The position numbers and the translations under genes are program-made. A stretch of DNA of 64,000 nt, taken from assembly GCA_016699085.1 (NCBI GenBank), contig CP064958.1, positions 668,619 through 732,618 of the forward strand, written 5' to 3'. The notes under the pieces were generated by a model. The model did not search any database, was not told the DNA's origin, and saw nothing but the letters and a program-made list of their open reading frames with translations. This document shows positions 1 to 64,000 of the stretch, in pieces. This DNA comes from Candidatus Nomurabacteria bacterium. Its GTDB lineage: Bacteria > Patescibacteriota > Minisyncoccia > Phycocordibacterales > UBA9973. The stretch's first letter is position 1, and the number at the start of each line of letters is the position of its first letter.

Positions 1-22
1 GTTATTATCACCGAATAAATCT

Positions 23-430
23 ATGGCAGAAAAAACAACAAAGAAATATACAGAAACTATTGGTCGCCGCAAGACAGCGAGTGCGCGTGTTCGACTGACA
101 CCAGGAAGTAAATTTTCAATGATAGTAAATGGTAAGGAGTATACAGAATATTTCCCAACCACAGAGCATAAAAGTATTGCAACAGCTGCACTTGATAAAA
201 CTGGTGTCGTAGCAAAATACGAAGTTACCGCAGTTATTACTGGTGGTGGTATTCATGGTCAGGCAGAAGCATTGCGCCACGGTATTGCCCGAGCACTTGT
301 TATTCTCGAAGAAGATAAAAAAACAGATATCAAAAAATTAGGTTTCTTGAAGCGTGACCCACGAGCCAAGGAACGACGCAAATTCGGCCTTAAGAAAGCT
401 CGCAAAGCACCACAGTGGTCTAAGCGTTAA
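23..430 (+). CDS. rpsI: 30S ribosomal protein S9
   Basis: 135 aa; C-terminus ...RKFGLKKARKAPQWSKR is the typical S9 tail; GRRKTASARV motif. Confidence 0.93.
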   Translation: MAEKTTKKYTETIGRRKTASARVRLTPGSKFSMIVNGKEYTEYFPTTEHKSIATAALDKTGVVAKYEVTAVITGGGIHGQAEALRHGIARALVILEEDKKTDIKKLGFLKRDPRAKERRKFGLKKARKAPQWSKR

Positions 431-433
431 AAG

Positions 434-458
434 AAAAAGCCGCCTATGCGGCTTTTTC
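434..458. terminator. rho-independent terminator after rpsI
   Basis: hairpin AGCCGC-ctat-GCGGCT followed by TTTTT. Confidence 0.7.
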
Positions 459-608
459 TACGCTTAGACGGGCGCAGTGTTGTTTTGTATTTCGAAACCA
501 CGAGCCGGGCTCGCAAGTACATTGTAAAATCAGAGTTAATACTATGATTTTACTTAGTAACTTGTGAGCTAAACGTTCAAATAATCTAAAAAATTCGCAA
601 GGGAGTTT

Positions 609-1241
609 TTGTTTGAAAAACAATATCAAATAAGTATAATGACTCATATGCAAGACGACCAAGAAGAGAAAAAGGAAATACCAGAGACCGAAGAGGCTGT
701 TGATGATGTTGTCGAATTTGTCTTTAATGACGATGGCGAAGAAGACGTCAAAGCAACGCTCAAGAAATTCCGTAAAGATTTAAAAGATTGTAAAAAAGAA
801 AAAGAAGAATATTTAGCGCAACTGCAACGTGAGCGGGCAGATTTTATTAATTACAAGCGTGATGAAGAAACGCGAGTAAAAGATAAACTGGCCTATAGTC
901 GCGAGCGACTTATTATGGATTTCCTACCCGTACTCGACTCGTACGATATGGCATTTGCCAACAAGGAAGCTTGGGAGAAAGTGGACAAGAATTGGCGCAT
1001 GGGTGTCGAGTATATTCACCAGCAGCTTTTGAAAGTGCTTGCTGACTACCAAGTCTATCCGATCGATACTAAAATCGGTGATGCTTTTGATCCAAATATC
1101 CACCAGTCGATTGAAAATGTCACTACAGATGATAAAGAAAAGGATCATACGATCGCTCAAATAACCCAATCAGGCTATAAGCTCGCAGATCGAATTATCC
1201 GTCCTGCGAGAGTGAATGTGTTTGCGTATAATCCGAAATAG
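609..1241 (+). CDS. grpE: nucleotide exchange factor GrpE
   Basis: acidic N-terminus, coiled-coil, DFINYKRDEETR and C-terminal beta domain typical of GrpE; possible TTG/ATG start ambiguity. Confidence 0.8.
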   Translation: MFEKQYQISIMTHMQDDQEEKKEIPETEEAVDDVVEFVFNDDGEEDVKATLKKFRKDLKDCKKEKEEYLAQLQRERADFINYKRDEETRVKDKLAYSRERLIMDFLPVLDSYDMAFANKEAWEKVDKNWRMGVEYIHQQLLKVLADYQVYPIDTKIGDAFDPNIHQSIENVTTDDKEKDHTIAQITQSGYKLADRIIRPARVNVFAYNPK

Positions 1242-1365
1242 TGATAGAACATATGTATCTGTTTGGGTTCACCCGCCTTACTGAGCAGTGTGTTTCAGGA
1301 AACTGAAATAAGCTAAGGGTTGTGTGCTATCTTTGACTCTGATTTAGCACATGGGTAGCTAAGAG

Positions 1366-1397
1366 GATCCGGCTTCGTGAAGCCGGATTTTTATTTT
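1366..1397 (+). terminator. rho-independent terminator after grpE
   Basis: TCCGGCTTC-gtga-AGCCGGA hairpin followed by TTTTTATTTT. Confidence 0.65.
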
Positions 1398-1501
1398 GAC
1401 AAACATATTAAAACTAGATTCATTTCATGATACAGTAAATAAAATACTGGATATGCCGATGCCAGTAAGTACTAAGTAGGCTCATTGAAAAATCAAATAC
1501 C

Positions 1502-2263
1502 ATGAAAACGATTTTCTCATTTTGTTTTTTCTTTTTGCTATGTGTACCAACTTTTACACAAGCTCAGATTGTCGGTATTGATTCAATGTATAGAGTAACG
1601 AATGACTCTTTGCAGGTCGCTGGTTCGTCGGATACTATCGAGCAGTTCCTCGTTGAGTATCGTCTAGTCCCCAAGGTTGATACAGCAAGTAGTGAATTAC
1701 AACTCTCTCCAATATTTCTTTTTAATAATCAGGGAGTAATCCCATTTGAGCACCAGGCATGGCTCCATATTGCGCTCGCATGTGATGAGTGCACAGAATT
1801 TATGACTCTTAGGCTCAATGAGTCTGGTGTATCGGGCAATGATCTCATATATAGCACAGACCAGACGATTGTGTTCCAGACAGGCTATGGTGCACTTGCG
1901 TATCGCTATTGGATAACAGGAGCCTTTCCATGTGATCTTATGTATCTCACAGAAGGAGATGTGCGGTTACAACTTGTCGAAACATCACAACAAAGTTCGA
2001 TACTCTCTGATACTAGTCATTATTTCTATAGTTGTTCAATGGATGCTATAGCAACTGTTAATCAATCAGGAGCTTTATATGAATTAGTAGGAAATCATTT
2101 GTATCTTGTCCCAGGAGCAAAATGTCATCTTTATGATGTCTTAGGTAGATGCATAGCAAGATATGAAAATATTGAACAGATTAGATTACCAGTTGGGCAG
2201 TTTGTAGTAGCTCAAATAGCAAAAGAACAAAAGAGGGAAGTTAGAAGAATTTTCCTTTTCTAA
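1502..2263 (+). CDS. secreted hypothetical protein with T9SS-like C-terminal sorting domain
   Basis: N-terminal signal peptide MKTIFSFCFFFLLCVPTFTQAQ; C-terminal ~55 aa (LYDVLGRCIARYENIEQIRLPVGQFVVAQIAKEQKREVRRI) resembles the Por/T9SS CTD pattern. Confidence 0.5.
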   Translation: MKTIFSFCFFFLLCVPTFTQAQIVGIDSMYRVTNDSLQVAGSSDTIEQFLVEYRLVPKVDTASSELQLSPIFLFNNQGVIPFEHQAWLHIALACDECTEFMTLRLNESGVSGNDLIYSTDQTIVFQTGYGALAYRYWITGAFPCDLMYLTEGDVRLQLVETSQQSSILSDTSHYFYSCSMDAIATVNQSGALYELVGNHLYLVPGAKCHLYDVLGRCIARYENIEQIRLPVGQFVVAQIAKEQKREVRRIFLF

Positions 2264-2265
2264 TT

Positions 2266-2819
2266 TTATTTTAATGAATACAGCCTGTGTAATTCCTTTT
2301 CAGTTACGGAATCAAGGGATTCAGTTAAGATAATCATCATCTCGGTCGAAAGGCCGAGATCTTTTTTTATGTTCGTAAACAGATGTTCGAAAGGGTACGG
2401 TGAAATCCAAGCAGAATTTTTGAGCATAACAAAGCCTGCTTTCTTGAGGAGGTAGCGGAGTGCTTCACGTTCGCTTTTGCGGCTCTCAGGGAGATCAAGC
2501 AGGATAATTCGCCACTTGTTATCCCAGGTAGGATTAACGAGAGAACTTTTAGCTTCTAATTTGTAGCTATTTGCTTTAACCCTACCAGATTTGGTAAGTC
2601 TAGCATAGTCATTTTGACCAGATGATATATGATCGACAAAGCCTGCTTCTTGGAGACCTTTTAAAGAGCGTGTAATGGCGTAACGGCCCGCCTTTGATGC
2701 AATGGCGGGTAAAGCTTTCTTTGTGTCGTCTATGACCCATTTTGAGAGCTCTGGAAGAGAAATAGCCGGTTTTTCGCTCAATATCCTCAATATTTTCTTG
2801 GAGAAGTCTTGTTTTGCCA
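2266..2819 (-). CDS. PaaX-family transcriptional regulator-like protein
   Basis: N-terminal winged HTH; C-terminal WDNKWRIILLDLPESRKSEREALRYLLKKAGFVMLKNSAWISPYP resembles PaaX C-domain; start chosen at internal Met MAKQDF (the ORF-track start at 2937 would overlap its own operator). Confidence 0.55.
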
Positions 2820-2880
2820 TAAAATTAAAGAGCCAAGCGACTATAATTTTTGAGCACCCCGGTCTGCGGGGTTGAATCAC

Positions 2881-2947
2881 TTGACATACCCATATCCTAT
2901 CAAGTATATTTACATTGTACAAGTATTTCGCGACCACGAAATACTTG
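2881..2947. promoter_or_regulatory. divergent promoter region with palindromic operator array
   Basis: TTGACA(2881-2886)-18nt-TATATT(2905-2910) on + strand; 11 bp perfect inverted repeat CAAGTATTTCG/CGAAATACTTG at 2920-2947; extra ACAAGTA copies at ~2901 and ~2962. Confidence 0.45.
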
Positions 2948-2979
2948 CATATTTACTTTTTACAAGTAATATTAAAGTC

Positions 2980-3345
2980 ATGATCGAAAAATTATTGGGA
3001 AAAAGTCACGAGGATTGGAAGAATCATCTGTTAAAGATGTTTAAAGATTTTCACGATAATTTTTCTGATGAAATACCTGAACAAATTGTTCACGGTGATA
3101 ATCCAAAAAATTATAAATATAAAGTTCGGGGTAATTGGTTAGCTGGAGTAAGAACTGCTTTGCAGAATGCAGCCCTTCTAAAAATGTTTCCGGAAGATTT
3201 CAATACCGAATGGAAAAGTTTTTATAAGGCCTGGGATCAGAAAATGAAAGAAAGTAATAGCACTGCACGAACAACGAAAGAAGAAATTGATATAGTAAAT
3301 AATTTTTTAATAAAAGCACAAGAAATTATAAGTAATTTAAAATAA
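2980..3345 (+). CDS. hypothetical protein
   Basis: ORF trimmed to Met MIEKLL downstream of the promoter and operator; no recognisable domain. Confidence 0.4.
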
Positions 3346-3349
3346 TCAT

Positions 3350-5266
3350 ATGTCAAAAATAATTGGAATCGATTTGGGTACTACAAATAGCGCTGTTGCC
3401 ATCATTGAGGGAGGACAGCCGAAGATTATAGAAAACATCGAAGGTGTCCGTACGACACCATCGATTATTGCTCAGGCAAAAAACGGCGAGCGTATGGTAG
3501 GACTTTTGGCAAAGCGTCAGTCAGTTACCAATCCTGAAAATACCATCTATGGCATCAAACGATTTATGGGTCATAACTTCGACGATGCTGAAATCCAAAA
3601 AGATGCCAAGACTATTCCGTATAAAATCCAAAAAGGTTCTACGGGTGGTGTTGAAGTAAAACTCGGAGACAAATGGATGCGTCCAGAAGAAATCTCTGCC
3701 ATGGTTTTGGGCAAGATCAAAGCTGATGTCGAAGCCAAGCTTGGCGAGAAAATAACCGAGGCGGTGATCACGGTTCCGGCATATTTCAACGATGCACAAA
3801 GAAAAGCTACCAAAGACGCTGGTGCGATCGCGGGACTTGATGTCAAACGTATCATCAATGAGCCGACTGCCGCAGCGCTCGCGTACGGATTTAATACAAA
3901 GAAAAATGAGAAGATTGTCGTCTACGACTTCGGCGGAGGAACATTTGATGTCTCTGTGCTTGAAGTAGGGGACGATGTTATCGAAGTAAAGTCTACTGAC
4001 GGTGACTCACACATGGGTGGCGAAGATATTGACCAGAAGATTATTCGCTGGATTGCTGACGAATACAAGAAAGAATCTGGCATCGATGTGACTAAAGATG
4101 TCTTGGCACTGCAGCGTCTCAAGGAAGCTGCTGAGAAAACCAAGCATGAGCTTTCGACAACAATGGAGTCTGAAATTAATATTCCATTTATCACTTCTGA
4201 TGCATCAGGGCCAAAGCATTTGCTCTTGAAGATGTCTCGTACAGCACTTGAGAACCTCGCACGTGAATATATTGATCGATCGATCGACATAACCAAGCGC
4301 GCTCTCGAAGCATCACCATTTAAAATGAATGAAATCAACGAAATCATATTAGTTGGTGGACAGACGAGAATGCCAGCCATCGTTGAGGCAGTCAAGAATC
4401 TCTTTGGCAAAGAGCCAAACCGCACCATCAATCCTGATGAAGTTGTGGCACTCGGTGCGGCAGTCCAAGGTGGCGTGCTCAAAGGTGACGTACGCGATGT
4501 ACTTCTACTCGACGTCATTCCACTATCGCTTGGTATCGAAACACTTGGAGGTGTCGCAACCAAGCTCGTCGAGCGCAATACAACGATCCCATCATCGAAG
4601 TCTCAGGTATTTTCTACCGCTGCTGATAACCAAACTTCAGTCGAGATTCACATTACTCAAGGCGAACGACAAATGGCATCTGATAACAAGTCTCTCGGAC
4701 GATTTATTCTCGATGGCATTCCACCAGCGCAGCGCGGCATGCCACAAGTCGAAGTCACCTTTGATGTGGATGCCAACGGAATACTCAACGTAAAGGCCAA
4801 GGACAAGACCAGTGGCAAGGAACAATCAATTCGTATCGAAGCAAGCTCAGGGCTATCCAAAGAAGACATTGAAAAAATGCAAAAGGATGCTGAACTCCAT
4901 GCTGATGAAGATAAGAAAAAGAAAGAAGGCGTCGAGATCAAGAACACTGCTGAAATGATGATCTACACAGCTGAGAAATCTATCAAAGATGCAGAAGGTA
5001 AAGTAAGTGATGATATTAAAAATGCTGTGCAGGCTAAAGTTGATGCACTCAAGGCAGTCAAAGATGGCAGTGATATGGATGCAGTCAAAAAAGCTAATGA
5101 AGAATTATCTGCTGAGCTTTCAAAGATCGGCGAGGCCATGATGAAAGCAAATCAAGACGCAGCTAGTCAGCAAACACCACCTGCTGACAATCCTGCTGAA
5201 GGACCAGTCCGTGATGCCGAAACCAAAGAGGGGGATACTCCAGAAGAAAATCCTCCAAAGAATTAA
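3350..5266 (+). CDS. dnaK: molecular chaperone DnaK (Hsp70)
   Basis: 638 aa; [18 protein letters not shown], full Hsp70 NBD and SBD. Confidence 0.98.
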
Positions 5267-5272
5267 CTAACC

Positions 5273-5301
5273 AAAAAACATCCCGATTCGGGATGTTTTT
5301 T
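5273..5301. terminator. bidirectional rho-independent terminator
   Basis: CATCCCG-att-CGGGATG flanked by A-run and T-run, between convergent dnaK and oxidase genes. Confidence 0.7.
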
Positions 5302-5318
5302 GTTATGTAGCAAGAACG

Positions 5319-6608
5319 TTATATTCCTTTTAAAATCTTCTCTGCAACCTCGTTTCCGCTTCCTAATGCTCCTTCGACTGTTGCGGTTTCCTCTCCGGTA
5401 TATAATGCCTCACCCGCAAAGAAAACTTTGTTATCTAATGGTTCTACAAGTTTCTCATATGCATCTCCTGTGTCCATAGCGGTGTAGCTATACGCACCGA
5501 GCGCATAAGGATCTTTAGGCCAATTAACTACTTTCCAAGTTTCTATTTGATTTTTCAAAAAATCATTATCGATGTTGAACATATTACTTAGAGCCAGTAA
5601 GCCAAGATCGAGTAATTGATTTTCTAATAGCTCTTTATTCTTGTCTGCATTTGGACCAGCCATCCAGCCAACCATAATATTTTTTTCTACCGGATATTGT
5701 GTCCACCATGCAGTGAAATCATCATTGCAAAGTGCAAAGGATAATTTGGAAAGATCATGATTTGTAACATGCTTCCACCACTGACTTTTGAATTTAATAA
5801 GAAGTTTAATTGCGGGTCCGAAACCAATCTTTGCAGTAAGAGCTAATTTTTCTGAAATATCCGGAATGAATTCAATATTTTTAAGTATTGGTAATGGTAC
5901 GGTCACAATAACCTGGTCTGCTTCAAAGGATTTGTTGTCAGTTTTTACCCTGACTTTATTAGAAGTAAAATCTATCGCTGTCACACAAGCATTAAGTATG
6001 ATTTCAACGCCATTTTGCTTGCACTCTTTCTCGAGGAAGTTAAGAAGTTTACCATAACCTTCTCGTATCCAACCATCGGCATGATAGAGTTTACCGAGTA
6101 CATCTCTACGCAAATAATCAACAGATACTCTCCTGGGATCCGCAGCTTCATAGCCTTCAACCATCTTAAGAATCGAATTTCGCAGGTTTGCGTACTCTTC
6201 TGTATCGAAATACGTCTCAAGAAACTCTGCGATTGAGATATCATTTTGTACTCTCTCAAGAGTGTCTTTGAGGATTGGGTTGCTTTGGATAAATAAGGTA
6301 CGAAGAGATAACGGGCCACTTCGTGCATCCCATACTTCACCATCATGTGCTTCGGGTATAAATGTAAGTCCTGCTTCATCGATGAGAGCTTTGGTGACAG
6401 GAGCTATACCATGAACGAATTCTGCTCCGCCTTGCGCAGGGTAACCAAATGCTTCCTCTTCAAGAGGGAAGATTCTTCCACCGATTCGATCTCGTGCTTC
6501 GAGAATAGTTATTTTCTTTCCTGCCTTAGCAAGTTCCCGCGCTGCCATTAAGCCCGCTGCACCAGCCCCGATAATTAAGGCCTCTGTTTGATTTGTTGTA
6601 GTATCCAT
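5319..6608 (-). CDS. FAD-dependent amine oxidase family oxidoreductase
   Basis: N-terminal GAGAAG Rossmann dinucleotide motif, ILEARDRIGGR, flavin amine-oxidase-like length and C-terminal FAD-contact region. Confidence 0.7.
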   Translation of the reverse strand: MDTTTNQTEALIIGAGAAGLMAARELAKAGKKITILEARDRIGGRIFPLEEEAFGYPAQGGAEFVHGIAPVTKALIDEAGLTFIPEAHDGEVWDARSGPLSLRTLFIQSNPILKDTLERVQNDISIAEFLETYFDTEEYANLRNSILKMVEGYEAADPRRVSVDYLRRDVLGKLYHADGWIREGYGKLLNFLEKECKQNGVEIILNACVTAIDFTSNKVRVKTDNKSFEADQVIVTVPLPILKNIEFIPDISEKLALTAKIGFGPAIKLLIKFKSQWWKHVTNHDLSKLSFALCNDDFTAWWTQYPVEKNIMVGWMAGPNADKNKELLENQLLDLGLLALSNMFNIDNDFLKNQIETWKVVNWPKDPYALGAYSYTAMDTGDAYEKLVEPLDNKVFFAGEALYTGEETATVEGALGSGNEVAEKILKGI

Positions 6609-6672
6609 ATAGTAGACTCACTTTAGCATTTTTAGTTTCTAATAGAAATTGTGTTCTGTTATCTTATCCACA

Positions 6673-6701
6673 TTGACGGTAAACGATCGTTCACCTATAC
6701 T
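6673..6701 (+). promoter_or_regulatory. lexA promoter with LexA (Cheo-type) box
   Basis: TTGACG-17nt-TATACT; spacer contains AAACGATCGTTC (GAAC-N4-GTTC-like palindrome) at 6681-6692. Confidence 0.55.
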
Positions 6702-6707
6702 TAAGTA

Positions 6708-7268
6708 ATGCAACCAGAAGAAAAAATCCAAGATTTCTATAGAAATAAAAAGCGCATGCCATCATATGCTGAGATAGCCAATCTTTTCGGTTTCCAATCC
6801 AAGAATGCTGCCTACAAACTCGTCCGAAATCTCATCGATAAGCGAATACTCGCCAAAGACAAACAGGGCAAGCTCATACCTCTTGCATTAGAGTCATCTA
6901 TACGACTCTTGGGACTCATTGAGGCAGGATTTCCGACACCAGCTGAGGAAACACTTATCGATACGATCTCGCTCGATGAATTCCTGATCGAAAACAGGGA
7001 AGCGACATTTATGTTACGAGTCAAAGGTGACTCTATGTATGATGCCGGTATCCGAGAAGGTGATATGGTTTTGGTCGAACGGACAACAACAGCCAAGACT
7101 GGCGCGATCGTGATTGCCGAAGTCGATGGTGCGTGGACGATGAAGTATTTGCGCAAACAGGGAATGTACTTCTACCTCGAGCCGGCCAATAAAAAGTACA
7201 AGCCGATTTTCCCAAAAGAATCACTGAAGATCGCAGCGGTGGTGAAAGCGATAATTAGGAAGTATTAA
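6708..7268 (+). CDS. lexA: SOS repressor LexA (S24 peptidase)
   Basis: N-terminal wHTH; C-terminal VKGDSM...GDMVLV...K catalytic Ser-Lys dyad layout. Confidence 0.85.
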   Translation: MQPEEKIQDFYRNKKRMPSYAEIANLFGFQSKNAAYKLVRNLIDKRILAKDKQGKLIPLALESSIRLLGLIEAGFPTPAEETLIDTISLDEFLIENREATFMLRVKGDSMYDAGIREGDMVLVERTTTAKTGAIVIAEVDGAWTMKYLRKQGMYFYLEPANKKYKPIFPKESLKIAAVVKAIIRKY

Positions 7269-7290
7269 CCCGCCTATAATTTTTCTAAAT

Positions 7291-7554
7291 ATGCATTATG
7301 TTTATATTTTACAAAGCAAGAAAGATCGAGATTTATACACTGGCTGCACTAAAGATTTAAAGGAAAGGATGAATCTACATAATGCTGGCAAAGTACCATC
7401 AACAAAATTACGTAGACCATTTATGCTTATTCATTACGAAGCTTTTATAAATAAAACTGATACATTTGCCAGAGAACAGTGGTTAAAAACTGGTTGGGGT
7501 AGAAACCATTTACGAAAAGTTTTATTCAATTATTTAAAAAATTATGGCGGGTAA
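7291..7554 (+). CDS. GIY-YIG nuclease family protein
   Basis: 87 aa; YVYIL..LYTGCT..RMNLHN..G motif of GIY-YIG/Slx1-like small nucleases. Confidence 0.75.
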   Translation: MHYVYILQSKKDRDLYTGCTKDLKERMNLHNAGKVPSTKLRRPFMLIHYEAFINKTDTFAREQWLKTGWGRNHLRKVLFNYLKNYGG

Positions 7555-8806
7555 ATCACTCATCCTTCACCTTGATGGCGATGCATTCTTTGTTGCCTGT
7601 GAGATGGCGCAATTTCCAGCACTTCGTGGTAAACCAGTCGTCGTTGGTGAAGAGCGAGGTATAGCTGTTGCCTTAAACTATGAAGCCAAGGCGCTCGGTA
7701 TTACGAGAGGTATGCCAATATACAAAATCAAGCGATTCTTCAAAGAGGTCTACATTTTGCCATCACACTTTGAACTCTACGAAGCCTACAATCAAAAAAT
7801 GTTAGCAGTCTTACGCAGGTTTGCCGCTCAAGTCGAAGAGTACAGTATTGATGAATGTTTTTGTCTTCTTTCAGATGCACAGGCAAATCTTCATGGCGGC
7901 TGGATTCCCTATGTGACTACGATCAAACAGGTTTTGCAGGAAGAGCTCGGTATTACGTTCTCGTTTGGTTTAGGAAATACCAAAGTCTTGGCTAAGGTTG
8001 CATCAAAGTATCACAAGCCTGATGGATTGACCTACATTGCACAAGGTGAGGAAGAGCAGTATCTGACTAATGTCCCAATCGGCAACGTATGGGGTATTGG
8101 TTATCGCACAGCACCAAAACTTTTAGAGCGGGGGATTAAGACAGCTCTGGATTTTGCGAAACTTTCACAAGCATATATAGAAGAGCATTTCTCCTTACCG
8201 TTCCAAGAGCTTTGGCATGAGCTCAATGGCGTGAGAATATATGACGTGCATGGTGGTTTAGATGAATTACCCAAATCACTTCAAGCAACCAGAACATTTA
8301 CTCCTGCATCATCTGATCCTATCCGTATCCATGCTGAATTATCTAAAAATATCGAAACCGCTTGTACGCGTATGCGACGATTTCATTTGGCAACGAGTCG
8401 GGTATCAGTCTTTGTTAAAACGAGTGAATTTAAGTATCGCAGTATGGAAATTGGATTCGTTAGTTCTACCGTTGATCCGTCGGCTATACTTTTGGAAGTG
8501 GATAAAATATTTGCAAGCTTGTTAAGGAAAAATGAGCAGTATAGAGCAACAGGTATTACACTCTCATCACTGGTGCCGGAGCGGGGAATGCAGCAAGACC
8601 TCTTTGGCGGACATGAAATAATGAAAGAAAAATCACTCTTATTGCATTCGATAGATGAGATCAGCAAACGATATAGCACTAATGTTATCTTTCTGGCATC
8701 GAGTCTCTCAGTTATCAAGGCCAATAAAGAAAAAAGTACTATTCGGCGTCTGACTGATCCATTTGTTTTTGGATTACCATTTCCGTACTTAGGAGAAGTG
8801 CTGTAA
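7544..8806 (+). CDS. dinB: Y-family DNA polymerase IV
   Basis: LHLDGDAFFVACE and SIDECF catalytic acidic residues; palm, fingers and little-finger domain order. Confidence 0.85.
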   Translation: MAGKSLILHLDGDAFFVACEMAQFPALRGKPVVVGEERGIAVALNYEAKALGITRGMPIYKIKRFFKEVYILPSHFELYEAYNQKMLAVLRRFAAQVEEYSIDECFCLLSDAQANLHGGWIPYVTTIKQVLQEELGITFSFGLGNTKVLAKVASKYHKPDGLTYIAQGEEEQYLTNVPIGNVWGIGYRTAPKLLERGIKTALDFAKLSQAYIEEHFSLPFQELWHELNGVRIYDVHGGLDELPKSLQATRTFTPASSDPIRIHAELSKNIETACTRMRRFHLATSRVSVFVKTSEFKYRSMEIGFVSSTVDPSAILLEVDKIFASLLRKNEQYRATGITLSSLVPERGMQQDLFGGHEIMKEKSLLLHSIDEISKRYSTNVIFLASSLSVIKANKEKSTIRRLTDPFVFGLPFPYLGEVL

Positions 8807-8897
8807 CGATGTGTGGTATACTCAAGAAAATGGTAACTCGTTAGTACTGATCGTGTGTTAGTACCAATAAAAGCAATTATTAATTTACATTAAGAGT

Positions 8898-9281
8898 ATG
8901 ATGATATTTATTGTAGGAAGAATACTATTAGGAGGTTATTTTATCTATAGCGGCATCAATCATTTTTTAGAGCACAAAGGCATGGTTGGCTATAGCAAAT
9001 CAAAAGGTGTACCGATGGCAGAGATCGCAGTACCAGCAACAGGCATCATGCTTGTTTTTGGAGGACTAGCGATAGTATTGGGTACCTTCGTTTCGATTGG
9101 TATGTGGATATTAATTATATTTCTAGTAATTACTAGCTTTGCTATGCATCAATTTTGGAAAATAAAAGATCCTATGGCTCAAATGCCCGAGCGCATAAAT
9201 TTCCTAAAAAATATGGCACTTGTTGGTGCGCTCCTTATGCTATTAGCACTCCCATTGCCGTGGGTGTATGCAATACTTTAA
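8898..9281 (+). CDS. DoxX family membrane protein
   Basis: 127 aa, 4 TM, GGYFIYSGINHF motif typical of DoxX. Confidence 0.7.
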   Translation: MMIFIVGRILLGGYFIYSGINHFLEHKGMVGYSKSKGVPMAEIAVPATGIMLVFGGLAIVLGTFVSIGMWILIIFLVITSFAMHQFWKIKDPMAQMPERINFLKNMALVGALLMLLALPLPWVYAIL

Positions 9282-9294
9282 GCTTTATAAAATA

Positions 9295-9329
9295 CAGAAA
9301 AATCCCAGCTGTTAGCTGGGATTTTTCTG
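9295..9329 (+). terminator. rho-independent terminator
   Basis: CAGAAAAATCCCAGC-tgtta-GCTGGGATTTTTCTG hairpin with T-run. Confidence 0.75.
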
Positions 9330-9345
9330 TATTTTATGGTATAGT

Positions 9346-10431
9346 ATGACTATGGCAAAGAAAGATTACTATGACATATTAGGTGTTACCAAATCAGCCT
9401 CAAAAGATGAAATTAAAAAGGCTTTTCATAAATTAGCGCATAAATTTCATCCTGATAAAAGCGGTGGTGACGACTCAAAATTTAAAGAAGTTAACGAAGC
9501 TTACCAAACGCTTTCTGATGAGAGTAAACGTGCCCAGTATGACCAATTTGGCCAAGCGTATGAAGGGCAAGGTAGTGGCTTCGGTGGGCAATCCGGCGGA
9601 TACGGTTTTTCTGGTTTCCAAAATGCTCAGGGTTTTGACATGGGAGATCTCAATGATATTTTCTCAGAATTTTTTGGTGGTGGTATGGGTGGCGGTAGAA
9701 ATCAAGTTAGACGAGGCAGAGATATTTCTACAGAAATCACTATTTCATTTAAAGAAAGCATTTTCGGTATAGAAAGGAAAGTGCTTATTACTAAAGTAAG
9801 TACTTGCAGTACATGTTCAGGTAGTGGAGCAAAACCAGGCAGCAGCATGGATGCCTGTAAACACTGCAATGGTAAAGGCAGTATTCATGAAGCACGACGG
9901 TCAATATTTGGCACGGTAAGCGCGTCTCGAGCATGTGATACGTGTGGCGGTAGTGGTAAAGTGCCAAAGGAAAAATGTGTGACCTGTAAAGGTGTTGGAG
10001 TGCTCCGAAAAGAAGAGGAGATCTCAATCAAAATACCAGCAGGCATACAAAATGGTGAGATGATCAGGCTTACAGGGATGGGAGAGGCTATACCGCATGG
10101 CACATCTGGTGATTTATATATTAAAATCAATATACTTGCACACCAACTGTTCAAGCGAGATGGTCATAACTTGCATATGGACTTATCAGTCAAATTAACT
10201 GATGCACTTTTGGGTAAAGATGAACACCTAGAAACATTGGACGGTGCATTGACTGTAAAAATCCCTGCAGGTATTGCTCCAGGAGAAATTCTTCGTGTCA
10301 AAGAGAAAGGCGTTCCAACTTTGCGTGGACGTCGCGGAGACTTGCTTATAAAAATAAATATTAAATTCCCTACAAAATTATCTAAGAAAGCTCTTGAAGC
10401 TGTGGAGACACTAAAAAATGAAGGGAACTAA
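9346..10431 (+). CDS. dnaJ: molecular chaperone DnaJ
   Basis: J domain with HPD (HKFHPDKS), G/F-rich linker, four CxxCxGxG zinc-finger repeats. Confidence 0.95.
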   Translation: MTMAKKDYYDILGVTKSASKDEIKKAFHKLAHKFHPDKSGGDDSKFKEVNEAYQTLSDESKRAQYDQFGQAYEGQGSGFGGQSGGYGFSGFQNAQGFDMGDLNDIFSEFFGGGMGGGRNQVRRGRDISTEITISFKESIFGIERKVLITKVSTCSTCSGSGAKPGSSMDACKHCNGKGSIHEARRSIFGTVSASRACDTCGGSGKVPKEKCVTCKGVGVLRKEEEISIKIPAGIQNGEMIRLTGMGEAIPHGTSGDLYIKINILAHQLFKRDGHNLHMDLSVKLTDALLGKDEHLETLDGALTVKIPAGIAPGEILRVKEKGVPTLRGRRGDLLIKINIKFPTKLSKKALEAVETLKNEGN

Positions 10432-10486
10432 ATAGCTAGCAATATACCTCGATCAAATCCGCCTCATCAAATGTAATTCCTCTAAT

Positions 10487-10517
10487 AAAAAATCCGACCA
10501 ATTTGGTCGGATTTTTT
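10487..10517. terminator. bidirectional terminator
   Basis: TCCGACC-aattt-GGTCGGA between A-run and T-run, between convergent dnaJ and cysS. Confidence 0.75.
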
Positions 10518-10524
10518 ATTTTGT

Positions 10525-11931
10525 TTAAATCTTTTTTATTTGTTGTCCAGTATCTGTATCTACTATTTCGTAACCTTGCGATGCAATCTCTTGTCGTAGT
10601 GTATCAGCTAAGCTCCAATTTTTTTCCAAACGTGCTTGAGCCCGCTTGCTTGCAAGCATTGTTATTGCTTCGGGGATTATTTCTTCTGATATATCTGCAA
10701 GATTAAAGCCAAGTACAGTGTCAAAAGCAAGTAGTGTCGCACGCTTGTCGGCATTTGGCATCTCCGTATCCTTAAGCATTTCCCATACAACTGCCAAAGC
10801 TTGTGGCATGTGTAAATCGTTATTAATTGCCGTTTGGAATTTGGTCATGTATGACTCATTTAGCATGCCGCTATCTGTACCAAGTGAGCGGAAATGCTCA
10901 AATAACTTTGCATAGCTTCTTGAGGCACCTTCGAGTGCTTCCCAGGTAAAGTTTTGTGGTGATCTATAGTGCGCGGTTAAATAAAAATATCTGAGTGCAA
11001 GAGGTGAAAATCCGTGGGATTCAATATCATGTAATGAGTATGCATTGCCTAAGCTTTTGCCCATTTTCCCACCATCAACTTGTAAAAATGCTCCATGCAT
11101 CCAATATGCAACAAAAGGCACAAGGCCGGTTGCTCCTTGTGATTGGGCAATTTCATTTGGATGATGCGTACTTTTCAAATCTTCGCCGCCTACGTGTATG
11201 GCAAACTGAGCACCTAAATATTTCATACTCATTGCAGAACATTCTATGTGCCAACCTGGGAAGCCGACACCCCATGGACTTGGCCATTCCATGTGGCGTT
11301 TTTCTCCTCCTTCTTTTGCTGTTGAAAATTTCCAAAGTGCAAAGTCTCTAGGATTCTTTTTCTCGTGATTAATTAGAACACGCACGCCTTCTTTTATCAT
11401 TTGTAAATTTGAAAGTTCACCATAGGTAAACCCAGCATTCTCATACGATAATGTGTCAAAATATATACCATCGCTTATTTGATATGCAAAACCGCGGGCA
11501 ATTAATTGCTCGACGAGAGAAATCTGTTCTGTAATATGATCAGTTGCTTTGGCAAAAAGCTTTGGCTGTGTCAAATTAAGTTTCTTGTATCCTTGTAGAA
11601 AGTCGTCAGTATAAAATGCTGCAATTTCCCAGGCAGTTTTACCTTCACGACGACTTGCTTTTTCGAGTCGATCTTCACCAGTATCTGCATCGCCTAGGTT
11701 ATCACCTGTTAAATGCCCGACGTCAGTTATGTTCATAACATATGTTGGTTTATAACCATTTAGTCTAAGTGCACGTATGAGCAAGTCACCGAGTGTATAG
11801 GTTCGCCAATTTCCAATCGTCACGTAGTCGTAGACGGTTGGTCCGCACGTATATACGCCGACAGTGTCTGGAAGGTGAGGCTTGAAAACCTCTTCGTTTT
11901 TACTCAGTGAGTTATAGATACGTAAGTCCAT
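10525..11931 (-). CDS. cysS: cysteine--tRNA ligase
   Basis: class I HIGH-type CGPTVYD/IGNWRT, WPSPWGVGFPGWHIECSAM zinc site, KMGKS. Confidence 0.95.
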   Translation of the reverse strand: MDLRIYNSLSKNEEVFKPHLPDTVGVYTCGPTVYDYVTIGNWRTYTLGDLLIRALRLNGYKPTYVMNITDVGHLTGDNLGDADTGEDRLEKASRREGKTAWEIAAFYTDDFLQGYKKLNLTQPKLFAKATDHITEQISLVEQLIARGFAYQISDGIYFDTLSYENAGFTYGELSNLQMIKEGVRVLINHEKKNPRDFALWKFSTAKEGGEKRHMEWPSPWGVGFPGWHIECSAMSMKYLGAQFAIHVGGEDLKSTHHPNEIAQSQGATGLVPFVAYWMHGAFLQVDGGKMGKSLGNAYSLHDIESHGFSPLALRYFYLTAHYRSPQNFTWEALEGASRSYAKLFEHFRSLGTDSGMLNESYMTKFQTAINNDLHMPQALAVVWEMLKDTEMPNADKRATLLAFDTVLGFNLADISEEIIPEAITMLASKRAQARLEKNWSLADTLRQEIASQGYEIVDTDTGQQIKKI

Positions 11932-12649
11932 AATACCTGATTAGGATAGCAAAAATAATGATAAAAGCCAGCAGGAGAATACTAAGCTTAAATGTATGAC
12001 GCAGGCGTTTATTCTCTTTGGCTTGCTCTTTTGCATATGCTTTGTGCCATTCTATATACTTGAATTTGATTTCTTTAATGGCAAAAAGGTGAGATTGAGT
12101 TTGTAATATAAGCTGATTGAGCTTGATTGGGTGCGGTAGTAGCACATGTTCCGTGCTCTCTATTGTTTTAAGTAGTAATGTGTAAAGCTCTTTCAATTGA
12201 ATTTCTGCAATCTGTATTTGTTCTTCAAATTGGCCTAAGACTTTAAAATCTCGTTGTTGTATTTTTGTACCAATAGTATCTATCTTGGCCTGTAAAAATA
12301 GGAGTAGCAATTTTGCTGGCAGAAGGGTATCAGTATGACTATTTTCAAGTGGCGAATCAATTGAAAATATATTCCGAAATGGATGCTCAATAGATAGTGG
12401 GTGCATATGATAGGTATACAGACCATTTTTTGTTAGGAGTACATTTATAGGCTGGATTGTTTCAAGTCCAGCATATTCATGCATTTGCAAAAACAAAAAA
12501 TCTGGATGTGAAATAAACGGTTCGTCTTGCTGTGTTACAAAAAAAGTTTCTGGTAGCAAATGCTCTTCCTCGCATGCTATAAGTTCTGCTGCCACAGGGG
12601 ACTCAATATCAATCCAAAAAACATTTTTAAAGGTATGTTTTGCGATCAT
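11912..12649 (-). CDS. CorA-like Mg2+/Co2+ transporter family protein (possibly truncated)
   Basis: N-terminal FWIDIESP...E pattern and long helices like CorA cytoplasmic domain; single C-terminal TM ending ...YYGLTYL where CorA has YGMNF; no second TM; 3' end overlaps cysS by 20 bp. Confidence 0.35.
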   Translation of the reverse strand: MIAKHTFKNVFWIDIESPVAAELIACEEEHLLPETFFVTQQDEPFISHPDFLFLQMHEYAGLETIQPINVLLTKNGLYTYHMHPLSIEHPFRNIFSIDSPLENSHTDTLLPAKLLLLFLQAKIDTIGTKIQQRDFKVLGQFEEQIQIAEIQLKELYTLLLKTIESTEHVLLPHPIKLNQLILQTQSHLFAIKEIKFKYIEWHKAYAKEQAKENKRLRHTFKLSILLLAFIIIFAILIRYYGLTYL

Positions 12650-12654
12650 AGCAA

Positions 12655-13929
12655 TTAGAAAATAAAGATAAGCGTTGCAATAGCAGATATGGTCATAAGG
12701 AATGCAATAATCCAACTGAGCGTGAGAATAAATGGGTGGCTTTTCCAGTTGCCCATTATATTTTTATCACTTGCGATTCGAATAATACAAAATAGGACTA
12801 CGGGGGCAACCAGACCATTTAATATGGCCGCATACAACAGCATTTTAATAGGGCTTATATTGAGCAACAATAATAATAATCCAATAACAATACTTAAGGT
12901 AATTATGGCGTAGAAGGCCTGTGCCTCATTCCACTTTTTTGATAAGCCCTCATTCCAGTTGAATGTTTCTGAAAATGCGTAGGAGGTAGAGCCTGCAAGT
13001 ATTGGCAACGCCAAAAGTCCAGTACCGACAATACCTAAAGTAAACAATAAGTACGCAAATGGACCAGCAAATGGCTCAAGTGCCATTGCAGCATCAGTTG
13101 CAGTGTTTATGTTCGTTATACCATGTGTATGCAAGGTGGCCGCACATACGACGATAATAAAAAACATGACTATATTTGATATTGCCATGCCAACAAATGT
13201 ATCGACATGCATGTTTCTTATGGATGTTTTGATTGTATCTATTGTACTGTGCGAAGTTATCTCTAATTTCTCCTCTACTTCCTGTGATGTTTGCCAAAAA
13301 AACAAATACGGTGAAATAGTTGTCCCCAAAAGGGCCGTTAGAAGTAAAATATTATCCTTTGTAAATGCGATGTGGGGAACAACTAAAGAATGCAGTATTT
13401 CTTTCCATGGGAGATCAAGTGAGAACGCAACTATAATATAAAAGAAAAGTACAAAAGTGAGCCATTTGAGGTATTTAGTATATTTTTTGTAGGGAATAAA
13501 AATTTGTAAATTTAAAGAAAGTAATGCAAAAAAAATAATAAAAATTGCAGGTGGCACACTCGGTAGTAATAGTGATGAAGCACTTGCCATAGCGCCCAAG
13601 TCTGCTCCAATATTAAAAGTGTTGGTTATGAACAGCAAACTTATACAGATATACACAAGAGGCTTTGGAATAACGCGGCGCATGTTGGTGGCTAACCCTT
13701 TGCCAGTAACAATACCAATTCTTGCGCACATCGTCTGTATAATTATCATGAATGGTAAGGTAAAGAAGGATACCCATAAAAATTGATAGCCACCTTGCGC
13801 GCCTGCTTGGGAATAGGTTGCAATACCTGATGGATCATCATCGGCGGCGCCAGTCACGATGCCTGGGCCCAAAGCTTTGTAGTATGTAGTGATACTTGAG
13901 CTTTTTTTATTATGTTTAGATTGTTCCAT
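12655..13929 (-). CDS. mntH: NRAMP family divalent metal (Mn2+) transporter
   Basis: LGPGIVTGAADDDPSGIATYSQAGA NRAMP signature, ~11 TM. Confidence 0.9.
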   Translation of the reverse strand: MEQSKHNKKSSSITTYYKALGPGIVTGAADDDPSGIATYSQAGAQGGYQFLWVSFFTLPFMIIIQTMCARIGIVTGKGLATNMRRVIPKPLVYICISLLFITNTFNIGADLGAMASASSLLLPSVPPAIFIIFFALLSLNLQIFIPYKKYTKYLKWLTFVLFFYIIVAFSLDLPWKEILHSLVVPHIAFTKDNILLLTALLGTTISPYLFFWQTSQEVEEKLEITSHSTIDTIKTSIRNMHVDTFVGMAISNIVMFFIIVVCAATLHTHGITNINTATDAAMALEPFAGPFAYLLFTLGIVGTGLLALPILAGSTSYAFSETFNWNEGLSKKWNEAQAFYAIITLSIVIGLLLLLLNISPIKMLLYAAILNGLVAPVVLFCIIRIASDKNIMGNWKSHPFILTLSWIIAFLMTISAIATLIFIF

Positions 13930-13973
13930 TAGATGAAGTATATCTTACCAATAACTCTAAAACAATGACTTTA

Positions 13974-14002
13974 TTGACTTATTTGGAGGTTTGAAGTACT
14001 AT
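13974..14002 (+). promoter_or_regulatory. putative sigma70 promoter of rplU
   Basis: TTGACT-17nt-TACTAT ending 8 nt before the rplU ATG (possibly leaderless). Confidence 0.4.
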
Positions 14003-14010
14003 GGCTACAC

Positions 14011-14358
14011 ATGGCAAAGAAAGCAACAACTAAAAAAGACGGTGAATTTGCAGTTATTGCAACCGGCGGTAAACAGTATAAAGTCACTCCAGGTGACGTT
14101 ATTAAAATTGAGCGTTTGCAAGGTAATCACAAATCAGGCGATATTATTTCATTCGATAAAGTTCTCCTCGTTGACAATGGCACTGATACAACAATCGGTA
14201 TGCCATATATTAAAGAAGCAAGCGTCGAAGCAGAATACATCAAAGAAGGACACTATCCAACTGTTGCTGTCGTCAAATATAAGCAGAAAAGTCGTAATAT
14301 CAAGCGCAATGGCCATCGCCAACTGTACGCTGAAATAAAAATTACAGCTATCAAATAA
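14011..14358 (+). CDS. rplU: 50S ribosomal protein L21
   Basis: FAVIATGGKQYKV...G...I.FDKVLLV core of L21. Confidence 0.92.
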   Translation: MAKKATTKKDGEFAVIATGGKQYKVTPGDVIKIERLQGNHKSGDIISFDKVLLVDNGTDTTIGMPYIKEASVEAEYIKEGHYPTVAVVKYKQKSRNIKRNGHRQLYAEIKITAIK

Positions 14359-14383
14359 AAATCCCGAATGTTCGGGATTTTTT
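14357..14383. terminator. bidirectional terminator
   Basis: AAAAATCCCGAA-tg-TTCGGGATTTTTT between convergent rplU and recR. Confidence 0.75.
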
Positions 14384-14993
14384 AATGTCTATTTTTAAAT
14401 GCATTAGCCATAGTTTCCGTATCAGCATATTCCAGTTCGCTGCCTGTTGATAGTCCTCGTCCCAATGAAGATAAACTAACTGTGTCAGTGGTAATATATG
14501 GCGCTAATCGTACACGCAAATAGTGATCAGTATGTTCACCTTGAGGTGTGAGCGACAGTGCAAGAACGATTTCCTTGAGTCCGGTTTTTATATATTCTTT
14601 GATTTTTTCTTCAAGCTCGCGAATGCGGATATATTGTTCAACATTTGTTTCAATAGCTGGCACTAATCCTCCAAGTACAAAAATTCTGCCATGATAAATG
14701 TTAGTACGCCTGATGTTCTCATAATCGCTATCTTTTGAAACTATGAGAAGTGTCGTTGTATCTATAGTAGGTTTGCTACACATAGCACAAAGTTCTGCAT
14801 CATTATTTTCAAAATGCACAAAACAGGCTTTGCATGTATTGGTTGCTTGTTGTAATTCTCTGATCGCTTTTGCCAAGTCGTTCACATAGGTCGATGGTTG
14901 TGATAAAAGGAAATATACAAATCGTTTGGATTGGCGCATTCCTATGCCAGGAAATTTTGCAAAAAGTTCAGATAATGTATCAATATGATTCAT
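14382..14993 (-). CDS. recR: recombination protein RecR
   Basis: HhH N-terminus, C4 zinc finger CKAC...CAMC, Toprim domain. Confidence 0.92.
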   Translation of the reverse strand: MNHIDTLSELFAKFPGIGMRQSKRFVYFLLSQPSTYVNDLAKAIRELQQATNTCKACFVHFENNDAELCAMCSKPTIDTTTLLIVSKDSDYENIRRTNIYHGRIFVLGGLVPAIETNVEQYIRIRELEEKIKEYIKTGLKEIVLALSLTPQGEHTDHYLRVRLAPYITTDTVSLSSLGRGLSTGSELEYADTETMANAFKNRH

Positions 14994-15102
14994 CCCGTAC
15001 GAAATTAAAAACTAATAAAATTATTCCTGTTTTTCTTTTGTCCCATAATAACAAAAATCCTCCTAAACTTTATCTTTTTATAATTTCGTATGGGATTCAT
15101 AA

Positions 15103-16503
15103 TTAAAATATATCATTAGATGAATCAGAACTTCTTTGTGTCTGCTGTGAAAAAGATCCCATATTGCCTTTTTCAATAGGTAAGAATGTTGAAAGCTTTT
15201 CTTCAAAATATAGTTCAACCTTCCCAGTAGGTCCATTTCTGTGTTTTTCAATTAAAATCTCTGCAATATTAGTCCTCTCAGATTCATCTTTGTACTTATC
15301 TTCACGGTGGATAAACATAACAACATCGGCATCCTGCTCGATAGAACCAGAATCTCGTAAATCAGAAAGTCTTGGTTTGCCACCGCGAGCTTCGATCGCA
15401 CGAGATAACTGAGAGAGGGCAAGGACTGGTACATCGAGATCTCGGGCGAGACTCTTGAGAGAGCGTGAAATCTCTGTTACTTGATTAACCATAGAATCAT
15501 AATTCTTAGAGGTCGTCATGAGCTGCAAGTAGTCGATAATAATAAGTCCAAGTCCATGTTCACTTTTGAGTCTTCTCGCTGTTGCGCGCATATGCATGAT
15601 TGAGTTGCCAGCCTGATCGTCGATATAGATAGGCGCCTTTGATAACTTGTCGAGAGCATCGCGAAGCCTTGAAAATTCATTATCGGTACTAAGTTTGCCA
15701 GTACGAAGATTCCAAGCATTCACTTTTGATTCAGCTGCAAGCATACGGTCAACAAGCTGTTGTGCGCTCATTTCAAGTGAGAAAATACCAACTGGAATAT
15801 TATGAGTTGTTGCAGCCATGCGAGCAATATCAAGCGCTAGTGTTGTTTTACCGATTGATGGACGAGCAGCCAAAATAATAAGATCTGACTTTTGGAGTCC
15901 AGCAAGCATACTATCCAAATCTGCAAAACCAGTCGGTATGCCGCGAAGTTCACCGCTTGTCCCATGGAGTTTCTCTATTCGCTCCCATGCACCACTTAAG
16001 GTCTGCTTGATACTAATAAACTTCTTGCCTTTTGATGAGCCAGTAATACTGAAGAGTCTTTTTTCAGCACGATCGAGTATTTCTTCGACAGGCTCTGTCG
16101 ATTCTTCAAATCCAGTCGCTGACACATCATCGCCAGCACTAATAAGTTCTCGAAGAATATATTTTTTCTCAACAATATCTGCGTAGTGCTTTAAGTTCGA
16201 AGCAGAAGGTACTTTGTCTATAAGTTCCGTAAGATAACTGTTACCGCCAACTCGCTCAAGTAGATTTTTTTCAGTTAAGATTGTTGAAAGTGTTAGAAGG
16301 TCAATAGGTTGGCTTTTAAGTGATAACTCGAGCATAGCATCAAAAATCAATCGGTGTCGCTCACTATAAAATGAGTCCGTAGAAATCGCATCAGTGACAT
16401 CGAGTAACCCACCTGGGCGAATAAGGATTGATCCAAGTACCGCTTGTTCTGAGTCTAGGCTTTGCGGTGGCAATCTCAAGGATGGTTTTTTAGGTGATGA
16501 CAT
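15103..16503 (-). CDS. dnaB: replicative DNA helicase DnaB
   Basis: N-terminal DnaB domain (LPPQSLDSEQAVLGS), Walker A ARPSIGKTT, RecA-like C-terminal domain. Confidence 0.95.
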   Translation of the reverse strand: MSSPKKPSLRLPPQSLDSEQAVLGSILIRPGGLLDVTDAISTDSFYSERHRLIFDAMLELSLKSQPIDLLTLSTILTEKNLLERVGGNSYLTELIDKVPSASNLKHYADIVEKKYILRELISAGDDVSATGFEESTEPVEEILDRAEKRLFSITGSSKGKKFISIKQTLSGAWERIEKLHGTSGELRGIPTGFADLDSMLAGLQKSDLIILAARPSIGKTTLALDIARMAATTHNIPVGIFSLEMSAQQLVDRMLAAESKVNAWNLRTGKLSTDNEFSRLRDALDKLSKAPIYIDDQAGNSIMHMRATARRLKSEHGLGLIIIDYLQLMTTSKNYDSMVNQVTEISRSLKSLARDLDVPVLALSQLSRAIEARGGKPRLSDLRDSGSIEQDADVVMFIHREDKYKDESERTNIAEILIEKHRNGPTGKVELYFEEKLSTFLPIEKGNMGSFSQQTQRSSDSSNDIF

Positions 16504-16626
16504 GTCGCCAATTCTAACATACTGAAATATCTACAGTGAGTGCTCCTATGGAGCCTAATTGTGTGTAAGTTGTGGATACATACACAACGATTCCAAAAAA
16601 ACTTATTATTTGTTATGCTTCATACT

Positions 16627-17691
16627 ATGAAAAACAATGCTGTCATCACTCTTACAGGGGATCGCCCTACAGGTCGGTTGCATTTGGGTCACTACGTAGG
16701 TTCGCTTACAGAACGGATCAAACTTCAAGCTACTGCAGAACAAGCATTCTATATGATTGCTGATGTGCAGGCACTGACAGATAATGCTGATAATCCAGAC
16801 AAGGTACGAAATAATGTGCTTGAAGTTGCGCTCGATAACCTCGCTGTAGGTGTTGATCCAACCAAGACAACTATGTATATACAATCATTAGTTCCAGAAA
16901 TAGCTGAACTGACTATTTTTTTCTTAAATCTAGTTACTGTAAATCGATTACTTCAGAACCCTACAGTTAAGACAGAAATTTTACAAAAGGGATGGGGACT
17001 GTCTGAAATTAAAGAAACAAATGGAATTTTAGAAAAAACTGAAAATATTAACAAACCTGGTGTGCCAGCTGGTTTCTTGACGTATCCTATCTCCCAAGCT
17101 GCCGATATTCTTATTATGAAAAGTAACATTATCCCAGTCGGTGAAGATCAAAAACCGATAATTGAACTAACAAACGAAATTATTGATACCTTCAATCGTT
17201 ATTACGGCGAAGTTTTTTCTAAAGTTAAGATTCAACTTAGTGAGACCCCAAGACTTGTCGGCACAGATGGCAATGCCAAAATGTCAAAGTCACTTGGTAA
17301 TTGTATTTACCTAGCAGATAGTAATGAAATAATTGAGGAGAAAGTCATGGCTATGTACACTGATCCAAATCATATACGAGTCGAAGATCCAGGGAATATT
17401 GAAGGGAATGTTGTATTTACGTATCTAGATATTTTTGATCCAAATAAACCAGAAGTCCTAGAACTCAAGGCCCAGTATCAAAAAGGCGGTCTCGGTGATG
17501 TTGTTCTCAAAAAACGGCTAGTAGGAATTCTGCAAGAATTGATTACGCCTATCCGTGAGAAGCGGGAACGCCTTGCACAAGATCCACGAATGATTATGGA
17601 TATATTGAAAGATGGTACTGCTACAGCACGTAAAACCGCCCAAGCTACCCTCGCCGAAGTTCGTCAAGCGATGAAGATTGACTATTTTTAA
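16627..17691 (+). CDS. trpS: tryptophan--tRNA ligase
   Basis: TGDRPTGRLHLGHY (TrpRS-type HIGH) and KMSKSLGN; start trimmed to internal Met MKNNAV. Confidence 0.88.
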   Translation: MKNNAVITLTGDRPTGRLHLGHYVGSLTERIKLQATAEQAFYMIADVQALTDNADNPDKVRNNVLEVALDNLAVGVDPTKTTMYIQSLVPEIAELTIFFLNLVTVNRLLQNPTVKTEILQKGWGLSEIKETNGILEKTENINKPGVPAGFLTYPISQAADILIMKSNIIPVGEDQKPIIELTNEIIDTFNRYYGEVFSKVKIQLSETPRLVGTDGNAKMSKSLGNCIYLADSNEIIEEKVMAMYTDPNHIRVEDPGNIEGNVVFTYLDIFDPNKPEVLELKAQYQKGGLGDVVLKKRLVGILQELITPIREKRERLAQDPRMIMDILKDGTATARKTAQATLAEVRQAMKIDYF

Positions 17692-17694
17692 TAT

Positions 17695-19512
17695 ATGGAT
17701 AAACCAAAAGCATTATTCTCACGCTCGCTTTTATTTTTTAAGCCATTTTGGAAGTACATAGCAATAGTATTTTTTATGATGGTTATTGGGCAGGCTGCTG
17801 CTACTTTTTCACCATTTTTATTCGGGAAAAGCGTGGACGCTGTAACTCATAATAACATCACTCTTGCCTTCAAATATATTGGTGGCGCATTTTTGTTGGC
17901 AATTTTTCAATCAAATGTCTTAGTATGGATTAGAGAACGAATCGAAATTGCTTTTCTTGATGATCATGTCGATAAAGCATTCTCACTTAATTCAATGGGA
18001 AAAATGTTTGCTTTTTCAATTGGACAGCATGTTAATGAACACTCCGGTGTAAAACAAAGTATTGTGAATAAAGGCCAAAATGCATTAACGCAACTTATGT
18101 ACAATGCGTTGTATAATATTGTCCCGAATATTTTGCAAGTGCTTGTAACACTGGTAATACTATTCTTTTTTGACTGGCGAATCGCAGCGGTTGCTTCAAT
18201 TTTTCTTTTTACTTACATCTATATTTCCTATAAACGAAATCAAGGGTTTTTACCCAGCATTCAAGAAATTAGAAAGAAAAATCAGGCTCAATCAAAATTG
18301 CAATCTGAATTATACAGAAACGCAACATTAGTCATCGCTGAAGCTCAAGAAAATGAAACGTTGTCATTCTTTAAGAAAGCGGCGGATACAATTACAGATT
18401 ACTCAACAAAGACATGGTTCCATTACTTGACAGTCTTTTATAGTCATAAAACATTAATTCTTTTCGGTCAGTACATATCGCTTGGTTTTGGTGTTTATTT
18501 GATAATCATCGGAGAACATTCAGCGGGTATGTTTGTTACGTTTTATGCATGGACGAACTCAATATTCTCTAACTTAATTATGATCATGAATTCTCAAAGG
18601 CAAATACTGATGCAGGTAGCAGATATTAAGAAGTTTTTTGATTTATTAAATATTACTCCAGATATAGATCAAAATGTAAATGGAAAAATTATTGAACAGT
18701 TCTCAGGTGAAATTAAATTCACTAATGTAAGCTTCGCATATCCTTATAGAATGAATCAAGAAGAAGCTGACAAGGCAGAAGATTTAAATGAGGTAGCAGA
18801 TGAGGAAAAGGATGAGGATCATGCAATTACAAATGTTAGTTTTACTATACCTCCGGGCGCTAAGGTTGGCTTTGTAGGTCAATCAGGGTCTGGTAAATCA
18901 ACAATAGTAAATCTACTACGACGTTACTATGACCCAACAATTGGAGAGATATTCGTTGACAATATAAACCTTAAAGAGCTAAACCTACACTGGTTTCGTT
19001 CTCAAGTTGGTAATGTTGAACAAAAAATTGAACTCTTTGACCGAAGTATAAAAGACAATATTTTATTTGGAATGTCAGATAATAAAAAAGTAAGCAATGA
19101 AGAACTCTTGCAGGTAGTTCACGATGCATCGTTAGATGACTTTGTAGTAAAACTTAAGGGTCATGGCCTTGATACCCTCATTGGAGAAGCAGGAATTAAA
19201 GTTTCTGGGGGAGAAAGGCAGAGAATCGGTATAGCGAGAGCTTTAATCAAGAATCCTAAAATTCTTATTTTTGATGAAGCCACTAGTGCACTTGATTCTG
19301 TAAATGAGAAACTAATTCATGAGGCAATCAATCGAAGCGCTGAAGGAAGAACGACAATCATAATCGCACACAGGCTTTCAACAGTAATGGATGCCGATAT
19401 TATTTTCGTGGTAGCAGAAGGAAAAATTGTAGCACAAGGTACACATGAGGAATTGCAAAAAAATTCCCTAGACTACCAAAAACTTCTTAAAAATCAAATT
19501 GTTGCTATATAA
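17695..19512 (+). CDS. ABC exporter, fused permease/ATP-binding protein
   Basis: six N-terminal TM helices; Walker A GQSGSGKST, LSGGERQR signature, Walker B ILIFDEATSALD. Confidence 0.9.
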   Translation: MDKPKALFSRSLLFFKPFWKYIAIVFFMMVIGQAAATFSPFLFGKSVDAVTHNNITLAFKYIGGAFLLAIFQSNVLVWIRERIEIAFLDDHVDKAFSLNSMGKMFAFSIGQHVNEHSGVKQSIVNKGQNALTQLMYNALYNIVPNILQVLVTLVILFFFDWRIAAVASIFLFTYIYISYKRNQGFLPSIQEIRKKNQAQSKLQSELYRNATLVIAEAQENETLSFFKKAADTITDYSTKTWFHYLTVFYSHKTLILFGQYISLGFGVYLIIIGEHSAGMFVTFYAWTNSIFSNLIMIMNSQRQILMQVADIKKFFDLLNITPDIDQNVNGKIIEQFSGEIKFTNVSFAYPYRMNQEEADKAEDLNEVADEEKDEDHAITNVSFTIPPGAKVGFVGQSGSGKSTIVNLLRRYYDPTIGEIFVDNINLKELNLHWFRSQVGNVEQKIELFDRSIKDNILFGMSDNKKVSNEELLQVVHDASLDDFVVKLKGHGLDTLIGEAGIKVSGGERQRIGIARALIKNPKILIFDEATSALDSVNEKLIHEAINRSAEGRTTIIIAHRLSTVMDADIIFVVAEGKIVAQGTHEELQKNSLDYQKLLKNQIVAI

Positions 19513-19544
19513 ATACTTGCGGTTTTTTATTTGCTTGGTACACT

Positions 19545-19752
19545 AAGCATATCTAATGATCCGTTGACAGCGGGGAAGATGGAGTCAAATCTCTCGGGAA
19601 AGCCCGTTATAGCTAGGCTAAAAGCCGAAATGAGTTTCACCTGCCAACATTTTCAAAATTTGCGGCAGGCATGAAGTAGGGTGGCACCGCGATCAAAAAT
19701 CGCCCCTGCGAATTTACTAGTAATGTAAGTTCGAAGAGGCGATTTTTGTTTC
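19545..19752 (+). promoter_or_regulatory. T-box riboswitch leader (Asp, specifier GAC) of aspS
   Basis: T-box sequence AAGTAGGGTGGCACCGCG at 19673-19690; terminator AAAAATCGCC...GGCGATTTTTG (19695-19748) whose 5' arm can alternatively pair with the T-box; candidate specifier UUGACA at ~19563-19568. Confidence 0.75.
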
Positions 19753-19756
19753 CTCT

Positions 19757-21070
19757 TTGAATCAAAATAATATGATTCAAGCAAAACATGTCAGTGACCT
19801 AAAAAGTGAAGTTGGAAATGAAGTTATTATCCAAGGTTTCGTGCAAACACTGCGCGTACAGAGTAAAATTATTTTCCTCATTCTTCGAGATGTGACCGGT
19901 ATCGTACAAAACATTATTGAAGCAAGTGTCCCAGATGTATTTGAGACTGCAAAGACACTTTCTCATGAATCTGTGGTACGAATCACTGGTGTTGTCAAAG
20001 AAGCGGCACAAGCGCCTGGAGGATTCGAGCTTGGTGTAAATAGTATTGAGGTGCTTTCTGTTGCAAATCCAGAACTACCAATACCTATTGTCGTGAAGGG
20101 AAGTGATGAAGAATCAGAAGCGCCAACGAGATTTGATTATCGCTGGATTGATCTTCGTAAGCCTGAAAAAACAAAGATATTTAAAGTTTGGACAACACTT
20201 GAGAAAGGTTTCAGAAAATACTGGGACGAGAACAATTATATGCAAGTGTATTCACCGTCATTCATGTCGACACCGTCTGAGACAGGCGCAGAAGTATTCG
20301 AAGTAAAATATTTTGATCGCAAAGCATACCTTGCCCAGTCGCCACAATTCTACAAACAAATGGCAATTGCTTCTGGTTTCGAGCGAGTGTTTATTGCAGG
20401 GCCTGTGTTTCGAGCAGAGGAATCATTTACCTCAAGACATCTCACCGAATTTACCGGTTGGGACTTTGAACTGGGATTTATCGACTCACATCATGACGTC
20501 ATGGATCAAGAAGAAGGCATGCTTGTTGCAGGATTTGAAGCAGTATCTCAAGCATTCCCGGAGCTCGGTGTTATTGTGCCAAAACGACCATTCCCACGAA
20601 TTACGATGCTAGAAGCTAAAAAAATACTATCTGGGTTAGGCGTTTCAAGTGCCGAAGACTATGATCTATCACCAGAAGAAGAACGAGTAATGAGTGACTA
20701 TGTGAAAAAGGAATTTGATCATGAATTTGTCTTTATCCATGAATATCACAAAAGCAAGAGTGCGTTTTATCATATGAGACTCGAAGAGAGTAGTGACTAT
20801 TCGAGACGCGCAGACTTACTTTTCCGTGGCATAGAAGTTACAACACTTGCACAGCGTGAGCATCGAATTGAAATCCTAGAGCAACAGGCAAAAGATAAAG
20901 GCATGAGCCTCGAAGCACTTAAAGATTACTTGAATTTCTTCCGTTATGGTGTACCACCACACGGCGGTGCTGGCATAGGCCCAGGACGACTTATTATGAA
21001 GCTCTTGGATCTTCCAAATGTGCGAGAAGCAACGTACATCCCACGTGATGTAAAGCGATTGAATCCGTAA
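19757..21070 (+). CDS. aspS: aspartate--tRNA ligase, archaeal/type-2
   Basis: 437 aa class II; FRAEESFTSRHLTEF motif 2; C-terminus PPHGGAGIGPGRL...YIPRDVKRLNP like type-2 AspRS. Confidence 0.85.
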   Translation: MNQNNMIQAKHVSDLKSEVGNEVIIQGFVQTLRVQSKIIFLILRDVTGIVQNIIEASVPDVFETAKTLSHESVVRITGVVKEAAQAPGGFELGVNSIEVLSVANPELPIPIVVKGSDEESEAPTRFDYRWIDLRKPEKTKIFKVWTTLEKGFRKYWDENNYMQVYSPSFMSTPSETGAEVFEVKYFDRKAYLAQSPQFYKQMAIASGFERVFIAGPVFRAEESFTSRHLTEFTGWDFELGFIDSHHDVMDQEEGMLVAGFEAVSQAFPELGVIVPKRPFPRITMLEAKKILSGLGVSSAEDYDLSPEEERVMSDYVKKEFDHEFVFIHEYHKSKSAFYHMRLEESSDYSRRADLLFRGIEVTTLAQREHRIEILEQQAKDKGMSLEALKDYLNFFRYGVPPHGGAGIGPGRLIMKLLDLPNVREATYIPRDVKRLNP

Positions 21071-21089
21071 ACTAGCCATAATGGTTGAA

Positions 21090-21130
21090 TTAATTCAATC
21101 CCGTAATTTTGCAAAATTACGGGATTGAAT
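21090..21130. repeat. 40 bp perfect palindrome containing two inverted copies of motif ATCCCGTAATTTTGCAAAA
   Basis: AATTCAATCCCGTAATTTTGCAAAATTACGGGATTGAATT; same 19-mer recurs at 62014 and 62299. Confidence 0.8.
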
Positions 21131-21172
21131 TTGATATAACATGTCACAATAAATGGTTGTGGATAACTTTAC

Positions 21173-21201
21173 TTGACTAAAGAACTTTAGTTTGCTAAAG
21201 T
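21173..21201 (+). promoter_or_regulatory. putative promoter with internal palindrome ACTAAAGAACTTTAGT
   Basis: TTGACT-17nt-TAAAGT; near-perfect palindrome at 21176-21191 overlapping the spacer. Confidence 0.4.
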
Positions 21202-21207
21202 GGCGCT

Positions 21208-21531
21208 ATGGAATTCAATTGGAATATAAAACCAAATACGCAACTACTTGAAGCCATCGTTTCGCTTGAAAACACTGACGAAGCCAAGCGTTTTCTGCGC
21301 GACCTTATGACTGAAGGCGAAATAGAAGAATTCGGCAAAAGACTCGAAGCTGCACGTCTGCTTTCAAATAATGTTCAATACAACACAATCATAAAACAAA
21401 CAGGGCTTTCTTCAACGACAATTGCTCGTATCGCTAAATGGCTTCGAGGCTCACTCGGGGGATACAATCTCATACTTACTCGTATTGCTCATCATCATAA
21501 TTCTATCCAACCAAGGAGAGGATTGTCTTAA
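21208..21531 (+). CDS. TrpR-like YerC/YecD family protein
   Basis: 107 aa; ...AARLLSNNVQYNTIIKQTGLSSTTIARIAKWLRGSLGGY matches YerC/YecD Trp-repressor-like fold signature. Confidence 0.7.
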   Translation: MEFNWNIKPNTQLLEAIVSLENTDEAKRFLRDLMTEGEIEEFGKRLEAARLLSNNVQYNTIIKQTGLSSTTIARIAKWLRGSLGGYNLILTRIAHHHNSIQPRRGLS

Positions 21532-21549
21532 TGCGTGTCGTATGAAGCT

Positions 21550-21581
21550 AACCCCCTCCTTGTTTGGAGGGGGTTGTTTTT
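21550..21581 (+). terminator. rho-independent terminator
   Basis: AACCCCCTCC-ttgttt-GGAGGGGGTT followed by GTTTTT. Confidence 0.8.
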
Positions 21582-21702
21582 ATTCACAGTAAAATTTTTA
21601 CTATGAGATTTCCAAGCATTACTTGTTCTTTCGGTGGATCACTAGGCGGTGCCGGTGTACACCTTAACCAAAGCGAGGAGACAAGTATTCTCCTCGTTAT
21701 AT

Positions 21703-21777
21703 GGTCTCCGTAGCTCAATAGAAGAGCGCTTCTTTGTGGAAGAAGTGGCTGAGGGTGCAAGTCCCTTCGGAGACCCA
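21703..21777 (+). tRNA. tRNA-His (anticodon GTG)
   Basis: manual cloverleaf: G-1 plus acceptor GTCTCCG/CGGAGAC, U8, D-arm GCTC-AATAGAA-GAGC, anticodon arm CTTCT-TTGTGGA-AGAAG, T-arm GAGGG-TGCAAGT-CCCTT, discriminator C. Confidence 0.85.
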
Positions 21778-21795
21778 CGCAAAATTTGCGTATAT

Positions 21796-22701
21796 ATGAG
21801 TTACAAAAATAATAAAAAGAAAAAGAATTTTCTTAATCAACTGAACCGTCAAGTTGTGCTGATTAGGATTGCGCTTTTAAAAAAGTACTCATTGTTCATT
21901 CAAAAAAATAAACTAACTATGCAACAACGACAAACAACAAATACTATGCAGTGGCTCCGTGATCAGTGTAAAATGGTTCGAAGTAATAATATGCGTATTA
22001 GTGATTGGGTAGATACTTATATTGATTCCTGTATTGAAAACGGGAAACCAATCGAATTATTAACGCAGTATTGCCTATCTAAGGACCTAGAAAAACGGTA
22101 CCAGTTGCAAGGTAATCAATTTATACCTTTGCAAGCAGAAATAAAACTTTTTACTAAAGAAATACCCCGAATTATGGATATATTTGCAAGTAATAATATA
22201 TCGGTGAATTGGTTTGTTACATTTAATGATTCGTTTATTGAAAAAGGTAGAGTTGACGTAAGTATAGCTAATGCATATATCGTTATGATTAGTAACATTC
22301 AAGAAAATAAGAATATTATATTTCTCAATTGGGAAAAAGATATTCTCTGCGATCGCCCAAGACCAAGCGAAGTTGTACTAGGAGATTTTTTCAGCTATGT
22401 AACACGCGATGCATACAACATCGCAATGAATGATCTTGTAAGTCGAACTGAAAAATTTTCTGACTTTGACGAAATTAAATCCGGTTTTGCAGAAGGGTTG
22501 CAGTTTAAAATTGCATGCGAAGCAGAAGAGGGTAGATTCTTAATCGAAGAAAAAGTAGGTATGTTCGATGATCCAGGTAAATTCATTTTGGTGCCATTAG
22601 AACTCCCTGAAAGATATGTATTCTTCAATACTCTTGTACCTGATTTTCAAAAAAGAATCGTACCAATATTGAAGCCATATCCATGGCGAATAAATTCATA
22701 A
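21796..22701 (+). CDS. hypothetical protein
   Basis: ~300 aa ORF beginning after tRNA-His; no recognisable domain; ORF-track start 21649 rejected because it overlaps the tRNA. Confidence 0.5.
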   Translation: MSYKNNKKKKNFLNQLNRQVVLIRIALLKKYSLFIQKNKLTMQQRQTTNTMQWLRDQCKMVRSNNMRISDWVDTYIDSCIENGKPIELLTQYCLSKDLEKRYQLQGNQFIPLQAEIKLFTKEIPRIMDIFASNNISVNWFVTFNDSFIEKGRVDVSIANAYIVMISNIQENKNIIFLNWEKDILCDRPRPSEVVLGDFFSYVTRDAYNIAMNDLVSRTEKFSDFDEIKSGFAEGLQFKIACEAEEGRFLIEEKVGMFDDPGKFILVPLELPERYVFFNTLVPDFQKRIVPILKPYPWRINS

Positions 22702-22707
22702 CAATGT

Positions 22708-22737
22708 AAAAACAGCGACATTTGGTCGCTGTTTTTT
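22708..22737 (+). terminator. rho-independent terminator
   Basis: CAGCGAC-atttg-GTCGCTG followed by TTTTTT. Confidence 0.75.
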
Positions 22738-22781
22738 GCTGTTTTATTAAATTACTTTTTAAGGTAAACTAGTATGTACTT

Positions 22782-23552
22782 ATGAACACCACAGAAGCAA
22801 TTGACTCATACACCGTCACGACCGGCACTTTCTCTGGTCCTTTTGAACTTCTGCTTGAACTTATTGAAAGTCATAAACTTTTCATAAATGAAATTTCACT
22901 AGCTGAGGTTACTAATGAATATGTTAATTATCTTAAAACAGAAAAGGGCCTCGACATGCAAATAGCAACCAACTTTATTTTAATTGCTGCGACGCTTATT
23001 CTTATCAAATCCCGTTCACTACTACCAAATCTTAAACTTACCGAGGAGGAATCAGAAAGTATTACTAGTCTTGAAGCAAGACTGAAACTGTATCAAATCA
23101 TCAAAGACATTAGTCCATATATACAGGAGAAATTTGGCAAGCAAATTATTTTCTCAGCCCCACCTGGAGCAAATGAACACGTTGTCTTTAGTCCTCATGT
23201 CAAAATTACAAAAACTGCACTCGAGCAAGCTATGCAAGATGTACTCCGCGCTTTACCCAAGAAGGAAATCCTCCCTGAGGTGACTGTCCGCAAGGTTATG
23301 AATATAGAGGAGCTGATTGATTCATTGACTCTCCGAATGACGCAGGCTGTCAATATAAGCTTTAAGTCTTTTACGAACGAATACAAAACTGAAGACAGCA
23401 AAGAGGCTAAAATGTTTACTATTGTCACGTTTTTAGCTATGCTTGAGCTTGTTCGATCAGGCCTCATTGATGTACTGCAAAGCGACTTGTTTGACGATAT
23501 GACCATAACAAAAGATATGCCCCAACAATCACAACAATATGGAAATAACTGA
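22782..23552 (+). CDS. scpA: segregation and condensation protein A
   Basis: FSGPFELLLELIESHKLFINEISLAEVT N-terminal ScpA signature. Confidence 0.85.
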   Translation: MNTTEAIDSYTVTTGTFSGPFELLLELIESHKLFINEISLAEVTNEYVNYLKTEKGLDMQIATNFILIAATLILIKSRSLLPNLKLTEEESESITSLEARLKLYQIIKDISPYIQEKFGKQIIFSAPPGANEHVVFSPHVKITKTALEQAMQDVLRALPKKEILPEVTVRKVMNIEELIDSLTLRMTQAVNISFKSFTNEYKTEDSKEAKMFTIVTFLAMLELVRSGLIDVLQSDLFDDMTITKDMPQQSQQYGNN

Positions 23553-24102
23553 ATTAGTACAAAAAATTGAAGCTCTCCTTTTTATCAAAGGCCAAACACT
23601 TTCATTGGGTGAACTAGTTACATTAACTCGTGAACCAAAAAGTAAAATAGCAGAAGCATGTAGTATGCTCCAAGAAAAACATAGAGCTGATGGTATTGTT
23701 GTTATTTTTAACAACGAAGAAATTGCCTTAGGAACTAATCCTTTACTTGCATCATTTCTTGATCAAATTCGAAAAGAAGAACTCGAAAAGGAGCTAAGTA
23801 AAGCAAGTGTTGAGACGCTGGCAATAATTTTGTATAAAAAAAATGTTACCCGTGCAGAAATTGATTATATTAGAGGTGTGAATTCAAGTTTTATTTTGCG
23901 AGCATTGCTTATCCGCGGACTTATTGAGAAGGAAAGCCATCCAGAAGATTCCAGAAAATTTATGTATACGCCATCGCTTGATCTTATGCGATTTTTGGGC
24001 ATAACATCACTTGAAGAGCTGTCAGATAAGGCAAGCGTTGAAGCATCGTTGCAGACATTTGTGCAAAATAGTGCTCAGGAAATTGAACAAGAAAGTGTAT
24101 GA
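23539..24102 (+). CDS. scpB: segregation and condensation protein B
   Basis: tandem wHTH; EALLFIKGQTLSLGEL pattern; directly follows scpA. Confidence 0.85.
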   Translation: MEITELVQKIEALLFIKGQTLSLGELVTLTREPKSKIAEACSMLQEKHRADGIVVIFNNEEIALGTNPLLASFLDQIRKEELEKELSKASVETLAIILYKKNVTRAEIDYIRGVNSSFILRALLIRGLIEKESHPEDSRKFMYTPSLDLMRFLGITSLEELSDKASVEASLQTFVQNSAQEIEQESV

Positions 24103-25043
24103 CATCACATATAACATCACAAACTACAAAGCCGCAAGTCTATCTTGCCCTTATCGGGGCAGTTTTTCTTACTGGGTTATATTATGAGCAAGTATCTGTT
24201 AATAACTATTTCTTTGATCAAGAACAGAAAGCCCTGCAAACCCAAGTAGAAAACCAGACTAAAATAAGCACTTCTATCTCAGTTGTTGCAAAAGCATATT
24301 ATGTTTACGATGCAACGACAGATAAAGTTTTATTCCAGAAAAATGCAAAAGCTCCGCTTGCACTTGCTTCATTAGTAAAAGTTATGACTGCCTTAGTAGC
24401 TGAAAACCACTTAGACCAAAACGAAGATATATATCTTTCGCCATATGCATTGCAATCGGTTGGTGACACAGGTCTCCTTGAAGGTGACCACTGGGAATTA
24501 AATTCATTATTGCCATTTGCACTTGTCTCATCATCAAATGATGCCATTCAAGCTATAGCAGAAGCAATAGAGGTCAAACATACTACAAGTATTATAAGCC
24601 TCATGAATCGTGAGGCGGCACAACGCGGATTAACATCAATGCAGTTTTTTAATTCTACTGGATTAGATATAACAGATCAAATAAATGGGGGATATGGTAG
24701 TGCAGAAGATATTGCAAAACTTTTTGGACATACAATTTTGACCTACCCGTTATTATATGAACAAACAAAAGTTCCAAGTGCTATCTTTTATTCTACAAGC
24801 CAAAAGCCATACAGTGCACAAAATACAAATCAGATGGTAGACTCTTTTAGCTCAATCATTGCATCAAAAACTGGCTATACAACATTGGCTGGGGGGAATC
24901 TACTAATCGCCCGAAAAATGCCAAATGAGCATATAATTATTTTTGCATTACTAGGATCAACCTATGTAGACAGGTTTACTGACATGCTTGCTTTGTCGCG
25001 CAAGGCAGATATTTATGCAATGACTACACCCGAAGCCCTTTAA
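24099..25043 (+). CDS. D-alanyl-D-alanine carboxypeptidase (S11, PBP5/6-like)
   Basis: N-terminal TM anchor; SLVK (SxxK), SSSND (SxN), KTGYT (KTG) motifs. Confidence 0.8.
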   Translation: MTSHITSQTTKPQVYLALIGAVFLTGLYYEQVSVNNYFFDQEQKALQTQVENQTKISTSISVVAKAYYVYDATTDKVLFQKNAKAPLALASLVKVMTALVAENHLDQNEDIYLSPYALQSVGDTGLLEGDHWELNSLLPFALVSSSNDAIQAIAEAIEVKHTTSIISLMNREAAQRGLTSMQFFNSTGLDITDQINGGYGSAEDIAKLFGHTILTYPLLYEQTKVPSAIFYSTSQKPYSAQNTNQMVDSFSSIIASKTGYTTLAGGNLLIARKMPNEHIIIFALLGSTYVDRFTDMLALSRKADIYAMTTPEAL

Positions 25044-25050
25044 GCTAGGC

Positions 25051-26136
25051 TTGCTTCGTTGTATACTCAAGTGTATGGATTTAAGTCTTATCAAATTATT
25101 TCTACCGACTGCACTGACATTCTTAGTCGGTATCGCCATGACACCTACTGTGGTGAGATTTTCTATAAAGCATAAATTGTGGAAGCGCTACGCACGCAAA
25201 GATGAAACAAAAAATCCCGACAAAATGTCACCTGTCTTCCAAGCTATCCACAATAGCGATGATGAACTTCGAACATCTCGGATAGGTGGTGTTATTATTT
25301 GGCTCTCAACACTTACAGTAGCTTGTGCTATGTGGCTTCTCACTATTTTTTTTCCAAGCCCAGTTATTGAAAAGTTAAACTTTATCAGTCGTGATCAAAC
25401 CCTCATATTATTAGTTGGATTATTTTTTGCTTCGCTCATAGGCCTCGTTGATGATGCACTTTGCATTTATGCACATGAAGGTAAGTTTAGTAACGGTTTC
25501 CCGCGAATTTACATGATTGTGATGGTAGTCATGATTGGCCTCGTAGGTGGCACCTGGTTCTATGAAAAACTTGGAGCGTCACTTGTCCACATACCTTTCG
25601 ATGGTTCAATAGCACTAGGCATACTTTTTATACCTTTCTTCATGCTCGTGCTATTCGGAGTATTCTCAAGTGGGGTTATCGATGGTATTGATGGCCTTGC
25701 TGGTGGTGTGATGGCAACTATTTTTGCAGCATACGCTACTATTGCTTTTTTCCAAAATCAAATTAATGTGGCTGTATTTTGTGGAGTAATTACTGGAGCA
25801 CTTCTTGCATTTCTTTGGTTCAATATCCCGCCTGCCAGGTTTTATTTAGGAGAATCTGGAATGTTGGGGCTTACTGTATCGCTAACACTGGTGGCATTTT
25901 TAACAAATACAGTTCTTATTTTACCAATTATTGCGTTACCATTAACACTAACTGCACTTTCTTCAGCTATCCAGATTATTTCAAAGAAGTTTTTCCACTA
26001 TAAAGTATTCAGAGTCGCACCGCTGCATCATCATTTTCAAAGTTTGGGCTGGCCGAGAGAAAAAGTCACCATGCGGTATTGGGTTATCTCAGTTATTTTT
26101 GCAATTATTGGAATTGTGCTTTCATTGATCAGTTAA
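25051..26136 (+). CDS. mraY: phospho-N-acetylmuramoyl-pentapeptide transferase
   Basis: 10 TM; GLVDDAL and APLHHHFQ motifs. Confidence 0.9.
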   Translation: MLRCILKCMDLSLIKLFLPTALTFLVGIAMTPTVVRFSIKHKLWKRYARKDETKNPDKMSPVFQAIHNSDDELRTSRIGGVIIWLSTLTVACAMWLLTIFFPSPVIEKLNFISRDQTLILLVGLFFASLIGLVDDALCIYAHEGKFSNGFPRIYMIVMVVMIGLVGGTWFYEKLGASLVHIPFDGSIALGILFIPFFMLVLFGVFSSGVIDGIDGLAGGVMATIFAAYATIAFFQNQINVAVFCGVITGALLAFLWFNIPPARFYLGESGMLGLTVSLTLVAFLTNTVLILPIIALPLTLTALSSAIQIISKKFFHYKVFRVAPLHHHFQSLGWPREKVTMRYWVISVIFAIIGIVLSLIS

Positions 26137-26138
26137 GT

Positions 26139-27260
26139 ATGACTACAAAAATCAAACCGTTTGATAAGACATTCTTCTGGATTGTTGTTACCTTAACTGG
26201 CGTAGGAATCTTGACGTTTGTTTCGGCATCACTAGGTATACTTGCAAAAAGTGAGACTAAATTTTACGGTGTTATATTTAATCAACTTGTACTTGGTCTC
26301 TGTGGTGGGGCGCTTGCGTTGTATCTAACCTCTAGAATTAATTATCTGTTCTGGCGTAAATACGCTTTTTATTTTTTTCTAGCGTCTATAGGTCTTACCT
26401 TGCTTGTATTTGTCCCACAAATCGGGTTTACGCATGGCGGAGCATCACGGTGGGTAAACCTTGGTCCGATTTCATTTCAGCCTGTAGAATTTCTCAAGGT
26501 TGGGTTTATTCTGTATTTTGCAGCCTATATGTCCTGGCTAAAAAGTAAAGCAACAGATTATAAGTACAGTATTATTCCACTGCTTGCTTTGCTGCTACTT
26601 ATTGCGGGTATTTTATTGGCTCAGCCAGATACAAAAAGTTTATTACTCATTATTGTAACGGGCGGAGCAATGCTTTTCGTATCTGGAGTGCCACTTAAAT
26701 ATATTTTTGGACTTTTGGGAATCGCAGCTGCAGGATTGCTTATATTGGCATTTTTTACTCCATACCTGACAAGCCGTATTGATACTTTTATTCACCCAGA
26801 TAAAGATAGCTCAGGATCATCATATCAACTACAACAATCCCTAATCGCAATAGGCTCGGGTGGCACATTTGGACGAGGCCTTGGGCAAAGCATTCAAAAA
26901 TTTAGTTATTTGCCAGAGCCTCAAGGTGACTCTATATTTGCTGTTATAGGTGAAGAATTTGGCTTTATCGGCTGTAGTATACTACTCGTGCTTTATACAG
27001 CGTTTGTACTTAGGGGACTTAGAATTGCAAACCATGCCCCCGATGGCTTTAGTAGACTTTTTATTGTTGGAATTGTTATACTTTTAGGCGCGCAATCGCT
27101 TTTAAACATTGCATCTATTATAGGTTTATTTCCATTGACTGGTGTGCCATTAGTTTTCGTAAGCCATGGAGGTACGTCACTTATGATCTCACTTGCAGCA
27201 ATGGGGGTTATACTCAACATGTCACGTTACCAGAAAGCAAATAACGGAATGCATAAATAA
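26139..27260 (+). CDS. ftsW: SEDS family cell division/peptidoglycan polymerase FtsW/RodA
   Basis: multi-TM SEDS topology, conserved P...G..RW and GGTS regions; start trimmed to MTTKIKPF after mraY stop. Confidence 0.85.
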   Translation: MTTKIKPFDKTFFWIVVTLTGVGILTFVSASLGILAKSETKFYGVIFNQLVLGLCGGALALYLTSRINYLFWRKYAFYFFLASIGLTLLVFVPQIGFTHGGASRWVNLGPISFQPVEFLKVGFILYFAAYMSWLKSKATDYKYSIIPLLALLLLIAGILLAQPDTKSLLLIIVTGGAMLFVSGVPLKYIFGLLGIAAAGLLILAFFTPYLTSRIDTFIHPDKDSSGSSYQLQQSLIAIGSGGTFGRGLGQSIQKFSYLPEPQGDSIFAVIGEEFGFIGCSILLVLYTAFVLRGLRIANHAPDGFSRLFIVGIVILLGAQSLLNIASIIGLFPLTGVPLVFVSHGGTSLMISLAAMGVILNMSRYQKANNGMHK

Positions 27261-27268
27261 ATATCACT

Positions 27269-28396
27269 ATGAAAATATTATTCACCGGAGGAGGAACAGG
27301 AGGACACTTTTACCCAATTATTGCTATTGCAGAAAATATACAAAGGGTTGTTCAAGATGAAAAAATTCTTAAAGTTGAACTGTTCTATATGTCGACTGAG
27401 CCGTATGATAAAGCTGCATTATATGAAAACAGTATAACTTTTATACCTGTCACTGCTGGCAAACTACGCATTTACCCATCAATAAAAAATTTCATAGATA
27501 TAGGTAAAACAATATTTGGCTGTTTGGAAGCAACTCTGAAGGTGTTTGCATTATATCCAGACGTAGTTGTAGGGAAGGGAGGTTACGCAAGTTTCCCGGC
27601 ACTTTTTGCAGCGAGACTTTTGAGAATACCAGTAATCATCCACGAATCAGATTCAGCTCCTGGGCGAGTAAATAGTTGGGCAGCAAAATTTGCAAAACGT
27701 ATAGCCATATCATTTGAAGAAGCTAGTGATTATTTTCCAAAAACAAAAACGGCCTGGACTGGACAGCCAATACGAAGAGATATCACCCAGGCCGCACGCG
27801 ATGGTGCATTCGAATACCTCAAATTTAATTCGACCATACCAGTGTTATTTATTCTAGGAGGATCACAAGGCGCACAAAAAATTAATAACGCAATCATTGA
27901 TGCATTACCTACATTGGTTGCCAAGTATCAAATTATCCACCAGGTTGGGGTAAAAAATCTTAAAGATGTATCCGAAACAGCCCAAGTAGTACTTGCAGGA
28001 AATACCAACAAGGATCGTTATAAGCCAGTTGGATTTCTTAATCCGCTTGGTATGAAAATGAGTTCAGGGGCAGCAACACTCGTTATTTCTCGTGCAGGTT
28101 CAACGATATTTGAAATTGCATCTTGGAACGTACCTTCGATTATTATTCCATTTGATAAATCAAATGGCGACCATGCTAGAAAAAACGCGTATACCTACGC
28201 GAGAGCAGGCTGTGGCGAAGTTATCGAAGAAAACAATTTAACCCCAAACATACTCGTATCTGAAATAGAAAATATTTTAAGTAACCCAAGCAAAGTTGCT
28301 GCAATGAAAAAGGCTACGCAAGATTTTGCACGGCCTGATGCGGGACGGGTGATTGCCAAGGAAATTCTTGATTTAGCTTTAGAACATGTAAAGTAG
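27269..28396 (+). CDS. murG: undecaprenyldiphospho-muramoylpentapeptide beta-N-acetylglucosaminyltransferase
   Basis: MKILFTGGGTGGHFYP N-terminus, GT28 two-domain layout. Confidence 0.92.
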   Translation: MKILFTGGGTGGHFYPIIAIAENIQRVVQDEKILKVELFYMSTEPYDKAALYENSITFIPVTAGKLRIYPSIKNFIDIGKTIFGCLEATLKVFALYPDVVVGKGGYASFPALFAARLLRIPVIIHESDSAPGRVNSWAAKFAKRIAISFEEASDYFPKTKTAWTGQPIRRDITQAARDGAFEYLKFNSTIPVLFILGGSQGAQKINNAIIDALPTLVAKYQIIHQVGVKNLKDVSETAQVVLAGNTNKDRYKPVGFLNPLGMKMSSGAATLVISRAGSTIFEIASWNVPSIIIPFDKSNGDHARKNAYTYARAGCGEVIEENNLTPNILVSEIENILSNPSKVAAMKKATQDFARPDAGRVIAKEILDLALEHVK

Positions 28397-28428
28397 AGAA
28401 ATGAGCTGCATTCTGGTAAAATATAGGG

Positions 28429-29886
28429 ATGTCAGAAGAAAAAGTTATTACTCGTTTTGCGCCCTCACCAACAGGCTATATGCATATTGGCGGTATTCGC
28501 ACTGCAATATATGCATGGCTTTGGGCGCGGAAAAATAATGGGGTTTTTATATTACGAAGTGAAGATACAGATAAAAAAAGAGAAGTAGAAAATTCATTTG
28601 ACCATATAATCGAATCCCTGAAATGGCTTGGTATTACTTGGGATGAAGGTCCCGATATAGGTGGACCTCACGGACCATACACCCAATCACAAAAATTAGA
28701 TACATATAGAAAGTATGCCCAAATACTTATAGACAAAGATTTAGCATATACTGACCCTTATACTGAAGTAGAAGTCGAGGAATTTCGCAAAGAAGCAGAA
28801 AGTAAAAAGCAACCATTTCTTTTTAGAGATCACCGGCCACAGAATCCTCCGATATGGGACGGAAGTAGGCCACTTCGCTTCAAAGTAACTAACATTAAAT
28901 CTTATGAGTGGCACGATCTTGCTCGGGGCACCTTGAGTGCAGGGCCAGAAGCACTTGATGATTTTATTTTAATTAAGAGTGATGGTTACCCGACATATAA
29001 TTTCGCCCATATTATAGATGATTTAGAAATGGGGGTAACCCATATTATGCGCGCAGATGAATTTATTGCATCAACACCAAAATTCCTCTCACTCTATGAT
29101 GCTCTTGAAATCAAACGTCCGGCATTTGTAACGTTACCACCTATTCTTGGGCCAGATGGTAAAAAAAAACTCAGCAAACGAGATGGCGCCAAAGATATAC
29201 TAGATTACCGAAATGAAGGGTATTTACCTGAAGCAATGATTAACTTTCTTGCGTTTTTGGGCTGGAATCCAGGAGATGAGCGAGAAATATTCACTAAGGA
29301 AGAACTTACCCAAGCATTTGATGTTACTAAAATTCAAAAATCAGGGGCAAAAGTAAACCAAGAAAAACTTGATTGGATAAATAGGGAACACATACTCAAA
29401 TTAAACGGTAAGGAATTTATCGCATACGCTAAAAAATATTTACCAGACTCTATTAGTAAACTAGCTACATTTTCTGAAAATATATTTAACCGTATGATAC
29501 CAATACTTCGTGAACGTATTAATAAGTTCTCTGATATTATTGATATGGGAAATAGGGGAGAGTTAACATATTTTTTCAATAAACCTGACGTCAATACCTT
29601 GGGGCTTACATACAAGGACACGCCGTCTGAAGTTACAAAAGCTAATTTAGAAAATGTCTTTGGTGTTTTGTCAAATATACCTGAAGGGGACTTCACGAAA
29701 GAAACAATAAAAGATTCAATTATGCAGGCACTTGACTCTAAGGATAGGGGCGCGACACTGCATCCTATGCGATTTGCATTATCCGGACTCGATAAATCCC
29801 CCGACCCATTTATACTTGCTGATATACTTGGTAAATCTGAAACTTTGGAAAGACTTTCTATTGCTATAACTATGCTTGCAACATAA
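28429..29886 (+). CDS. gltX: glutamate--tRNA ligase
   Basis: RFAPSPTGYMHIGGIRTA HIGH region, KLSKR, discriminating GluRS-like length. Confidence 0.93.
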   Translation: MSEEKVITRFAPSPTGYMHIGGIRTAIYAWLWARKNNGVFILRSEDTDKKREVENSFDHIIESLKWLGITWDEGPDIGGPHGPYTQSQKLDTYRKYAQILIDKDLAYTDPYTEVEVEEFRKEAESKKQPFLFRDHRPQNPPIWDGSRPLRFKVTNIKSYEWHDLARGTLSAGPEALDDFILIKSDGYPTYNFAHIIDDLEMGVTHIMRADEFIASTPKFLSLYDALEIKRPAFVTLPPILGPDGKKKLSKRDGAKDILDYRNEGYLPEAMINFLAFLGWNPGDEREIFTKEELTQAFDVTKIQKSGAKVNQEKLDWINREHILKLNGKEFIAYAKKYLPDSISKLATFSENIFNRMIPILRERINKFSDIIDMGNRGELTYFFNKPDVNTLGLTYKDTPSEVTKANLENVFGVLSNIPEGDFTKETIKDSIMQALDSKDRGATLHPMRFALSGLDKSPDPFILADILGKSETLERLSIAITMLAT

Positions 29887-29901
29887 ACCCACACCTTTTC
29901 T

Positions 29902-31227
29902 ATGAATAAACACACGACAACATTACTCGCCACTGGTTTGATACTAACTATTACACTAGTGCCATTTTGTGCATTACAAAAAAATGTACAGGCAGACACA
30001 GCAAGTGATTTGTCCCAAAAAATTTCTGAAAAAAATAACCAGATCGAGCAATTAGAGCAAGAGATTAAGCAGTATCAAACTGAATTGAATGTTATTGGTA
30101 AAAATGCACAGACACTTAAAAGTTCATTGAATGAGTTAGATATCTCACATAAAAAATTGGAAGCAGAAGTCAAAGTTACACAATCAAAAATTACGACGAC
30201 TAATCTACACATCCAAGAGCTAGAGCTTCAGATTGGCGACAAAAATCAAACGATTGATAATAACCAACAATCAATAGCAAAAGGTATTGCAATTATAAAT
30301 GAGTCAGAAAACAATCCATTTATCTTTAGCATTCTTACGAGAAGCGCAATAACAGAATCGTTAGGTGATATTGAAAATATTAAAAGTGTACAAAGACGAA
30401 TTCGTGAAAATATATCCGAAGTTACTGTCGTCAAAACTGGATTAGAAGGTAGTAGATCTGACGCAATTAAGGCAAAGTCACTTCTTGTTGAACTACAAAG
30501 TGAGCTTGGCGATCAACAAAAAATTCTAAGCCAAAATATAGTTGCTAAAAACAAACTACTTGGAGAGACCAAAGATAAAGAGTCAAACTACAAAAAAATT
30601 GTTGCCCAAAAAACTGCATTAAAAAATGCATTCGGGAATGAACTTAGAGATTATGAAGCCCAATTAAAATTCGTACTAGATCCAAGTAGTTTACCAAAAG
30701 TAGGTTCAGGTGCGCTTAATTGGCCATTGCAATCTGTATATATTACACAGTTATTTGGCAAAACAGTTGCCGCAAAGCGTTTATATACAAGTGGTAGCCA
30801 TAGTGGCATTGATTTTAGAGCAAGCACAGGCACACCAGTCATGGCCATGGCATCAGGTACGGTCTTGGGCTTTGGTGATACAGATGAAGCATGTAAAGGA
30901 GCATCATTCGGCAAATGGGTATATATCAAATATGACAATGGATTAGGCTCTGTATATGGCCATTTATCGCTTATAAAGGCTTCAACAGGACAAAGAGTAG
31001 CTCCTGGTGATATCGTCGCGTATAGCGGCTTTACAGGCCATGCAACTGGGCCACATCTACATGTCGGACTCTACGCAGCTGAAGCAGTAGAAATAAGCAA
31101 CAAAGAAAGCATTGCGTGCAAAGGAAAGATGCTGTATCAGCCACGTGCGGCACTAAATGCATATCTTGACCCAATACTTTACATGCCAAAATATACAGCA
31201 GATATGCTTAAGCCTGATATGTATTAA
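29902..31227 (+). CDS. M23 family peptidase with N-terminal coiled-coil (EnvC-like)
   Basis: signal/TM, ~250 aa coiled-coil, C-terminal HSGIDF...GHATGPHLHV M23 zinc motifs. Confidence 0.85.
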   Translation: MNKHTTTLLATGLILTITLVPFCALQKNVQADTASDLSQKISEKNNQIEQLEQEIKQYQTELNVIGKNAQTLKSSLNELDISHKKLEAEVKVTQSKITTTNLHIQELELQIGDKNQTIDNNQQSIAKGIAIINESENNPFIFSILTRSAITESLGDIENIKSVQRRIRENISEVTVVKTGLEGSRSDAIKAKSLLVELQSELGDQQKILSQNIVAKNKLLGETKDKESNYKKIVAQKTALKNAFGNELRDYEAQLKFVLDPSSLPKVGSGALNWPLQSVYITQLFGKTVAAKRLYTSGSHSGIDFRASTGTPVMAMASGTVLGFGDTDEACKGASFGKWVYIKYDNGLGSVYGHLSLIKASTGQRVAPGDIVAYSGFTGHATGPHLHVGLYAAEAVEISNKESIACKGKMLYQPRAALNAYLDPILYMPKYTADMLKPDMY

Positions 31228-31256
31228 AAAATCCCAGCCGTAAATGTAGCTGGGAA
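31226..31256. terminator. hairpin terminator (T-run on minus strand)
   Basis: AAAAAATCCCAGC-cgtaaatgta-GCTGGG; U-tract present only for minus-strand transcription. Confidence 0.5.
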
Positions 31257-31454
31257 GATTCCTAAGTTTTGCTTCTATCTGCTGGTACAAAAATGAAGGT
31301 CCAAGCTATATGCATTAAATAGCTTTTTTGCAGCAGCGCGTGGCAGGTAAGAACCTTTCATTAATCTAGTATACATAGATATAAATGCAAGGTATATGTC
31401 GTAAAAGATATATTGTGCGACATATAGATATTTATTCCCTCTACTAATATAAGA

Positions 31455-32297
31455 CTACATAATACAGCTATTAAACTTCCGCACGTCACTATTATATTTT
31501 TCCAATTCAATTTTTACCTGAGCAACGAGAGCGTTATATTCAGTTACCTTTTTATTATAGTTTTCTACAGCTGGCCAATACTGAATACTGTTTTGATTCA
31601 TACTTGCTATACTTCCCTTTTCATTGTCTAATTCAATTACGAGCATTGCAATCGTAGCTTCTTCGGATTCAATTTTTTCCTTAAGTGCTGGATCAGCTGA
31701 TGGACAAAGTGCAAGTGGCTTGCCAAAATGCTGTACAAGTACCCATACCATACTGTCTTGATAGGCACCTTTTGCCACACCAACGCCAATATTAGTATAT
31801 GTATCATTTAAAATATTTGCTCGGTGGCCTGGTGAATTCATCCAGGCAGTAACTACATCCTCATCATTTTTGAAAGTACTTCCGAGTGCTAAATTTTCAC
31901 CAATAACCGTATACGCATATCCAACTTCTGTCGCTAGATCGCTTACTCCTTTGCCATCTGGAGATTCGTGTTCAAAATATTGTTTAGCGAGCATATCTGC
32001 TACTTTTATTTGAGCTGAAACATCTAACTTACTATCCTCAACAAGTATGCTTAGTCCATTGTCCAAGCGAGCTTTATTAGTTGCTGTAATAATGCCTGCT
32101 TGCGACAGGACGGCATTATTTGCTGAACTTAATTCAAGATTAAGAAAAGGCAAATAAATTGTTGCAAAATTTTCGATTGGCAACAAAAGATTAAATTTTG
32201 ATTGGTTACTAGTTTTTAATGCGAGACCATAAGAAGTAATGATAACCGAACAAACACTAATGACGAGTACCAGGAACAAAAATTTAAATAGGCGCAT
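31455..32297 (-). CDS. CAP (SCP/PR-1) domain-containing membrane-anchored protein
   Basis: N-terminal TM; TAWMNSPGHRANIL CAP motif; start trimmed to MRLFKF to avoid overlap with glmS. Confidence 0.7.
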   Translation of the reverse strand: MRLFKFLFLVLVISVCSVIITSYGLALKTSNQSKFNLLLPIENFATIYLPFLNLELSSANNAVLSQAGIITATNKARLDNGLSILVEDSKLDVSAQIKVADMLAKQYFEHESPDGKGVSDLATEVGYAYTVIGENLALGSTFKNDEDVVTAWMNSPGHRANILNDTYTNIGVGVAKGAYQDSMVWVLVQHFGKPLALCPSADPALKEKIESEEATIAMLVIELDNEKGSIASMNQNSIQYWPAVENYNKKVTEYNALVAQVKIELEKYNSDVRKFNSCIM

Positions 32298-32301
32298 GAT
32301 T

Positions 32302-34188
32302 TTATTGAACCGTAACGGACTTTGCCAGATGCCGTGGCTTGTCGATGTTCCGATTAAGCTGAAGAGCTGAATAATATGCAAATAATTGCAGTACGAGTAC
32401 CTCAAGTAGAGGATACAGGAGCGGGTCTTCGAGATGTGGGATTGTTATAATGTCGTTAGCACATTTTAAACTTACGTCTTGTGCGGTTACAGCATCAGTA
32501 ATAGCTATGATGTTTCCGCCTTTTGATTTAATTTGTTCAAGTGAAACTTTACTCAAATCAAAAAGTTTATCTTTTGGTAAAAGCACAATTGACACAGATT
32601 GATCATCTATAACTGCCATTGGACCGTGTTTTAGTTCACCGAGTGAATACGCGCCAACTTCTTTATATGTAAGTTCTTTAAATTTTAAAGCTCCTTCGCT
32701 CGCAATAGCCATGTGTACACCTCTACCGAGGAATTGAATTGTGCTTGCGTTCTTATATTTTTTCGCAATTGCTTGTATGTGTGAGGCTTGTAAAAGGACG
32801 GCAGCCATCTGATCAGGTATTTTTTCAAACGCAGTAAGAAACTTTGTAGCATCATAGGCAGCCATACCTCTAGAGCGTGCGAGTAGAATCGCCAGAAGAT
32901 ATGCAACCGTGCACTGCGCAGTAAATGCTTTTGATGATGCGACGCCGATTTCAGCACCTGCGCGTGTAAATACCCCTGCGTCAGTTTCATTTGCAATCGC
33001 ACTGCCGACAACATTAACGATACCAAGCGTTGTGTATCCACGTTTTTGTATATCTTTTACAGACTCAAGTGTATCAGCAGTCTCACCCGACTGACTAATA
33101 GCAATCACAACAGTATCTTCTTTTGAATAATTAAATTTGCTGTAGCGAAATTCTGAAGCTACATGCGTTGTTACAGTAACCGGTGTCAAAGATTCTATAA
33201 TTTCTTTAGCAACAAGCCCTGCATTGTATGCAGTGCCACACGCAACTATAGCGACATGTTTAATAGCATGCAATTGTTTTTCCATGTCTTTTAGTCCACC
33301 TAAAATAACCTCACCTTTTGTAAGATCAAATCGCCCTAACATAGTCATTCTAGTTGTAGAAGGCTGCTCATAGATTTCCTTGAGCATAAAGGTTGCATAG
33401 TCACCCTTACCGAGGTCTCCAATCGTCATGCCATCGATAAGCTGCTCTACTTTTTGAATATAGTTTCTTGCTTTATCATGATATTTAGTAATCTCATAAG
33501 ATAAGCTTGCACCGTCGAGCACACCCATTTCACCATCCTCAAGAACGATATATCGATCAGTATATCGCAAGAGTGCATTTGGACTCGATGCAACCACGAA
33601 CATTGCATCTGTTTTGCCAATAGTCAGAGGACTTCCATTTTTAACTACATAAAGTTTATGAGGATCATCTTTGTTTATAATCACGAGCCCAAAACCACCA
33701 TCTAGCTTTTGTGCCACACACTTGACTGCGTCATGCATTGTGACACCTCCTTTAAGTTCCTGTTCAATTAGATGTGGAATAATTTCCGAATCTGTTTCTG
33801 AAACAAATATATGCCCCAAAGCGAGCAACTGCTCTTTTAATATTTCATAATTTAAAATTGTGCCATTATGGACAACAGCTATGTTGTGGTCACAGTCAAA
33901 ATGCGGATGTGCATTTTGAATTGATGGCTTGCCATGTGTTGCCCATCTCGTGTGACCAATGCCTACTGTACTTGTGATATTTTTAGTGCCAAATTCACCC
34001 TCGATGACTTCCTTGTTAAAATGTTCACTCGGTGCACCTAAACATTTGGTTGTTTTAAAAATACCATGATCAACAATCGCAATGCCCGAGCTATCATAAC
34101 CACGATACTCCAAATCACCGAGCGATGTAATCAAAAGCGGTAACAACTGTTTTTCTTTTTGACTAACGAATCCAATAATGCCACACAT
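32302..34188 (-). CDS. glmS: glutamine--fructose-6-phosphate transaminase
   Basis: MCGIIGF N-terminal nucleophile, two SIS domains, 628 aa. Confidence 0.97.
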   Translation of the reverse strand: MCGIIGFVSQKEKQLLPLLITSLGDLEYRGYDSSGIAIVDHGIFKTTKCLGAPSEHFNKEVIEGEFGTKNITSTVGIGHTRWATHGKPSIQNAHPHFDCDHNIAVVHNGTILNYEILKEQLLALGHIFVSETDSEIIPHLIEQELKGGVTMHDAVKCVAQKLDGGFGLVIINKDDPHKLYVVKNGSPLTIGKTDAMFVVASSPNALLRYTDRYIVLEDGEMGVLDGASLSYEITKYHDKARNYIQKVEQLIDGMTIGDLGKGDYATFMLKEIYEQPSTTRMTMLGRFDLTKGEVILGGLKDMEKQLHAIKHVAIVACGTAYNAGLVAKEIIESLTPVTVTTHVASEFRYSKFNYSKEDTVVIAISQSGETADTLESVKDIQKRGYTTLGIVNVVGSAIANETDAGVFTRAGAEIGVASSKAFTAQCTVAYLLAILLARSRGMAAYDATKFLTAFEKIPDQMAAVLLQASHIQAIAKKYKNASTIQFLGRGVHMAIASEGALKFKELTYKEVGAYSLGELKHGPMAVIDDQSVSIVLLPKDKLFDLSKVSLEQIKSKGGNIIAITDAVTAQDVSLKCANDIITIPHLEDPLLYPLLEVLVLQLFAYYSALQLNRNIDKPRHLAKSVTVQ

Positions 34189-34202
34189 ACAATAAAAATT
34201 AA

Positions 34203-34589
34203 TTATTCATAAGTACAAGTACTCGATTTAGTAAAACCAGCAAGCTCTGCTTCTTCCTGCGTTGCAAACCATACTTTATTCTCCTCGTTAATTCTCTTTG
34301 CGCTGCCACAGTTTGGCGGGTAATATTTTGTACCATTCCGAGATGCAACATACTCCCCTTGTCCTATGGTAGCAGGTGTTACATTAGGTGCAATGGAATC
34401 CGTAAATGTCTCAACTTGCCCAGTAATCACAACGCTTTTAGTTGTAAGCGATGCAGTATTTGATAATCTCCCAAACAGAAAACATGAACTTCCCACAACG
34501 GTTATAACAAGCACTAAAAGGACATTTTCTTGAAAATGCTTGTTTTCATATAAAACCTTGATTTTATCTCGTACTTCTTGTATACTCAT
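34203..34589 (-). CDS. membrane-anchored hypothetical protein
   Basis: single TM near N-terminus; C-terminal YYPPNCGSAKRI...VWFATQEEAELAGF...C Cys-pair region. Confidence 0.5.
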   Translation of the reverse strand: MSIQEVRDKIKVLYENKHFQENVLLVLVITVVGSSCFLFGRLSNTASLTTKSVVITGQVETFTDSIAPNVTPATIGQGEYVASRNGTKYYPPNCGSAKRINEENKVWFATQEEAELAGFTKSSTCTYE

Positions 34590-34640
34590 GCTACCTATAG
34601 AAGTATAATATTTTTATTCAAAAAACACTAAAATAAGCAT

Positions 34641-34913
34641 ATGGCACATAGAAAAGCGGGTGGAACAGCCCATAACTTAAGAGATTCGAACCCAAAGTAC
34701 TTAGGTACAAAAATTTACGACGGCGGCGCAGTTAAAGCAGGCGGTATTATTATTCGACAGCGTGGCACAAAAATCATGGCAGGCAATAATGTTAGCATCG
34801 GTAAAGATCACACTCTATTTGCTCTCCGAGAAGGTAAAGTAAAATTTGGGACAAAAAGAAAGACTAATTATGACGGCAAAGTAGTCACCAAACCCATTGT
34901 CCACGTACAATAA
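34641..34913 (+). CDS. rpmA: 50S ribosomal protein L27
   Basis: [22 protein letters not shown]...RQRGTK L27 signature. Confidence 0.93.
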
Positions 34914-34920
34914 GCCACAA

Positions 34921-34953
34921 GAAAAAAACTAATCATTTATGATTAGTTTTTTT
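34921..34953. terminator. bidirectional terminator
   Basis: AAAAAAACTAATCAT-tt-ATGATTAGTTTTTTT between convergent rpmA and rplI. Confidence 0.75.
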
Positions 34954-35392
34954 CTGCTACAATGACGACTTTAAGGTTTGCTTTTTCGCCAGAAATTTCT
35001 ATTGGAAGGATATGACTGCCTGTGCTTTTAAGTGGCTTATCCAATTTTAATGCATCAGGAGATAATTGTATTCTATGTTGCCTGCCGAGCTCTTCCAGTA
35101 TTTCACTGCCACTAATACCTTTAAAAAGATGACCTTGCTCATTGACTCGAGTAGATATAGTAACAACTTTATCTGTTAATTCACTAAGATTTTTCTTCAA
35201 AAGCGATAACTCAATATTTTTTTCAATTTGCGTCTGCTTTTCATGTAGTTCCCATGCGACTAATGCTTGCGGAGTTCCAATCTTTGCCAAACTTTTAGGC
35301 AATAGAAAATTCCTAGCATAGCCATCATTGACCTCTTTGACTTCACCTCGCTTGCCAATTTTTGGTACCGTTTGCAGTAAAATGACTTTCAT
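34943..35392 (-). CDS. rplI: 50S ribosomal protein L9
   Basis: MKVILLQTVPKIGKRGEVKEVNDGYARNFLLPK N-terminal L9 domain. Confidence 0.92.
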   Translation of the reverse strand: MKVILLQTVPKIGKRGEVKEVNDGYARNFLLPKSLAKIGTPQALVAWELHEKQTQIEKNIELSLLKKNLSELTDKVVTISTRVNEQGHLFKGISGSEILEELGRQHRIQLSPDALKLDKPLKSTGSHILPIEISGEKANLKVVIVAEKN

Positions 35393-35398
35393 GTGTTT

Positions 35399-36613
35399 TT
35401 ACTTTGCTAATAATTCTTTTGCTGCATCTAATTGGGGATCTTTAGAAGCCTCAATATCTGCATCTGAAATTGACACGACCATGTCAGGTGTTAATCCTTG
35501 TTCCGAGATCGACACACCATTTGGAGTGTACCATTTGGCTACTGTAATTTTTAATTCTGTATCATTGGTTACAGGGATAACTTCTTGTACAGAACCTTTA
35601 CCATAGGTTGTAGTTCCTACTAAAGTAGCGATTTTATATTCTTGCAATGCACCTGCAAGTATTTCTGATGCAGAAGCTGATCCTTCATCGACAAGTATGA
35701 CAAACGGAAAATCCTTTTTAGTTAGTGTGTATCCTTGGCTTTTATATATTGTCTCTTTAGCAGCGTCAGTTGTTTTCTCAACAACGATGGTCCTGCCTTT
35801 TGGAATAAACCAGCTTGCAATTTGCACAGATGCATCTAGATAACCACCAGGATTACCCCGAAGATCAAGGATAAGTTTTGAGCTAGTTGATGCATCGAAT
35901 GTCTTAATAGCCGCCTTGAATTCTCTGTCTGCATTTGCACCAAAGTTATAAAATGAAATCATAAAAATTCCACTACCAAGTTCTTTGGTATCTAAAGTAG
36001 GAATAGTTATATCTGCACGTACAATTTTAACATCTTTGGGATTAGTATTACCTTCAGAAAATATTGTAAGGTTAACTACTGTTCCTGCTTTACCTCGTAT
36101 TAAGTCAATCGCTTCATCAACTGTTAGAGTGCTACTTTCTTTTCCATCTATTTTGAATATGGTATCCCCTGGCCGTAAACCTGCTTTTTCAGCAGGAGAA
36201 TCCTTTAGTGGCGCAATAACTGTTAACACACCATTTTTAACACCGATTTCGATACCAATGCCGCTTATCTCACCGCTTATTGCCGCATCAAAGTTCTCAG
36301 TTTCAGTAGGATCCAGAAACACAGAGTAAGGATCATCAAGTGTTGCAACAAGCCCTTTAATTGCTCCCCAAATTCTTGTTTGGTCATCAACAGTTGCAGC
36401 ATTGGGATGCTTTGCATCAATGAGATTCCAAACTTTCCAAAATGGAGCAAAATCTGCTGGGGTTGTATCGGCTGAATCGGCATTTGAAATATTTGGCGTC
36501 ACTGCTTGCAATACATGTAACCTTGCATTGGTTAAAATGCCTAGAGCGAAAATTACTAATCCTACGAAGATCCCTATGACTATGTTTTGTGATTTTTTTG
36601 TAGAGCTTTGCAT
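35399..36613 (-). CDS. ctpA: carboxyl-terminal processing protease (S41)
   Basis: TM anchor, PDZ domain, GSASASEILAGALQ S41 catalytic region. Confidence 0.88.
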   Translation of the reverse strand: MQSSTKKSQNIVIGIFVGLVIFALGILTNARLHVLQAVTPNISNADSADTTPADFAPFWKVWNLIDAKHPNAATVDDQTRIWGAIKGLVATLDDPYSVFLDPTETENFDAAISGEISGIGIEIGVKNGVLTVIAPLKDSPAEKAGLRPGDTIFKIDGKESSTLTVDEAIDLIRGKAGTVVNLTIFSEGNTNPKDVKIVRADITIPTLDTKELGSGIFMISFYNFGANADREFKAAIKTFDASTSSKLILDLRGNPGGYLDASVQIASWFIPKGRTIVVEKTTDAAKETIYKSQGYTLTKKDFPFVILVDEGSASASEILAGALQEYKIATLVGTTTYGKGSVQEVIPVTNDTELKITVAKWYTPNGVSISEQGLTPDMVVSISDADIEASKDPQLDAAKELLAK

Positions 36614-36622
36614 TATAGTTTA

Positions 36623-37831
36623 TTATTCTGGTAACAAGGCACTTGCTGTGTACGTATTTGCCGGGTCCCACAGCATCCATGACGGTATCCCAGCATCCCC
36701 TGATGCTTTGATTTGGTCTTGCACCATTTGTGCGGTGTAATGCACAGGATAATCAAAATCCTGAAGCCATGGACGTAATTGTGCAACGGAAATTCTTGCC
36801 TTACTCTCTGCTGGCACTGTTGGATCTGCCATAAGTGCATTTACTCTTACAACTGCTCGGTCAAGAGAATATTTCACCACATCATATGCATGAGCATTGA
36901 CGTCTGTGTAGCCGTTGAATCCTTTATAGTAATGTGACGGATAGACCATTGGGGCAACATAATCAAAATGTAGTAATGCGCTTTCAAATAATTGACCTAT
37001 TCCCAAATCATCAGTATTGATGGTTGTCATACCAAAAACATCTCCTGAGATAGGAATACCCAGCGGATGGAAAGTTGTATCAAGGTATGCAAAGAAGCTC
37101 GTCACGACGTCTGACTTACTCTTCCCTTCACTTATGGGGAAATATATATCTTTCATATTACCATCAGCCGGGAAACGTATATAGTCAAAATTAATCTCAT
37201 CAAAGCCTCGACTGTAGGCTTCTTTAGCGATGGTTGCATTATACTCCCATGCATTTTGCGAACCAGCATCTACCCAATGAATGCCTTTGTTATCAGTCCA
37301 ATTTTTCGCTATGTCGCTCTTCTTTTTGACGGCTTCATTTGGATGTTTTTCTACATAATATTCATCTTGAAAAACTGCTACACGACCTATGATGTAAATA
37401 TTTTTCTGATGCAGCTCTTCAATCAGAGCATCGATATCTCTGATACGATTTTCAACTGCACCAGTTGCAACGAGTACAGGATCATTTACTTTAAATGCAA
37501 TACGGCCTGTATAATCCTTCACATCGAGTACGACCGCATTGATTTCCTTTTCATCTATGAGTGCTATAATTTTATTACGAAATGAAGTTGATCCACCAGC
37601 CCAGCTAGACATGTAAATTGCTTTGACTACTTCTGGGGTTCGTATATGACTAATGACTTTAGGCTTTGGTAAAGGTGGAGCCTCTGTATCAGTACTGACC
37701 ACTTGTGCTACTAATTTCCCGGTATAATATTTGGCAGCAAAAACTTCAGGTACGACAAAATAAAGAAAAAGTCCGACAACGACCGGAGCTAGTAACATAA
37801 GTGGGTATGTAATCTGTTTTTTAAGTTTCAT
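36623..37831 (-). CDS. putative glycoside hydrolase-like TIM-barrel protein (DUF4015-like)
   Basis: N-terminal TM; AVVLDVKDYTGRIAFK...WVDAGSQNAWEY...EINFDYIRFP pattern recalls the DUF4015/GHL family. Confidence 0.45.
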   Translation of the reverse strand: MKLKKQITYPLMLLAPVVVGLFLYFVVPEVFAAKYYTGKLVAQVVSTDTEAPPLPKPKVISHIRTPEVVKAIYMSSWAGGSTSFRNKIIALIDEKEINAVVLDVKDYTGRIAFKVNDPVLVATGAVENRIRDIDALIEELHQKNIYIIGRVAVFQDEYYVEKHPNEAVKKKSDIAKNWTDNKGIHWVDAGSQNAWEYNATIAKEAYSRGFDEINFDYIRFPADGNMKDIYFPISEGKSKSDVVTSFFAYLDTTFHPLGIPISGDVFGMTTINTDDLGIGQLFESALLHFDYVAPMVYPSHYYKGFNGYTDVNAHAYDVVKYSLDRAVVRVNALMADPTVPAESKARISVAQLRPWLQDFDYPVHYTAQMVQDQIKASGDAGIPSWMLWDPANTYTASALLPE

Positions 37832-37837
37832 TTTTTC

Positions 37838-38044
37838 TTAACTAGTTTCTTCAATAATTTCTTTGACACTTCTCATGCTTGTGCTGCGTCGTCGCAATGA
37901 CCGCTTGTAAAATATATACGCTATGAGTGCAATACCAAAGCCGGTAACAACAAACAGGATTTTACGTATAGTTATTGGAAAGCCTAAAAATGGCAGTGCT
38001 GCTACCCAAAGTCCTAATATAAAAAGTAATCGTTCGTATGACAT
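37838..38044 (-). CDS. small membrane protein
   Basis: 68 aa, two predicted TM helices, tightly spaced after the upstream gene. Confidence 0.45.
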   Translation of the reverse strand: MSYERLLFILGLWVAALPFLGFPITIRKILFVVTGFGIALIAYIFYKRSLRRRSTSMRSVKEIIEETS

Positions 38045-38089
38045 GCGTATATTGTAATATGCTTGGAAGTATACTGCAAATTTTATTAA

Positions 38090-38773
38090 TTACGAAATCC
38101 CTTCTAGGATAAGGACAAATTCCCCTCGTATATGGCCACTATTTTTTGTAAAGTACGTTGCAAGTTCATGAACACTGCCAGCTTTAATCTCTTCGAATTT
38201 CTTGGTTAATTCCCTGCCGATTACCATATGGCGTTTTGGAATAAGTGTTGTCAACTTTTCCAATGTTTTCGTCAGTCTATGCGGCGATTCATAAAAAACA
38301 GCAGTATGTTTGATGCCAATTATTTCCTTGAATAAAGTTTCTCGGCCTTTCTTGTGCGGCAGAAATCCATAAAACGTAAACGTAGCAGATGGTATACCAG
38401 ATGCCGACAAGGCCGTAATACATGCAGACGCACCTGGTATCGGCACAATAGTTATATTGGGGTCATTCAGTTCACGCAGTTTCTTTACAAGCAATACTCC
38501 AGGATCTGATATGCAGGGTGTGCCAGCGTCTGTTACGAGTGCCATAGTTTTGCCACTTGCTAATTCTCTCATGAGAGCTTCATGTTTAGCGTCTGTAGTA
38601 TTACTGTGGTAACTCTGTGTTGGAGTTTTGATGTCATACTTCATCAAAAGCGTCTTAGTCGTACGAGTGTCCTCGCATAATATAAGATCAACTTCCTTGA
38701 GTATCCGTAGTGCTCGAAGTGTTATATCTTCAAGGTTCCCGATCGGGGTGGCGACTATATAGAGTATTGCCAT
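38090..38773 (-). CDS. rsmI: 16S rRNA (cytidine1402-2'-O)-methyltransferase
   Basis: ILYIVATPIGNLEDITLRAL...LILCEDTR tetrapyrrole-methylase fold signature of RsmI. Confidence 0.9.
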   Translation of the reverse strand: MAILYIVATPIGNLEDITLRALRILKEVDLILCEDTRTTKTLLMKYDIKTPTQSYHSNTTDAKHEALMRELASGKTMALVTDAGTPCISDPGVLLVKKLRELNDPNITIVPIPGASACITALSASGIPSATFTFYGFLPHKKGRETLFKEIIGIKHTAVFYESPHRLTKTLEKLTTLIPKRHMVIGRELTKKFEEIKAGSVHELATYFTKNSGHIRGEFVLILEGIS

Positions 38774-38827
38774 AATTTTTCAATTATACCATGTTTAGCT
38801 TATAAAATAAGGTGAAATTTCAGATTA

Positions 38828-38856
38828 TTGACAAATATGTTTTAATATGATATACT
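38828..38856 (+). promoter_or_regulatory. strong consensus sigma70 promoter (orphan)
   Basis: TTGACA-17nt-TATACT; no annotated + strand gene downstream apart from an 18-codon ORF. Confidence 0.55.
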
Positions 38857-38879
38857 ATGTATACAAATAAATACATCTT

Positions 38880-38936
38880 ATGAAGAAAAAGTTATTCATT
38901 CTGTGGCAGTTTTGGGATTTTGGCGAGAATACATAA
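38880..38936 (+). CDS. putative micro-ORF (18 aa, MKKKLFILWQFWDFGENT)
   Basis: only ORF in the promoter-to-terminator unit; Trp/Phe-rich; may instead be part of a small RNA. Confidence 0.2.
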   Translation: MKKKLFILWQFWDFGENT

Positions 38937-38983
38937 GCCCCCACTGTAACCTACAGATTAAAGAGGCCTTAGAAACCTCTTCG

Positions 38984-39010
38984 CTGGGAACCGTCAATGG
39001 TTCCCTTTTT
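38984..39010 (+). terminator. rho-independent terminator
   Basis: GGGAACC-gtcaat-GGTTCCC followed by TTTTTT (U-tract on + strand only). Confidence 0.75.
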
Positions 39011-39891
39011 TATTTCATAATTAGTGATTCTTCACAGCTTGCACTACAGTAAGATTCAGTTGCTGATTGAGCACATCCTTCACAGCAAATAAAATGCTTG
39101 TGGCATGCGAGATTAGCACAGTTCACGTATCGTTCAGATTTCTCACCACAACGCTCACATATCCCTATAACGTTGTGTTTTTCTTTATCATTGAAGTGCA
39201 TCGTGATTCGATTATCGAAGACATAGAGACTACCTTCGAAATGCTCCCCAGGATATTTCTCCATAAAGGATACTATGCCACCATCGAGTTGATAGACGTC
39301 CTTAAATCCTTCCCGTTTGAGATATCCTGACGCTTTTTCACAACGTACGCCACCAGTACAAACCGTCAGTACTGTTTTATTTTTCAAATTTGCAATTTCT
39401 TTTACATTCTCTTTGAGATCACGGAAATTCTCCATGCCTGGAAAAACCGTACCCTCAAATTTCCCCACCTTGAGTTCATAGTCATTGCGCATGTCGACGA
39501 CATAGAATTCTTTGCCTTCGTCGTACCATTTCTTGAGCTCGTGTGGCGGTAAATGGGTACCCGTTATAACATTTGGATTGATATCGCCTTCTTCGCCTAA
39601 ATGAAGCGATACGATCTCATCACGTACTTTGATTGATAGCCTCGGGAAAGCTTCGCCAGTACCTACACTTTTTTTCCAATGAATCTGTTTAAAACGCTTC
39701 CTAGATTGCATCCACGTAATATATTTTTCAATATTTTCTGTCATCCCTTCAAAAGTGCCATTGATGCCTTCAGACGCGATTATCATCCGTCCTTTTAGAC
39801 CTAGCACTTCACACACAGCACGTTGTCGTGCCATTTCTTCGTCTGGGTTTTCTATGGGTAGGTATTTGTAGAATAGAATAATCGTATACAT
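39010..39891 (-). CDS. trhO: rhodanese-domain tRNA uridine(34) hydroxylase TrhO/YceA family
   Basis: MYTIILFYKY...ASEGINGT N-terminus, rhodanese CTGGVRCEK active-site loop, Cys-rich C-terminus. Confidence 0.85.
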   Translation of the reverse strand: MYTIILFYKYLPIENPDEEMARQRAVCEVLGLKGRMIIASEGINGTFEGMTENIEKYITWMQSRKRFKQIHWKKSVGTGEAFPRLSIKVRDEIVSLHLGEEGDINPNVITGTHLPPHELKKWYDEGKEFYVVDMRNDYELKVGKFEGTVFPGMENFRDLKENVKEIANLKNKTVLTVCTGGVRCEKASGYLKREGFKDVYQLDGGIVSFMEKYPGEHFEGSLYVFDNRITMHFNDKEKHNVIGICERCGEKSERYVNCANLACHKHFICCEGCAQSATESYCSASCEESLIMK

Positions 39892-39970
39892 ACGGTTACT
39901 ATAGCTTTTTTGTTTACTTTTCTAAACTTGACAAAATAATTATTAAAATGCAGTATTAAGGAAACTTTGT

Positions 39971-40408
39971 ATGGCATTACAACTGAAGAAGCCAATTCAT
40001 CCTGACCTTTGGCTGGTCAGTACATATGTTGCACAGATTGAGCAATGGTCTAAAACAAACAACCTATTGCATGATGAGGTTAAGAGTAACAAAAAAATCC
40101 TCATTAAGGCTGTGCAGATTAGTAATGGTTATTGTTGCAATAGGCTCCCTAAAAAGAAAGAAGTTAAGGAAGTTTTAAAGGAATTATTAAAATTGATGCT
40201 ATTTTGTACAATTCATTTTAAATTAAATGGCAAAACAATTGCAGATGCTACTGTTGAAAGATTGATTATAATTTTCAAAGCAATAGCAGAGACCAACACT
40301 CTTTTTTCTGGTCCTAAAGGATTTAGTTTGTTTATGTTCCTTTTGTATATAATCCTTGGGAATTTATTATTGAAAATAAGAAGCCCCGGCAATCCGGGTT
40401 TAGTTTAA
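39971..40408 (+). CDS. hypothetical protein
   Basis: 145 aa stand-alone unit with own putative promoter (TTGACA 39927) and downstream terminator; no recognisable domain. Confidence 0.4.
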   Translation: MALQLKKPIHPDLWLVSTYVAQIEQWSKTNNLLHDEVKSNKKILIKAVQISNGYCCNRLPKKKEVKEVLKELLKLMLFCTIHFKLNGKTIADATVERLIIIFKAIAETNTLFSGPKGFSLFMFLLYIILGNLLLKIRSPGNPGLV

Positions 40409-40423
40409 AAAAGTACCACCCTC

Positions 40424-40458
40424 AAGCGTCGATCGAAATTGGTTGACGCTTTTTATTT
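40424..40458. terminator. rho-independent terminator
   Basis: GCGTC-gatcgaaattggtt-GACGC followed by TTTTTATTTT. Confidence 0.6.
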
Positions 40459-40884
40459 TCTGTATTTCTTACTTCTCCACTTGTCCGCTATTTTTACTCT
40501 ATTGAGTGAGCGTTCGAGTTCCGCCTCGAAGTGTTCAAAGTCGACATCGGACTCGTTCTTCATTTTCATGAGCTCTTCTGCTCGTTTCTTTGCTCGTTCA
40601 ATATCGATCTGAGCTACAGGCTCGGCGGTACTCGCAAGGATTATTATTTCGCTACCTGACTTTACTTCGACAAAGCCTCCGGAAACTGACATTGGGGAAA
40701 CTTCACCTTCTCCTATGTGTTTTGCCACAATTTCTCCTGTGCCAAGAGAAGCAATAAGTGGCACATGCCCTGGCAGTACTGTTATCTCCCCTTCAGTTGT
40801 AGGAAGGGTTACTTGTTCCACCTCTTCTTCGAGAATCATACGCTCAGGAGTAACTATCTTCAGTTTTAGTGTTTTAGTTGACAT
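40453..40884 (-). CDS. atpC: F1 ATP synthase subunit epsilon
   Basis: KLKIVTPERMILEEEVEQVTLPTTEGEITVLPGHVPLI signature. Confidence 0.92.
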   Translation of the reverse strand: MSTKTLKLKIVTPERMILEEEVEQVTLPTTEGEITVLPGHVPLIASLGTGEIVAKHIGEGEVSPMSVSGGFVEVKSGSEIIILASTAEPVAQIDIERAKKRAEELMKMKNESDVDFEHFEAELERSLNRVKIADKWRSKKYRK

Positions 40885-40932
40885 ATCAATATTAATAATG
40901 TAAGATTTTTGAAAACAATTAAATAAAGAAAC

Positions 40933-41184
40933 ATGAATCTACTCTATCTTGGTCCACTTTCAGTGCTAGTAATCTTAAGCCTTATGTGCCTGTCATACTA
41001 TTATGATCAGAGAAGTAAGAAATTAAAGGAATTCAGAGAACACGGTATATTTGGTGTAATTATTACAGGTTCGCCTTATTACCAGAAATCTGAAAACTGT
41101 ATCAATCTAGGAAAACTTCTGACTACTCTTCTGGTACTAACCTATTGTATTAGTCTGCTACTTTGGGCATTAGGTCTTAATTGA
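40933..41184 (+). CDS. small membrane protein (opposite strand, inside atp locus)
   Basis: 83 aa, N- and C-terminal hydrophobic helices; followed by hairpin plus T6. Confidence 0.4.
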   Translation: MNLLYLGPLSVLVILSLMCLSYYYDQRSKKLKEFREHGIFGVIITGSPYYQKSENCINLGKLLTTLLVLTYCISLLLWALGLN

Positions 41185-41329
41185 TCTCAAATGATTCCTA
41201 ACTTTCTTTAATTTTAACACACTCAGTAATGGGGGTGTTTTTTACATTGCTCCCCTCATGTAAAAATCCTGCTCCCCTTTCTCATCATGCCCGCCCGCCA
41301 GAGTACTGACATTCGGGTAAACTTGCCAT

Positions 41330-42936
<1,607 letters not shown>

Positions 42937-42939
42937 ATA

Positions 42940-43821
42940 TTAACTCACACTTGCCATACCGGCACTGATTTCTGATATTTCTTGGGTAATTGATGCTTGG
43001 CGGGCCTTGTTGAATACTAGTGTCAATTCATCAATAATCTCCCCTGCTGCATCACTCGCATTCTTCATGGCTATCATACGCGAAGATTGCTCAGATGCAA
43101 TAGATTCGAGAAGCATTTGGTATATGTGCATGCGAGACAAGTCTTCGATCAGATCTATAATCAATGATTCACTATTGGGCTCAAAGATATATTCTCCTTG
43201 GCTTTTTATCCCACCATCGAGCGCAAGTGTAGCATCAGCGATTTCACTTTTTGATACAGGTAGGAGTTGCACATTCTTTGGTACTTGCGAAAGTGCTGAG
43301 ACATAATCTGTATAGAGCACATGCACATGGTCGTAGCCTTCTTTTTCGAATTCTGCAATTGCAAGGTTTGCTATTGGCAGCACGTCTGCAAGTCTTGGTG
43401 CATCTGGCAGATCTGGAAATGTTGCAATGACATTTTGTCCAAGGCGCCTTAGTGCGGCCTCACCTTTCTTGCCGATTGTGATGAATGCATATGACTCACC
43501 TGCGTGATGCTTGATGAATTCCATGACGAGACGAAAAACTTGAGTGTTGTATGCACCACAAAGCCCTCGATTCGACGTAATGACGATAGCAAGCTCCTTT
43601 TTTCCCTTCTTCTCGACAAGGTATGGATGCGTCGAGTTCTTGATCGAGTCCGCTACGCGCGCCAAGACTTCTTGGGAATACTTCGCATAATGGCGTGACT
43701 GCAATGTCTGATTCACTGCTTTCTTCATCTTCGAAGCAGCCACAAGCTCCATGGCCTTGGTGATCTTCTTGGTATTACGGATTGACTTAATCCTTCTTTT
43801 TATTTCCTTTCCGACAGCCAT
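42940..43821 (-). CDS. atpG: F1 ATP synthase subunit gamma
   Basis: MAVGKEIKRRIKSIRNTKKITKAMELVAASKMKKA N-terminus and C-terminal helix. Confidence 0.93.
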   Translation of the reverse strand: MAVGKEIKRRIKSIRNTKKITKAMELVAASKMKKAVNQTLQSRHYAKYSQEVLARVADSIKNSTHPYLVEKKGKKELAIVITSNRGLCGAYNTQVFRLVMEFIKHHAGESYAFITIGKKGEAALRRLGQNVIATFPDLPDAPRLADVLPIANLAIAEFEKEGYDHVHVLYTDYVSALSQVPKNVQLLPVSKSEIADATLALDGGIKSQGEYIFEPNSESLIIDLIEDLSRMHIYQMLLESIASEQSSRMIAMKNASDAAGEIIDELTLVFNKARQASITQEISEISAGMASVS

Positions 43822-43828
43822 ATAATAT

Positions 43829-44008
43829 TTATTGAAACATACTTGGATTAATGAAGTATGGAACCAAGACAGCTAACAGTAAGATAATTACTAAAATGAC
43901 TATTCCAATTAATCCATATTTTTTTGATAAATCATCGAAAACAGGAGCTATCCGAACAAGGTATCTTCTGTTTAATTTGAATGATTTAATCTCTTTATCT
44001 TCAGTCAT
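43829..44008 (-). CDS. small membrane protein (59 aa) between atpA and atpG
   Basis: MTEDKEIKSF...GLIGIVILVIILLLAVLVPYF single C-terminal TM; below the 60 aa cutoff of the ORF track; 7 nt before the atpG start, 13 nt after the atpA stop. Confidence 0.4.
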   Translation of the reverse strand: MTEDKEIKSFKLNRRYLVRIAPVFDDLSKKYGLIGIVILVIILLLAVLVPYFINPSMFQ

Positions 44009-44021
44009 ATATTTAAATCAT

Positions 44022-45521
44022 TTAGTTAAACGTTGTTTTATGTTCTCCAATTACTTTCTTAAGCAATACTTCCCCACTTTCACTCCACATACCATCCTTC
44101 TTCACTTCATCTAAGAATTGCTTTGCATTTGATTCTACGTAGTCGATAAGCCCTTCTTCGAATTCTTTGATCTTGGACATTGGCACAGTATCCAAATATC
44201 CTTTCGTCAGTGCATAGAGGACGATGACTTGATGTTCAACCTTCATTGGAGAATACTGAAGCTGCTTCAAAAGCTCTGTAGCTCTGCGACCGCGTTCGAT
44301 CGTGGCTTTGGTAGCTTCATCGAGATCTGAGCCGAATTGTGAGAATGCTTCGAGTTCTCGGAACTGTGCTAGATCAAGCTTAAGTGTTCCTGAGACCTTT
44401 TTCATAGCTTTGATCTGAGCAGCACTACCCACACGAGATACTGAGAAACCAACGTTCACCGCTGGACGAATACCTTTGTAGAACAGATCAGTCTCAAGGA
44501 ATATTTGTCCGTCAGTAATAGAGATCACGTTCGTTGGAATGTACGCTGAAATATCACCAGCTTGTGTTTCGATAATTGGTAACGCTGTGATCGATCCACC
44601 ACCAAAGTCTTTATTGAGCCTGCAGGCACGCTCAAGTAATCTTGAGTGTAAATAGAAGACATCTCCAGGATATGCCTCACGGCCTGGTGGACGACGAAGG
44701 AGGAGTGAGATTTCACGATATGCAACAGCATGCTTTGAAAGATCATCGTAAATGATTAAGACATCTTTGCCTTGATCGAGGAAGAATTCCGCAAGTGCGA
44801 CCCCTGAATACGGTGCGATATATTGCATAGCTGCAGGTGCTGATGCACTCGCCGATACCATAATCGTATAGTCCATAGCTCCTGCTTCACGAAGTCGTGT
44901 TTCGATTTTCCTGAGTTTTGAATCTTTTTGACCGATCGCCACATATACACAGATCATGTCTTGGCCTTTTTGGTTGAGAATCGTATCAATAGCAATAGCA
45001 GTCTTACCGGTCTGACGATCGCCAATGATGAGCTCACGCTGACCGCGACCGATAGGGATAAGTGCATCGATAGACTTGATACCGGTTTGCACAGGCTGTG
45101 TCACTGATTCGCGAGTTATGACGCCCGGTGCTACTTTCTCGATCGGATAGGTCTTGGAGTTTGCGATTGCGCCACGTCCATCAATAGGCTGGCCGAGTGC
45201 ATCTACGACACGTCCGATGAATGCTTCACCTACTGGAATATCAAGGATACGACCAGTAGCCTTCACTTCATCGCCTTCTTTGATACTTTCATAATTACCA
45301 AGAATGATCACTCCAACAAAATCTTCTTCGAGGTTAAGTGCAACTCCAATCTGCCCAGCTGGAAATGTCACCATTTCTGATGCCTTGATATCACGAAGTC
45401 CTGTGATACGAGCAATGCCGTCGAAAACTTCTGCAACAATGCCGACCTTCTCTCCCCCTTCAGTGAGCTTGAGATTTTCAATTTCTTTTCTTAAATTTTC
45501 GACAACAAAGTTTGATGACAT
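44022..45521 (-). CDS. atpA: F1 ATP synthase subunit alpha
   Basis: GDRQTGKT Walker A, 499 aa. Confidence 0.97.
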
Positions 45522-45560
45522 AGTATAGTTAATAGTGAGTAGTAATTAGTGAATAGTAAA

Positions 45561-45968
45561 TCATTTAGTAAACAGGGCTTGTAACTGTTCCAGTCTACCA
45601 GCTAGTGTGTAGTCATACACTATATCTCCGATCTTGATTTTCATACCACCAATGTTTTTCTGATCGATTATTTCATTGATGGCAACTTTATCTACTTTAT
45701 ATTTTTTCTTGAGTTCTTGTTCGAGGTTTTCTCTGTCATCATTTTCTAATTCTGTAACTGTAGAGATACTAATGTTTAAAATATTATGTTTCTTTGCATA
45801 AAGCTCTTCATATCGCTCAATAATCCTATTCAAATTCCCTGCTTGACCACTTTTTATTAAAAGCTTTGCAAAAGCATGGATTACTTTCTCTATTTCTGCA
45901 TGCGTCTTACCTTCAGTTGTTTGAAGCAAAGTCTCTGCCAGATCAGTTGTCTTAATACGTTTCGTCAT
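45561..45968 (-). CDS. atpH: F1 ATP synthase subunit delta (short form)
   Basis: C-terminus IDQKNIGGMKIKIGDIVYDYTLAGRLEQL matches delta/OSCP; only 135 aa. Confidence 0.7.
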   Translation of the reverse strand: MTKRIKTTDLAETLLQTTEGKTHAEIEKVIHAFAKLLIKSGQAGNLNRIIERYEELYAKKHNILNISISTVTELENDDRENLEQELKKKYKVDKVAINEIIDQKNIGGMKIKIGDIVYDYTLAGRLEQLQALFTK

Positions 45969-46193
45969 TTAAAAGTTAACTTTATTGAATAAGTATACAA
46001 ATATGGTTGCCTTTCCGTTTCCTTCGCAAGGTTTATAATAACCATCTTCAATTTCTTCTTGTGAAGGAATGTACGGGAGTGATCGAAGCATGGTACATTC
46101 AACACTTTGGGTATTGTCGATCTTAATAATTGGTATTTTAAAAACAATAATAATTCCAATTATAACTAAGCAAATAATAAGAAATTTTTTCAT
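45969..46193 (-). CDS. small secreted/membrane protein between atpF and atpH
   Basis: 74 aa; MKKFLIICLVIIGIIIVF signal/TM; 1 nt after the atpF stop and abutting the atpH start. Confidence 0.45.
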   Translation of the reverse strand: MKKFLIICLVIIGIIIVFKIPIIKIDNTQSVECTMLRSLPYIPSQEEIEDGYYKPCEGNGKATIFVYLFNKVNF

Positions 46194-46194
46194 A

Positions 46195-46692
46195 TTACTT
46201 TAATTCTTTTACTGCATTATCGACTAATGCTGCATCAATCTTTGGTGTCATTGTACCAGTCAAAACTTTCTCTGTTGCAGAAATTACTAAATTCCCAAGC
46301 TCTTTCTTTGCATCATCAAGCATTTTCTGCTTCTCAGCTTCGAGACTTGCTTTACCATTTTTCATGAGTGCTTCTACGTCAGCTTCAGCAACTTTGAGTA
46401 GTTCAGCACGCTTCTGATCTGCATTTCTCTTTGCATCAGTTAGTATATCTGCACCTTCTCTGCGAGCTTGAGCTAACGCTTCGTCATAGGCTTTCTGTGT
46501 GTTTGCTAGAAGTATTGCATTTTCCTGACCTTGTGCTAAACCTTCTGCAATTTTATGAGACCGTTCATCCATAAGCTTTCTGATTGGCTTGATAGCAAAA
46601 TACCAAAGCGCAAGAAACACAATGCCGAAATTAATCGCCTGTGCGAGCATAATTTTCCAGTCTATGTGAAATGTAGAAATAAGAGAGTCCAT
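46195..46692 (-). CDS. atpF: Fo ATP synthase subunit b
   Basis: single N-terminal TM then long charged helix with the AEA.R.EA pattern. Confidence 0.9.
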   Translation of the reverse strand: MDSLISTFHIDWKIMLAQAINFGIVFLALWYFAIKPIRKLMDERSHKIAEGLAQGQENAILLANTQKAYDEALAQARREGADILTDAKRNADQKRAELLKVAEADVEALMKNGKASLEAEKQKMLDDAKKELGNLVISATEKVLTGTMTPKIDAALVDNAVKELK

Positions 46693-46721
46693 ACTATTCG
46701 CTGTTCACTATTTACTTTTTA

Positions 46722-46985
<264 letters not shown>

Positions 46986-47040
46986 TTATAATGTAGATGT
47001 TCTCTATCGGCGAATACCTCGTCAAGAGAGAACAGTTACA

Positions 47041-47922
47041 TTAATGTTTTTCTGCATGAGCTTCATCATGATCCTCTGATGCAATAGAGAAATAGACCAA
47101 CGTAAGCATTGAAAAAATGAGTGCTTGGATAAGTCCAACAAAAATTTCAAGACCAATAAATGGAATCGGCAAGACATATGCGAGGAGCGCTGCCATCGAA
47201 GCTAAGAGCACTTCTCCAGCAAAGACATTACCAAAAAGACGAAACGAAAGTGATGCGACTTTTGCGGCTTCACCAACAAGCTCAAGAACGCCAACAAAGA
47301 ACATGACTGGTGCAACCATAAGAATACTTGGATCTTTGCGAACGTCGGTAAAAACTTTGCCAAACGCCTTCAGATTAACATATTTATTGAATGTTTTCCA
47401 GGCGCCAATTGAGAGAATGCCAAACAGATTAGAGCCAAGCACTGCCATTACTGCAAGTGCAAGTGTCGTATTAATATCTGCTGTTCCGCTACGTAAAAAT
47501 GGCAAGAAGGCACTTTCACCACCATGCTCGGCAACTAAACCAAAAGCGCCAAGTGGCAATATACCTAACCAGTTGTTGATGAGGATAAAGAAAAATACTG
47601 CGAGTGCAATAGGGAAAATTTTGAGCGATTTTGCACGATTGCCAGTGATTTGATCAGTAAGATCAAGAGTCTGCTCTATAATTACTTCAAACAATGTCTG
47701 AAGTTTACTTGGCACCTTTTTAATGCTAAACCTCACGGCAATAGCCAAGATCACAATAATACCTACCGCGATCCAACTCGTAAGAAGTGCGTTTGTTATT
47801 GTGAAGTTACCAATATGCCCGATCGGCTCGGCATATATCGTCACCTCATGAACAATTTCGTGTGAAGTATCCGTAGTATGTAGCTCGGTTTCGTTATCTA
47901 AAATTTCGTTTTCGTTATGCAT
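47041..47922 (-). CDS. atpB: Fo ATP synthase subunit a
   Basis: LSFRLFGNVFAGE conserved Arg helix, 5-6 TM. Confidence 0.92.
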   Translation of the reverse strand: MHNENEILDNETELHTTDTSHEIVHEVTIYAEPIGHIGNFTITNALLTSWIAVGIIVILAIAVRFSIKKVPSKLQTLFEVIIEQTLDLTDQITGNRAKSLKIFPIALAVFFFILINNWLGILPLGAFGLVAEHGGESAFLPFLRSGTADINTTLALAVMAVLGSNLFGILSIGAWKTFNKYVNLKAFGKVFTDVRKDPSILMVAPVMFFVGVLELVGEAAKVASLSFRLFGNVFAGEVLLASMAALLAYVLPIPFIGLEIFVGLIQALIFSMLTLVYFSIASEDHDEAHAEKH

Positions 47923-48166
47923 GTGTTTGATTGTCGTTGTCTTTAAGAGTTTGCAAATACTTTTTTATTACCTTGAGAATACCGAAAATAGAGATGAAAA
48001 ACGCCAATCCAGTAAGCCCGAGAAATATCCATGGTTCTGTGCCAAAAGTTCGATCTAGATATTTCCCAACGAATAAAGCAACAACAATTGGGATAGCGAC
48101 CCACGTGCTTACTCGCCCAAATATAACGAGTGAGTCATACCACCATGGTTTTTGTTTTTTATCCAT
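47915..48166 (-). CDS. AtpZ/AtpI-like small membrane protein
   Basis: two TM, position as first gene of the atp operon; start trimmed to MDKKQKPWW because the longer ORF overlaps the tRNA-like fragment. Confidence 0.55.
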   Translation of the reverse strand: MDKKQKPWWYDSLVIFGRVSTWVAIPIVVALFVGKYLDRTFGTEPWIFLGLTGLAFFISIFGILKVIKKYLQTLKDNDNQTHA

Positions 48167-48185
48167 AAACACAAACGACAGTTTG

Positions 48186-48252
48186 TGGTGCGTGTGGAAG
48201 GAATCGAACCTTCGACCTCCCGCCAAAGGCGGGCAAGCTGTCTTATAACTGG
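48186..48252 (-). pseudogene. truncated tRNA-Ile 3'-half copy with 19 nt hairpin insertion
   Basis: ...TTATAAGACAG[CTTGCCCGCCTTTGGCGGG]AGGTCGAAGGTTCGATTCCTTCCACACGCACCA: 3' 36 nt identical to neighbouring tRNA-Ile; no 5' acceptor strand. Confidence 0.6.
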
Positions 48253-48260
48253 AAGTGAAT

Positions 48261-48395
48261 TTTCAAATCAATAAAAGTTACCGCCCTGCGTGCGTGTGGA
48301 AGGAATCGAACCTTCGACCTCTGTCTTATCAGGACAGCGTTCTACCACTGAACTACACACGCACGCAAGAAACTAATACTTTTATTGATTTGAAA
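48261..48395. repeat. 18 bp perfect inverted repeats bracketing tRNA-Ile
   Basis: TTTCAAATCAATAAAAGT at 48261-48278 and its reverse complement at 48378-48395. Confidence 0.85.
48291..48362 (-). tRNA. tRNA-Ile (anticodon GAT)
   Basis: manual cloverleaf: acceptor GCGTGTG/CACACGC, D-arm GTTC-AGTGGTA-GAAC, anticodon arm CTGTC-CTGATAA-GACAG, T-arm GAAGG-TTCGATT-CCTTC, discriminator A. Confidence 0.88.
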
Positions 48396-48528
48396 TGAGC
48401 GAACCAGTTATATAGAACTGAACCCCGCCCGACTGAATGACTTCAGTCATTCGGGCTGGTACACACGCAAAAGAAAAGGTGCCACGTCTGGCACAAAAAC
48501 TATAGCAAAAATGCCCCATTTGAGCAAC

Positions 48529-48570
48529 AAAAAGCACCCGTGCTTTCGCTTGGGTGCTTTTTGATTTTTG
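48529..48570. terminator. bidirectional terminator after RRM gene
   Basis: GCACCC-gtgctttcgctt-GGGTGC flanked by A/T runs. Confidence 0.7.
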
Positions 48571-48576
48571 AGGAGA

Positions 48577-48933
48577 TTAGTAATCCCGTCGGCCGCGACT
48601 AGCGCCACCACCGTAACCACCACCTTGCCCACCACGACTTCCACCACCGTAACCACCTCCGTTTCCAGAGCGAGCTGGGCGATCTTCCATTGGGCGAGCT
48701 TCATTGACGGTAAGATTTCTTCCGCCAAAGTCTTGGCCATTGAACATTTCAATAGCCTTCGCTGCTTCCTCGTCAGAGGCCATTTCAACGAAGCCAAAGC
48801 CTTTTGATCGGCCTGACATTTTATCCATGATAATCGTTGCTGATTCTACAGTACCTGCTTGCTCAAAATGTGATTTGAGTTCTGCATCACTAGTGCTGTA
48901 TGGTAAGCCACCAACGTACAACTTCTTTGCCAT
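48577..48933 (-). CDS. RRM-type RNA-binding protein with Gly-rich tail
   Basis: KLYVGGLPYSTSDAELKSHF...KGFGFVEM RNP1/RNP2 then GGYGGG/RGG repeats; start at MAKKLYVGG. Confidence 0.85.
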   Translation of the reverse strand: MAKKLYVGGLPYSTSDAELKSHFEQAGTVESATIIMDKMSGRSKGFGFVEMASDEEAAKAIEMFNGQDFGGRNLTVNEARPMEDRPARSGNGGGYGGGSRGGQGGGYGGGASRGRRDY

Positions 48934-49133
48934 ATGTGACAATAATTCTGTCCTTTTTAAATAAATAAAAAAGACAATATAACTAATAAGGTAATTGCCT
49001 GAAACCTCATATTTTGCACATACCAAAGCTATGCCTAGGTGGTGAAAACACTTCTTCGGGAAACTACTTGACACACCATAGCATAGTATGTGTAAATATG
49101 CAAGTTTTTACTCACGTAAAAAGTGGAAAACTT

Positions 49134-50102
49134 CTATTCCTCATCAGTTCCAACTGTTCCAGACTCAAGTGCTGCGACAATTTTATCCATATTACCAAGC
49201 ATGATACCAGGAATATTAGACCATGATTGCTTGATCCGGTGATCAGTCACACGGTCTTGTGGGAAATTATACGTCCGAATTTTTTCGCTTCTATCCCCTG
49301 TACCGATTTGGTTCTTGCGCTCGCTAGAATACGTCTTGGCTTCTTCTTCGTCTTTGAGCTGCTGGAGCTTTGCAATCAATATCGACATAGCCTTCTCACG
49401 ATTTTTCAATTGGCTTCGCTCTGAAGTAGAACGCACATCGATGCCAGTTGGCTTGTGAATAAGTCGCACTGCAGTTTCAACTTTGTTGACATTCTGTCCA
49501 CCAGCCCCACCTGAACGCGAATATTCCATATCAAGATCAACCGGATTAATTTCAATTTTGGTTTTCTTTCGTATGGGGAGCACTGCAACTGATGCTGTTG
49601 AGGTATGGATGCGGCCATTCTTCTCTGTTCCAGGAACACGCTGCACGCGATGAACGCCTGTCTCATAGCGGAGCATGCGATAGGCATCTGTACCATTAAT
49701 TTCAAATGATGCTTCTTTGTAACCTCCTGCCTCACTTTGAGATTCATAATTTATTTTCCATGACCAGCCCATTTTAGCAGCATACCTTGAATACATTTCT
49801 GCAAGTTCGTAGGCAAAAAGTGATGCTTCGTCACCGCCGGCACCAGCGCGAATTTCGAGAATGACTTCCCGAGGAAATTCCTCTTCAACTTCATCAGCTT
49901 TGAGAATGCTTTCGAGTTGTATATTGACGGCATCTTTTTCTACTTGCAATGTTTTCATGTCTTCATCTACCAAATCTTTAAGCGTCGGATCTGCACTTAA
50001 CATGGCTGATAATTCGCTCTCCTGGCGCTCCAAACGCTCCAAGTTTTCTATGAGGAAACTTGTTCGGTGATCTTTTTTTAATTCTTCTCTATTTAATTCC
50101 AT
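49134..50102 (-). CDS. prfA: peptide chain release factor 1
   Basis: [13 protein letters not shown] (GGQ), [14 protein letters not shown] (PxT-type tripeptide, RF1-like); uninterrupted, no frameshift site. Confidence 0.8.
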
Positions 50103-50161
50103 ACTAGTATTGTACCAACAAAAAAGAAACCTTACGAAGGCTCCTTTTTGTTTTGCTAACG

Positions 50162-50368
50162 TTATTTCTTAAGTGCTGCGCGCTTCTTGAATTTATCAAC
50201 GCGACCTGCCGTATCAAGTACTTTTTCGTTGCCAGTATAAAATGGATGACATTGACTGCAGATTTCAACAGTAATTTCATCCATGACTGAACCTACAGCA
50301 AAAACTGCCCCACATGCGCAGGTGACTTTTGCCTTAGAGTTATATTTTGGGTGAATATCTTTTTTCAT
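50162..50368 (-). CDS. rpmE: 50S ribosomal protein L31
   Basis: MKKDIHPKY...C.C...C..CHPFYTG zinc-ribbon L31. Confidence 0.9.
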
Positions 50369-50436
50369 ATTAGTAAAAATAGCACAGAATTTTTGTCTTT
50401 GCAAGAGCTATATATTGAGCTCAGATTGCTTGTAAA

Positions 50437-51807
50437 TTATAGTCCTTCAAGCGGATCGATCATGGTTTCTTGGATTTTTTTAGCTTTTGCCATAACTTGA
50501 TTACCATAAGGAGCTGTCGTTGATGTACAAGATGAACCACCACCATAATACCTACAAGCTGCTGTTCTCTCGGCTGAATATGTTTGCGCATCAGCACCAA
50601 GATCAGAAAGATATATAGCAGACGCCATGAATGCATCATTTGGAGACCATGGATCAGGAGGATTATGCCCTGTTGCTGTACTTATGCGCCCTTTCAAAAG
50701 CATCCATGTGGAAGGAATAAATTGAGCGGGCCCCATAGCACCACCGTACCCAAAAGTAAATGGACATGATACTCGTGTTTTCATTGGATCGCGACCAAGT
50801 TCTGTTGTAATTGCTATAAATGGAGCAACATCTCTCGTAGGTTTCATGACTTTAAGAACTGCTGCGCCTGATTTTACTTTTATACCAGCGCCTGTTACTT
50901 TATCTGCTAAATAACAAGATCCCACATCAACCCCCAGATTTGATTCCTGAGTCAAAATTGCTAGTAGGAATGCAGGACGAATGCCCGTTGCCTTTTCTGC
51001 AATTTCAGCATATTTAAGTGCATCACCAAACGGAATCGCAGAGGTATCACGAAGAGCAAACAGTGCACTTCTAATTTGAGCTGCTTTCTTTTGGCGATCA
51101 GCTAATATAGTTTGATAGGTTTTTTCTTTACTCTTACTCACTGAAAGTAATTCTTCCTTTTCATTCTGAGATACTTCGACTTTATGCTTAGCAGATTCAA
51201 TTTGAGCCTTGGCATCTAGTTCCTGATCTTGTTTCTGACTTAACACTTCCTTTTCAGTCAGTGTTTCATTTTTGACATGGCTAATATTATCGATTGAAGT
51301 CTTTATAGATTCTTTGATAGATGCAAACGTATCAACATCAGTATAAAAGTCTGAAATAGACTCGTTAGTGAGCATGACATGCACAAAGGTAGCATCATCA
51401 ATCTCATTGGTTTTCCTCATGAGCTGGGCTAAAGAATCTTTAGTATGGTTAAGCTTTGTATCCAGCGTTGCTATAGTTTTAGTTTTGTTTGTAATTTCCC
51501 CACTGAGCTTCGTAATAACCAAATTCTTTGATTTAATATCGAGTTTCGCTTTATCAATCTGTGTTGTGAGTATTTTAATATCATTATTTATGGATGCAGA
51601 CTGCCCTTTTTGAGCATTAAGCTCAGTAGTTTTTTGAGCAATTTCTGCCTCTAGTGCTGCCAGCTGAGCCTCCAGTGCTGCCTCTTGAGCCTGGGCATCA
51701 GAAAGATCAGTAGCTGTAAGACTACGCGGCAAAGTCAAAAGCCCACCAAAGGCAATAATGGTGATTAAACTTATACTGACTATGGTTTGCACTACTTGAG
51801 AACGCAT
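50437..51807 (-). CDS. coiled-coil protein with C-terminal lysozyme-like (lytic transglycosylase-type) domain
   Basis: N-terminal TM, ~270 aa heptad-rich region, C-terminal ...AILTQESNLG... region. Confidence 0.55.
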   Translation of the reverse strand: MRSQVVQTIVSISLITIIAFGGLLTLPRSLTATDLSDAQAQEAALEAQLAALEAEIAQKTTELNAQKGQSASINNDIKILTTQIDKAKLDIKSKNLVITKLSGEITNKTKTIATLDTKLNHTKDSLAQLMRKTNEIDDATFVHVMLTNESISDFYTDVDTFASIKESIKTSIDNISHVKNETLTEKEVLSQKQDQELDAKAQIESAKHKVEVSQNEKEELLSVSKSKEKTYQTILADRQKKAAQIRSALFALRDTSAIPFGDALKYAEIAEKATGIRPAFLLAILTQESNLGVDVGSCYLADKVTGAGIKVKSGAAVLKVMKPTRDVAPFIAITTELGRDPMKTRVSCPFTFGYGGAMGPAQFIPSTWMLLKGRISTATGHNPPDPWSPNDAFMASAIYLSDLGADAQTYSAERTAACRYYGGGSSCTSTTAPYGNQVMAKAKKIQETMIDPLEGL

Positions 51808-51873
51808 GTAACCATTATCCCAAGAAAAAACCCCGTGCGCAAGTACGAGGTTCCTTCTTGAATATATATTGTA

Positions 51874-52527
51874 TTAAGCTGCTGGTGCTGTCTCTTCTGA
51901 GGCAACCGCATCCTCTTCTTTTTTACCTTTCTTTTCTACTTCAATTGTACTCAAATCAACAGGTGCTTCTTCCTCCTTTTCTTCAACCATCGCTGCAATT
52001 AAGGCAACAACTTCTTCTACCTCATTTATAATTGTTACTCCAGGCGGTACAGCAATATTTTTTATATGGATTTGATCACCAACAATGCTAAGTGAACTGA
52101 TGTCAATATGGAGCGCATGTGGCAAATCTTTCGGCAAGGCACTGATAGAAACTTCATGGAGCACTTTAACCAAATTACCGAGTCCGCCTTTGACCGCCTC
52201 TGACACACCGTCGAATTCAAGTGGCACATCAACCGTAATAGCTTTATTTGTATCAATGGCAAGAAAATCTACATGGATTGGGTTGCCTGTGACTGGATCA
52301 AATTGTAAATCATGGATAATCGTCTCAACGTTGCCATCTGGCGTCTCGAGAGTTACTTGACTTGATTCCCCAGCTCCTTTCCAGACTTTCTTAAACGCTT
52401 TTGCGTCAACACTGATAGATGTTGTTTCTTTGTTAAAACCATAAAAAACGGCAGGAATAATCTCGCCTTTTCTCATTGCGTCAACGTTATCATTTTTTGC
52501 TCGTTTTGATACTTGTAGGGTAAACAT
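51874..52527 (-). CDS. rplY: 50S ribosomal protein L25/general stress protein Ctc
   Basis: RKGEIIPAVFYG... beta-barrel domain plus acidic C-terminal extension. Confidence 0.88.
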   Translation of the reverse strand: MFTLQVSKRAKNDNVDAMRKGEIIPAVFYGFNKETTSISVDAKAFKKVWKGAGESSQVTLETPDGNVETIIHDLQFDPVTGNPIHVDFLAIDTNKAITVDVPLEFDGVSEAVKGGLGNLVKVLHEVSISALPKDLPHALHIDISSLSIVGDQIHIKNIAVPPGVTIINEVEEVVALIAAMVEEKEEEAPVDLSTIEVEKKGKKEEDAVASEETAPAA

Positions 52528-52565
52528 GCCAATTAGTATACTCGGAAATGCAAAATTGTAAACCC

Positions 52566-54317
52566 TTAGGAACTATGATGTGCTTTTGGGTGATCAGGAC
52601 CAATGAAATGAGCGCTCATATACTCTCTCGTTGTTCCAACTTTTTTATTTGGATTAAAAATGTATTTTGGATCAAATATTCGCTTGGTTGATTCAAAAAG
52701 TGCTACAACTTGGTCCCCATACATACCTCTAAGGAATGGTGTACGGATAAGTCCATCATTATGCTCGGCAGTGATTGAACCTTGATACTTAGCTACGAGT
52801 GCATACACCTCATCAGACAGGGAGAAAATAATATCTTTGGTTTTTGGATCATTGAAATCCATAAGAGGAATAATATGGAAGTTGCCATTGCCCGCATGGC
52901 CTGCGATCGTATATATCACATCTGTATAGCGATCTAAGTATGATTGTAACTTTGGTAAAAACTCAGGCAAAAATTCTGGACGAACAATGATGTCATCAAT
53001 AAAAGGCGCTGTATGTCTCCCTTGGACATGCTTTCTTAGTAGCGCAAAGCTATCCCGACGCATATTCCAATATTTGGATGCTTCATGCTCGTTTTTAGTA
53101 ATACGCATTGGGAATCCAAAGTGAGCGATACGCTTCAATAATGCTTCTGATTTTTTTTGTATTTCACTTTCATCTGCTCCCGCGTACTCAACCAAAAGTA
53201 TAAGCTTTGGTGCGCCACCAGTAAGTAGCATAAAAAATTCTGGAATAAATGATAGACCAAATTTAATAATACCAAAAATCCCTTTTACTTTTATAAAATC
53301 TTTAAAAAACTTCATACCAAGCTTGAACGTCTTATCGTCGTATGATTCCAAGCTTTGAGGCTTCGTTTCTAAAATTTCATCAACAATAGTTCCCAAATGA
53401 GTGAGTTCTTTGAGAAATACAACAACAAGCTTTGATACTGCAGGTTTTTCGATCAATCCAAGCGTTATCTCGGTCACAATGCCAAGCGTACCTTGGGATC
53501 CAACAATGAGTTTGGCAATATCAAATGTATCCTCCATTTCTGTAGGTCCTTTTTTCAAAATATTCCATAAATAGTATCCAGCAGAATTCTTGGACACCAT
53601 AGGTCTCGCTGCATCAATAACAGATTGATTGTCTTTGATAAGCGCGTAGAGTTCTTTGTAGACTTTGCCTTCGAGATCTACCTGTGCGATTTTGGCATAT
53701 AGTTCACGTCTGGTTATCGGACCAAAGGTATATTCATGCCCATCACTAAGTATGACTTTAAGTGACTCCACATAGTCTTCAGTCTTGCCATATCGAAGAG
53801 TTAGTTCCCCGCCAGAATTATTACCAACCATGCCGCCGATCGCATTGATAGATTTTGATGCTGTATAACACGGTAAAAGTAAATTCTTTTTTAAGGTTTC
53901 GATTTCAAAATCTCTATAGTAACATCCAGGTTGTACTACAGCTTTACCTGACAATATTACCTCATGACTTCCAGGGAAAAGTGGCTGCATTTTAGTCTGC
54001 TGTGTTGACGCCACTTCTACAACGCGATTCATGTATCTAGTAAAATCCAAGATAATGGATTCGTTCAACGGACCTCCTGACATACAGGTACCTGCTGAAC
54101 GCGCTGTAATAGAGAGTTTAGGATATTTTTCTTTATTGAGATTTACCCACTGCACGAGATTTTGAATATCAGATGAATCTCTTGGAAAAAGTACAAGTTC
54201 AGGCCGCACTTCCAACAAACTCGCATCATGCGAATAGGTAGTTAGTGTTGTATCACTATCATCACTATCACCTTTAAAAAATTTCTTTATCTCTTCTTTC
54301 ATACTATCCGAGATCAT
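52566..54317 (-). CDS. FAD-binding oxidoreductase (FAD-linked oxidase, D-lactate dehydrogenase-like)
   Basis: PCMH-type FAD-binding domain (LSITARSAGTCMSGGPL), large C-terminal cap; start ambiguous (54317 or 54302). Confidence 0.7.
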   Translation of the reverse strand: MISDSMKEEIKKFFKGDSDDSDTTLTTYSHDASLLEVRPELVLFPRDSSDIQNLVQWVNLNKEKYPKLSITARSAGTCMSGGPLNESIILDFTRYMNRVVEVASTQQTKMQPLFPGSHEVILSGKAVVQPGCYYRDFEIETLKKNLLLPCYTASKSINAIGGMVGNNSGGELTLRYGKTEDYVESLKVILSDGHEYTFGPITRRELYAKIAQVDLEGKVYKELYALIKDNQSVIDAARPMVSKNSAGYYLWNILKKGPTEMEDTFDIAKLIVGSQGTLGIVTEITLGLIEKPAVSKLVVVFLKELTHLGTIVDEILETKPQSLESYDDKTFKLGMKFFKDFIKVKGIFGIIKFGLSFIPEFFMLLTGGAPKLILLVEYAGADESEIQKKSEALLKRIAHFGFPMRITKNEHEASKYWNMRRDSFALLRKHVQGRHTAPFIDDIIVRPEFLPEFLPKLQSYLDRYTDVIYTIAGHAGNGNFHIIPLMDFNDPKTKDIIFSLSDEVYALVAKYQGSITAEHNDGLIRTPFLRGMYGDQVVALFESTKRIFDPKYIFNPNKKVGTTREYMSAHFIGPDHPKAHHSS

Positions 54318-54621
54318 AATATTTCTGCTCCATTTCTGTGAGATGCTTTTCGAGAAATGCTTTGTCTTGCGCACTGACAATATCCCTTCTATCAAATACA
54401 ACTTTGCGTGTACTTTGTAGATTTTCCAATGCTTTCATTTTCCATTTTTCTTCAGTTTTGTTACCGCGTAAATATTCTTCAAAGTGAGCTTTAAACGCAC
54501 CAGTAAAAAATTCCATAGCCCATTTTGTATCCCAATCTTCTATCGGAAGAGCAGTTGCTTTTTCACCTTCTTGGTGTTGCAATACTTCTGGCGCTCTATG
54601 CCCTTCATTTTTTCCTAACAT
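54304..54621 (-). CDS. hypothetical protein
   Basis: 105 aa, charged, no recognisable domain. Confidence 0.45.
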   Translation of the reverse strand: MLGKNEGHRAPEVLQHQEGEKATALPIEDWDTKWAMEFFTGAFKAHFEEYLRGNKTEEKWKMKALENLQSTRKVVFDRRDIVSAQDKAFLEKHLTEMEQKYYDLG

Positions 54622-54625
54622 ATAT

Positions 54626-55498
54626 TTAGTGAATATTATTAAATATTTTTAATCGTGCTTCGACAACAGCCTCTACTGCCTCCACGCCAGGTTTCAAGAA
54701 TTTATACGGCGCGACCTCATCAGGATTGTCAGTAAATGATTTCTTGAGTGCATCACGATATGCAACACGAATTTCTGTATTGATATGCACAATATCAATG
54801 CCGCTTTTGATGCATGCAGTAAAATCTTCATTCATCGTACCCGAGCCGCCGTGCAGAACGAGCGGGATACCTGTTGCATCCCTGATTGCCTTGACTCGCT
54901 CTGGATGAAGCCTAGGATTGCCACCTTTTACCATGCCATGAATATTACCTATAGATGGAGCCAGCATATCGATACCAGTCGCATCAACAAAAGCTTTTGC
55001 GTCTTCTGGAGTGGTCATGGTTGCCTCGCTAACACCTTCAGGTACTTCATCAAGGATTTTTGATGACTTGCCTATGAATCCTAGTTCAGCTTCGACTAAA
55101 ATATCTCGATTAGTAACGAGTCCAATCTCTCGAGCATAAGCAACGCATTTTTTGGTGAGCTCGATATTTTCTTCTAGCGGCAAAGTTGCCGCATCGATAA
55201 TCACTGCATCGAATCCTGCATCGATTGAGGCTTTGACACGTTCAAAACTGTAATGATGATCAGCATTTAGAAATATCGGGTAGTCGAATTCTTGACGAAA
55301 TGCTTTTACGAGTGCCGCTGCCTGATCGATACCAACAAAATCCTCTTCTCCTTCTGAAACGCCAATAATGACAGGTACATCTAATTTCTTGGCAGCATTA
55401 AATATTCCCCACAATGCATCCAAACTTGAAATATTAAAGTGACCAATAGCGACACCTTTAGCGTCGGCGTCATGCACATATTCTCTAAGCGTTTTCAT
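54626..55498 (-). CDS. fba: class II fructose-bisphosphate aldolase
   Basis: TIM-barrel with His-containing Zn site LVLHGGSG, 290 aa. Confidence 0.9.
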   Translation of the reverse strand: MKTLREYVHDADAKGVAIGHFNISSLDALWGIFNAAKKLDVPVIIGVSEGEEDFVGIDQAAALVKAFRQEFDYPIFLNADHHYSFERVKASIDAGFDAVIIDAATLPLEENIELTKKCVAYAREIGLVTNRDILVEAELGFIGKSSKILDEVPEGVSEATMTTPEDAKAFVDATGIDMLAPSIGNIHGMVKGGNPRLHPERVKAIRDATGIPLVLHGGSGTMNEDFTACIKSGIDIVHINTEIRVAYRDALKKSFTDNPDEVAPYKFLKPGVEAVEAVVEARLKIFNNIH

Positions 55499-55533
55499 GG
55501 CAAAAGTATACCATGCTGTGCTAAAATGAGCAC

Positions 55534-56526
55534 ATGGAAAAACAATATGATTTTATCGCTATTGGTGACATTGTAGCAGACGCATTTATACGACTCAAAG
55601 ACGCACATGTACACAGTAATCTTGATAAGGTAAAGGAGGAACTCTGCGTCAGATTTGGCGATAAAGTGCCCTATGAATCAGTCGAGGTTATTTATGCTGT
55701 GGGCAATAGTGCCAATGCTGCAGTATCAGCTGCACGATTAGGATTATCTTCAGCTTTGATAGCTACTGTTGGAGATGATGCAAATGGCAAAGCCTGCCTT
55801 GATTCTCTCGTAGCAGATGGAGTCGGCACCGAATACATGAAAGTAAATAGCGAATACCCAACGAACTACCACTATGTGCTTTGGTACGATGTCGAACGCA
55901 CGATCCTCGTCAAGCATGCTCCATTTCCTTATTCACTACCAACAAACATGAAGGCACCAAAGTGGATATACCTTTCTTCTATGGGTGAACACTCTATCGA
56001 CTACCACGCAGAAATCGCCACCTACATTGCATCTCATCCTGAAACCAAACTTGCATTCCAACCTGGCACCTTCCAGATAAAATTGGGAGTAGAAAAATTG
56101 AAAGATATATATCAAAGGACTGAAATATTTTTCTGTAACGTTGAGGAGGCGCAATTAATTCTCAAAACAGAAGAAATCGACAAGAAAAAACTCATGGATA
56201 TGCTCCACGCGCTCGGACCGAAAAATATTGTCATGACCGATGGTTTCAATGGTGCCTATGCGAGAGAAGAAGCGGGAGTGTATTGGTTTATGCCTATTTA
56301 TCCGCATACACCAGTGGAGCGAACAGGTGCAGGTGATGCATTTGAATCAACCATTGCAGCATGCTTTGCTATGGGTAAATCATTAGACGAGGCATTACTC
56401 TGGGCACCAATTAATGCCATGTCAGTGACACAGCAAATCGGTGCACAAAAGGGACTACTATCCAAAGAAAAACTAGAAGAATACTTGGTACGAGCACCAG
56501 AGAATTACAAACCTCAAAAAATATAG
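55534..56526 (+). CDS. PfkB family carbohydrate kinase
   Basis: ribokinase-like fold, C-terminal GAGDAF motif. Confidence 0.8.
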   Translation: MEKQYDFIAIGDIVADAFIRLKDAHVHSNLDKVKEELCVRFGDKVPYESVEVIYAVGNSANAAVSAARLGLSSALIATVGDDANGKACLDSLVADGVGTEYMKVNSEYPTNYHYVLWYDVERTILVKHAPFPYSLPTNMKAPKWIYLSSMGEHSIDYHAEIATYIASHPETKLAFQPGTFQIKLGVEKLKDIYQRTEIFFCNVEEAQLILKTEEIDKKKLMDMLHALGPKNIVMTDGFNGAYAREEAGVYWFMPIYPHTPVERTGAGDAFESTIAACFAMGKSLDEALLWAPINAMSVTQQIGAQKGLLSKEKLEEYLVRAPENYKPQKI

Positions 56527-56527
56527 T

Positions 56528-56854
56528 ATGGAAAACATGAGTGAGCTTCCAATGAACTGGGGCCCTGAAAACAAAATAAGAGAAATTAATCCCAACAAGA
56601 AATCTGATAGCGAAATATTTCAAGATTCAATTGATGCTATACACAAACGTATTAAAATAAGAGAAGACGAGATCAGTATGATCACACAACAACTTGAAAA
56701 TAATGATCTAGATGCATCGGCAAGGACACAATTACTTAACCGCAAAACTGCACTGGAGCAAACCAATAGTGGCACAGCTAAAGCAACACTTAGATTAATG
56801 CAAGAAAAACTAGAAACTGCTTTAGATAAGCAACCAAAAAAGAAAGCAAACTAA
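56528..56854 (+). CDS. hypothetical coiled-coil protein
   Basis: 108 aa, no recognisable domain. Confidence 0.4.
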   Translation: MENMSELPMNWGPENKIREINPNKKSDSEIFQDSIDAIHKRIKIREDEISMITQQLENNDLDASARTQLLNRKTALEQTNSGTAKATLRLMQEKLETALDKQPKKKAN

Positions 56855-57852
56855 TTATTTTCTTTCCTACCTAACACTTTCATCACCGCCGTAGCTATAG
56901 ATTCTCTACTCATGCCATAGTGCTTGAGCAACTCTTCAGGAGTTCCAGATTGGCCAAATTTATCTTGGACACCTATGAACTCTATTGGCACAGGAAAATG
57001 TCCTGCGAGATATTCTGCTACTGCACTACCCATACCACCAGCTACTTGATGTTCTTCGACAGTTACTATAGCTTTGGTTTCTTTTGCCAGAGCTAAAATT
57101 GCACTGGTGTCGAGTGGTTTGATAGTAGCCAGATTCATTACAATAACTTTCACACCTTTCTTCTCAAGATCTCGAGCCGCTATGAGTGCTTTGTGTACAA
57201 GCGCACCTGTGGCGATGATGCCCACATGTGCAATACCATCGGGTCGATAAAATATTTGAGCTTTGCCTATTTCAAATGAAGTCTCAGTAATGGTCATAAC
57301 AGGTGTTTTTTCTCGAGCTAAGCGAATGTATGCAGGCTTGCCGTAAGACGCGAGCGCAAGTGTTGCCTTCTTGGCTTCGATACTATCGCACGGTGAAATC
57401 ACCATCATATTAGGGAGTACTCGCATGAGTGCCATATCTTCAATTGCCTGATGCGTACCACCATCAGGTCCTACTGATATACCCGCATGAGAACCGACAA
57501 TGATAACAGGACGGTCGTTGTACGCTATCGTTGTGCGGATTTGCTCCCAATTGCGACCAGGTGAAAACATAGCGTAGCTGGAACAAAAAGGAATTTTCCC
57601 CACAGCAGCAAGCCCTGATGCAACCGTTACCAAGTTCTGTTCTGCAACACCGATTTCAATGAAACGCTCAGGGAATTTCTCTGCAAAGAGATTCATCTTA
57701 GTCGACTCGGTCAGATCAGCACAAAGTGCAACAACATTTTTATTGGCTTCACCAGCTTGAGCAAGCCCTTCACCAAATCCTTGGCGAATCGGAATTTGTT
57801 CGACAGAATCTAAAAATAGATGAGGGTTTAATTTAAGGATAGGGTTAAGCAT
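56851..57852 (-). CDS. transketolase, C-terminal (pyrimidine-binding) subunit
   Basis: GFGEGL...IEIGVAEQN...GSHAGISVGPDGGTHQ motifs of the split-transketolase B subunit. Confidence 0.9.
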   Translation of the reverse strand: MLNPILKLNPHLFLDSVEQIPIRQGFGEGLAQAGEANKNVVALCADLTESTKMNLFAEKFPERFIEIGVAEQNLVTVASGLAAVGKIPFCSSYAMFSPGRNWEQIRTTIAYNDRPVIIVGSHAGISVGPDGGTHQAIEDMALMRVLPNMMVISPCDSIEAKKATLALASYGKPAYIRLAREKTPVMTITETSFEIGKAQIFYRPDGIAHVGIIATGALVHKALIAARDLEKKGVKVIVMNLATIKPLDTSAILALAKETKAIVTVEEHQVAGGMGSAVAEYLAGHFPVPIEFIGVQDKFGQSGTPEELLKHYGMSRESIATAVMKVLGRKENN

Positions 57853-57980
57853 ATACTATACAGTGTACTATATCCAATGCGTGCCCTGTAGTGAGCCGAG
57901 TATGCATTCGATACGAGGATCTACTACTGGGGTCGTCGTTAAATAATTTTCTATTCAATTTTAGATTCGTATTCAGCATT

Positions 57981-58382
57981 TTAAGTTTTTAATTCATTCA
58001 TATGGTTATTGAGAAATGTCATTAAATTTTCAATGCTTACATCATCAAAATAGAAAATCTCTTGATCCCCAACTTTGAAATCCTTTGGCAATCCAGATTC
58101 TCTTCGTAATGTTGCTGTAATATATGAGTCATCTGGATTTTGCGGATTGTATGACAAATCAATAAGAATGCTAGGAAATATTTTGTCGGGTTTAGAAATA
58201 GCAAATGTACTTCCAATCACCTTTCGATACTCAAGTCCGTTTAGATTATTTGCAACGAATTTTGCGAGCAGCGATTCTTGTAACGGTATTGTATCTGAAT
58301 CACCAAAAACCTCGCTACCAATCTTGCGTTGTGACTGCAATTTGTTGTAATTTGTTTCCAGTTGTAAATTATTTTCTATCAT
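57981..58382 (-). CDS. hypothetical protein
   Basis: 133 aa, no recognisable domain; part of cassette between transketolase halves. Confidence 0.45.
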   Translation of the reverse strand: MIENNLQLETNYNKLQSQRKIGSEVFGDSDTIPLQESLLAKFVANNLNGLEYRKVIGSTFAISKPDKIFPSILIDLSYNPQNPDDSYITATLRRESGLPKDFKVGDQEIFYFDDVSIENLMTFLNNHMNELKT

Positions 58383-58397
58383 ACAAGTGAGTATTTA

Positions 58398-58613
58398 TTA
58401 TATATCTTCTATTAAAACAAATCTGGGAACAGTTTTTCCTTCCCATTCAACAGTATTGAAAAACAATGCCAGTGGTCGAAAATAGACATTTCCGTCTTCT
58501 TGGCGTTCGTATGCAACCAACTCTTCACCGGACTCTGAGTGTTTGCCAAGTACAATAATTTTGTAATGTTTACCTTTGTAGTGCTGCCACAGTTGTCCTG
58601 GTTTAATTTCCAT
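58398..58613 (-). CDS. DUF1653-like small protein
   Basis: PGQLWQHYKGKHYKII...YFRPLALF pattern typical of DUF1653; start trimmed to MEIKPGQ. Confidence 0.55.
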   Translation of the reverse strand: MEIKPGQLWQHYKGKHYKIIVLGKHSESGEELVAYERQEDGNVYFRPLALFFNTVEWEGKTVPRFVLIEDI

Positions 58614-58626
58614 GCAAGCAATAATA

Positions 58627-59325
58627 TTATAGCAAAACTTCACACCAAACAGGATAGTGGTCCATAAAATCTCCTCTGGCCAGCTCTTGTGTAACCTTTA
58701 TTGTCTTGAACTCATTGCTCGTGAATATTCCATCAAATTCCATTCCAAATGGTGTATGTGACACCCCTTTGGTAATACAAGTCATAGTAGCTTCCAAAAG
58801 TCTATATGCGCGTTTGTCATTCTTAAATACAAAGAAATTCCCTATCTTCCAAAAGTTCATATCTCCGGTAATTATTTGTGGAGTTGAAGTATGTTTGATT
58901 AGTGCACAAAGTTCTTCTACTTGTTCAAGGCGTTTCTTTGCATAAAAGGAATTCAAATGCACAGGATAAAGATCAAGCAACTCAAAGGATATTTGTGTTG
59001 AAGCAAATGATTGTTTGCCAACAGTAAATGGTAGTTTGCTTGCTATAAGTATTGAATGTTTGTGATACCACGTCGTCACAAATGCCTTATAGGGATATGA
59101 CTCCAGCATTGGAATCGACAACATATCAATTTCTTCATAGAATTCTTGCAAGCAGACAATATCTGGCAATACTTTCCGTAATTCCTCATCTACTAGTTTT
59201 GCATTAATTTTCGGTTGAAAATATTCATGTTTAAAACTATTTCCTCTGTATGCATAATGCAGTTTTGCTGCAAGCTTCATCCACGAGAAGCAACCAAGAT
59301 TCCACGTTAGAATTTTTATTTGCAT
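58627..59325 (-). CDS. endonuclease/exonuclease/phosphatase (EEP) family protein
   Basis: ILTWNL...DIVCLQE...GDMNF...DHYPV conserved EEP catalytic motifs. Confidence 0.75.
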   Translation of the reverse strand: MQIKILTWNLGCFSWMKLAAKLHYAYRGNSFKHEYFQPKINAKLVDEELRKVLPDIVCLQEFYEEIDMLSIPMLESYPYKAFVTTWYHKHSILIASKLPFTVGKQSFASTQISFELLDLYPVHLNSFYAKKRLEQVEELCALIKHTSTPQIITGDMNFWKIGNFFVFKNDKRAYRLLEATMTCITKGVSHTPFGMEFDGIFTSNEFKTIKVTQELARGDFMDHYPVWCEVLL

Positions 59326-59374
59326 TAAATAAAATTATTTATATCTTTTCACTTGTAGTATTGCTACTTAATAA

Positions 59375-60241
59375 TTACTGATGTTCACTTTTAATCTTTC
59401 CTCCTAATGTCCTTAGCTCCTTGAGTGCCATTTTAGCTTCGTCTTTATTCGGCGTTTTGCCATGCCAGTGATAATCGCGCTCAAATTCTTTGACGCCTTT
59501 GCCTGGAATTGTCCGCGCTATGATGACTGATGGTTTTTCGAAAACTGCTTTGGCACGATTAACAGCTCCGACTATATCTTCAAAGTTATGACCATCGATT
59601 TCTTGGACATGCCAGTTAAATGCTTCCCATTTTGCAGTCAATGAATCAAGCGGCATAATATTTTCAGTGTACCCATCAATCTGAATATTGTTTCGATCCA
59701 CAAAGACGATGAGATTCCTAAGCTTTTCTTTACCTGCAAGCATGATAGCTTCCCAATTGTTGCCCTCATCGAGTTCCCCATCACCCGTCAGACAATACAC
59801 GTACTGATCAGCACTGTTGCCATGATCCATGCGGAGTCCCAATGCCATGCCCGTAGCCTGGGAGAGTCCTGAGCCGAGCGGACCCGAACTGTTTTCAAGC
59901 ATTGGTAAATATTCACGATGTGGATGCCCTTGTAGTCGAGTCCCAAATTTGCGAAGCGTTGCAAGTTCAGATACAGGAAAGTACCCTGCGTGTGCCATCG
60001 TTGCATAGAGCACCGGGCAGATGTGGCCATTGGATAGGACGACCCGATCACGCTCTTCCCAATCTGGTTTTTTTGGATTATGTTTCAGTATTTCAAAATA
60101 AAGTGCTGTAAAGACATCTGTCATTCCGAGTGGTCCCGCAGTATGACCTGAACCAGCTTCGAGTAACATCGCAATAATACTTTCACGGATATTGTTAGCG
60201 GTGATGGCGAGTTCTTCTTTTTTTGTATCAGATAAAAACAT
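59375..60241 (-). CDS. transketolase, N-terminal (TPP-binding) subunit
   Basis: GSGHTAGPLG, LSNGH, GDGELDEGNNWEA TPP-binding motifs of split transketolase A subunit. Confidence 0.9.
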   Translation of the reverse strand: MFLSDTKKEELAITANNIRESIIAMLLEAGSGHTAGPLGMTDVFTALYFEILKHNPKKPDWEERDRVVLSNGHICPVLYATMAHAGYFPVSELATLRKFGTRLQGHPHREYLPMLENSSGPLGSGLSQATGMALGLRMDHGNSADQYVYCLTGDGELDEGNNWEAIMLAGKEKLRNLIVFVDRNNIQIDGYTENIMPLDSLTAKWEAFNWHVQEIDGHNFEDIVGAVNRAKAVFEKPSVIIARTIPGKGVKEFERDYHWHGKTPNKDEAKMALKELRTLGGKIKSEHQ

Positions 60242-60256
60242 ACAAAAAGTATACCA

Positions 60257-61987
60257 CTATTTATGTCTGTGCAGAATTCGCGCAATTTTAAGGTCGTTGT
60301 ATGAATACTTACCACCAAATTTTTCATACACAGGGGTTAGTTTATCTGTATCTAATCCTTCAAATGCCTTATGAATCTCTGGCATATACTGTATGAGTGT
60401 GGGGGTTAGTAGTCTTGAAAAATCAGAAGATGCGATTAAGCCTTTTGTAATTAACTTTTCAATATGATCAAAAATAGTTTGCTGGGTTAACCCACGTGCT
60501 TTGGCGATTTCTGATATTGTTTTTTCTTGCTGCCAAAGTGTTAAAGTTTCTAAAAGTGTATCTTGCTTTTTGTTTTTGATTTTTGTAACAGTTTTCGTCT
60601 CAAGTGTCCCCCCTGAAGCTTTGATAAAGTTTGTATGCAATACAGCGATTTTCTCTTGCGACATTTGCTCAAATGCTTCACTTGCAGCTTCAGCTTTTTC
60701 ACGAAATTCTCTATCTTTTATAAGAATGTCCGGATGCACCTTGAGTGCATGTTCATTGATACCGAGCAAGTAGAGGCCTGACAGATTCCTAAGCCGTGAC
60801 AGTGCGACATAGCCTTGACCGAACTCAAACACTTGCGACAGATCAATAATAGCTGCATCGAGACTCATGCCTTGACTCTTGTGCACCGTCATAGCCCATG
60901 CGAGACGTAGTGGAATTTGCGTAATATTTGCTTTTATTTTTCCATTTTCTTCGACTGCCCATTCCATAGGCTCTGCAGTGATTTGTTTTCCATTTCTCAC
61001 TTTTATGATCGGGTACCTTGTTCCTGGTTGAAATGCCTCTACGACCCCTAGCGTACCATTGACGAAACCTTCTTGAGGATTGTTCTTAGTAAACATAACA
61101 GTTGCACCAATCTTGAGTTCTAATACTTCCGGTGACAGACAACCCTTTTTTAGTATACTCACCAATATATCGCTACCATGTGATGTCATCACATATCGTT
61201 CACTTTTTGCATCAAGCTTTGCGAGAGCTTCATTGTTCATTATGTCTACTTGCGCATTATGCGAATAAAGCTTCGTCGTATGTTCAGGCACACTATCACT
61301 GGTTACCCGGCGAGACATAATATGGTCATAGTGTACTTCGGATACGCTGTCGGTTCGTATCGCATTCAAAAGTTCCAAAAATGCCATATCGTCTTGGCGA
61401 TGCTGCTCGTCCAGATAGCACACTATGGGCTTTGCATTTCGCCACGCATCCGATACATAGGCGAATCCGATCTGTTCCATCTCATCATTTTCATAGGTAC
61501 CGTCAGCGAGGAGCATTTGCTGCTTGCGTCTATCAATTTTTTGTGGAGCTGTTATAGGCGGCAACTGAAAAAAATCACCGACAAAGATAACCTGTATACC
61601 TCCAAACGGCATATCGTTTCGCTTGATAGTTCGGCAAACTGCATCAATCATTGAAACCATGTTCGCATGAAGCATCGATACTTCATCAATGATAAGGACA
61701 TTTGTTTTGTTTATTCTCTTAGTGATATATTCGCTACTTGAGATTTTATCGAGATCATAGTCACTCAGATAGGTTCGAATGCCAATACCACTCCAGGAGT
61801 GTATTGTCATACCATTGATATGCGTTGCAGCAATACCGGTCGAAGCAGTGATTGCAGGCTCAATCCCATGCTCACGTAAATACCGTATGTATGCCCTGGT
61901 CGTATGTGTCTTGCCAGAGCCAGGTTCCCCGGTCAAAAATACATTGGCTCCGGTTTTTAAAATAGTTAACGCTTGCTCTTGAGTCAT
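60257..61987 (-). CDS. Pif1/RecD-like SF1 helicase with C-terminal HTH domain
   Basis: Walker A GEPGSGKTH, Walker B IIDEVSM, Pif1-like motifs through VHKSQGM; ~120 aa C-terminal wHTH-like extension. Confidence 0.8.
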   Translation of the reverse strand: MTQEQALTILKTGANVFLTGEPGSGKTHTTRAYIRYLREHGIEPAITASTGIAATHINGMTIHSWSGIGIRTYLSDYDLDKISSSEYITKRINKTNVLIIDEVSMLHANMVSMIDAVCRTIKRNDMPFGGIQVIFVGDFFQLPPITAPQKIDRRKQQMLLADGTYENDEMEQIGFAYVSDAWRNAKPIVCYLDEQHRQDDMAFLELLNAIRTDSVSEVHYDHIMSRRVTSDSVPEHTTKLYSHNAQVDIMNNEALAKLDAKSERYVMTSHGSDILVSILKKGCLSPEVLELKIGATVMFTKNNPQEGFVNGTLGVVEAFQPGTRYPIIKVRNGKQITAEPMEWAVEENGKIKANITQIPLRLAWAMTVHKSQGMSLDAAIIDLSQVFEFGQGYVALSRLRNLSGLYLLGINEHALKVHPDILIKDREFREKAEAASEAFEQMSQEKIAVLHTNFIKASGGTLETKTVTKIKNKKQDTLLETLTLWQQEKTISEIAKARGLTQQTIFDHIEKLITKGLIASSDFSRLLTPTLIQYMPEIHKAFEGLDTDKLTPVYEKFGGKYSYNDLKIARILHRHK

Positions 61988-62011
61988 AGTGATACTTAGA
62001 AAAAGTAAGTA

Positions 62012-62287
62012 TTATCCCGTAATTTTGCAAAACTTCAGTATAGCAATTCCCTTGGTTGTTAATCCATGCCGAATTGATCTGCCGTCTGAACGTTTCATTA
62101 TAAGTCCTGTTTGCGCCAACTTGCGAATATGATCAGATATAGTATTAAAATTTACATTAAGTGACTTTGCAATTTCATCAACTGATAGTTCTGGAGTTTT
62201 GGCAAGTAAAAACAGAATTTCAATACGTCGATGATTTGCAAATCCTTTGAATGTACGTTCAAGTTTATAATAATCTTTTTGTTGCAT
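62012..62287 (-). CDS. ArsR/SmtB family transcriptional regulator
   Basis: 91 aa; HRRIEILFLLAK...LSVDEIAKSLNVNFNTISDHIRKL wHTH. Confidence 0.8.
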   Translation of the reverse strand: MQQKDYYKLERTFKGFANHRRIEILFLLAKTPELSVDEIAKSLNVNFNTISDHIRKLAQTGLIMKRSDGRSIRHGLTTKGIAILKFCKITG

Positions 62288-62317
62288 ATATAGTATCTTA
62301 TACCAACATTTTGCAAA
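62014..62317. repeat. 19 bp perfect inverted repeats bracketing the ArsR gene
   Basis: ATCCCGTAATTTTGCAAAA at 62014-62032 (encodes the ArsR C-terminus FCKITG*) and its reverse complement at 62299-62317 (12-30 nt upstream of the ArsR start). Confidence 0.85.
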
Positions 62318-62375
62318 ATTACGGGATAAGGAATGCTTTAAAATTTAAATTTACAATTTCCAAAAGAAATAAACA

Positions 62376-63068
62376 TTATAATGCTTGCAACTCTTGAATC
62401 GTTTCTTGGATATCAATACTTTTCCAGATTGCAGATCCTACCACCAACCGATTTGCTCCCGCTTTGACAAGCATTGGTGCAGTATCGAAACTAACCGCTC
62501 CATCAACACTGATAGTCAAATCATTATACTTTTCTCGAAGCGTACGAATATGTCCCAAAACTCGCTCATCGAAAGCTTCACCTTGGAAACCGTCATGTTC
62601 GATCCCCATGCATTGCACGAAATCAATATGCGGCGTCAATGGGAAAATTTTCTCTATAGGTGTTCGTGTATCGATTGACACACCGATTTCGATATTATCA
62701 CGTGTGTATATATCGATACCTTCGAGTACATCACGAAATGCATTATCAGTATTATCTTCAGCTTCCAGATGGAATACTAATCGCTTGGCTCCCAATGCTG
62801 TGAATGCTGGAATCTGACCACTTGCTCCTGCTACCATAAGATCAAATTCAAAATCAAACTGATCCCAATACGGCAAACCTTCTTCTTCCGCTATGATGCG
62901 TTCGTAGTATGTAGCGTCTTCTCCGTTGTACGGCCAGGTTATCGCTTTGACGAATTTGCCATCCATGAGATCAACCTGCACAGAATCAACTAGCCCCAAC
63001 ACAAGCGCGAGCTTTTCGCGAATATCATTGATATTTGTTGGCATTATTGCCGGAATAATGGTTACCAT
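62376..63068 (-). CDS. rpe: ribulose-phosphate 3-epimerase family protein
   Basis: IIPAIM, VDLMDGKFV, VDGAV...VVGSAIW align with Rpe motifs; contains a ~25 aa insertion. Confidence 0.6.
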   Translation of the reverse strand: MVTIIPAIMPTNINDIREKLALVLGLVDSVQVDLMDGKFVKAITWPYNGEDATYYERIIAEEEGLPYWDQFDFEFDLMVAGASGQIPAFTALGAKRLVFHLEAEDNTDNAFRDVLEGIDIYTRDNIEIGVSIDTRTPIEKIFPLTPHIDFVQCMGIEHDGFQGEAFDERVLGHIRTLREKYNDLTISVDGAVSFDTAPMLVKAGANRLVVGSAIWKSIDIQETIQELQAL

Positions 63069-63469
63069 TTGTTTTTTTCTAGTTCTATGTTTTCTAAAAT
63101 TTTTTCCTTACTATAAATACTTGATTGTATAAGCAAAGCAACTTCTCTTGCATCATCATATCTTTTGAGATCGATAAATTCTGTTGCTAATATGTCCAAC
63201 CAATAATCCAGTGTACTTAGGTTACCCCTCAGCTCAGGCGGAAGAGAAAGTATCGAGGTTTGCCAATCTTGCTTTATTTCATCTCCTAAGTTTGGATATG
63301 CATCTTTAAGGTTTTTTACCATTTCAAGCGCTTTATCATAATCTTTTGCTTTTACAATCTCTGCTATTTCTCTACCCGCTCTCCAAAATCGGCCTAGTGC
63401 CTCATCTTCTATGTGTACTATTTTCTCTTTTTCATTAATATCTTCAGGAGACATATTATTTTTTATCAA
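63062..63469 (-). CDS. hypothetical protein
   Basis: 135 aa, helical/charged, no recognisable domain. Confidence 0.4.
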   Translation of the reverse strand: MIKNNMSPEDINEKEKIVHIEDEALGRFWRAGREIAEIVKAKDYDKALEMVKNLKDAYPNLGDEIKQDWQTSILSLPPELRGNLSTLDYWLDILATEFIDLKRYDDAREVALLIQSSIYSKEKILENIELEKNKW

Positions 63470-63899
63470 TTTTTTCTATTCTCCTCACATGTCGCTCGTC
63501 ACCTGTAAATGAAGTTTCTAACCATAATTTTACAGCCTCTAAAGCTTCCCCCTCGAGAATCATATGTGCACCAAGGGAAAGAATATTGGCATCATTGTGT
63601 TCTCGCGAAAGCTTAATGATATCAAGTGCCCCACCATAATACACTGCAGCCCGAGCCCCACGCACGCGATTTGCAACAATTGCCTCTCCGGTTCCAGAGT
63701 TTCCAATCACAATACCTTTTGATTCTGAATCAGCAGCAACAGCCTCAGCAACTGGTCGACAAAAATCAGGATAGTCATCCGTCTCATCCAACGTATATGC
63801 GCCCTTATCTTCAAATGAATAGCCCGACTCATGCAAATGTGCCTTAAGCTTTTCTTTTAATTCAAACCCAGCGTGATCTGCACCAATGTAAATTTTCAT
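63456..63899 (-). CDS. rpiB: ribose-5-phosphate isomerase B
   Basis: MKIYIGADHAGFELK...GIVIGNSGTGEAIVANRV RpiB/LacAB signature. Confidence 0.9.
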   Translation of the reverse strand: MKIYIGADHAGFELKEKLKAHLHESGYSFEDKGAYTLDETDDYPDFCRPVAEAVAADSESKGIVIGNSGTGEAIVANRVRGARAAVYYGGALDIIKLSREHNDANILSLGAHMILEGEALEAVKLWLETSFTGDERHVRRIEKIDKK

Positions 63900-63900
63900 A

Positions 63901-64000
63901 TTATGATTGCTCCAAAATTATTTTCTTACTAAATCCTCCTCGTTCCTCAAATTTCTTCTGTTTTACTTGATCAATATCAAAACTTGAAAACTCTTTATAG
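63901..64000 (-). CDS. 3' end of an unidentified gene (partial, runs off window)
   Basis: open frame ...YKEFSSFDIDQVKQKKFEERGGFSKKIILEQS* ending 2 nt before the rpiB start. Confidence 0.3.
   Translation of the reverse strand, partial: YKEFSSFDIDQVKQKKFEERGGFSKKIILEQS

Follow-up and report, generated by a model that had tools for sequence, protein, structure and literature searches.

The window, by which we denote the whole stretch of DNA analysed here, comprises 64,000 nt of the 808-kb genome of Candidatus Nomurabacteria (Patescibacteria; GCA_016699085.1, CP064958.1:668619-732618). The locus under study consists of lexA, a small ORF encoding a GIY-YIG nuclease and a dinB-like gene, with the following features (positions counted from the first nucleotide of the window; strand given where one applies):

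6673..6701, plus strand: lexA promoter, with -35 hexamer TTGACG (6673-6678), 17-nt spacer and -10 hexamer TATACT (6696-6701); 10 of 12 consensus matches in the promoter scan
6680..6693: LexA box TAAACGATCGTTCA, wholly within the promoter spacer, one base off the phylum consensus TGAAC-N4-GTTCA
6708..7268, plus strand: lexA, 186 aa, assigned by domain, LexA profile and alignment with E. coli LexA
7264..7284: left (5') arm of the cassette inverted repeat, ATTAACCCGCCTATAATTTTT, beginning at the lexA stop codon
7269..7555, plus strand: inserted cassette, 287 bp, delimited by BLAST breakpoints against the cassette-free loci L008, L173 and L174
7291..7554, plus strand: GIY-YIG ORF, 87 aa, a minimal Slx1/UPF0213-type nuclease domain (Pfam PF01541)
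7536..7556: right (3') repeat arm, AAAAAATTATGGCGGGTAAAT, which encodes the last GIY-YIG codons and stop, with the dinB start codon inside
7544..8806, plus strand: dinB-like gene for a Y-family polymerase, 420 aa, assigned by IMS domains and alignment with a solved Pol IV
9287..9337: perfect hairpin (stem of 23 bp) located between doxX and dnaJ, 98% conserved in L008

The original prediction had described a promoter TTGACG-17-TATACT with AAACGATCGTTC in its spacer, followed by lexA, an 87-aa GIY-YIG ORF and a Y-family polymerase gene, the latter two overlapping by 11 nt; promoter, box, gene order and overlap are all found. The box was further described as palindromic and one base off GAAC-N4-GTTC, which likewise holds: the 12-mer at 6681-6692 deviates at one base, and its 10 inner bases, AACGATCGTT, form a perfect palindrome. 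The polymerase was said to retain its catalytic residues, and D11, D13, D103 and E104 indeed align with the catalytic residues of the solved Pol IV 7yll.

The LexA protein has the features of a self-cleaving repressor, namely a winged-helix N-terminal domain and an S24 domain with Ala-Gly site and Ser/Lys dyad. It matches Peptidase_S24 (PF00717, E 1e-27) as well as the LexA profile TIGR00498 (score 115.1, cutoff 110.95), and residues 7-169 align with residues 15-179 of E. coli LexA, including helices 2-3 of the DNA-binding domain. The Pfam model LexA_DNA_bind was not reported at E<=0.01. Among 17 orthologues, Ala73-Gly74, Ser109 and Lys146 do not vary. The C-terminal domain also scores above the NCBIfam cutoff for the UmuD subfamily (111.8 vs 110). 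The polymerase matches IMS (PF00817, E 1.6e-39), IMS_C (PF11799, E 9.5e-15) and IMS_HHH. It scores best with Pol IV models, not with UmuC; since its best score of 190.3 bits lies below the NCBIfam Pol IV equivalog cutoff of 399, we class it as a DinB-like Y-family polymerase rather than a strict equivalog.

Within the window the box by itself is not significant, as 17 sites with at most one mismatch to GAAC-N4-GTTC face 20.4 expected. The window contains no other convincing box, none of the 17 sites lies in a convincing repair-gene promoter, and neither recA nor uvr genes are found in the 64 kb. The significance of the box derives instead from its conservation across orthologous lexA promoters: an AAC-N4-GTT box is found in 43 of 79 such promoters, compared to 7 of 310 control windows. 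Of these 43 boxes, 30 are located 23-30 nt upstream of the lexA ATG, with a positional peak at 25-28 nt, and most boxes sit between the -35 and -10 hexamers. The 43 sites yield the consensus GTGAAC-G(A/T)TC-GTTCAC. The window box carries an A in place of G in its left arm, and an A at this position also occurs in five of the 43 sites; the box of the related locus L008 differs from that of the window only in the central N4 (GATC to GTTC). A palindromic putative operator at a conserved position in the promoter of lexA itself points to autoregulation. The -10 hexamer ends 6 nt 5' of the lexA ATG, and lexA has no Shine-Dalgarno sequence; the lexA mRNA is therefore probably leaderless, and the full TTGACA-box-TATAAT leaderless layout recurs in 25 of the 79 promoters.

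Of the 80 species loci, 54 have the polymerase gene after lexA, the two being usually 1-5 nt apart from stop to start or overlapping. The lexA-dinB interval contains no terminator, and its sole promoter-like match (7356-7383, 9 of 12 positions, inside the GIY-YIG ORF) is no better than regional chance. The hairpin at 9287..9337 is the probable terminator closing the transcription unit; a CIRCE element was not found near dnaK or dnaJ. The proposal that lexA and a DinB-like polymerase form one unit behind a promoter with a Gram-positive-type box is thus supported by an architecture conserved across Patescibacteria, and both genes would constitute a conserved, LexA-autoregulated core SOS operon of this phylum, with LexA binding and co-transcription predicted from sequence. 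According to this scheme, LexA dimers on the (T/G)AAC-N4-GTTCA box filling the -35/-10 spacer would block RNA polymerase. Upon DNA damage, RecA-stimulated self-cleavage of LexA at Ala73-Gly74 by Ser109 and Lys146, as expected from the family, would free the promoter, and a leaderless mRNA would then start at or near the lexA ATG, as the 6-nt distance suggests.

The Patescibacteria SOS network has reportedly been the subject of a comparative study by Sanchez-Osuna, Barbe and Erill in 2017 (reference 9 of PMC8565304). The window shares with the SOS system of Gram-positive bacteria and Patescibacteria (Cheo-type GAAC-N4-GTTC) a winged-helix and S24 LexA, a palindromic box in the lexA promoter and a translesion polymerase in the putative regulon. 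It differs by the A for G in the left box arm and by the implied leaderless mRNA, as well as by the stop-to-start joining of lexA and dinB that is seen in most species here. In umuDC and the streptococcal HdiR-UmuC cassettes, an S24 self-cleaving protein is likewise followed by a Y-family polymerase, the S24 gene being directly upstream and translationally linked. In the window, however, the upstream gene encodes a complete LexA, DNA-binding domain included, that passes the LexA equivalog cutoff, and the polymerase is closest to Pol IV models rather than UmuC. An UmuD-like accessory role for a LexA fragment would be pure speculation.

The GIY-YIG ORF differs from both neighbors in its distribution. 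It is bracketed by a 21-nt inverted repeat (arms at 7264-7284 and 7536-7556), and the cassette is AT-rich, with a GC content of 30.7% (GC3 22.7%) compared to 44.6% and 42.3% in the flanking genes. Neither this repeat nor the implied leaderless mRNA had been part of the original prediction. Three relatives with at least 90% LexA identity (L008, L173 and L174) show no trace of the cassette and have a spacer of about 58-65 bp instead; neither arm occurs at the empty sites of L008 and L173. The closest relative, L172, whose nucleotide identity is about 91-92%, retains nothing but the left arm TCCGCCTATAATTTTTT after the lexA stop. The only carriers among the relatives are genomes with an identical LexA. 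Across 80 species, a GIY-YIG ORF between lexA and dinB is found in one, L011, and none of 80 loci chosen by GIY-YIG similarity has the ORF next to lexA. Judged by this distribution, the ORF is not an ancestral member of the operon and entered right after the lexA stop in the recent ancestry of the lineage. An intron or ribozyme was rejected, as Rfam has no match within 6400-9000 and 264 of the 287 bp of the cassette are coding.

The filled and the empty site in the clade of the window are related by replacement, not by simple insertion. The dinB products of cassette-free relatives have 430-431 aa and start with MQTLK... (L173, L174 and L008) or MKNIS... (L172). In the window, the N-terminus MAGK is encoded by the right arm of the cassette, whose variant (TTATGG) provides the start codon, and 10-11 native N-terminal codons are missing. 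This derived, ATG-bearing right arm that starts dinB is common to the window and L011. As the native 5' end of dinB is gone and the start codon comes from the cassette, DinB synthesis is probably dependent on the cassette, being coupled to translation of the nuclease ORF. The ORF has neither a Shine-Dalgarno sequence nor a convincing promoter of its own; together with the missing terminator after lexA, this suggests that the cassette rides on the host transcript and would be damage-induced by position. Hence, the part of the original prediction that has the nuclease co-transcribed with lexA and dinB, and thereby damage-induced, very probably applies to the window genome, by virtue of the insertion position, whereas conserved membership in the regulon does not hold.

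The encoded protein (Pfam PF01541, E 6e-14) consists of the catalytic core alone, with no extra or DNA-binding domain in its 87 aa. Among 32 homologues, Y5, G18, R26 and Y49 are invariant, and conservation reaches at least 90% at Y3, Y16, H30, N31 and E50. Profile matches in the PDB are 1zg2 (E 3.6e-9) and 1ywl. A structure search with the AlphaFold model (pLDDT 93.6) ranks the UPF0213 protein 1zg2 first and Slx1 chains second to tenth (E 2e-3 to 1e-2); the model superimposes on the Slx1 nuclease domain 7cq3 with a TM-score of 0.69 and an rmsd of 1.6 A at 28% identity. I-TevI reaches only E ~0.8, and UvrC chains are not among the 50 structural matches listed. The placement of the protein, posed earlier as a choice between Slx1/YhbQ and UvrC, is thus on the side of Slx1/YhbQ (UPF0213) according to profile and structure matches, and unlike UvrC or I-TevI. 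Amino-acid identity is about 70%, far above the identity of about 40% at fourfold-degenerate third positions, which is near that of unrelated sequence; the protein is therefore under purifying selection. In view of the retained motif residues, this selection and the Slx1/UPF0213 fold, we regard it as functional. A phage or defence-system origin was rejected: the protein has no relatives in viral contigs and no PHROGs match, and PADLOC has no match for LexA, the GIY-YIG protein or DinB.

The cassette belongs to a recurring family. We identified 78 distinct cassettes across loci, 73 of which have enough flank to test for repeats; inverted repeats are found in 51 of these 73, with a mean aligned length of 24 nt and arms that co-vary between loci. 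The family arm motif is TTNACCCGCC-N(0-330)-GGCGGGTAAA. A same-strand downstream gene follows in 72 of the 78 cassettes, and the start of this gene lies between -17 and +16 nt relative to the GIY-YIG stop in 51 of these 72. In most other cassettes the right arm reads GGCGGG or GGAGGG, followed by TAA and the ATG of the host gene, such that a Shine-Dalgarno-like sequence lies 4-7 nt 5' of the host start codon. Host contexts vary, as cassettes precede rpsL, ABC ATPase genes and numerous others. ORF-less mini-copies of 38-110 nt with the same arms occur in L110 (two), L163, L114, L123, L152, L157 and L103, and tandem cassette copies are present as well. The copy number appears low: the lexA-based sample, which amounts to roughly 0.8 Mb, gives about one copy per genome. 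Within the 64-kb window, tblastn with the GIY-YIG protein and an arm-pattern search detect neither a second copy nor solo arms. The cassette encodes no known class of transposase, the nuclease being its sole ORF.

A clean filled/empty pair at the lexA start codon (L004-L006 versus L007) is provided by a related cassette that encodes a 90-aa GIY-YIG protein and has repeats of its own; the pair shows a 5-bp duplication, ATGAT, and flanks that are 99-100% identical. Apart from this pair and the window with its relatives, the fetched loci contain no further filled/empty pairs. For the 87-aa family no target-site duplication is defined, as the flanks TT(A/C)A... and ...TAAA fit either repeat extension or a duplication. 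Cassettes adjoin lexA in three lineages (the window, L011 and L004-L007). Cassettes also occupy orthologous sites where the identity of the flanks between genomes is as low as 67-75%, and between the window and L011 the cassette has diverged to a similar extent as lexA; many copies are therefore long-term residents, with which a domesticated function is also compatible. Synonymous sites are uninformative with respect to recent horizontal transfer, since fourfold sites are saturated (at these sites, lexA and the GIY-YIG ORF are both about 0.39-0.42 identical between the window and L011 or L004). Minimum-energy as well as centroid folding of the RNA yields the closing stem. Mismatches between the arms are G:U-compatible in 19 and A:C in 31 cases (p = 0.12, in the wrong direction), which leaves selection on the stem at the RNA level unsupported.

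Taken together, we consider it likely that lexA-dinB is a conserved, autoregulated SOS core operon into which a selfish inverted-repeat cassette of about 290 bp, carrying the GIY-YIG gene, was inserted later. Such a cassette would consist of a minimal Slx1/UPF0213-type nuclease gene between inverted repeats of about 21-24 nt, whose right arm normally brings the Shine-Dalgarno-like GGCGGG/GGAGGG, its own TAA stop and a direct junction with the host ATG. It might move by cleavage of its own arms or their cruciform, by break-repair homing between conserved flanks, or by passive recombination. The original prediction favored a dedicated, hitherto uncharacterised SOS nuclease. As a genuine SOS effector, the protein would be a damage-induced, structure-specific nuclease, for example one processing stalled forks or flaps, and its place in a transcription unit behind a LexA box, the fold of the repair and recombination nuclease Slx1, purifying selection, the three lineages with cassettes by lexA and the derived right arm that starts dinB in both the window and L011 are all consistent with such a role. 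Nevertheless, we judge it very unlikely: the ORF is not conserved in related genomes, a result that the prediction itself had named as contrary evidence. L008, L173 and L174 lack it, L172 has just a remnant, and it is missing from the site in 79 of 80 species; the GIY-selected loci never adjoin lexA, the same cassette precedes rpsL, ABC ATPase genes and many others, and the inverted-repeat flanks, ORF-less copies and aberrant base composition also speak against this role. Quite unlikely, too, is a domesticated host module that is no longer mobile, with a housekeeping nuclease and a stem that pairs an anti-Shine-Dalgarno-like CCGCC with GGCGG/GGAGG for translational coupling or repression. The Shine-Dalgarno-like sequence 4-7 nt before host starts, the stem in both RNA folds, the strong conservation of the protein and the retention at orthologous sites over deep divergence would fit. 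The arm mismatches, however, show no excess of G:U-compatible over A:C pairs, close relatives differ in presence and one retains a left-arm footprint, tandem and ORF-less copies exist, and in most species the host genes do without the unit.

A classical free-standing homing endonuclease, similar to T4 seg/mob, would cut the cassette-free lexA-dinB junction, and the filled allele would be copied in, with the repeat being incidental or only regulatory. This we consider unlikely, albeit with several points in its favor. The nuclease gene lies between conserved genes and is variably present among close relatives; it sits between two highly conserved coding segments, RKY-stop at the end of LexA and ILHxDGD in DinB, which might serve as repair homology; the replacement in the clade is what co-conversion would give; the derived junction is common to the window and L011; and cassettes from different branches of an, admittedly low-resolution, tree are found at identical host sites (rpsL, ABC ATPase genes). 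Against these points, the 87-aa catalytic core has no DNA-binding domain for a long target, its fold matches Slx1 and not I-TevI, relatives in viral contigs or PHROGs are missing, and the co-varying arms and ORF-less mini-copies are left unexplained. We note that the selfish-cassette reading also has observations counting against it: the 87-aa catalytic domain has no evident means of sequence-specific recognition, the filled and empty sites of the clade differ by a replacement, a target-site duplication is not defined for the 87-aa family, many copies are long-term residents, and the occurrence of cassettes by lexA in three lineages could hint at a real link to the SOS response. The single copy and the lack of solo arms in the 64 kb give no sign of active proliferation in the window genome.

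The cassette resembles known systems in part. REP-RAYT units and Correia elements are palindromic repeats of the MITE/REP type with a cognate enzyme. The family described here shares with them short palindromic elements in intergenic space near gene starts, as well as a larger version that encloses an enzyme gene, and its terminal inverted repeats that travel with the gene and short non-autonomous copies are features of transposons. It differs by a GIY-YIG nuclease in place of a Y1 or DDE transposase, by its low copy number and by the undefined target-site duplication of the 87-aa family. The Seg proteins are free-standing GIY-YIG homing endonucleases of T4-like phages (PMC2988022). Their genes, too, lie between conserved neighbors of the same orientation, and relatives differ in whether they carry them. 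Seg proteins, however, have DNA-binding domains and belong to the I-TevI lineage, whereas the window protein, with 87 aa, is Slx1-like, chromosomal and flanked by inverted repeats. With the Slx1/UPF0213 family (YhbQ, BH0048, EF2693) the window protein shares fold, motifs and the stand-alone catalytic domain, as which prokaryotic Slx1-like proteins have been described (PMC1564403). This family is regarded as vertically inherited cellular enzymes, although the question whether any of its prokaryotic members act as molecular parasites has been raised without being decided (PMC1564403). Here, by contrast, the gene comes with inverted repeats, presence/absence differences, ORF-less derivatives and many host contexts.

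A more far-reaching version of the selfish cassette can be put forward only tentatively, namely that the unit of about 290 bp is an autonomous mobile element of a new kind, whose nuclease recognises the cruciform or hairpin structure of the arms, cuts it and promotes its own excision or copying. The targets would then be the structures formed by its own arms or by those of ORF-less copies, not a sequence, and the element might persist in operons by supplying a ribosome-binding site and a stop/start junction to the downstream gene. If this is true, the unit would be among the smallest known autonomous mobile elements, and insertion in lexA-dinB would link its expression to DNA damage, that is, to the time when recombination repair runs. 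The model by which a nuclease without DNA-binding domain finds its target via the structure of its own repeats is testable.

With respect to the SOS response, the locus adds little: it is a clean lexA-dinB core operon whose putative operator lies within the promoter spacer and whose mRNA is probably leaderless. A repeat-flanked GIY-YIG cassette of this kind seems not to have been described before. In the window genome, such a selfish element would have captured the translation start of a mutagenic polymerase, and DinB output may depend on the parasite. The evidence at the sequence level, comprising repeats, footprints, a filled/empty pair and mini-copies, suggests that one large Slx1-like subfamily of Patescibacteria behaves as a molecular parasite. 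Small genes annotated as 'GIY-YIG nuclease family protein' within operons of these genomes should accordingly not be taken as operon functions.

The segment from lexA to dinB joins a conserved SOS unit to a GIY-YIG gene which, judging by comparison with relatives, is a small inverted-repeat-bounded cassette that was inserted and took over the dinB start. The promoter, LexA box and three-gene order of the original prediction are all present, and its domain assignments stand. The features of the region are:

6673-6701, lexA promoter from sequence and promoter scan (-35 TTGACG at 6673-6678, 17-nt spacer, -10 TATACT at 6696-6701)
6681-6692, predicted LexA box AAACGATCGTTC, inside the promoter spacer
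6708-7268, lexA, Peptidase_S24 domain
7264-7284, left arm of the 21-nt cassette inverted repeat, ATTAACCCGCCTATAATTTTT
7291-7554, GIY-YIG ORF (87 aa), GIY-YIG domain, bracketed by the arms
7536-7556, right arm, AAAAAATTATGGCGGGTAAAT
7544-8806, dinB-like Y-family polymerase gene, IMS, IMS_C and IMS_HHH domains, 11-nt overlap with the GIY-YIG ORF
9287-9337, perfect hairpin between doxX and dnaJ, 23-bp stem and 5-nt loop: ATAAAATACAGAAAAATCCCAGC TGTTA GCTGGGATTTTTCTGTATTTTAT

The box alone is not significant, as GAAC-N4-GTTC with at most one mismatch occurs 17 times across the window (20.4 expected). Comparative support from the lexA loci of 80 species-level genomes is strong: AAC-N4-GTT is found in 43 of 79 lexA upstream regions and, for control windows drawn from these loci, in 7 of 310. 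Its consensus is GTGAAC-G(A/T)TC-GTTCAC, and it lies 23-30 nt ahead of the ATG in 30 of the 43. The complete layout TTGNNN–box–TANNNT–4-9 nt–ATG is found in 25 of these 79 regions. The window box deviates at a single position (A for G), a deviation shared by 5 of the 43 sites, and differs from the box of the close relative L008 only within the central N4. The predicted operator occupies the promoter spacer of lexA. With 6 nt between the end of the -10 hexamer and the ATG, and no Shine-Dalgarno sequence, the lexA mRNA is probably leaderless.

The window LexA exceeds the LexA equivalog cutoff (115.1 versus 110.95) and aligns over residues 7-169 with E. coli LexA, DNA-binding helices included; 17 orthologues show no change at the Ala73-Gly74 cleavage site or in the Ser109/Lys146 dyad. 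Its C-terminal domain also exceeds the NCBIfam UmuD subfamily cutoff (111.8 versus 110), and a UmuD-like accessory role of the cleaved fragment is conceivable. The alignment of the polymerase with solved Pol IV covers the whole protein and has the catalytic residues D11, D13, D103 and E104 in position. We call it DinB-like because its score is far under the NCBIfam equivalog cutoffs. Of the 80 species loci, 54 have dinB behind lexA on the same strand. Without an insertion, the usual distance from the lexA stop to the dinB start is 1-5 nt, or the two overlap (TAAATG, TGATATG, ATGA), and DinB has about 10-15 residues before the ILHxDGD motif. The comparison supports the SOS reading of lexA-dinB, which is ordinary for the phylum. 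The SOS network of Patescibacteria has been the subject of a comparative study (cited as reference 9 in PMC8565304), and we treat the lexA-dinB unit as known in kind.

The GIY-YIG gene is no conserved SOS nuclease. L011 alone of the 80 species loci carries this ORF between lexA and dinB. The LexA cluster around the window protein (identity of 90% or more) has seven members; five lineages were inspected. The cassette is present in all loci with an identical LexA (L168-L171); in L008, L173 and L174 it is missing, and lexA is followed directly by a dinB of 430-431 aa with the native N-terminus MQTLK... The closest relative, L172 (about 91-92% nucleotide identity), has a native-type dinB start, yet its lexA stop is followed at once by TCCGCCTATAATTTTTT. 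We read this sequence, the left arm of the cassette with neither ORF nor right arm, as a deletion footprint. Window positions 7269-7555 (287 bp) replace a spacer of about 58-65 bp together with the first dinB codons of the cassette-free relatives. The GC content of the GIY-YIG ORF is 30.7% (GC3 22.7%); that of lexA is 44.6% and that of dinB 42.3%.

No terminator was found between lexA and dinB in the window. Promoter-like matches in this region are fewer than expected by chance, and the sole one between the two genes (7356-7383, 9/12) lies within the GIY-YIG ORF. The next strong hairpin, past doxX at 9287-9337, is 98% conserved in L008 and is probably a bidirectional terminator closing the lexA-to-doxX unit. 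Taken together, this makes the LexA-controlled promoter the most likely origin of GIY-YIG transcription. The dinB-doxX spacer (8807-8897) contains an extended -10-like TGGTATACT at 8815-8823, seen by eye and not listed by the consensus scan, so that doxX may have its own promoter. At dinB, the native start is missing and the new ATG lies 11 nt inside the GIY-YIG ORF with no Shine-Dalgarno sequence ahead, an arrangement that probably couples translation of DinB to that of the nuclease gene. The start codon is made by a right-arm variant common to the window and L011 (TTATGG, versus TTTAGG in other cassettes), giving the DinB N-terminus MAGK...

The placement check on the GIY-YIG protein points to UPF0213/Slx1-like proteins. 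A profile from 32 homologues matches, within the PDB, solely the UPF0213 proteins BH0048 (1zg2) and EF2693 (1ywl). The AlphaFold model (pLDDT 93.6) matches 1zg2 and the eukaryotic Slx1 nuclease domain (top Slx1 match 7cq3: TM-score 0.69, rmsd 1.6 A, 28% identity); for I-TevI, E is about 0.8. Like the prokaryotic Slx1-like proteins, described as the minimal GIY-YIG form and as mostly vertically inherited (PMC1564403), the 87-aa protein is a bare catalytic core. The same study leaves as a question whether further GIY-YIG members are molecular parasites. The motif residues are invariant or almost so, and about 70% amino-acid identity despite saturated synonymous sites argues for a functional protein under selection.

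The cassette recurs well beyond lexA. From 80 metagenome loci picked solely by GIY-YIG similarity, plus the earlier loci, we obtained 78 distinct cassettes; an inverted repeat is found in 51 of the 73 with flanks long enough to test (mean aligned length 24 nt). None of the 80 selected loci has lexA as a neighbour; the host genes are many, rpsL and ABC ATPase genes among them. The left-arm consensus TT(A/C)ACCCGCC-AAAATTTTT stands immediately ahead of the ATG, and the right-arm consensus AAAAATTT-A-GGCGGGTAAA spans the last codons and the stop. The inner arm parts differ wholly across loci and match within a locus (e.g. L103, L138, L156; in L090, CCCTCC pairs with GGAGGG). A same-strand gene follows in 72 of the 78 cassettes, starting -17 to +16 nt from the GIY-YIG stop in 51 of these. 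The usual right arm has GGCGGG or GGAGGG followed by TAA and the host-gene ATG, so that the cassette provides a Shine-Dalgarno-like sequence. In a subfamily whose ORF starts with MW... (L115, L119, L131, L132, L145; metagenome contigs), a distant homologue of the Y-family polymerase, with 25-29% identity to the window DinB, is encoded 1-2 kb upstream of the gene. Elements that carry the cassette arms but no ORF (38-110 nt), several of them adjoining the next gene's start codon, occur in L103 and, as palindromic mini-elements, at:

L110:2236-2310 and L110:3941-4012
L163:509-548
L114:1646-1688
L123:2994-3035
L152:6359-6465
L157:733-838

We found no description of such repeat-bounded GIY-YIG cassettes in the searchable literature.

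The arms might work at the DNA level, as ends, or at the RNA level, as a stem. The stem of paired arms appears in the predicted RNA fold; G:U-compatible arm mismatches (19) are not above A:C mismatches (31), so that nothing in them favours an RNA role. Transposition or homing between conserved flanks could move the cassette, or movement may be rare nowadays. No target duplication is definable from the flanks of the 87-aa family, the 64-kb window holds no cassette copies or solo arms beyond the one copy, and cassettes are kept at orthologous sites where the genome flanks are only 67-75% identical.

A second cassette type encodes a 90-aa GIY-YIG/T5orf172-like ORF bracketed by an inverted repeat of its own (about 22 nt), with arms unlike those of the 87-aa cassette. 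In the lexA loci L004-L006, 321 bp of this cassette are inserted precisely at the start codon of the probably leaderless lexA, accompanied by a 5-bp duplication (ATGAT). L007 is without it, giving a clean filled/empty pair with flanks 99-100% identical (L004:4096-4416 versus L007:1509-1518). The L004 genome has the 87-aa cassette as well, directly after the lexA stop. The dnaK-lexA interval (window 5319-6608, minus strand) also differs among close relatives, with a flavin amine oxidase gene in the window and L168-L171, a 218-aa ORF in L172 and L173, and a Peptidase_S51 gene in L174.

In the window, in L011 and in L004-L007, a cassette adjoins lexA. The lexA-dinB gap of other Patescibacteria species is occupied by further insertions: IS200-like Y1 transposases (two species), a 23S rRNA intervening-sequence protein, a BrnT toxin pair and two unknown ORFs, at:

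L043:6771-7544
L070:5237-5956
L065:6612-6956
L069:6821-7334
L023:6558-7376
L017:6549-6923

These varied insertions, together with the cassettes by lexA, suggest a tolerated or favoured landing site; selfish genes seem to have entered the lexA-dinB junction repeatedly.

Follow-up and report, generated by a model that had tools for sequence, protein, structure and literature searches.

ArsR/SmtB regulators like CzrA, SmtB, CadC, HlyU and NolR are autorepressors that recognize a two-fold symmetric site, usually of 12-2-12 layout, overlapping the promoter of their own gene. Their family is associated with Cys-X-Cys ligands in helix alpha3 or His/Asp ligands in helix alpha5, and with adjoining genes for efflux or metallothionein. 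Auxiliary operators inside coding sequence, lac O2 in lacZ and gal OI in galE, allow repression loops. In REP/RAYT systems (REPtrons) a gene coding for a Y1/HUH transposase lies between inverted palindromes, which are found in tens to hundreds of copies. Other small repeated elements are MITEs and remnants of the solo-LTR type, and Rickettsia palindromic elements insert in frame into genes. To our knowledge, Patescibacteria have very few transcription factors and no regulon has been defined in them. A literature search on the ArsR-like family presented here, on regulators of CPR bacteria and on palindromic elements in CPR bacteria found nothing relevant.

The window, meaning the whole 64-kb stretch of DNA that was analysed, carries a perfect palindrome between aspS and yerC, and an ArsR-like gene bracketed by related sequences. 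The features needed to follow the argument are:

19637-19669, forward strand: hairpin of 33 nt occupying the stem III position in the T-box leader of aspS; close relatives lack it
19757-21070, forward strand: aspS, coding for a non-discriminating AspRS (NCBIfam, 455 bits)
21092-21131, no strand assigned: solo box, AATTCAATCCCGTAATTTTGCAAAATTACGGGATTGAATT, a perfect 40-bp palindrome in the aspS-yerC spacer
21173-21201, forward strand: yerC promoter/operator, TTGACTAAAGAACTTTAGTTTGCTAAAGT, conserved in relatives whatever lies upstream
62008-62047, reverse strand: 3' box of the ArsR-like gene, within its last ten codons (profile score 29.9 bits)
62012-62287, reverse strand: ArsR/SmtB-type winged-helix gene coding for 91 amino acids (NF033788)
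62294-62333, reverse strand: imperfect palindrome 5' of the ArsR-like gene, its upstream box (profile score 28.1 bits)

The palindrome is composed of two 20-nt arms without spacer, as the first-pass annotation had recognized, although at 21090-21130, a figure 2 nt off. It starts 21 nt (previously counted as 20) after the aspS TAA codon at 21068-21070 and ends 41 nt (previously about 45) before the TTGACT -35 hexamer of yerC at 21173, which places its end 76 nt and its centre ~96 nt 5' of the yerC ATG (21208), not over the promoter. The NCBIfam match of AspRS and the assignment of the downstream product to YerC/YecD, a TrpR-like protein (TIGR02531), bear out the neighbours proposed earlier. In 60 simulations of the window with a first-order Markov model, the longest perfect arm had a mean of 8.3 nt and a maximum of 11 nt, so that chance is no explanation for an arm of 20 nt. 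The hairpin predicted from the palindrome is stable (-22.8 kcal/mol, z = -6) and is the sole one from the aspS stop to yerC. The 19-mer ATCCCGTAATTTTGCAAAA occurs exactly four times in the window: two copies stand head-to-head in the palindrome, one per half (21098-21116, forward; 21107-21125, reverse), and two at the ArsR-like gene (62014-62032, forward; 62309-62327, reverse). The link between the palindrome and the flanks of the ArsR-like gene is therefore exact, as first proposed. A profile of 12 boxes (nhmmer) finds only three sites in the 64-kb window, and the solo box is the best of them with 32.3 bits (E = 5e-9). Further along the window, a tRNA gene at 21704-21775 (Rfam, 60.6 bits) lies within a long mechanical ORF (21649-22701); a real protein gene there must thus begin 3' of the tRNA.

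The 91-amino-acid protein scores 56.4 bits against NF033788 (NCBIfam cut-off 55). Its AlphaFold model (pLDDT 86.8), with the fold order alpha1-alpha2-alpha3-alphaR-beta-beta-alpha5, superposes over its full length on CzrA, SmtB, CadC and HlyU (TM 0.87-0.89). Fold and family match are thus those of the ArsR/SmtB autorepressors, and as in these, a site with two-fold symmetry extends over the inferred promoter of the regulator gene: by eye, an extended -10-like motif, TGGTATAAG, lies within the gene-proximal arm of the upstream box, 9 nt before the ATG. The differences are several. Neither the Cys-X-Cys motif in alpha3 nor the His/Asp ligands in alpha5 were found in the protein, whose single Cys is residue 87; no efflux or metallothionein gene adjoins; the boxes measure 28-48 bp instead of the usual 12-2-12; an obligatory second box lies in the codons of helix alpha5, and solo copies are found far from the gene. 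The window's 3' box encodes ILKFCKITG*, corresponding to helix alpha5 of the model (helix 78-90); its centre is 16 nt before the stop codon end, and it finishes 25 nt 5' of the ATG of the PIF1-helicase gene (61987). The 19-mers earlier said to bracket the gene are present, but as outer halves of two complete though imperfect palindromes, of which one falls within the coding sequence. These outer halves are perfect inverted repeats (window, 19-21 nt; locus L035, 19/19), while the inner halves are degenerate; joining the outer halves hence yields a perfect palindrome. In the same gene cluster, a 135-amino-acid ORF (63062-63469) between rpiB and rpe overlaps both by a few nucleotides. It gave no match in Pfam or PADLOC and is missing in the relative L095, where the rpiB-rpe gap is 23 nt, and so represents a second small lineage-specific gene in the cluster that hosts the ArsR cassette.

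The box-gene-box arrangement was compared in eight loci of different Patescibacteria, those of the window and of seven homologues 56-76% identical to its protein (L035, L038, L041 and L083-L086). The window itself comes from a Patescibacterium, and all named homologues belong to Parcubacteria-type lineages. Each regulator gene has two boxes (8/8 loci), one at the promoter and one at the gene 3' end. The centre of the upstream box lies 25-48 nt before the ATG in the eight loci and, as judged by eye, the inferred promoters have -10-like motifs in or adjoining its proximal arm, mostly 4-9 nt 5' of the ATG. In seven loci the 3' box belongs to the final ten codons, those of helix alpha5, and its centre is separated from the stop codon end by exactly 16 nt. 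The exception is L083, whose second box (7269-7325 of that locus) is just 3' of the stop codon and is divided by a GC-rich hairpin, the 20-bp palindrome CCTGCCTGCCGGCAGGCAGG. The CCTGCC...GGCAGG ends of this GC-rich palindrome also close the hairpin in the T-box leader of the window. Box length varies from 28 to 48 bp across loci, with 23/24 pairs in L085, and the two box centres of a locus are 286-332 bp apart. An ORF that holds a second operator copy, some hundreds of bp away from the one at the promoter, recalls lac O2 and gal OI; unlike in those systems, this ORF is that of the regulator itself and the second site keeps the same codon position throughout the family, and looping here is speculative. 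Three of the eight loci are hosted by sugar-phosphate (pentose-phosphate/glycolysis) clusters, namely rpiB/rpe/tkt in the window and L035, and pgi/6PGD in L041.

The sequence of the box varies by lineage and both copies of one locus change together. Its centre is TTTTGCAAAA in the window, L035, L038, L084 and L086, TTCTTGAGAA or TTCTCAAGAA in L041 and L085, and TTCCGCGGAA in L083. Identity between the two boxes of a locus is 0.70-0.93 in six of the eight loci versus a between-locus mean of 0.55; the low values of L083 (0.35) and L084 (0.57) stem from a script that compared other sequence there. Since the 3' box is coding, the carboxyl-terminal tail of the protein reports the box sequence. The centre TTTTGCAAAA, read as the tail FCK, pairs with a Lys in the recognition helix and TTCTTGAGAA, read as FLR, with an Arg. 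Among 114 proteins whose recognition helix is readable, the recognition-helix residue following His-Ile-Arg and the tail combine as K-FCK in 54, K-FLK in 8 and R-FLR in 49, with 3 exceptions; the pairing thus holds in 111/114 proteins but follows three clades in which independent events are not countable. This co-variation resembles co-evolution of a protein with its site, and could also be phylogenetic inertia. Together with the conserved architecture and the overlap with the promoter, it makes the box a likely binding site of the ArsR-like protein. The operator of a dimeric regulator suggested by the first-pass annotation is in line with a family whose loci always come with such boxes, even if protein binding is predicted from sequence and the solo box is outside the promoter/operator of yerC.

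Close relatives give the history of the solo box. Four contigs (L087-L090), with YerC 95% identical to that of the window, keep the order tyrS/trpS - ABC transporter - aspS - yerC - scpA with ~90% nucleotide identity over 20.5 kb. Their aspS-yerC spacer measures 105 nt versus 137 nt in the window; the place of the palindrome is taken by an unrelated 11-pair hairpin, AGTAAGATTGCC-TAGTTTT-GGCAATGTTACT, also without T-tract (-14.4 kcal/mol for the 71-nt stretch folded). The ArsR-like gene is missing too at the syntenic junction of relative L095, whose rpe product is 94% identical: its genes run rpiB-rpe-PIF1 helicase, and the rpe-helicase spacer of 105 nt holds a hairpin terminator with 26-bp arms. 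No ArsR homologue more than 78% identical to that of the window was found, though other proteins of relatives are 94-95% identical. The contigs devoid of the solo box (L087-L090) and the one devoid of the ArsR-like gene (L095) come from different assemblies, and joint absence in one genome is unproven. Judged from this synteny, the solo box between aspS and yerC is not ancestral and represents a recent, lineage-specific acquisition, which agrees with the earlier suggestion of an empty repeat site. A perfect 40-bp palindrome is implausible by point mutation in the time since divergence and must have been copied in; acquisition by copy-and-paste is thus very probable.

Besides a replaced allele of the ABC transporter, only three structural differences are found in the 20.5 kb of synteny: the aspS-yerC spacer, the 33-nt hairpin of the T-box leader and a 107-bp element between dnaB and recR. 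All three involve inverted-repeat sequence with shared motifs. The 107-bp insertion, MITE-like and found once in the window, is located at 14994-15103 between the dnaB stop and the recR start. Inverted repeats (CCCGTACGAAATTA.../...TAATTTCGTATGGG) form its termini, ATTCAT is duplicated, and its end has ATCCCGTA in common with the box. The element is absent in L087 and in the outgroup L092, where the dnaB-recR gap is 3 nt. The ABC-transporter gene (17695-19512) is ~52% identical in DNA to its L087 counterpart, both flanks being ~90% identical, a divergence that looks like allelic replacement by recombination.

The leader of aspS (19547-19750) is a real but atypical T-box, with an Rfam score of 39.6 bits (E = 8e-7 in a 1.8-kb search; gathering score 93). 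The T-box sequence AGGGTGGCACCGCG and the terminator/antiterminator are intact, and stem I is cut down to a short hairpin, CCG-TTGACAG-CGG, whose loop has GAC, an Asp codon (by eye). We found no literature on T-boxes in CPR bacteria. The core of the 33-nt hairpin, CCAACATTTT-CAAAATT, matches the upstream box of the ArsR-like gene at 17/18 positions, one central base missing. The degenerate copy noted in the first-pass annotation inside this leader does exist, at 19644-19665 and not at 19653-19674. With a core of 18 nt only and a centre 1 nt shorter, it appears unlikely to be a working site. The outgroup L092 is unalignable here, and the indel fits an insertion in the window as well as a deletion in the relatives.

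Exact 18-mer scans of 596 Gb of genomes and of a metagenome collection, both without the window's own genome, gave 74 loci. Nearly all are chance single matches and only L008, L014 and L059 extend as palindromes. In L008, a Saccharibacteria MAG with one exact copy overall, a perfect 40-bp version exactly fills the 41-nt gap between convergent genes. L014 has a 28-bp core with 1 mismatch (2239-2266) 5' of dnaE, on a 3.5-kb contig of 47% GC labelled Lentisphaeria, which denotes either mis-binning or cross-phylum transfer. In L059 a 38-bp version with 2 mismatches (828-865) lies in frame within a tsaC/yrdC-like gene and encodes IIYPVILQTYRIDL; in the alignment, the TsaC-like protein is 4-5 amino acids longer there than the solved TsaC/Sua5 structures, an excess too small to prove a clean insertion. 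No ArsR homologue is found next to these three copies in the DNA stored for these loci. Among the regulator loci, a third box was found in L041 at a distance of 600 bp from the regulator gene; it immediately follows a canonical terminator and precedes the next gene by ~100 nt. L084 has one extra box just past the stop codon, and no further boxes were found within +/-10 kb at L083, L085 and L086. A scan of viral contigs for the motif gave 0 matches, tblastn of the ArsR-like protein against phages and plasmids found just generic ArsR proteins 32% identical, and PADLOC returned generic wHTH matches only. Nothing in these searches points to a phage, a plasmid or a defence system as the origin.

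Several known types of site were considered for the palindrome. Rfam assigns no RNA family to it at the gathering threshold, nor a T-box, and at the E-value threshold yields just spurious miRNA-precursor matches, typical of long hairpins. Like intrinsic terminators, the palindrome is a stable stem-loop just past a stop codon; unlike them, its stem is AT-rich, its sequence is shared with the flanks of a regulator gene and it has no U-tract. The terminator scan, which asks for at least 5 T in the 8 nt directly after the stem, does not call the solo box, whose tail is TGATATAA, and calls a yerC terminator at 21549-21576. Canonical terminators with A-tract, stem and T-tract are found in the window, for example at 9287-9337, 10484-10520, 5272-5302 and 21549-21576. 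A canonical intrinsic terminator was thus rejected, in accordance with the doubts first expressed about a pure terminator role. A resemblance to the CodY box (AATTTTCWGAAAATT versus AATTTTGCAAAATT) was set aside on the length of the centre. The sign of the GC skew changes at ~31-32 kb, where gene orientation is convergent, indicating that the window spans the replication terminus. Sites of the parS type are grouped around the origin and recognized by ParB-family or other partition proteins; a parS-type centromere is discarded on account of this location and of the lack of a partition NTPase beside the ArsR-like gene, none being found in any locus read. A dif/Xer site, considered for the 11-6-11 layout of the palindrome core, does not suit three copies with a symmetric centre, and a better dif candidate is found at 31393-31426: the imperfect palindrome TATATGTCGTAAAAGATATATTGTGCGACATATA, located in the spacer of the convergent genes and conserved in L087 (20185-20218), is a candidate dif/Xer site at the terminus.

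The yerC gene has its own control region. Its promoter/operator, TTGACT-17-TAAAGT with an internal palindrome CTAAAG.ACTTTAG, stands directly before the ATG. The motif TTGACTAAAG(A/T)ACTTTAGTT(T/A)G(C/A)TAAAGT, which starts 41 nt past the palindrome, is conserved in all relatives, and the region is nearly identical in L087, L091 and L092 despite different upstream genes. It is probably the autoregulatory site of YerC on a leaderless or near-leaderless mRNA. The solo box was not retained as a part of this operator, the separate motif being conserved in relatives without the palindrome, and it neither overlaps nor adjoins the promoter of the gene to be regulated.

We lean, with some caution, to the explanation that the palindrome is a solo copy of the box of the ArsR-like regulator, serving as an extra binding site and as a 3' hairpin for the aspS message. 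Two of its rivals, a hairpin independent of any protein and a palindrome without function, partly overlap with it. According to the former, the palindrome would act as an RNA hairpin at the aspS 3' end, as a weak or non-canonical terminator or as a 3' stabilizer, and its identity to the ArsR box would reflect the copy source only. Its position 21 nt past the stop as the only hairpin before yerC, its stability, the unrelated hairpin also lacking a T-tract that relatives have at the same place and the L008 copy filling the gap between convergent genes all agree with such a role, which we nevertheless hold unlikely: the palindrome lacks a T-tract in a genome that uses canonical terminators, the solo box of L041 is redundant after a canonical terminator, and the fact that the spacer received a perfect, best-scoring version of the ArsR box is left unexplained. 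The G-U bias of mismatches in imperfect boxes (1/4) is based on too few cases to inform on a role at the RNA level. Direct activation or repression of the yerC promoter by the ArsR-like protein from a distal operator is the least probable of these alternatives. The palindrome precedes yerC, with 41 nt between it and the -35 hexamer, an extended -10-like motif seen by eye (TGATATAAC, 21132-21140) adjoins its right arm, and the L041 solo box is likewise ~100 nt 5' of a gene; against this stand the yerC promoter/operator, conserved and self-contained in relatives without the box, the distance of the box centre from the ATG, and the copies of L008 and L059, which have no downstream promoter.

A selfish or neutral mobile palindrome without function at this place, either a minimal MITE-like element consisting of nothing but its two terminal inverted repeats or a solo-LTR-like remnant of an ArsR cassette whose boxes recombined with loss of the gene, is a possible though doubtful reading, slightly more probable than the protein-independent hairpin. 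The solo box is lineage-specific and the ArsR-like gene is missing at the syntenic junction of a similarly diverged relative; joined outer halves of the ArsR boxes give a perfect palindrome; copies are found in unrelated contexts (convergent genes, a Lentisphaeria-labelled contig, in frame in tsaC); and the structural differences in the synteny (3/3) involve inverted repeats with shared motifs. Abutting terminal inverted repeats, lineage-specific presence and the in-frame copy of L059 recall MITEs, solo-LTR remnants and the Rickettsia elements. The palindrome departs from MITEs in its 40 bp, shorter than known ones, and in its very low copy number: three sites in 64 kb, none extra around L083, L085 and L086, and a single exact copy in the L008 MAG. 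No target-site duplication is recognizable; a fully palindromic element would hide one in its arms and the flanks of relatives are unalignable. A scan of ORFs in the 32-64-kb part of the window found no transposase or integrase. A gene flanked by inverted palindromes and stand-alone palindromes at gene 3' ends, with possible hairpins, are reminiscent of REP/RAYT, but here the flanked gene codes only for an ArsR/SmtB winged-helix DNA binder and not for a Y1/HUH transposase, the second palindrome is part of the coding sequence, and copy number is again far from that of REP sequences. That the cassette encodes a DNA-binding fold only, and that its homologues are in pentose-phosphate/glycolysis clusters at three of the eight loci, which suggests a regulatory role, argue further against a selfish element.

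In the favoured explanation, that of an extra regulator site and aspS 3' hairpin, the ArsR-like protein would bind as a dimer to the box, or as a pair of dimers to its 38-48-bp versions, and repress its own, almost leaderless, promoter through the upstream box. The 3' box, at a distance of 286-332 bp, might act either as an auxiliary operator, by looping, or as a roadblock, both speculative. Copy-and-paste would have brought the solo box into the aspS-yerC spacer, in the lineage that also has the cassette; one possible route is that the boxes of a second cassette recombined, joining their outer halves into a perfect palindrome. There it would provide an additional site for the ArsR-like protein, the strongest as judged from its match, and bound protein and the 18-20-bp RNA hairpin may together limit read-through from the T-box-controlled aspS into yerC, taking over the role of the unrelated hairpin found in relatives. 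The solo box of L041, directly after a canonical terminator, indicates that solo boxes are not just terminators. On the other side, near-perfect boxes of 40-48 bp are longer than the typical ArsR/SmtB operators, the L008 copy is in a terminator-like, promoter-less position and that of L059 inside a tsaC-like ORF, and close relatives with another hairpin at the palindrome position imply that a hairpin alone may suffice there.

A broader and decidedly unlikely proposal, to which we give a little more credit than to the distal operator, is that box-gene-box forms a self-propagating unit of Patescibacteria with a catalytically inert winged-helix protein, REPtron-like in layout without the transposase. 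Such a unit would move between intergenic slots and shed solo palindromes into gene 3' ends, RNA leaders (stem III of the T-box) and coding regions, where they would then be co-opted as hairpins or extra binding sites.

We could not find an earlier description of the conserved bracketing of a regulator gene by two boxes, the second in the codons of helix alpha5, together with stand-alone copies. This family-wide architecture is a more interesting result than a single palindrome resembling a binding site. It offers a candidate protein-site pair, a 91-amino-acid protein and a 28-40-bp box, in a family found across Parcubacteria-type lineages. Because the putative binding site of the regulator codes for its last helix, the sequences of protein and site are physically coupled. 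Between close relatives with such near-minimal genomes, structural differences are few and consist of small palindromic insertions, an observation that bears on the origin of regulatory sites and RNA hairpins.

Follow-up and report, generated by a model that had tools for sequence, protein, structure and literature searches.

The ArsR/SmtB-type gene at the center of this analysis lies at positions 62012..62287 on the minus strand of the window, the 64-kb stretch of DNA that was analyzed. Its open reading frame (ORF), taken from the ORF listing, encodes a minimal winged-helix protein of 91 amino acids, with the A of the ATG start codon at 62287. The neighboring genes are rpe, rpiB, a pif1-like helicase gene and tkt. 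Four further assemblies of the species carry an identical sequence at this locus. The gene is bracketed by two copies of a palindromic sequence, one upstream of the start codon (site B) and one at the 3′ end of the coding region (site A), and a third copy is found some distance away, at 21098..21125.

Three sites in the window

The 19-mer ATCCCGTAATTTTGCAAAA occurs exactly four times in the window, at 62014-62032 (+), 62309-62327 (-), 21098-21116 (+) and 21107-21125 (-). The 64-kb window holds no extra matches even when up to three mismatches are allowed; shuffled sequence gives a mean of 0.02 matches, with four or more in 0 of 100 shuffles. The first of these positions, overlapping the last codons and stop of the ArsR-like gene, had been given in an earlier note on this DNA and was recovered by exact search. 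The reverse complement that the note placed upstream of the gene is also present, although at 62309-62327 and not 62299-62317, and so 22-40 nt and not 12-30 nt from the ATG. The inverted repeat around the gene is perfect, as had been stated, but its exact length is 21 nt (TTATCCCGTAATTTTGCAAAA, 62012-62032 and 62309-62329) instead of 19 bp, and it stretches imperfectly to 31 nt with 87% complementarity.

The third site is a perfect 28-bp palindrome, ATCCCGTAATTTTGCAAAATTACGGGAT, found in sequence and palindrome scans. The two 19-mer copies within it overlap by 10 bp through the self-complementary core TTTTGCAAAA; the 40-bp palindrome reported near 21090 does exist, at 21092-21131, but its copies are not back-to-back as had been described. 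Sites A and B each match 24 of the 28 positions of the 21098-21125 palindrome, while the runner-up in the 64 kb differs from it at 10 positions. Since the flanking copies each correspond to the whole palindrome, the window holds three full sites and not half-sites. The predicted operator in this genome can be written as ATCCCGTAA-TTTTGCAAAA-TTACGGGAT. A further ~17 kb of the same genome past both window ends contains no other copy, leaving three sites in ~81 kb, and over this span the motif is not a ubiquitous repeat; the suspicion that it might be ubiquitous low-complexity sequence does not hold. When genome contigs were scanned for the 16-mer CCGTAATTTTGCAAAA, the matches were all single chance occurrences in unrelated phyla, 0 of them palindromic.

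Site B, the predicted upstream operator, occupies 62300..62327 and reads ATCCCGTAATTTTGCAAAATGTTGGTAT on the gene strand. It lies 13-40 nt 5′ of the ATG, with the exact 19-mer arm (62309-62327) 22-40 nt 5′ of the A. An extended -10-like element, TGGTATAAG, was read by eye at 62297..62305 on the minus strand, where it overlaps the inner arm of site B. If this element functions, its end 9 nt before the ATG would result in a near-leaderless mRNA. A consensus scan in which both -35 and -10 hexamers were required found no minus-strand promoter at TGGTATAAG.

Site A, the predicted 3′ operator, occupies 62014..62041 and reads ATACTGAAGTTTTGCAAAATTACGGGAT on the gene strand, with its exact 19-mer arm at 62014-62032. 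Taken as a 30-mer (62012-62041), it is the final nine codons (ILKFCKITG) and the TAA stop of the ORF, in agreement with the earlier observation that part of the motif encodes the protein C-terminus. Site A lies 27-54 nt 5′ of the start of a PIF1-like SF1B helicase gene with a C-terminal HTH_40 domain (60257..61987, minus strand; Pfam PIF1 4.5e-33, HTH_40 1.7e-19). This is the first gene 3′ of the site and is followed by the N-terminal half of a transketolase (59375-60241). A promoter scan from site A to the helicase start found no convincing sigma-70 promoter, a point against the operator reading given below.

The third site begins 28 nt past the stop of an AspRS/AsnRS-type gene, and its center lies 96 nt before the start of a yerC/yecD-type TrpR-like gene (21208..21531, plus strand; TIGR02531 64.2 bits, cutoff 42.2). 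The promoter scan predicted a yerC promoter, TTGACT-17-TAAAGT, at 21173-21201. The palindrome is ~50 bp 5′ of the predicted -35 hexamer and does not overlap it, which counts against an operator reading of this site.

The protein family and its conserved layout

The 91-amino acid protein is assigned to the ArsR/SmtB family on its winged helix-turn-helix (wHTH) fold together with a significant family-profile match. It matches Pfam HTH_5 (4e-9) and scores 56.4 bits against NCBIfam NF033788, where the cutoff is 55. The AlphaFold2 model (pLDDT 92) has helices at residues 3-16, 19-30, 36-43, 47-59 and 78-90 and strands at 63-67 and 72-76, giving the order α1-α2-α3-αR-β1-β2-α5, with α5 formed by residues 78-90. 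The top Foldseek matches of this model are CadC, CzrA and SmtB, with TM scores of up to 0.88 (0.86-0.88 to CzrA and 0.86 to SmtB, over ~90 residues). The HMM search matches HlyU, CadC and CzrA; the closest by sequence among solved structures is HlyU 3jth (E = 3.5e-11).

The canonical metal-ligand set is absent from the protein, which has neither the α3N cysteine pair nor the α5 Asp/His/Glu set. The α3 segment is VDEIAKSL and α5 reads TKGIAILKFCKIT. The sole cysteine is C87, a position at which most homologues carry leucine. An identity as a metal or metalloid sensor was rejected because the α3/α3N Cys site and the α5 Asp/His/His/Glu site are both missing. The residues invariant in the homologue alignment are E10, R11, G15, H19, R20, R21, L28, E33, L43, H53, G61, K65, R66, H74 and F86.

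A profile search (E <= 1e-10) returned 269 clusters at the 50% identity level. The comparative set consists of 77 non-redundant loci encoding homologues of 55-78% identity, and every homologue with a source name is from Patescibacteria. The same ~30-bp palindrome stands 5′ of the gene and at its 3′ end in all 77. The 3′ copy, whose overlap with the coding region the earlier note had called unusual, is a kept feature of every homologue locus examined and so is not incidental. It corresponds exactly to the final nine codons and the stop in 69 of the 77, with its center 16 nt before the end of the stop codon. In five loci (L158, L166, L185, L196 and L208) the site is gone from the C-terminal codons and a copy lies directly after the stop codon, and in L200 a premature stop leaves the 3′ site just downstream. 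An upstream match, defined as at least 22/30 identity to the locus’s own 3′ site no more than 260 nt 5′ of the start, is present in 76 of the 77 loci; the exception, L168, has a palindrome of the same class that falls under the threshold.

The distance from the upstream palindrome to the ATG is 20-90 nt in 73 of the 75 scored loci, with two outliers at 135 and 201 nt. The distance to the stop of the preceding gene runs from 7 to 498 nt. It was considered that the upstream site might serve the 3′ end of the preceding gene, and this was rejected given the wide range of stop distances against the narrow spacing from the arsR ATG. A -10-like hexamer comes after 81% of the upstream sites, compared with 25% of random positions, and after 47% of those 3′ sites whose downstream gene runs in the same direction. 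By its position in these sequences, the upstream site is shown to be anchored to the gene start or promoter. The arrangement agrees with the long inverted-repeat operators of ArsR/SmtB proteins (12-2-12 type), as a 13-4-13 palindrome lies at the predicted promoter. A larger duplication as the source of the upstream site was rejected, since the next 30 nt match only at background level (8.6-10.3/30).

The two copies within a locus resemble each other more than they resemble those of other loci, with 5′ and 3′ sites identical at a mean of 26.3/30 positions within a locus and 21.2/30 between loci. Related loci inflate this and the other covariation counts, which were not corrected for phylogeny. 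The cores are concordant within the locus for TTTTGCAAAA (25/25), TTCTGCAGAA (4/4) and TTCCGCGGAA (3/3); a further 43 loci are paired within TTCT[C/T][A/G]AGAA, and the remaining two lie one or two bases off that class. Where one genome holds paralogues, each of them has a site variant of its own at both ends (L182, L207).

This agreement extends to the choice of codons. Phe is encoded by TTC in the loci whose upstream core has TTC (44/44) and by TTT in those whose core has TTT (23/23). A TGA stop is used in 6 of 9 loci with C..G outer bases but in 1 of 50 with T..A (Fisher p = 1.2e-5, phylogeny ignored). Symmetric positions 13/18, 10/21 and 8/23 co-vary inside the coding copy. Judged from these patterns, selection acts on the DNA of the site inside the coding region. 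The encoded C-terminal residues also differ by core, being F-L-R with TTCTTGAGAA, F-C-K with TTTTGCAAAA and F-C-R with TTCTGCAGAA.

The class of site is matched in turn by the recognition helix. The helix GYxN..SDH pairs with the TTTTGCAAAA core (17/17) and NFxT..SEH with TTCTYRAGAA or TTCTGCAGAA (39/39). In the window clade, the helix NF[N/C]T[I/G]SDHIRK..Q pairs with TTTTGCAAAA flanked by ACGG-type arms.

Probable cognate operators and competing readings

The palindrome is very probably the ArsR-type protein’s own binding site. We consider it likely that the repeats are two-fold-symmetric operators of ~28-30 bp recognized by the 91-amino acid protein, itself a minimal, sensor-less winged-helix dimer of the ArsR/SmtB type that lacks the canonical metal-sensor sites, with the upstream copy autoregulatory and the 3′ copy acting on outgoing transcription. 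The comparative evidence thereby favors the first of three earlier proposals, an autoregulatory operator with a regulon site near 21090, except that the elements appear to be full pseudo-palindromic operators and not half-sites. Binding to the sites, and repression rather than activation, are what we infer from sequence comparison.

Site B would overlap the promoter by the start codon, and protein bound there would block RNA polymerase, resulting in negative autoregulation. Site A would be a second operator, lying within the last nine codons and the stop and coding for the C-terminal helix α5. Protein bound at site A would act on the transcription that leaves the gene, either by occluding a promoter of the pif1-like and transketolase genes or as a roadblock to read-through into them. 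Expression of these two genes would thereby be tied to occupancy by the regulator. Site A may in addition strengthen site B cooperatively, and the perfect palindrome at 21098 would be a third site in the same small regulon.

Certain observations sit less easily with this reading. Many upstream sites are centered near -41 from the inferred transcription start, and this is a point against repression, since that position is also used by activators. Perfect complementarity runs at least 3 bp past the 30-mer on each side, in locus-specific sequence, at 30 of 59 upstream sites, where ~1 would be expected by chance. A plain protein operator does not account for these extensions.

The surroundings of the module (site, gene, site) bear on the role of the 3′ copy. 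Neighboring genes are almost never conserved, with 97 of 140 being singletons; rsmI, present at 11 of 78 loci, is the sole widely recurrent gene, and 3 of 78 have a PIF1-like helicase gene close to the module. Conservation of the 3′ site is 26.4/30 where the next gene was called convergent and 26.3/30 otherwise, the convergent class being secure only for L129 and L211 (database gene calls), as the simple ORF caller mislabeled some loci such as L171. Because the 3′ site is equally kept before convergent genes and the neighbors are unconserved, a role purely as operator of the downstream gene cannot, on these comparisons, account for the 3′ copy in general. A coherent regulon was sought among the genes adjoining additional sites and not found; these genes are heterogeneous and include a MobA-like nucleotidyltransferase, an NYN domain protein, a zinc ribbon protein, an MGMT-like DNA-binding domain and several unknowns. 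In the window clade, what follows the 3′ site is in every case a pentose-phosphate gene or operon, namely rpe in L125, tktN in L131 and pif1-tktN in the window itself, and this favors the cognate-operator reading.

An extension of the cognate-operator reading is put forward as a tentative proposal. The module may be a self-referential cassette, in which the binding site is fixed in the codons of the dimerization helix and changes in specificity are matched at the recognition helix, the promoter operator and the α5 codons. The gene would be insulated or looped by the two sites on either side of it and could in this way capture whichever gene follows. An autonomous cassette of this type would explain the almost unrelated neighborhoods of the module.

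It has also been considered that the 3′ copy chiefly serves the regulator's own control, with dimers at sites B and A touching, the 286-bp gene between them looping out and autorepression being sharpened, much as with the auxiliary operators lac O2 and gal OI, so that any downstream effect would be secondary. Retention of the 3′ site whatever the identity or orientation of the downstream gene is in keeping with this, as is its re-creation past the stop codon once lost from the codons. The center-to-center spacing is mostly 279-350 bp, although this range is largely set by gene length. The 286 bp that separate the two sites in the window amount to ~27.2 helical turns. Across 69 distances there is a weak spacing periodicity of 10-10.75 bp (Rayleigh R ~0.23, p ~0.025), which is marginal and uncorrected both for the testing of several periods and for relatedness among the loci. 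A dimer of dimers is hypothetical for a protein of 91 amino acids, and we know of no ArsR/SmtB proteins that act as loop formers. Looping as the main purpose of the 3′ copy is judged rather unlikely. Whichever of downstream control, roadblock or looping applies, the function of this copy is presented here as a prediction.

An RNA role for the palindromes, as terminating or stabilizing hairpins or through pairing of the 5′ and 3′ ends of the mRNA, would make the likeness to operators incidental and is regarded as highly improbable. The 21098 palindrome, which lies just past a stop codon, does form a hairpin of -22.8 kcal/mol (z -7.25), symmetric positions co-vary, and half of the upstream sites are palindromic in variable sequence past the conserved 30-mer. 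However, sites A and B, which flank the window gene, fold no better than shuffled sequences (z +0.45 and -0.78), and terminator scans at both window loci found no T-run terminators. The -10-like elements 3′ of the upstream sites probably place those sites outside the arsR mRNA, and a hairpin need match neither a copy 300 bp away nor a class of recognition helix. Rfam searches of both window loci gave nothing above threshold, and the weak matches belonged mostly to unrelated microRNA or small-RNA families.

The earlier note had also suggested that the regulator is carried by a miniature mobile cassette whose terminal inverted repeats are the two copies, with the 21098 palindrome as a solo or empty site. 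The module is indeed sharply bounded, with similarity ending at ~30-36 bp, and it occurs in almost unrelated gene neighborhoods; in the window clade it takes up differing positions in the same rpiB-rpe-tkt cluster. Local proliferation of sites is seen in L132, with eight or more copies, and in L134. Read from the sequence, removal of 62033-62308 would restore a palindrome of the 21098 type with TTTTGCAAAA duplicated. Against this, the flanks are GTAAGTA and GGAATGC, without a target-site duplication, and there is no transposase or recombinase in the unit or adjoining it. Only three copies occur in ~81 kb, where many dispersed copies would be expected, and the four other assemblies of the species display no presence/absence polymorphism. 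The relative orientation of the copies varies, the direct arrangement being the better match in 32 loci and the inverted in 19, with 26 ties. With its inner boundary at this place, the cassette would break off the gene nine codons short of its end. Covariation of the site with the recognition helix is not predicted either, unless the wHTH protein is itself the recombination factor. A mobile origin of this kind is considered very doubtful.

The array in L132 was also read as an integron attC or CRISPR-like arrangement, and this was rejected as its palindromes are non-identical, its CT-rich spacers are alike in composition and there are no cassette ORFs. The 28-mer was likewise considered as a dif/Xer-like 11-6-11 site, and this was dropped. 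The inner arms of dif are ATAA-N6-TTAT, which those found here do not resemble, and the sites change together with the recognition helix of the wHTH protein.

The third suggestion, that a site-specific recombinase crosses over at the repeats and inverts the 276-bp segment to switch the regulator on and off, draws on the perfect 21-nt inverted repeat bracketing the gene in the window genome and is close to negligible, as no invertase or integrase gene lies nearby (rpe, rpiB, the pif1-like helicase gene and tkt adjoin), the five assemblies of the species have one orientation and identical sequence, close relatives have a direct best repeat (L211) or perfect palindromes without polarity, and inversion would split the last nine codons from the gene.

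Comparison with known systems

The nearest parallels to the cognate-operator reading are SmtB, CzrA and CadC, the proteins with 12-2-12 operators. They share with the window protein a common fold over the full length, including α5, and a small homodimer-type architecture, and here as there a long, AT-rich, imperfect inverted repeat lies over the regulator’s own promoter, which in the window is a predicted one. The cad and czr operators presumably have TGAA/TTCA-type arms, resembling the GAAT/ATTC arms of most homologues. The window protein differs from these sensors in lacking the α3N cysteine pair and the α5 Asp/His/Glu set, and its locus differs in the second predicted operator, fixed at the 3′ end of the regulator gene in all loci examined. 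To our knowledge, a second operator at the 3′ end of the regulator’s own coding region has not been described for the ArsR/SmtB family. Literature searches found no description of the 91-amino acid regulator family or of its operator-at-3′-end layout.

The ArsR-like proteins that do not sense metals, namely HlyU, PagR, NolR and BigR, are likewise minimal wHTH proteins without metal sites and have palindromic sites near promoters. HlyU is an anti-silencing activator and BigR has a redox-active cysteine pair, neither of which can be deduced for the window protein. We know of no report of an operator in the C-terminal codons of any of these four.

A second operator copy within coding sequence, no more than a few hundred base pairs from the promoter operator, occurs as lac O2 in lacZ and gal OI in galE. 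There, the auxiliary site lies near the 5′ end of a regulated structural gene, whereas here it is at the extreme 3′ end of the regulator’s own gene, in a fixed codon register. Unlike the lac and gal sites, the 3′ site dictates part of a protein sequence. The likeness in function would apply only if the 3′ copy works by looping or as a roadblock.

The REP elements and their RAYT genes (REPtrons) similarly have a gene bracketed by short palindromes thought to be recognized by its product, with more copies elsewhere. They differ in that the product is an HUH/Y1 transposase, while the window gene encodes a wHTH regulator with no HUH family match. In addition, the window genome has three copies in ~81 kb, one of them inside coding sequence.

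Regulation in the Patescibacteria (candidate phyla radiation) has hardly been studied, and the majority of these organisms cannot be grown in pure culture. The family described here would provide a widespread patescibacterial regulator with a readable, lineage-specific predicted operator code. It would also be a clean natural case of overlapping codes, in which the predicted site of a transcription factor constrains the synonymous codons, the stop choice and even the amino acids of that same factor. Should the 3′ operator work as an insulator, as a roadblock or as the anchor of a loop, it would illustrate how transcription units are delimited in small, tightly packed genomes with few classical terminators. 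In the window clade the rpiB-rpe-tkt cluster is found repeatedly, and in the window's own lineage the 91-amino acid protein is a candidate regulator of these pentose-phosphate genes.

The ArsR-like regulator and its palindromic sites

The ArsR-like gene (62012-62287, minus strand) is an open reading frame of 91 residues, and an identical protein is on record from a Candidatus Nomurabacteria MAG. The protein matches the ArsR-type helix-turn-helix (HTH) profiles HTH_5 of Pfam (4e-9) and NF033788 of NCBIfam (56.4 bits, cutoff 55). Its predicted fold is a1-a2-a3-aR-b1-b2-a5 (pLDDT 92), and the model superposes over its full length on CzrA, SmtB and CadC (TM up to 0.88). By sequence, the closest solved structures are HlyU, CadC and CzrA. 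Fold, profile and operator form place it in the ArsR/SmtB family, but it is without the Cys/His ligand sets of that family's metal sensors, and its sole cysteine (Cys87) is a leucine in most relatives. It thus resembles the non-metal members HlyU, PagR and NolR.

The earlier note described copies of a 19-mer, ATCCCGTAATTTTGCAAAA, on either side of this gene and at a third locus. These are present, with four exact occurrences in the window at 62014-62032 (plus strand), 62309-62327 (minus), 21098-21116 (plus) and 21107-21125 (minus); the upstream arm had been placed at 62299-62317 (minus), 10 nt too low. There are no further matches in the window at up to three mismatches, and dinucleotide-preserving shuffles give a chance expectation of 0.02 matches on average. 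Around the gene, the inverted repeat is exact over 21 nt (62012-62032 and 62309-62329), with an imperfect extension to 31 nt. At the third locus, the two 19-mers overlap in a self-complementary core, TTTTGCAAAA, which results in a perfect 28-bp palindrome (21098-21125) with complementarity extending to 40 bp (21092-21131). When every window position is scored against the 28-mer, site A (62014-62041) and site B (62300-62327) each agree at 24 of 28 positions, and the next best position has 10 mismatches. As both match the whole palindrome, the sites in the window are all full ones and number three, of which the third-locus site is perfect and the other two are degenerate. No additional copies are found in approximately 17 kb of the same genome past both window ends.

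As a 30-mer (62012-62041), site A coincides exactly with the gene's nine final codons (ILKFCKITG) and its stop codon, so that the bulk of helix a5 (residues 78-90) is encoded by the site. Site B occupies the stretch 13-40 nt 5' of the ATG. In its inner arm, TGGTATAAG reads as a candidate extended -10 element; a consensus scan calls no promoter at the site. A PIF1-like helicase gene with a C-terminal HTH_40 domain (60257-61987, minus strand) starts 27-54 nt downstream of site A and is followed by the N-terminal half of transketolase, both on the strand of the ArsR-like gene, while rpe and rpiB lie upstream. The HTH_40 domain (60434-60526, minus) resembles the adjoining ArsR-like HTH (tblastn, 48% identity over 31 aa, E = 7e-4), and PIF1-like helicase genes are also near the module (upstream site, regulator gene and 3' site) in homologue loci L173, L179 and L199. 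The third site is flanked by an AspRS/AsnRS-type gene on one side and a yerC/yecD TrpR-like gene on the other. At 21173-21208 (plus strand), the latter gene has a good promoter, TTGACT-17-TAAAGT with a TG in front, which ends 6 nt 5' of the ATG; the mRNA would therefore be leaderless or nearly so. Several arsR-like promoters in other loci have a similar appearance.

Two matched copies in the homologue loci

In the first homologues fetched (L125, L127 and L129), one palindrome precedes the gene and a second copy of it spans the final codons. L129 has a different sequence, CATTCCAACATTCTTGAGAATGTTGGAATG, which is found at both positions. Metagenome contigs scanned with the family alignment gave 80 loci; with duplicates removed and the window and these three homologues added, the set is 77 loci, the metagenome genes being crude ORF calls. 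In 76 of the 77, the 3' site has an upstream counterpart within 260 nt that agrees with it at 22 or more of 30 positions, and the last, L168, has an upstream palindrome of the same class. Two relatives fetched separately, L211 and L212, share the two-copy layout. In 69 of 77 loci, exactly 16 nt separate the centre of the 3' copy from the end of the stop codon. The general form is TATTC-N4-ATTC-N4-GAAT-N4-GAATA, of which the window's own lineage has a diverged version. Most upstream copies form perfect palindromes, with 13/13 arm pairs; coding copies pair at 8-13, typically 9-11, as predicted by a double constraint on the coding copy. The homologue family comprises 269 clusters at the 50% level (E <= 1e-10).

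The copies co-vary, in counts that treat related loci as independent. The 3' site agrees with the best upstream 30-mer at 26.3 of 30 positions within a locus and 21.2 of 30 between loci. Cores are concordant within loci for TTTTGCAAAA (25/25), TTCTGCAGAA (4/4) and TTCCGCGGAA (3/3), and 43 loci are paired within the class TTCT[C/T][A/G]AGAA; two leftover loci are one or two bases off this class. At the Phe codon, the synonymous third position is C in 44/44 loci with an upstream TTC core and T in 23/23 with TTT. A TGA stop occurs in six of nine loci with C..G outer bases upstream against one of 50 with T..A (Fisher p = 1.2e-5, related loci counted as independent). Covariation also links symmetric positions of the coding copy: AAA goes with ATA, AAG goes with ACA, and pairing is perfect at positions 13/18. 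In five loci (L158, L166, L185, L196 and L208) the site is gone from the C-terminal codons and a full copy lies 16-42 nt past the stop codon; in L200, a premature stop puts the site just downstream. Selection appears to act on the DNA of the coding copy and not on the peptide alone.

The recognition helix follows the same classes. GYxN..SDH pairs with TTTTGCAAAA in CTAGT arms, NFxT..SEH with TTCTYRAGAA or TTCTGCAGAA, NFRT..SDH with TTCCGCGGAA, and NF[N/C]T[I/G]SDHIRK..Q of the window clade with TTTTGCAAAA in ACGG-type arms. Switches between classes are discrete and affect all three places at once, with related loci again counted as independent. The genomes of L182 and L207 each hold two paralogues, each bracketed by its own palindrome variant, which suggests non-cross-reacting specificities within one genome. 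The second paralogous gene (L182:7109-7444; L207:1474-1749) is 1-2 kb from the first, with variants such as CTAGTTTTTTGCAAAAAACTAG and CTAACGTTTTGCAAAATGATAG.

Copy number varies in some loci. At least eight copies of the 30-bp palindrome surround one arsR-like gene in L132 (100-830), and L134 (1440-2110) has a similar array. The copies, which lie on both sides of the gene, have a period of approximately 57-67 bp, and the spacers between them are CT-rich and alike in composition; the pattern resembles an operator unit amplified in place, not CRISPR or integron cassettes. In L212 (5467-5496), a third perfect copy of that genome's palindrome, TATACCGTAATTTTGCAAAATTACGGTATA, stops 8 nt short of a MobA-like nucleotidyltransferase gene, a parallel to the third site of the window.

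Proposed roles of the upstream and 3' copies

The simplest account is that the palindrome would be the cognate operator of the dimer of this ArsR-like protein. Upstream sites lie 20-90 nt from the ATG and 7-498 nt from the preceding gene's stop codon; the narrow range against the wide one shows that the site goes with the start of the regulator and not with the gene before it. A dimer at site B would occlude the promoter, and such negative autoregulation is a prediction well supported by site position and covariation. Autoregulation through a long inverted repeat is ordinary in the ArsR/SmtB family.

The 3' copy could be the operator of the next gene's promoter, a protein roadblock parting the regulator from downstream transcription, or an auxiliary operator looping with site B. 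A -10-like hexamer (TATAAT at 5/6 or better, beginning 10-60 nt downstream of the site centre) follows 81% of upstream sites, 47% of 3' sites with a codirectional downstream gene, 20% of those with a gene called convergent and 25% of random positions. Of 70 loci, 54 have a codirectional gene downstream, often with its start within 2-60 nt. There is little conservation in which genes adjoin the module: of 140 neighbour proteins, 97 are singletons, and only rsmI is a frequent partner. The 3' site is kept equally well before genes called convergent (26.4 vs 26.3 of 30), a noisy class from a crude ORF caller that is secure only for L129 and L211. In L211 (1514-1640), the sequence directly after the 3' operator resembles a convergent tRNA gene (GGTTCGAATC-type T-arm, opposite strand); this would be another 3' site without a codirectional protein-coding gene behind it.

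In the window clade, the module is inside an rpiB-rpe-tkt cluster at varying positions. The order is rpe, module, pif1, tktN in the window, rpe, module, tktN in L131 and rpiB, module, rpe in L125, and in all three a pentose-phosphate gene or operon follows the 3' site. The cluster (59375-63899, minus strand, in the window) is non-oxidative (rpiB, rpe and split transketolase). The L129 module adjoins pgi, 6PGD and G6PD. Regulation of the pentose-phosphate pathway may be a lineage-specific role of the module.

Since the 3' copy is kept whatever the neighbour and is re-created past the stop codon, it would serve the module itself; the -10-like enrichment and the pentose-phosphate context suggest that it also controls downstream genes. 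We favour an operator pair in which the 3' copy would act on transcription leaving the gene. The main rival is autoregulation by looping between the 3' copy and site B, for which the site spacings show a periodicity (R about 0.23, p about 0.025, uncorrected) that is only suggestive.

In the literature searched, no description was found of a second operator fixed in a regulator's own last nine codons, of family-wide conservation of a coding operator (269 clusters), or of a three-way co-evolution that links the recognition helix with the promoter operator and the a5 codons. To our knowledge, neither such a family-wide second operator nor such co-evolution has been described. As judged from sequence, the value of the finding would lie in its generality and its clean overlapping-code signal.

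Hairpins, mobility and other repeats

An RNA hairpin or terminator is rejected: sites A and B fold no better than shuffles, no T-runs are called, and no Rfam family matches above threshold. In 30 of 59 upstream sites, perfect complementarity of locus-specific sequence continues at least 3 bp past the 30-mer on each side (approximately one expected), which a plain operator leaves unexplained, and the 40-bp third site would form a strong hairpin. A secondary hairpin or cruciform role is conceivable for the intergenic copies. Transposon ends are rejected: there is no target duplication or transposase, copy number is low, copies in relatives are as often direct as inverted, similarity stops at the site, and four other assemblies of the species are identical at the locus. 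An inversion switch is likewise dismissed, with no recombinase nearby, a single orientation seen and polarity not conserved.

Two other perfect hairpin palindromes in the window, at 9287-9337 (24-nt arms, 3-nt loop) and 10484-10520 (18-nt arms, 1-nt loop), are A/T-rich with a GC core, bear no relation to the operator motif and are probably bidirectional terminators. The 3' part of a tRNA gene (48291-48362, minus) recurs 102 nt off as a 32-nt exact repeat (48188-48219), which may be a second tRNA or a fragment missed by Rfam. Near this gene, a tandem repeat of CCACCACC with a 12-nt period (48605-48667) is presumably glycine-rich coding sequence on the other strand.
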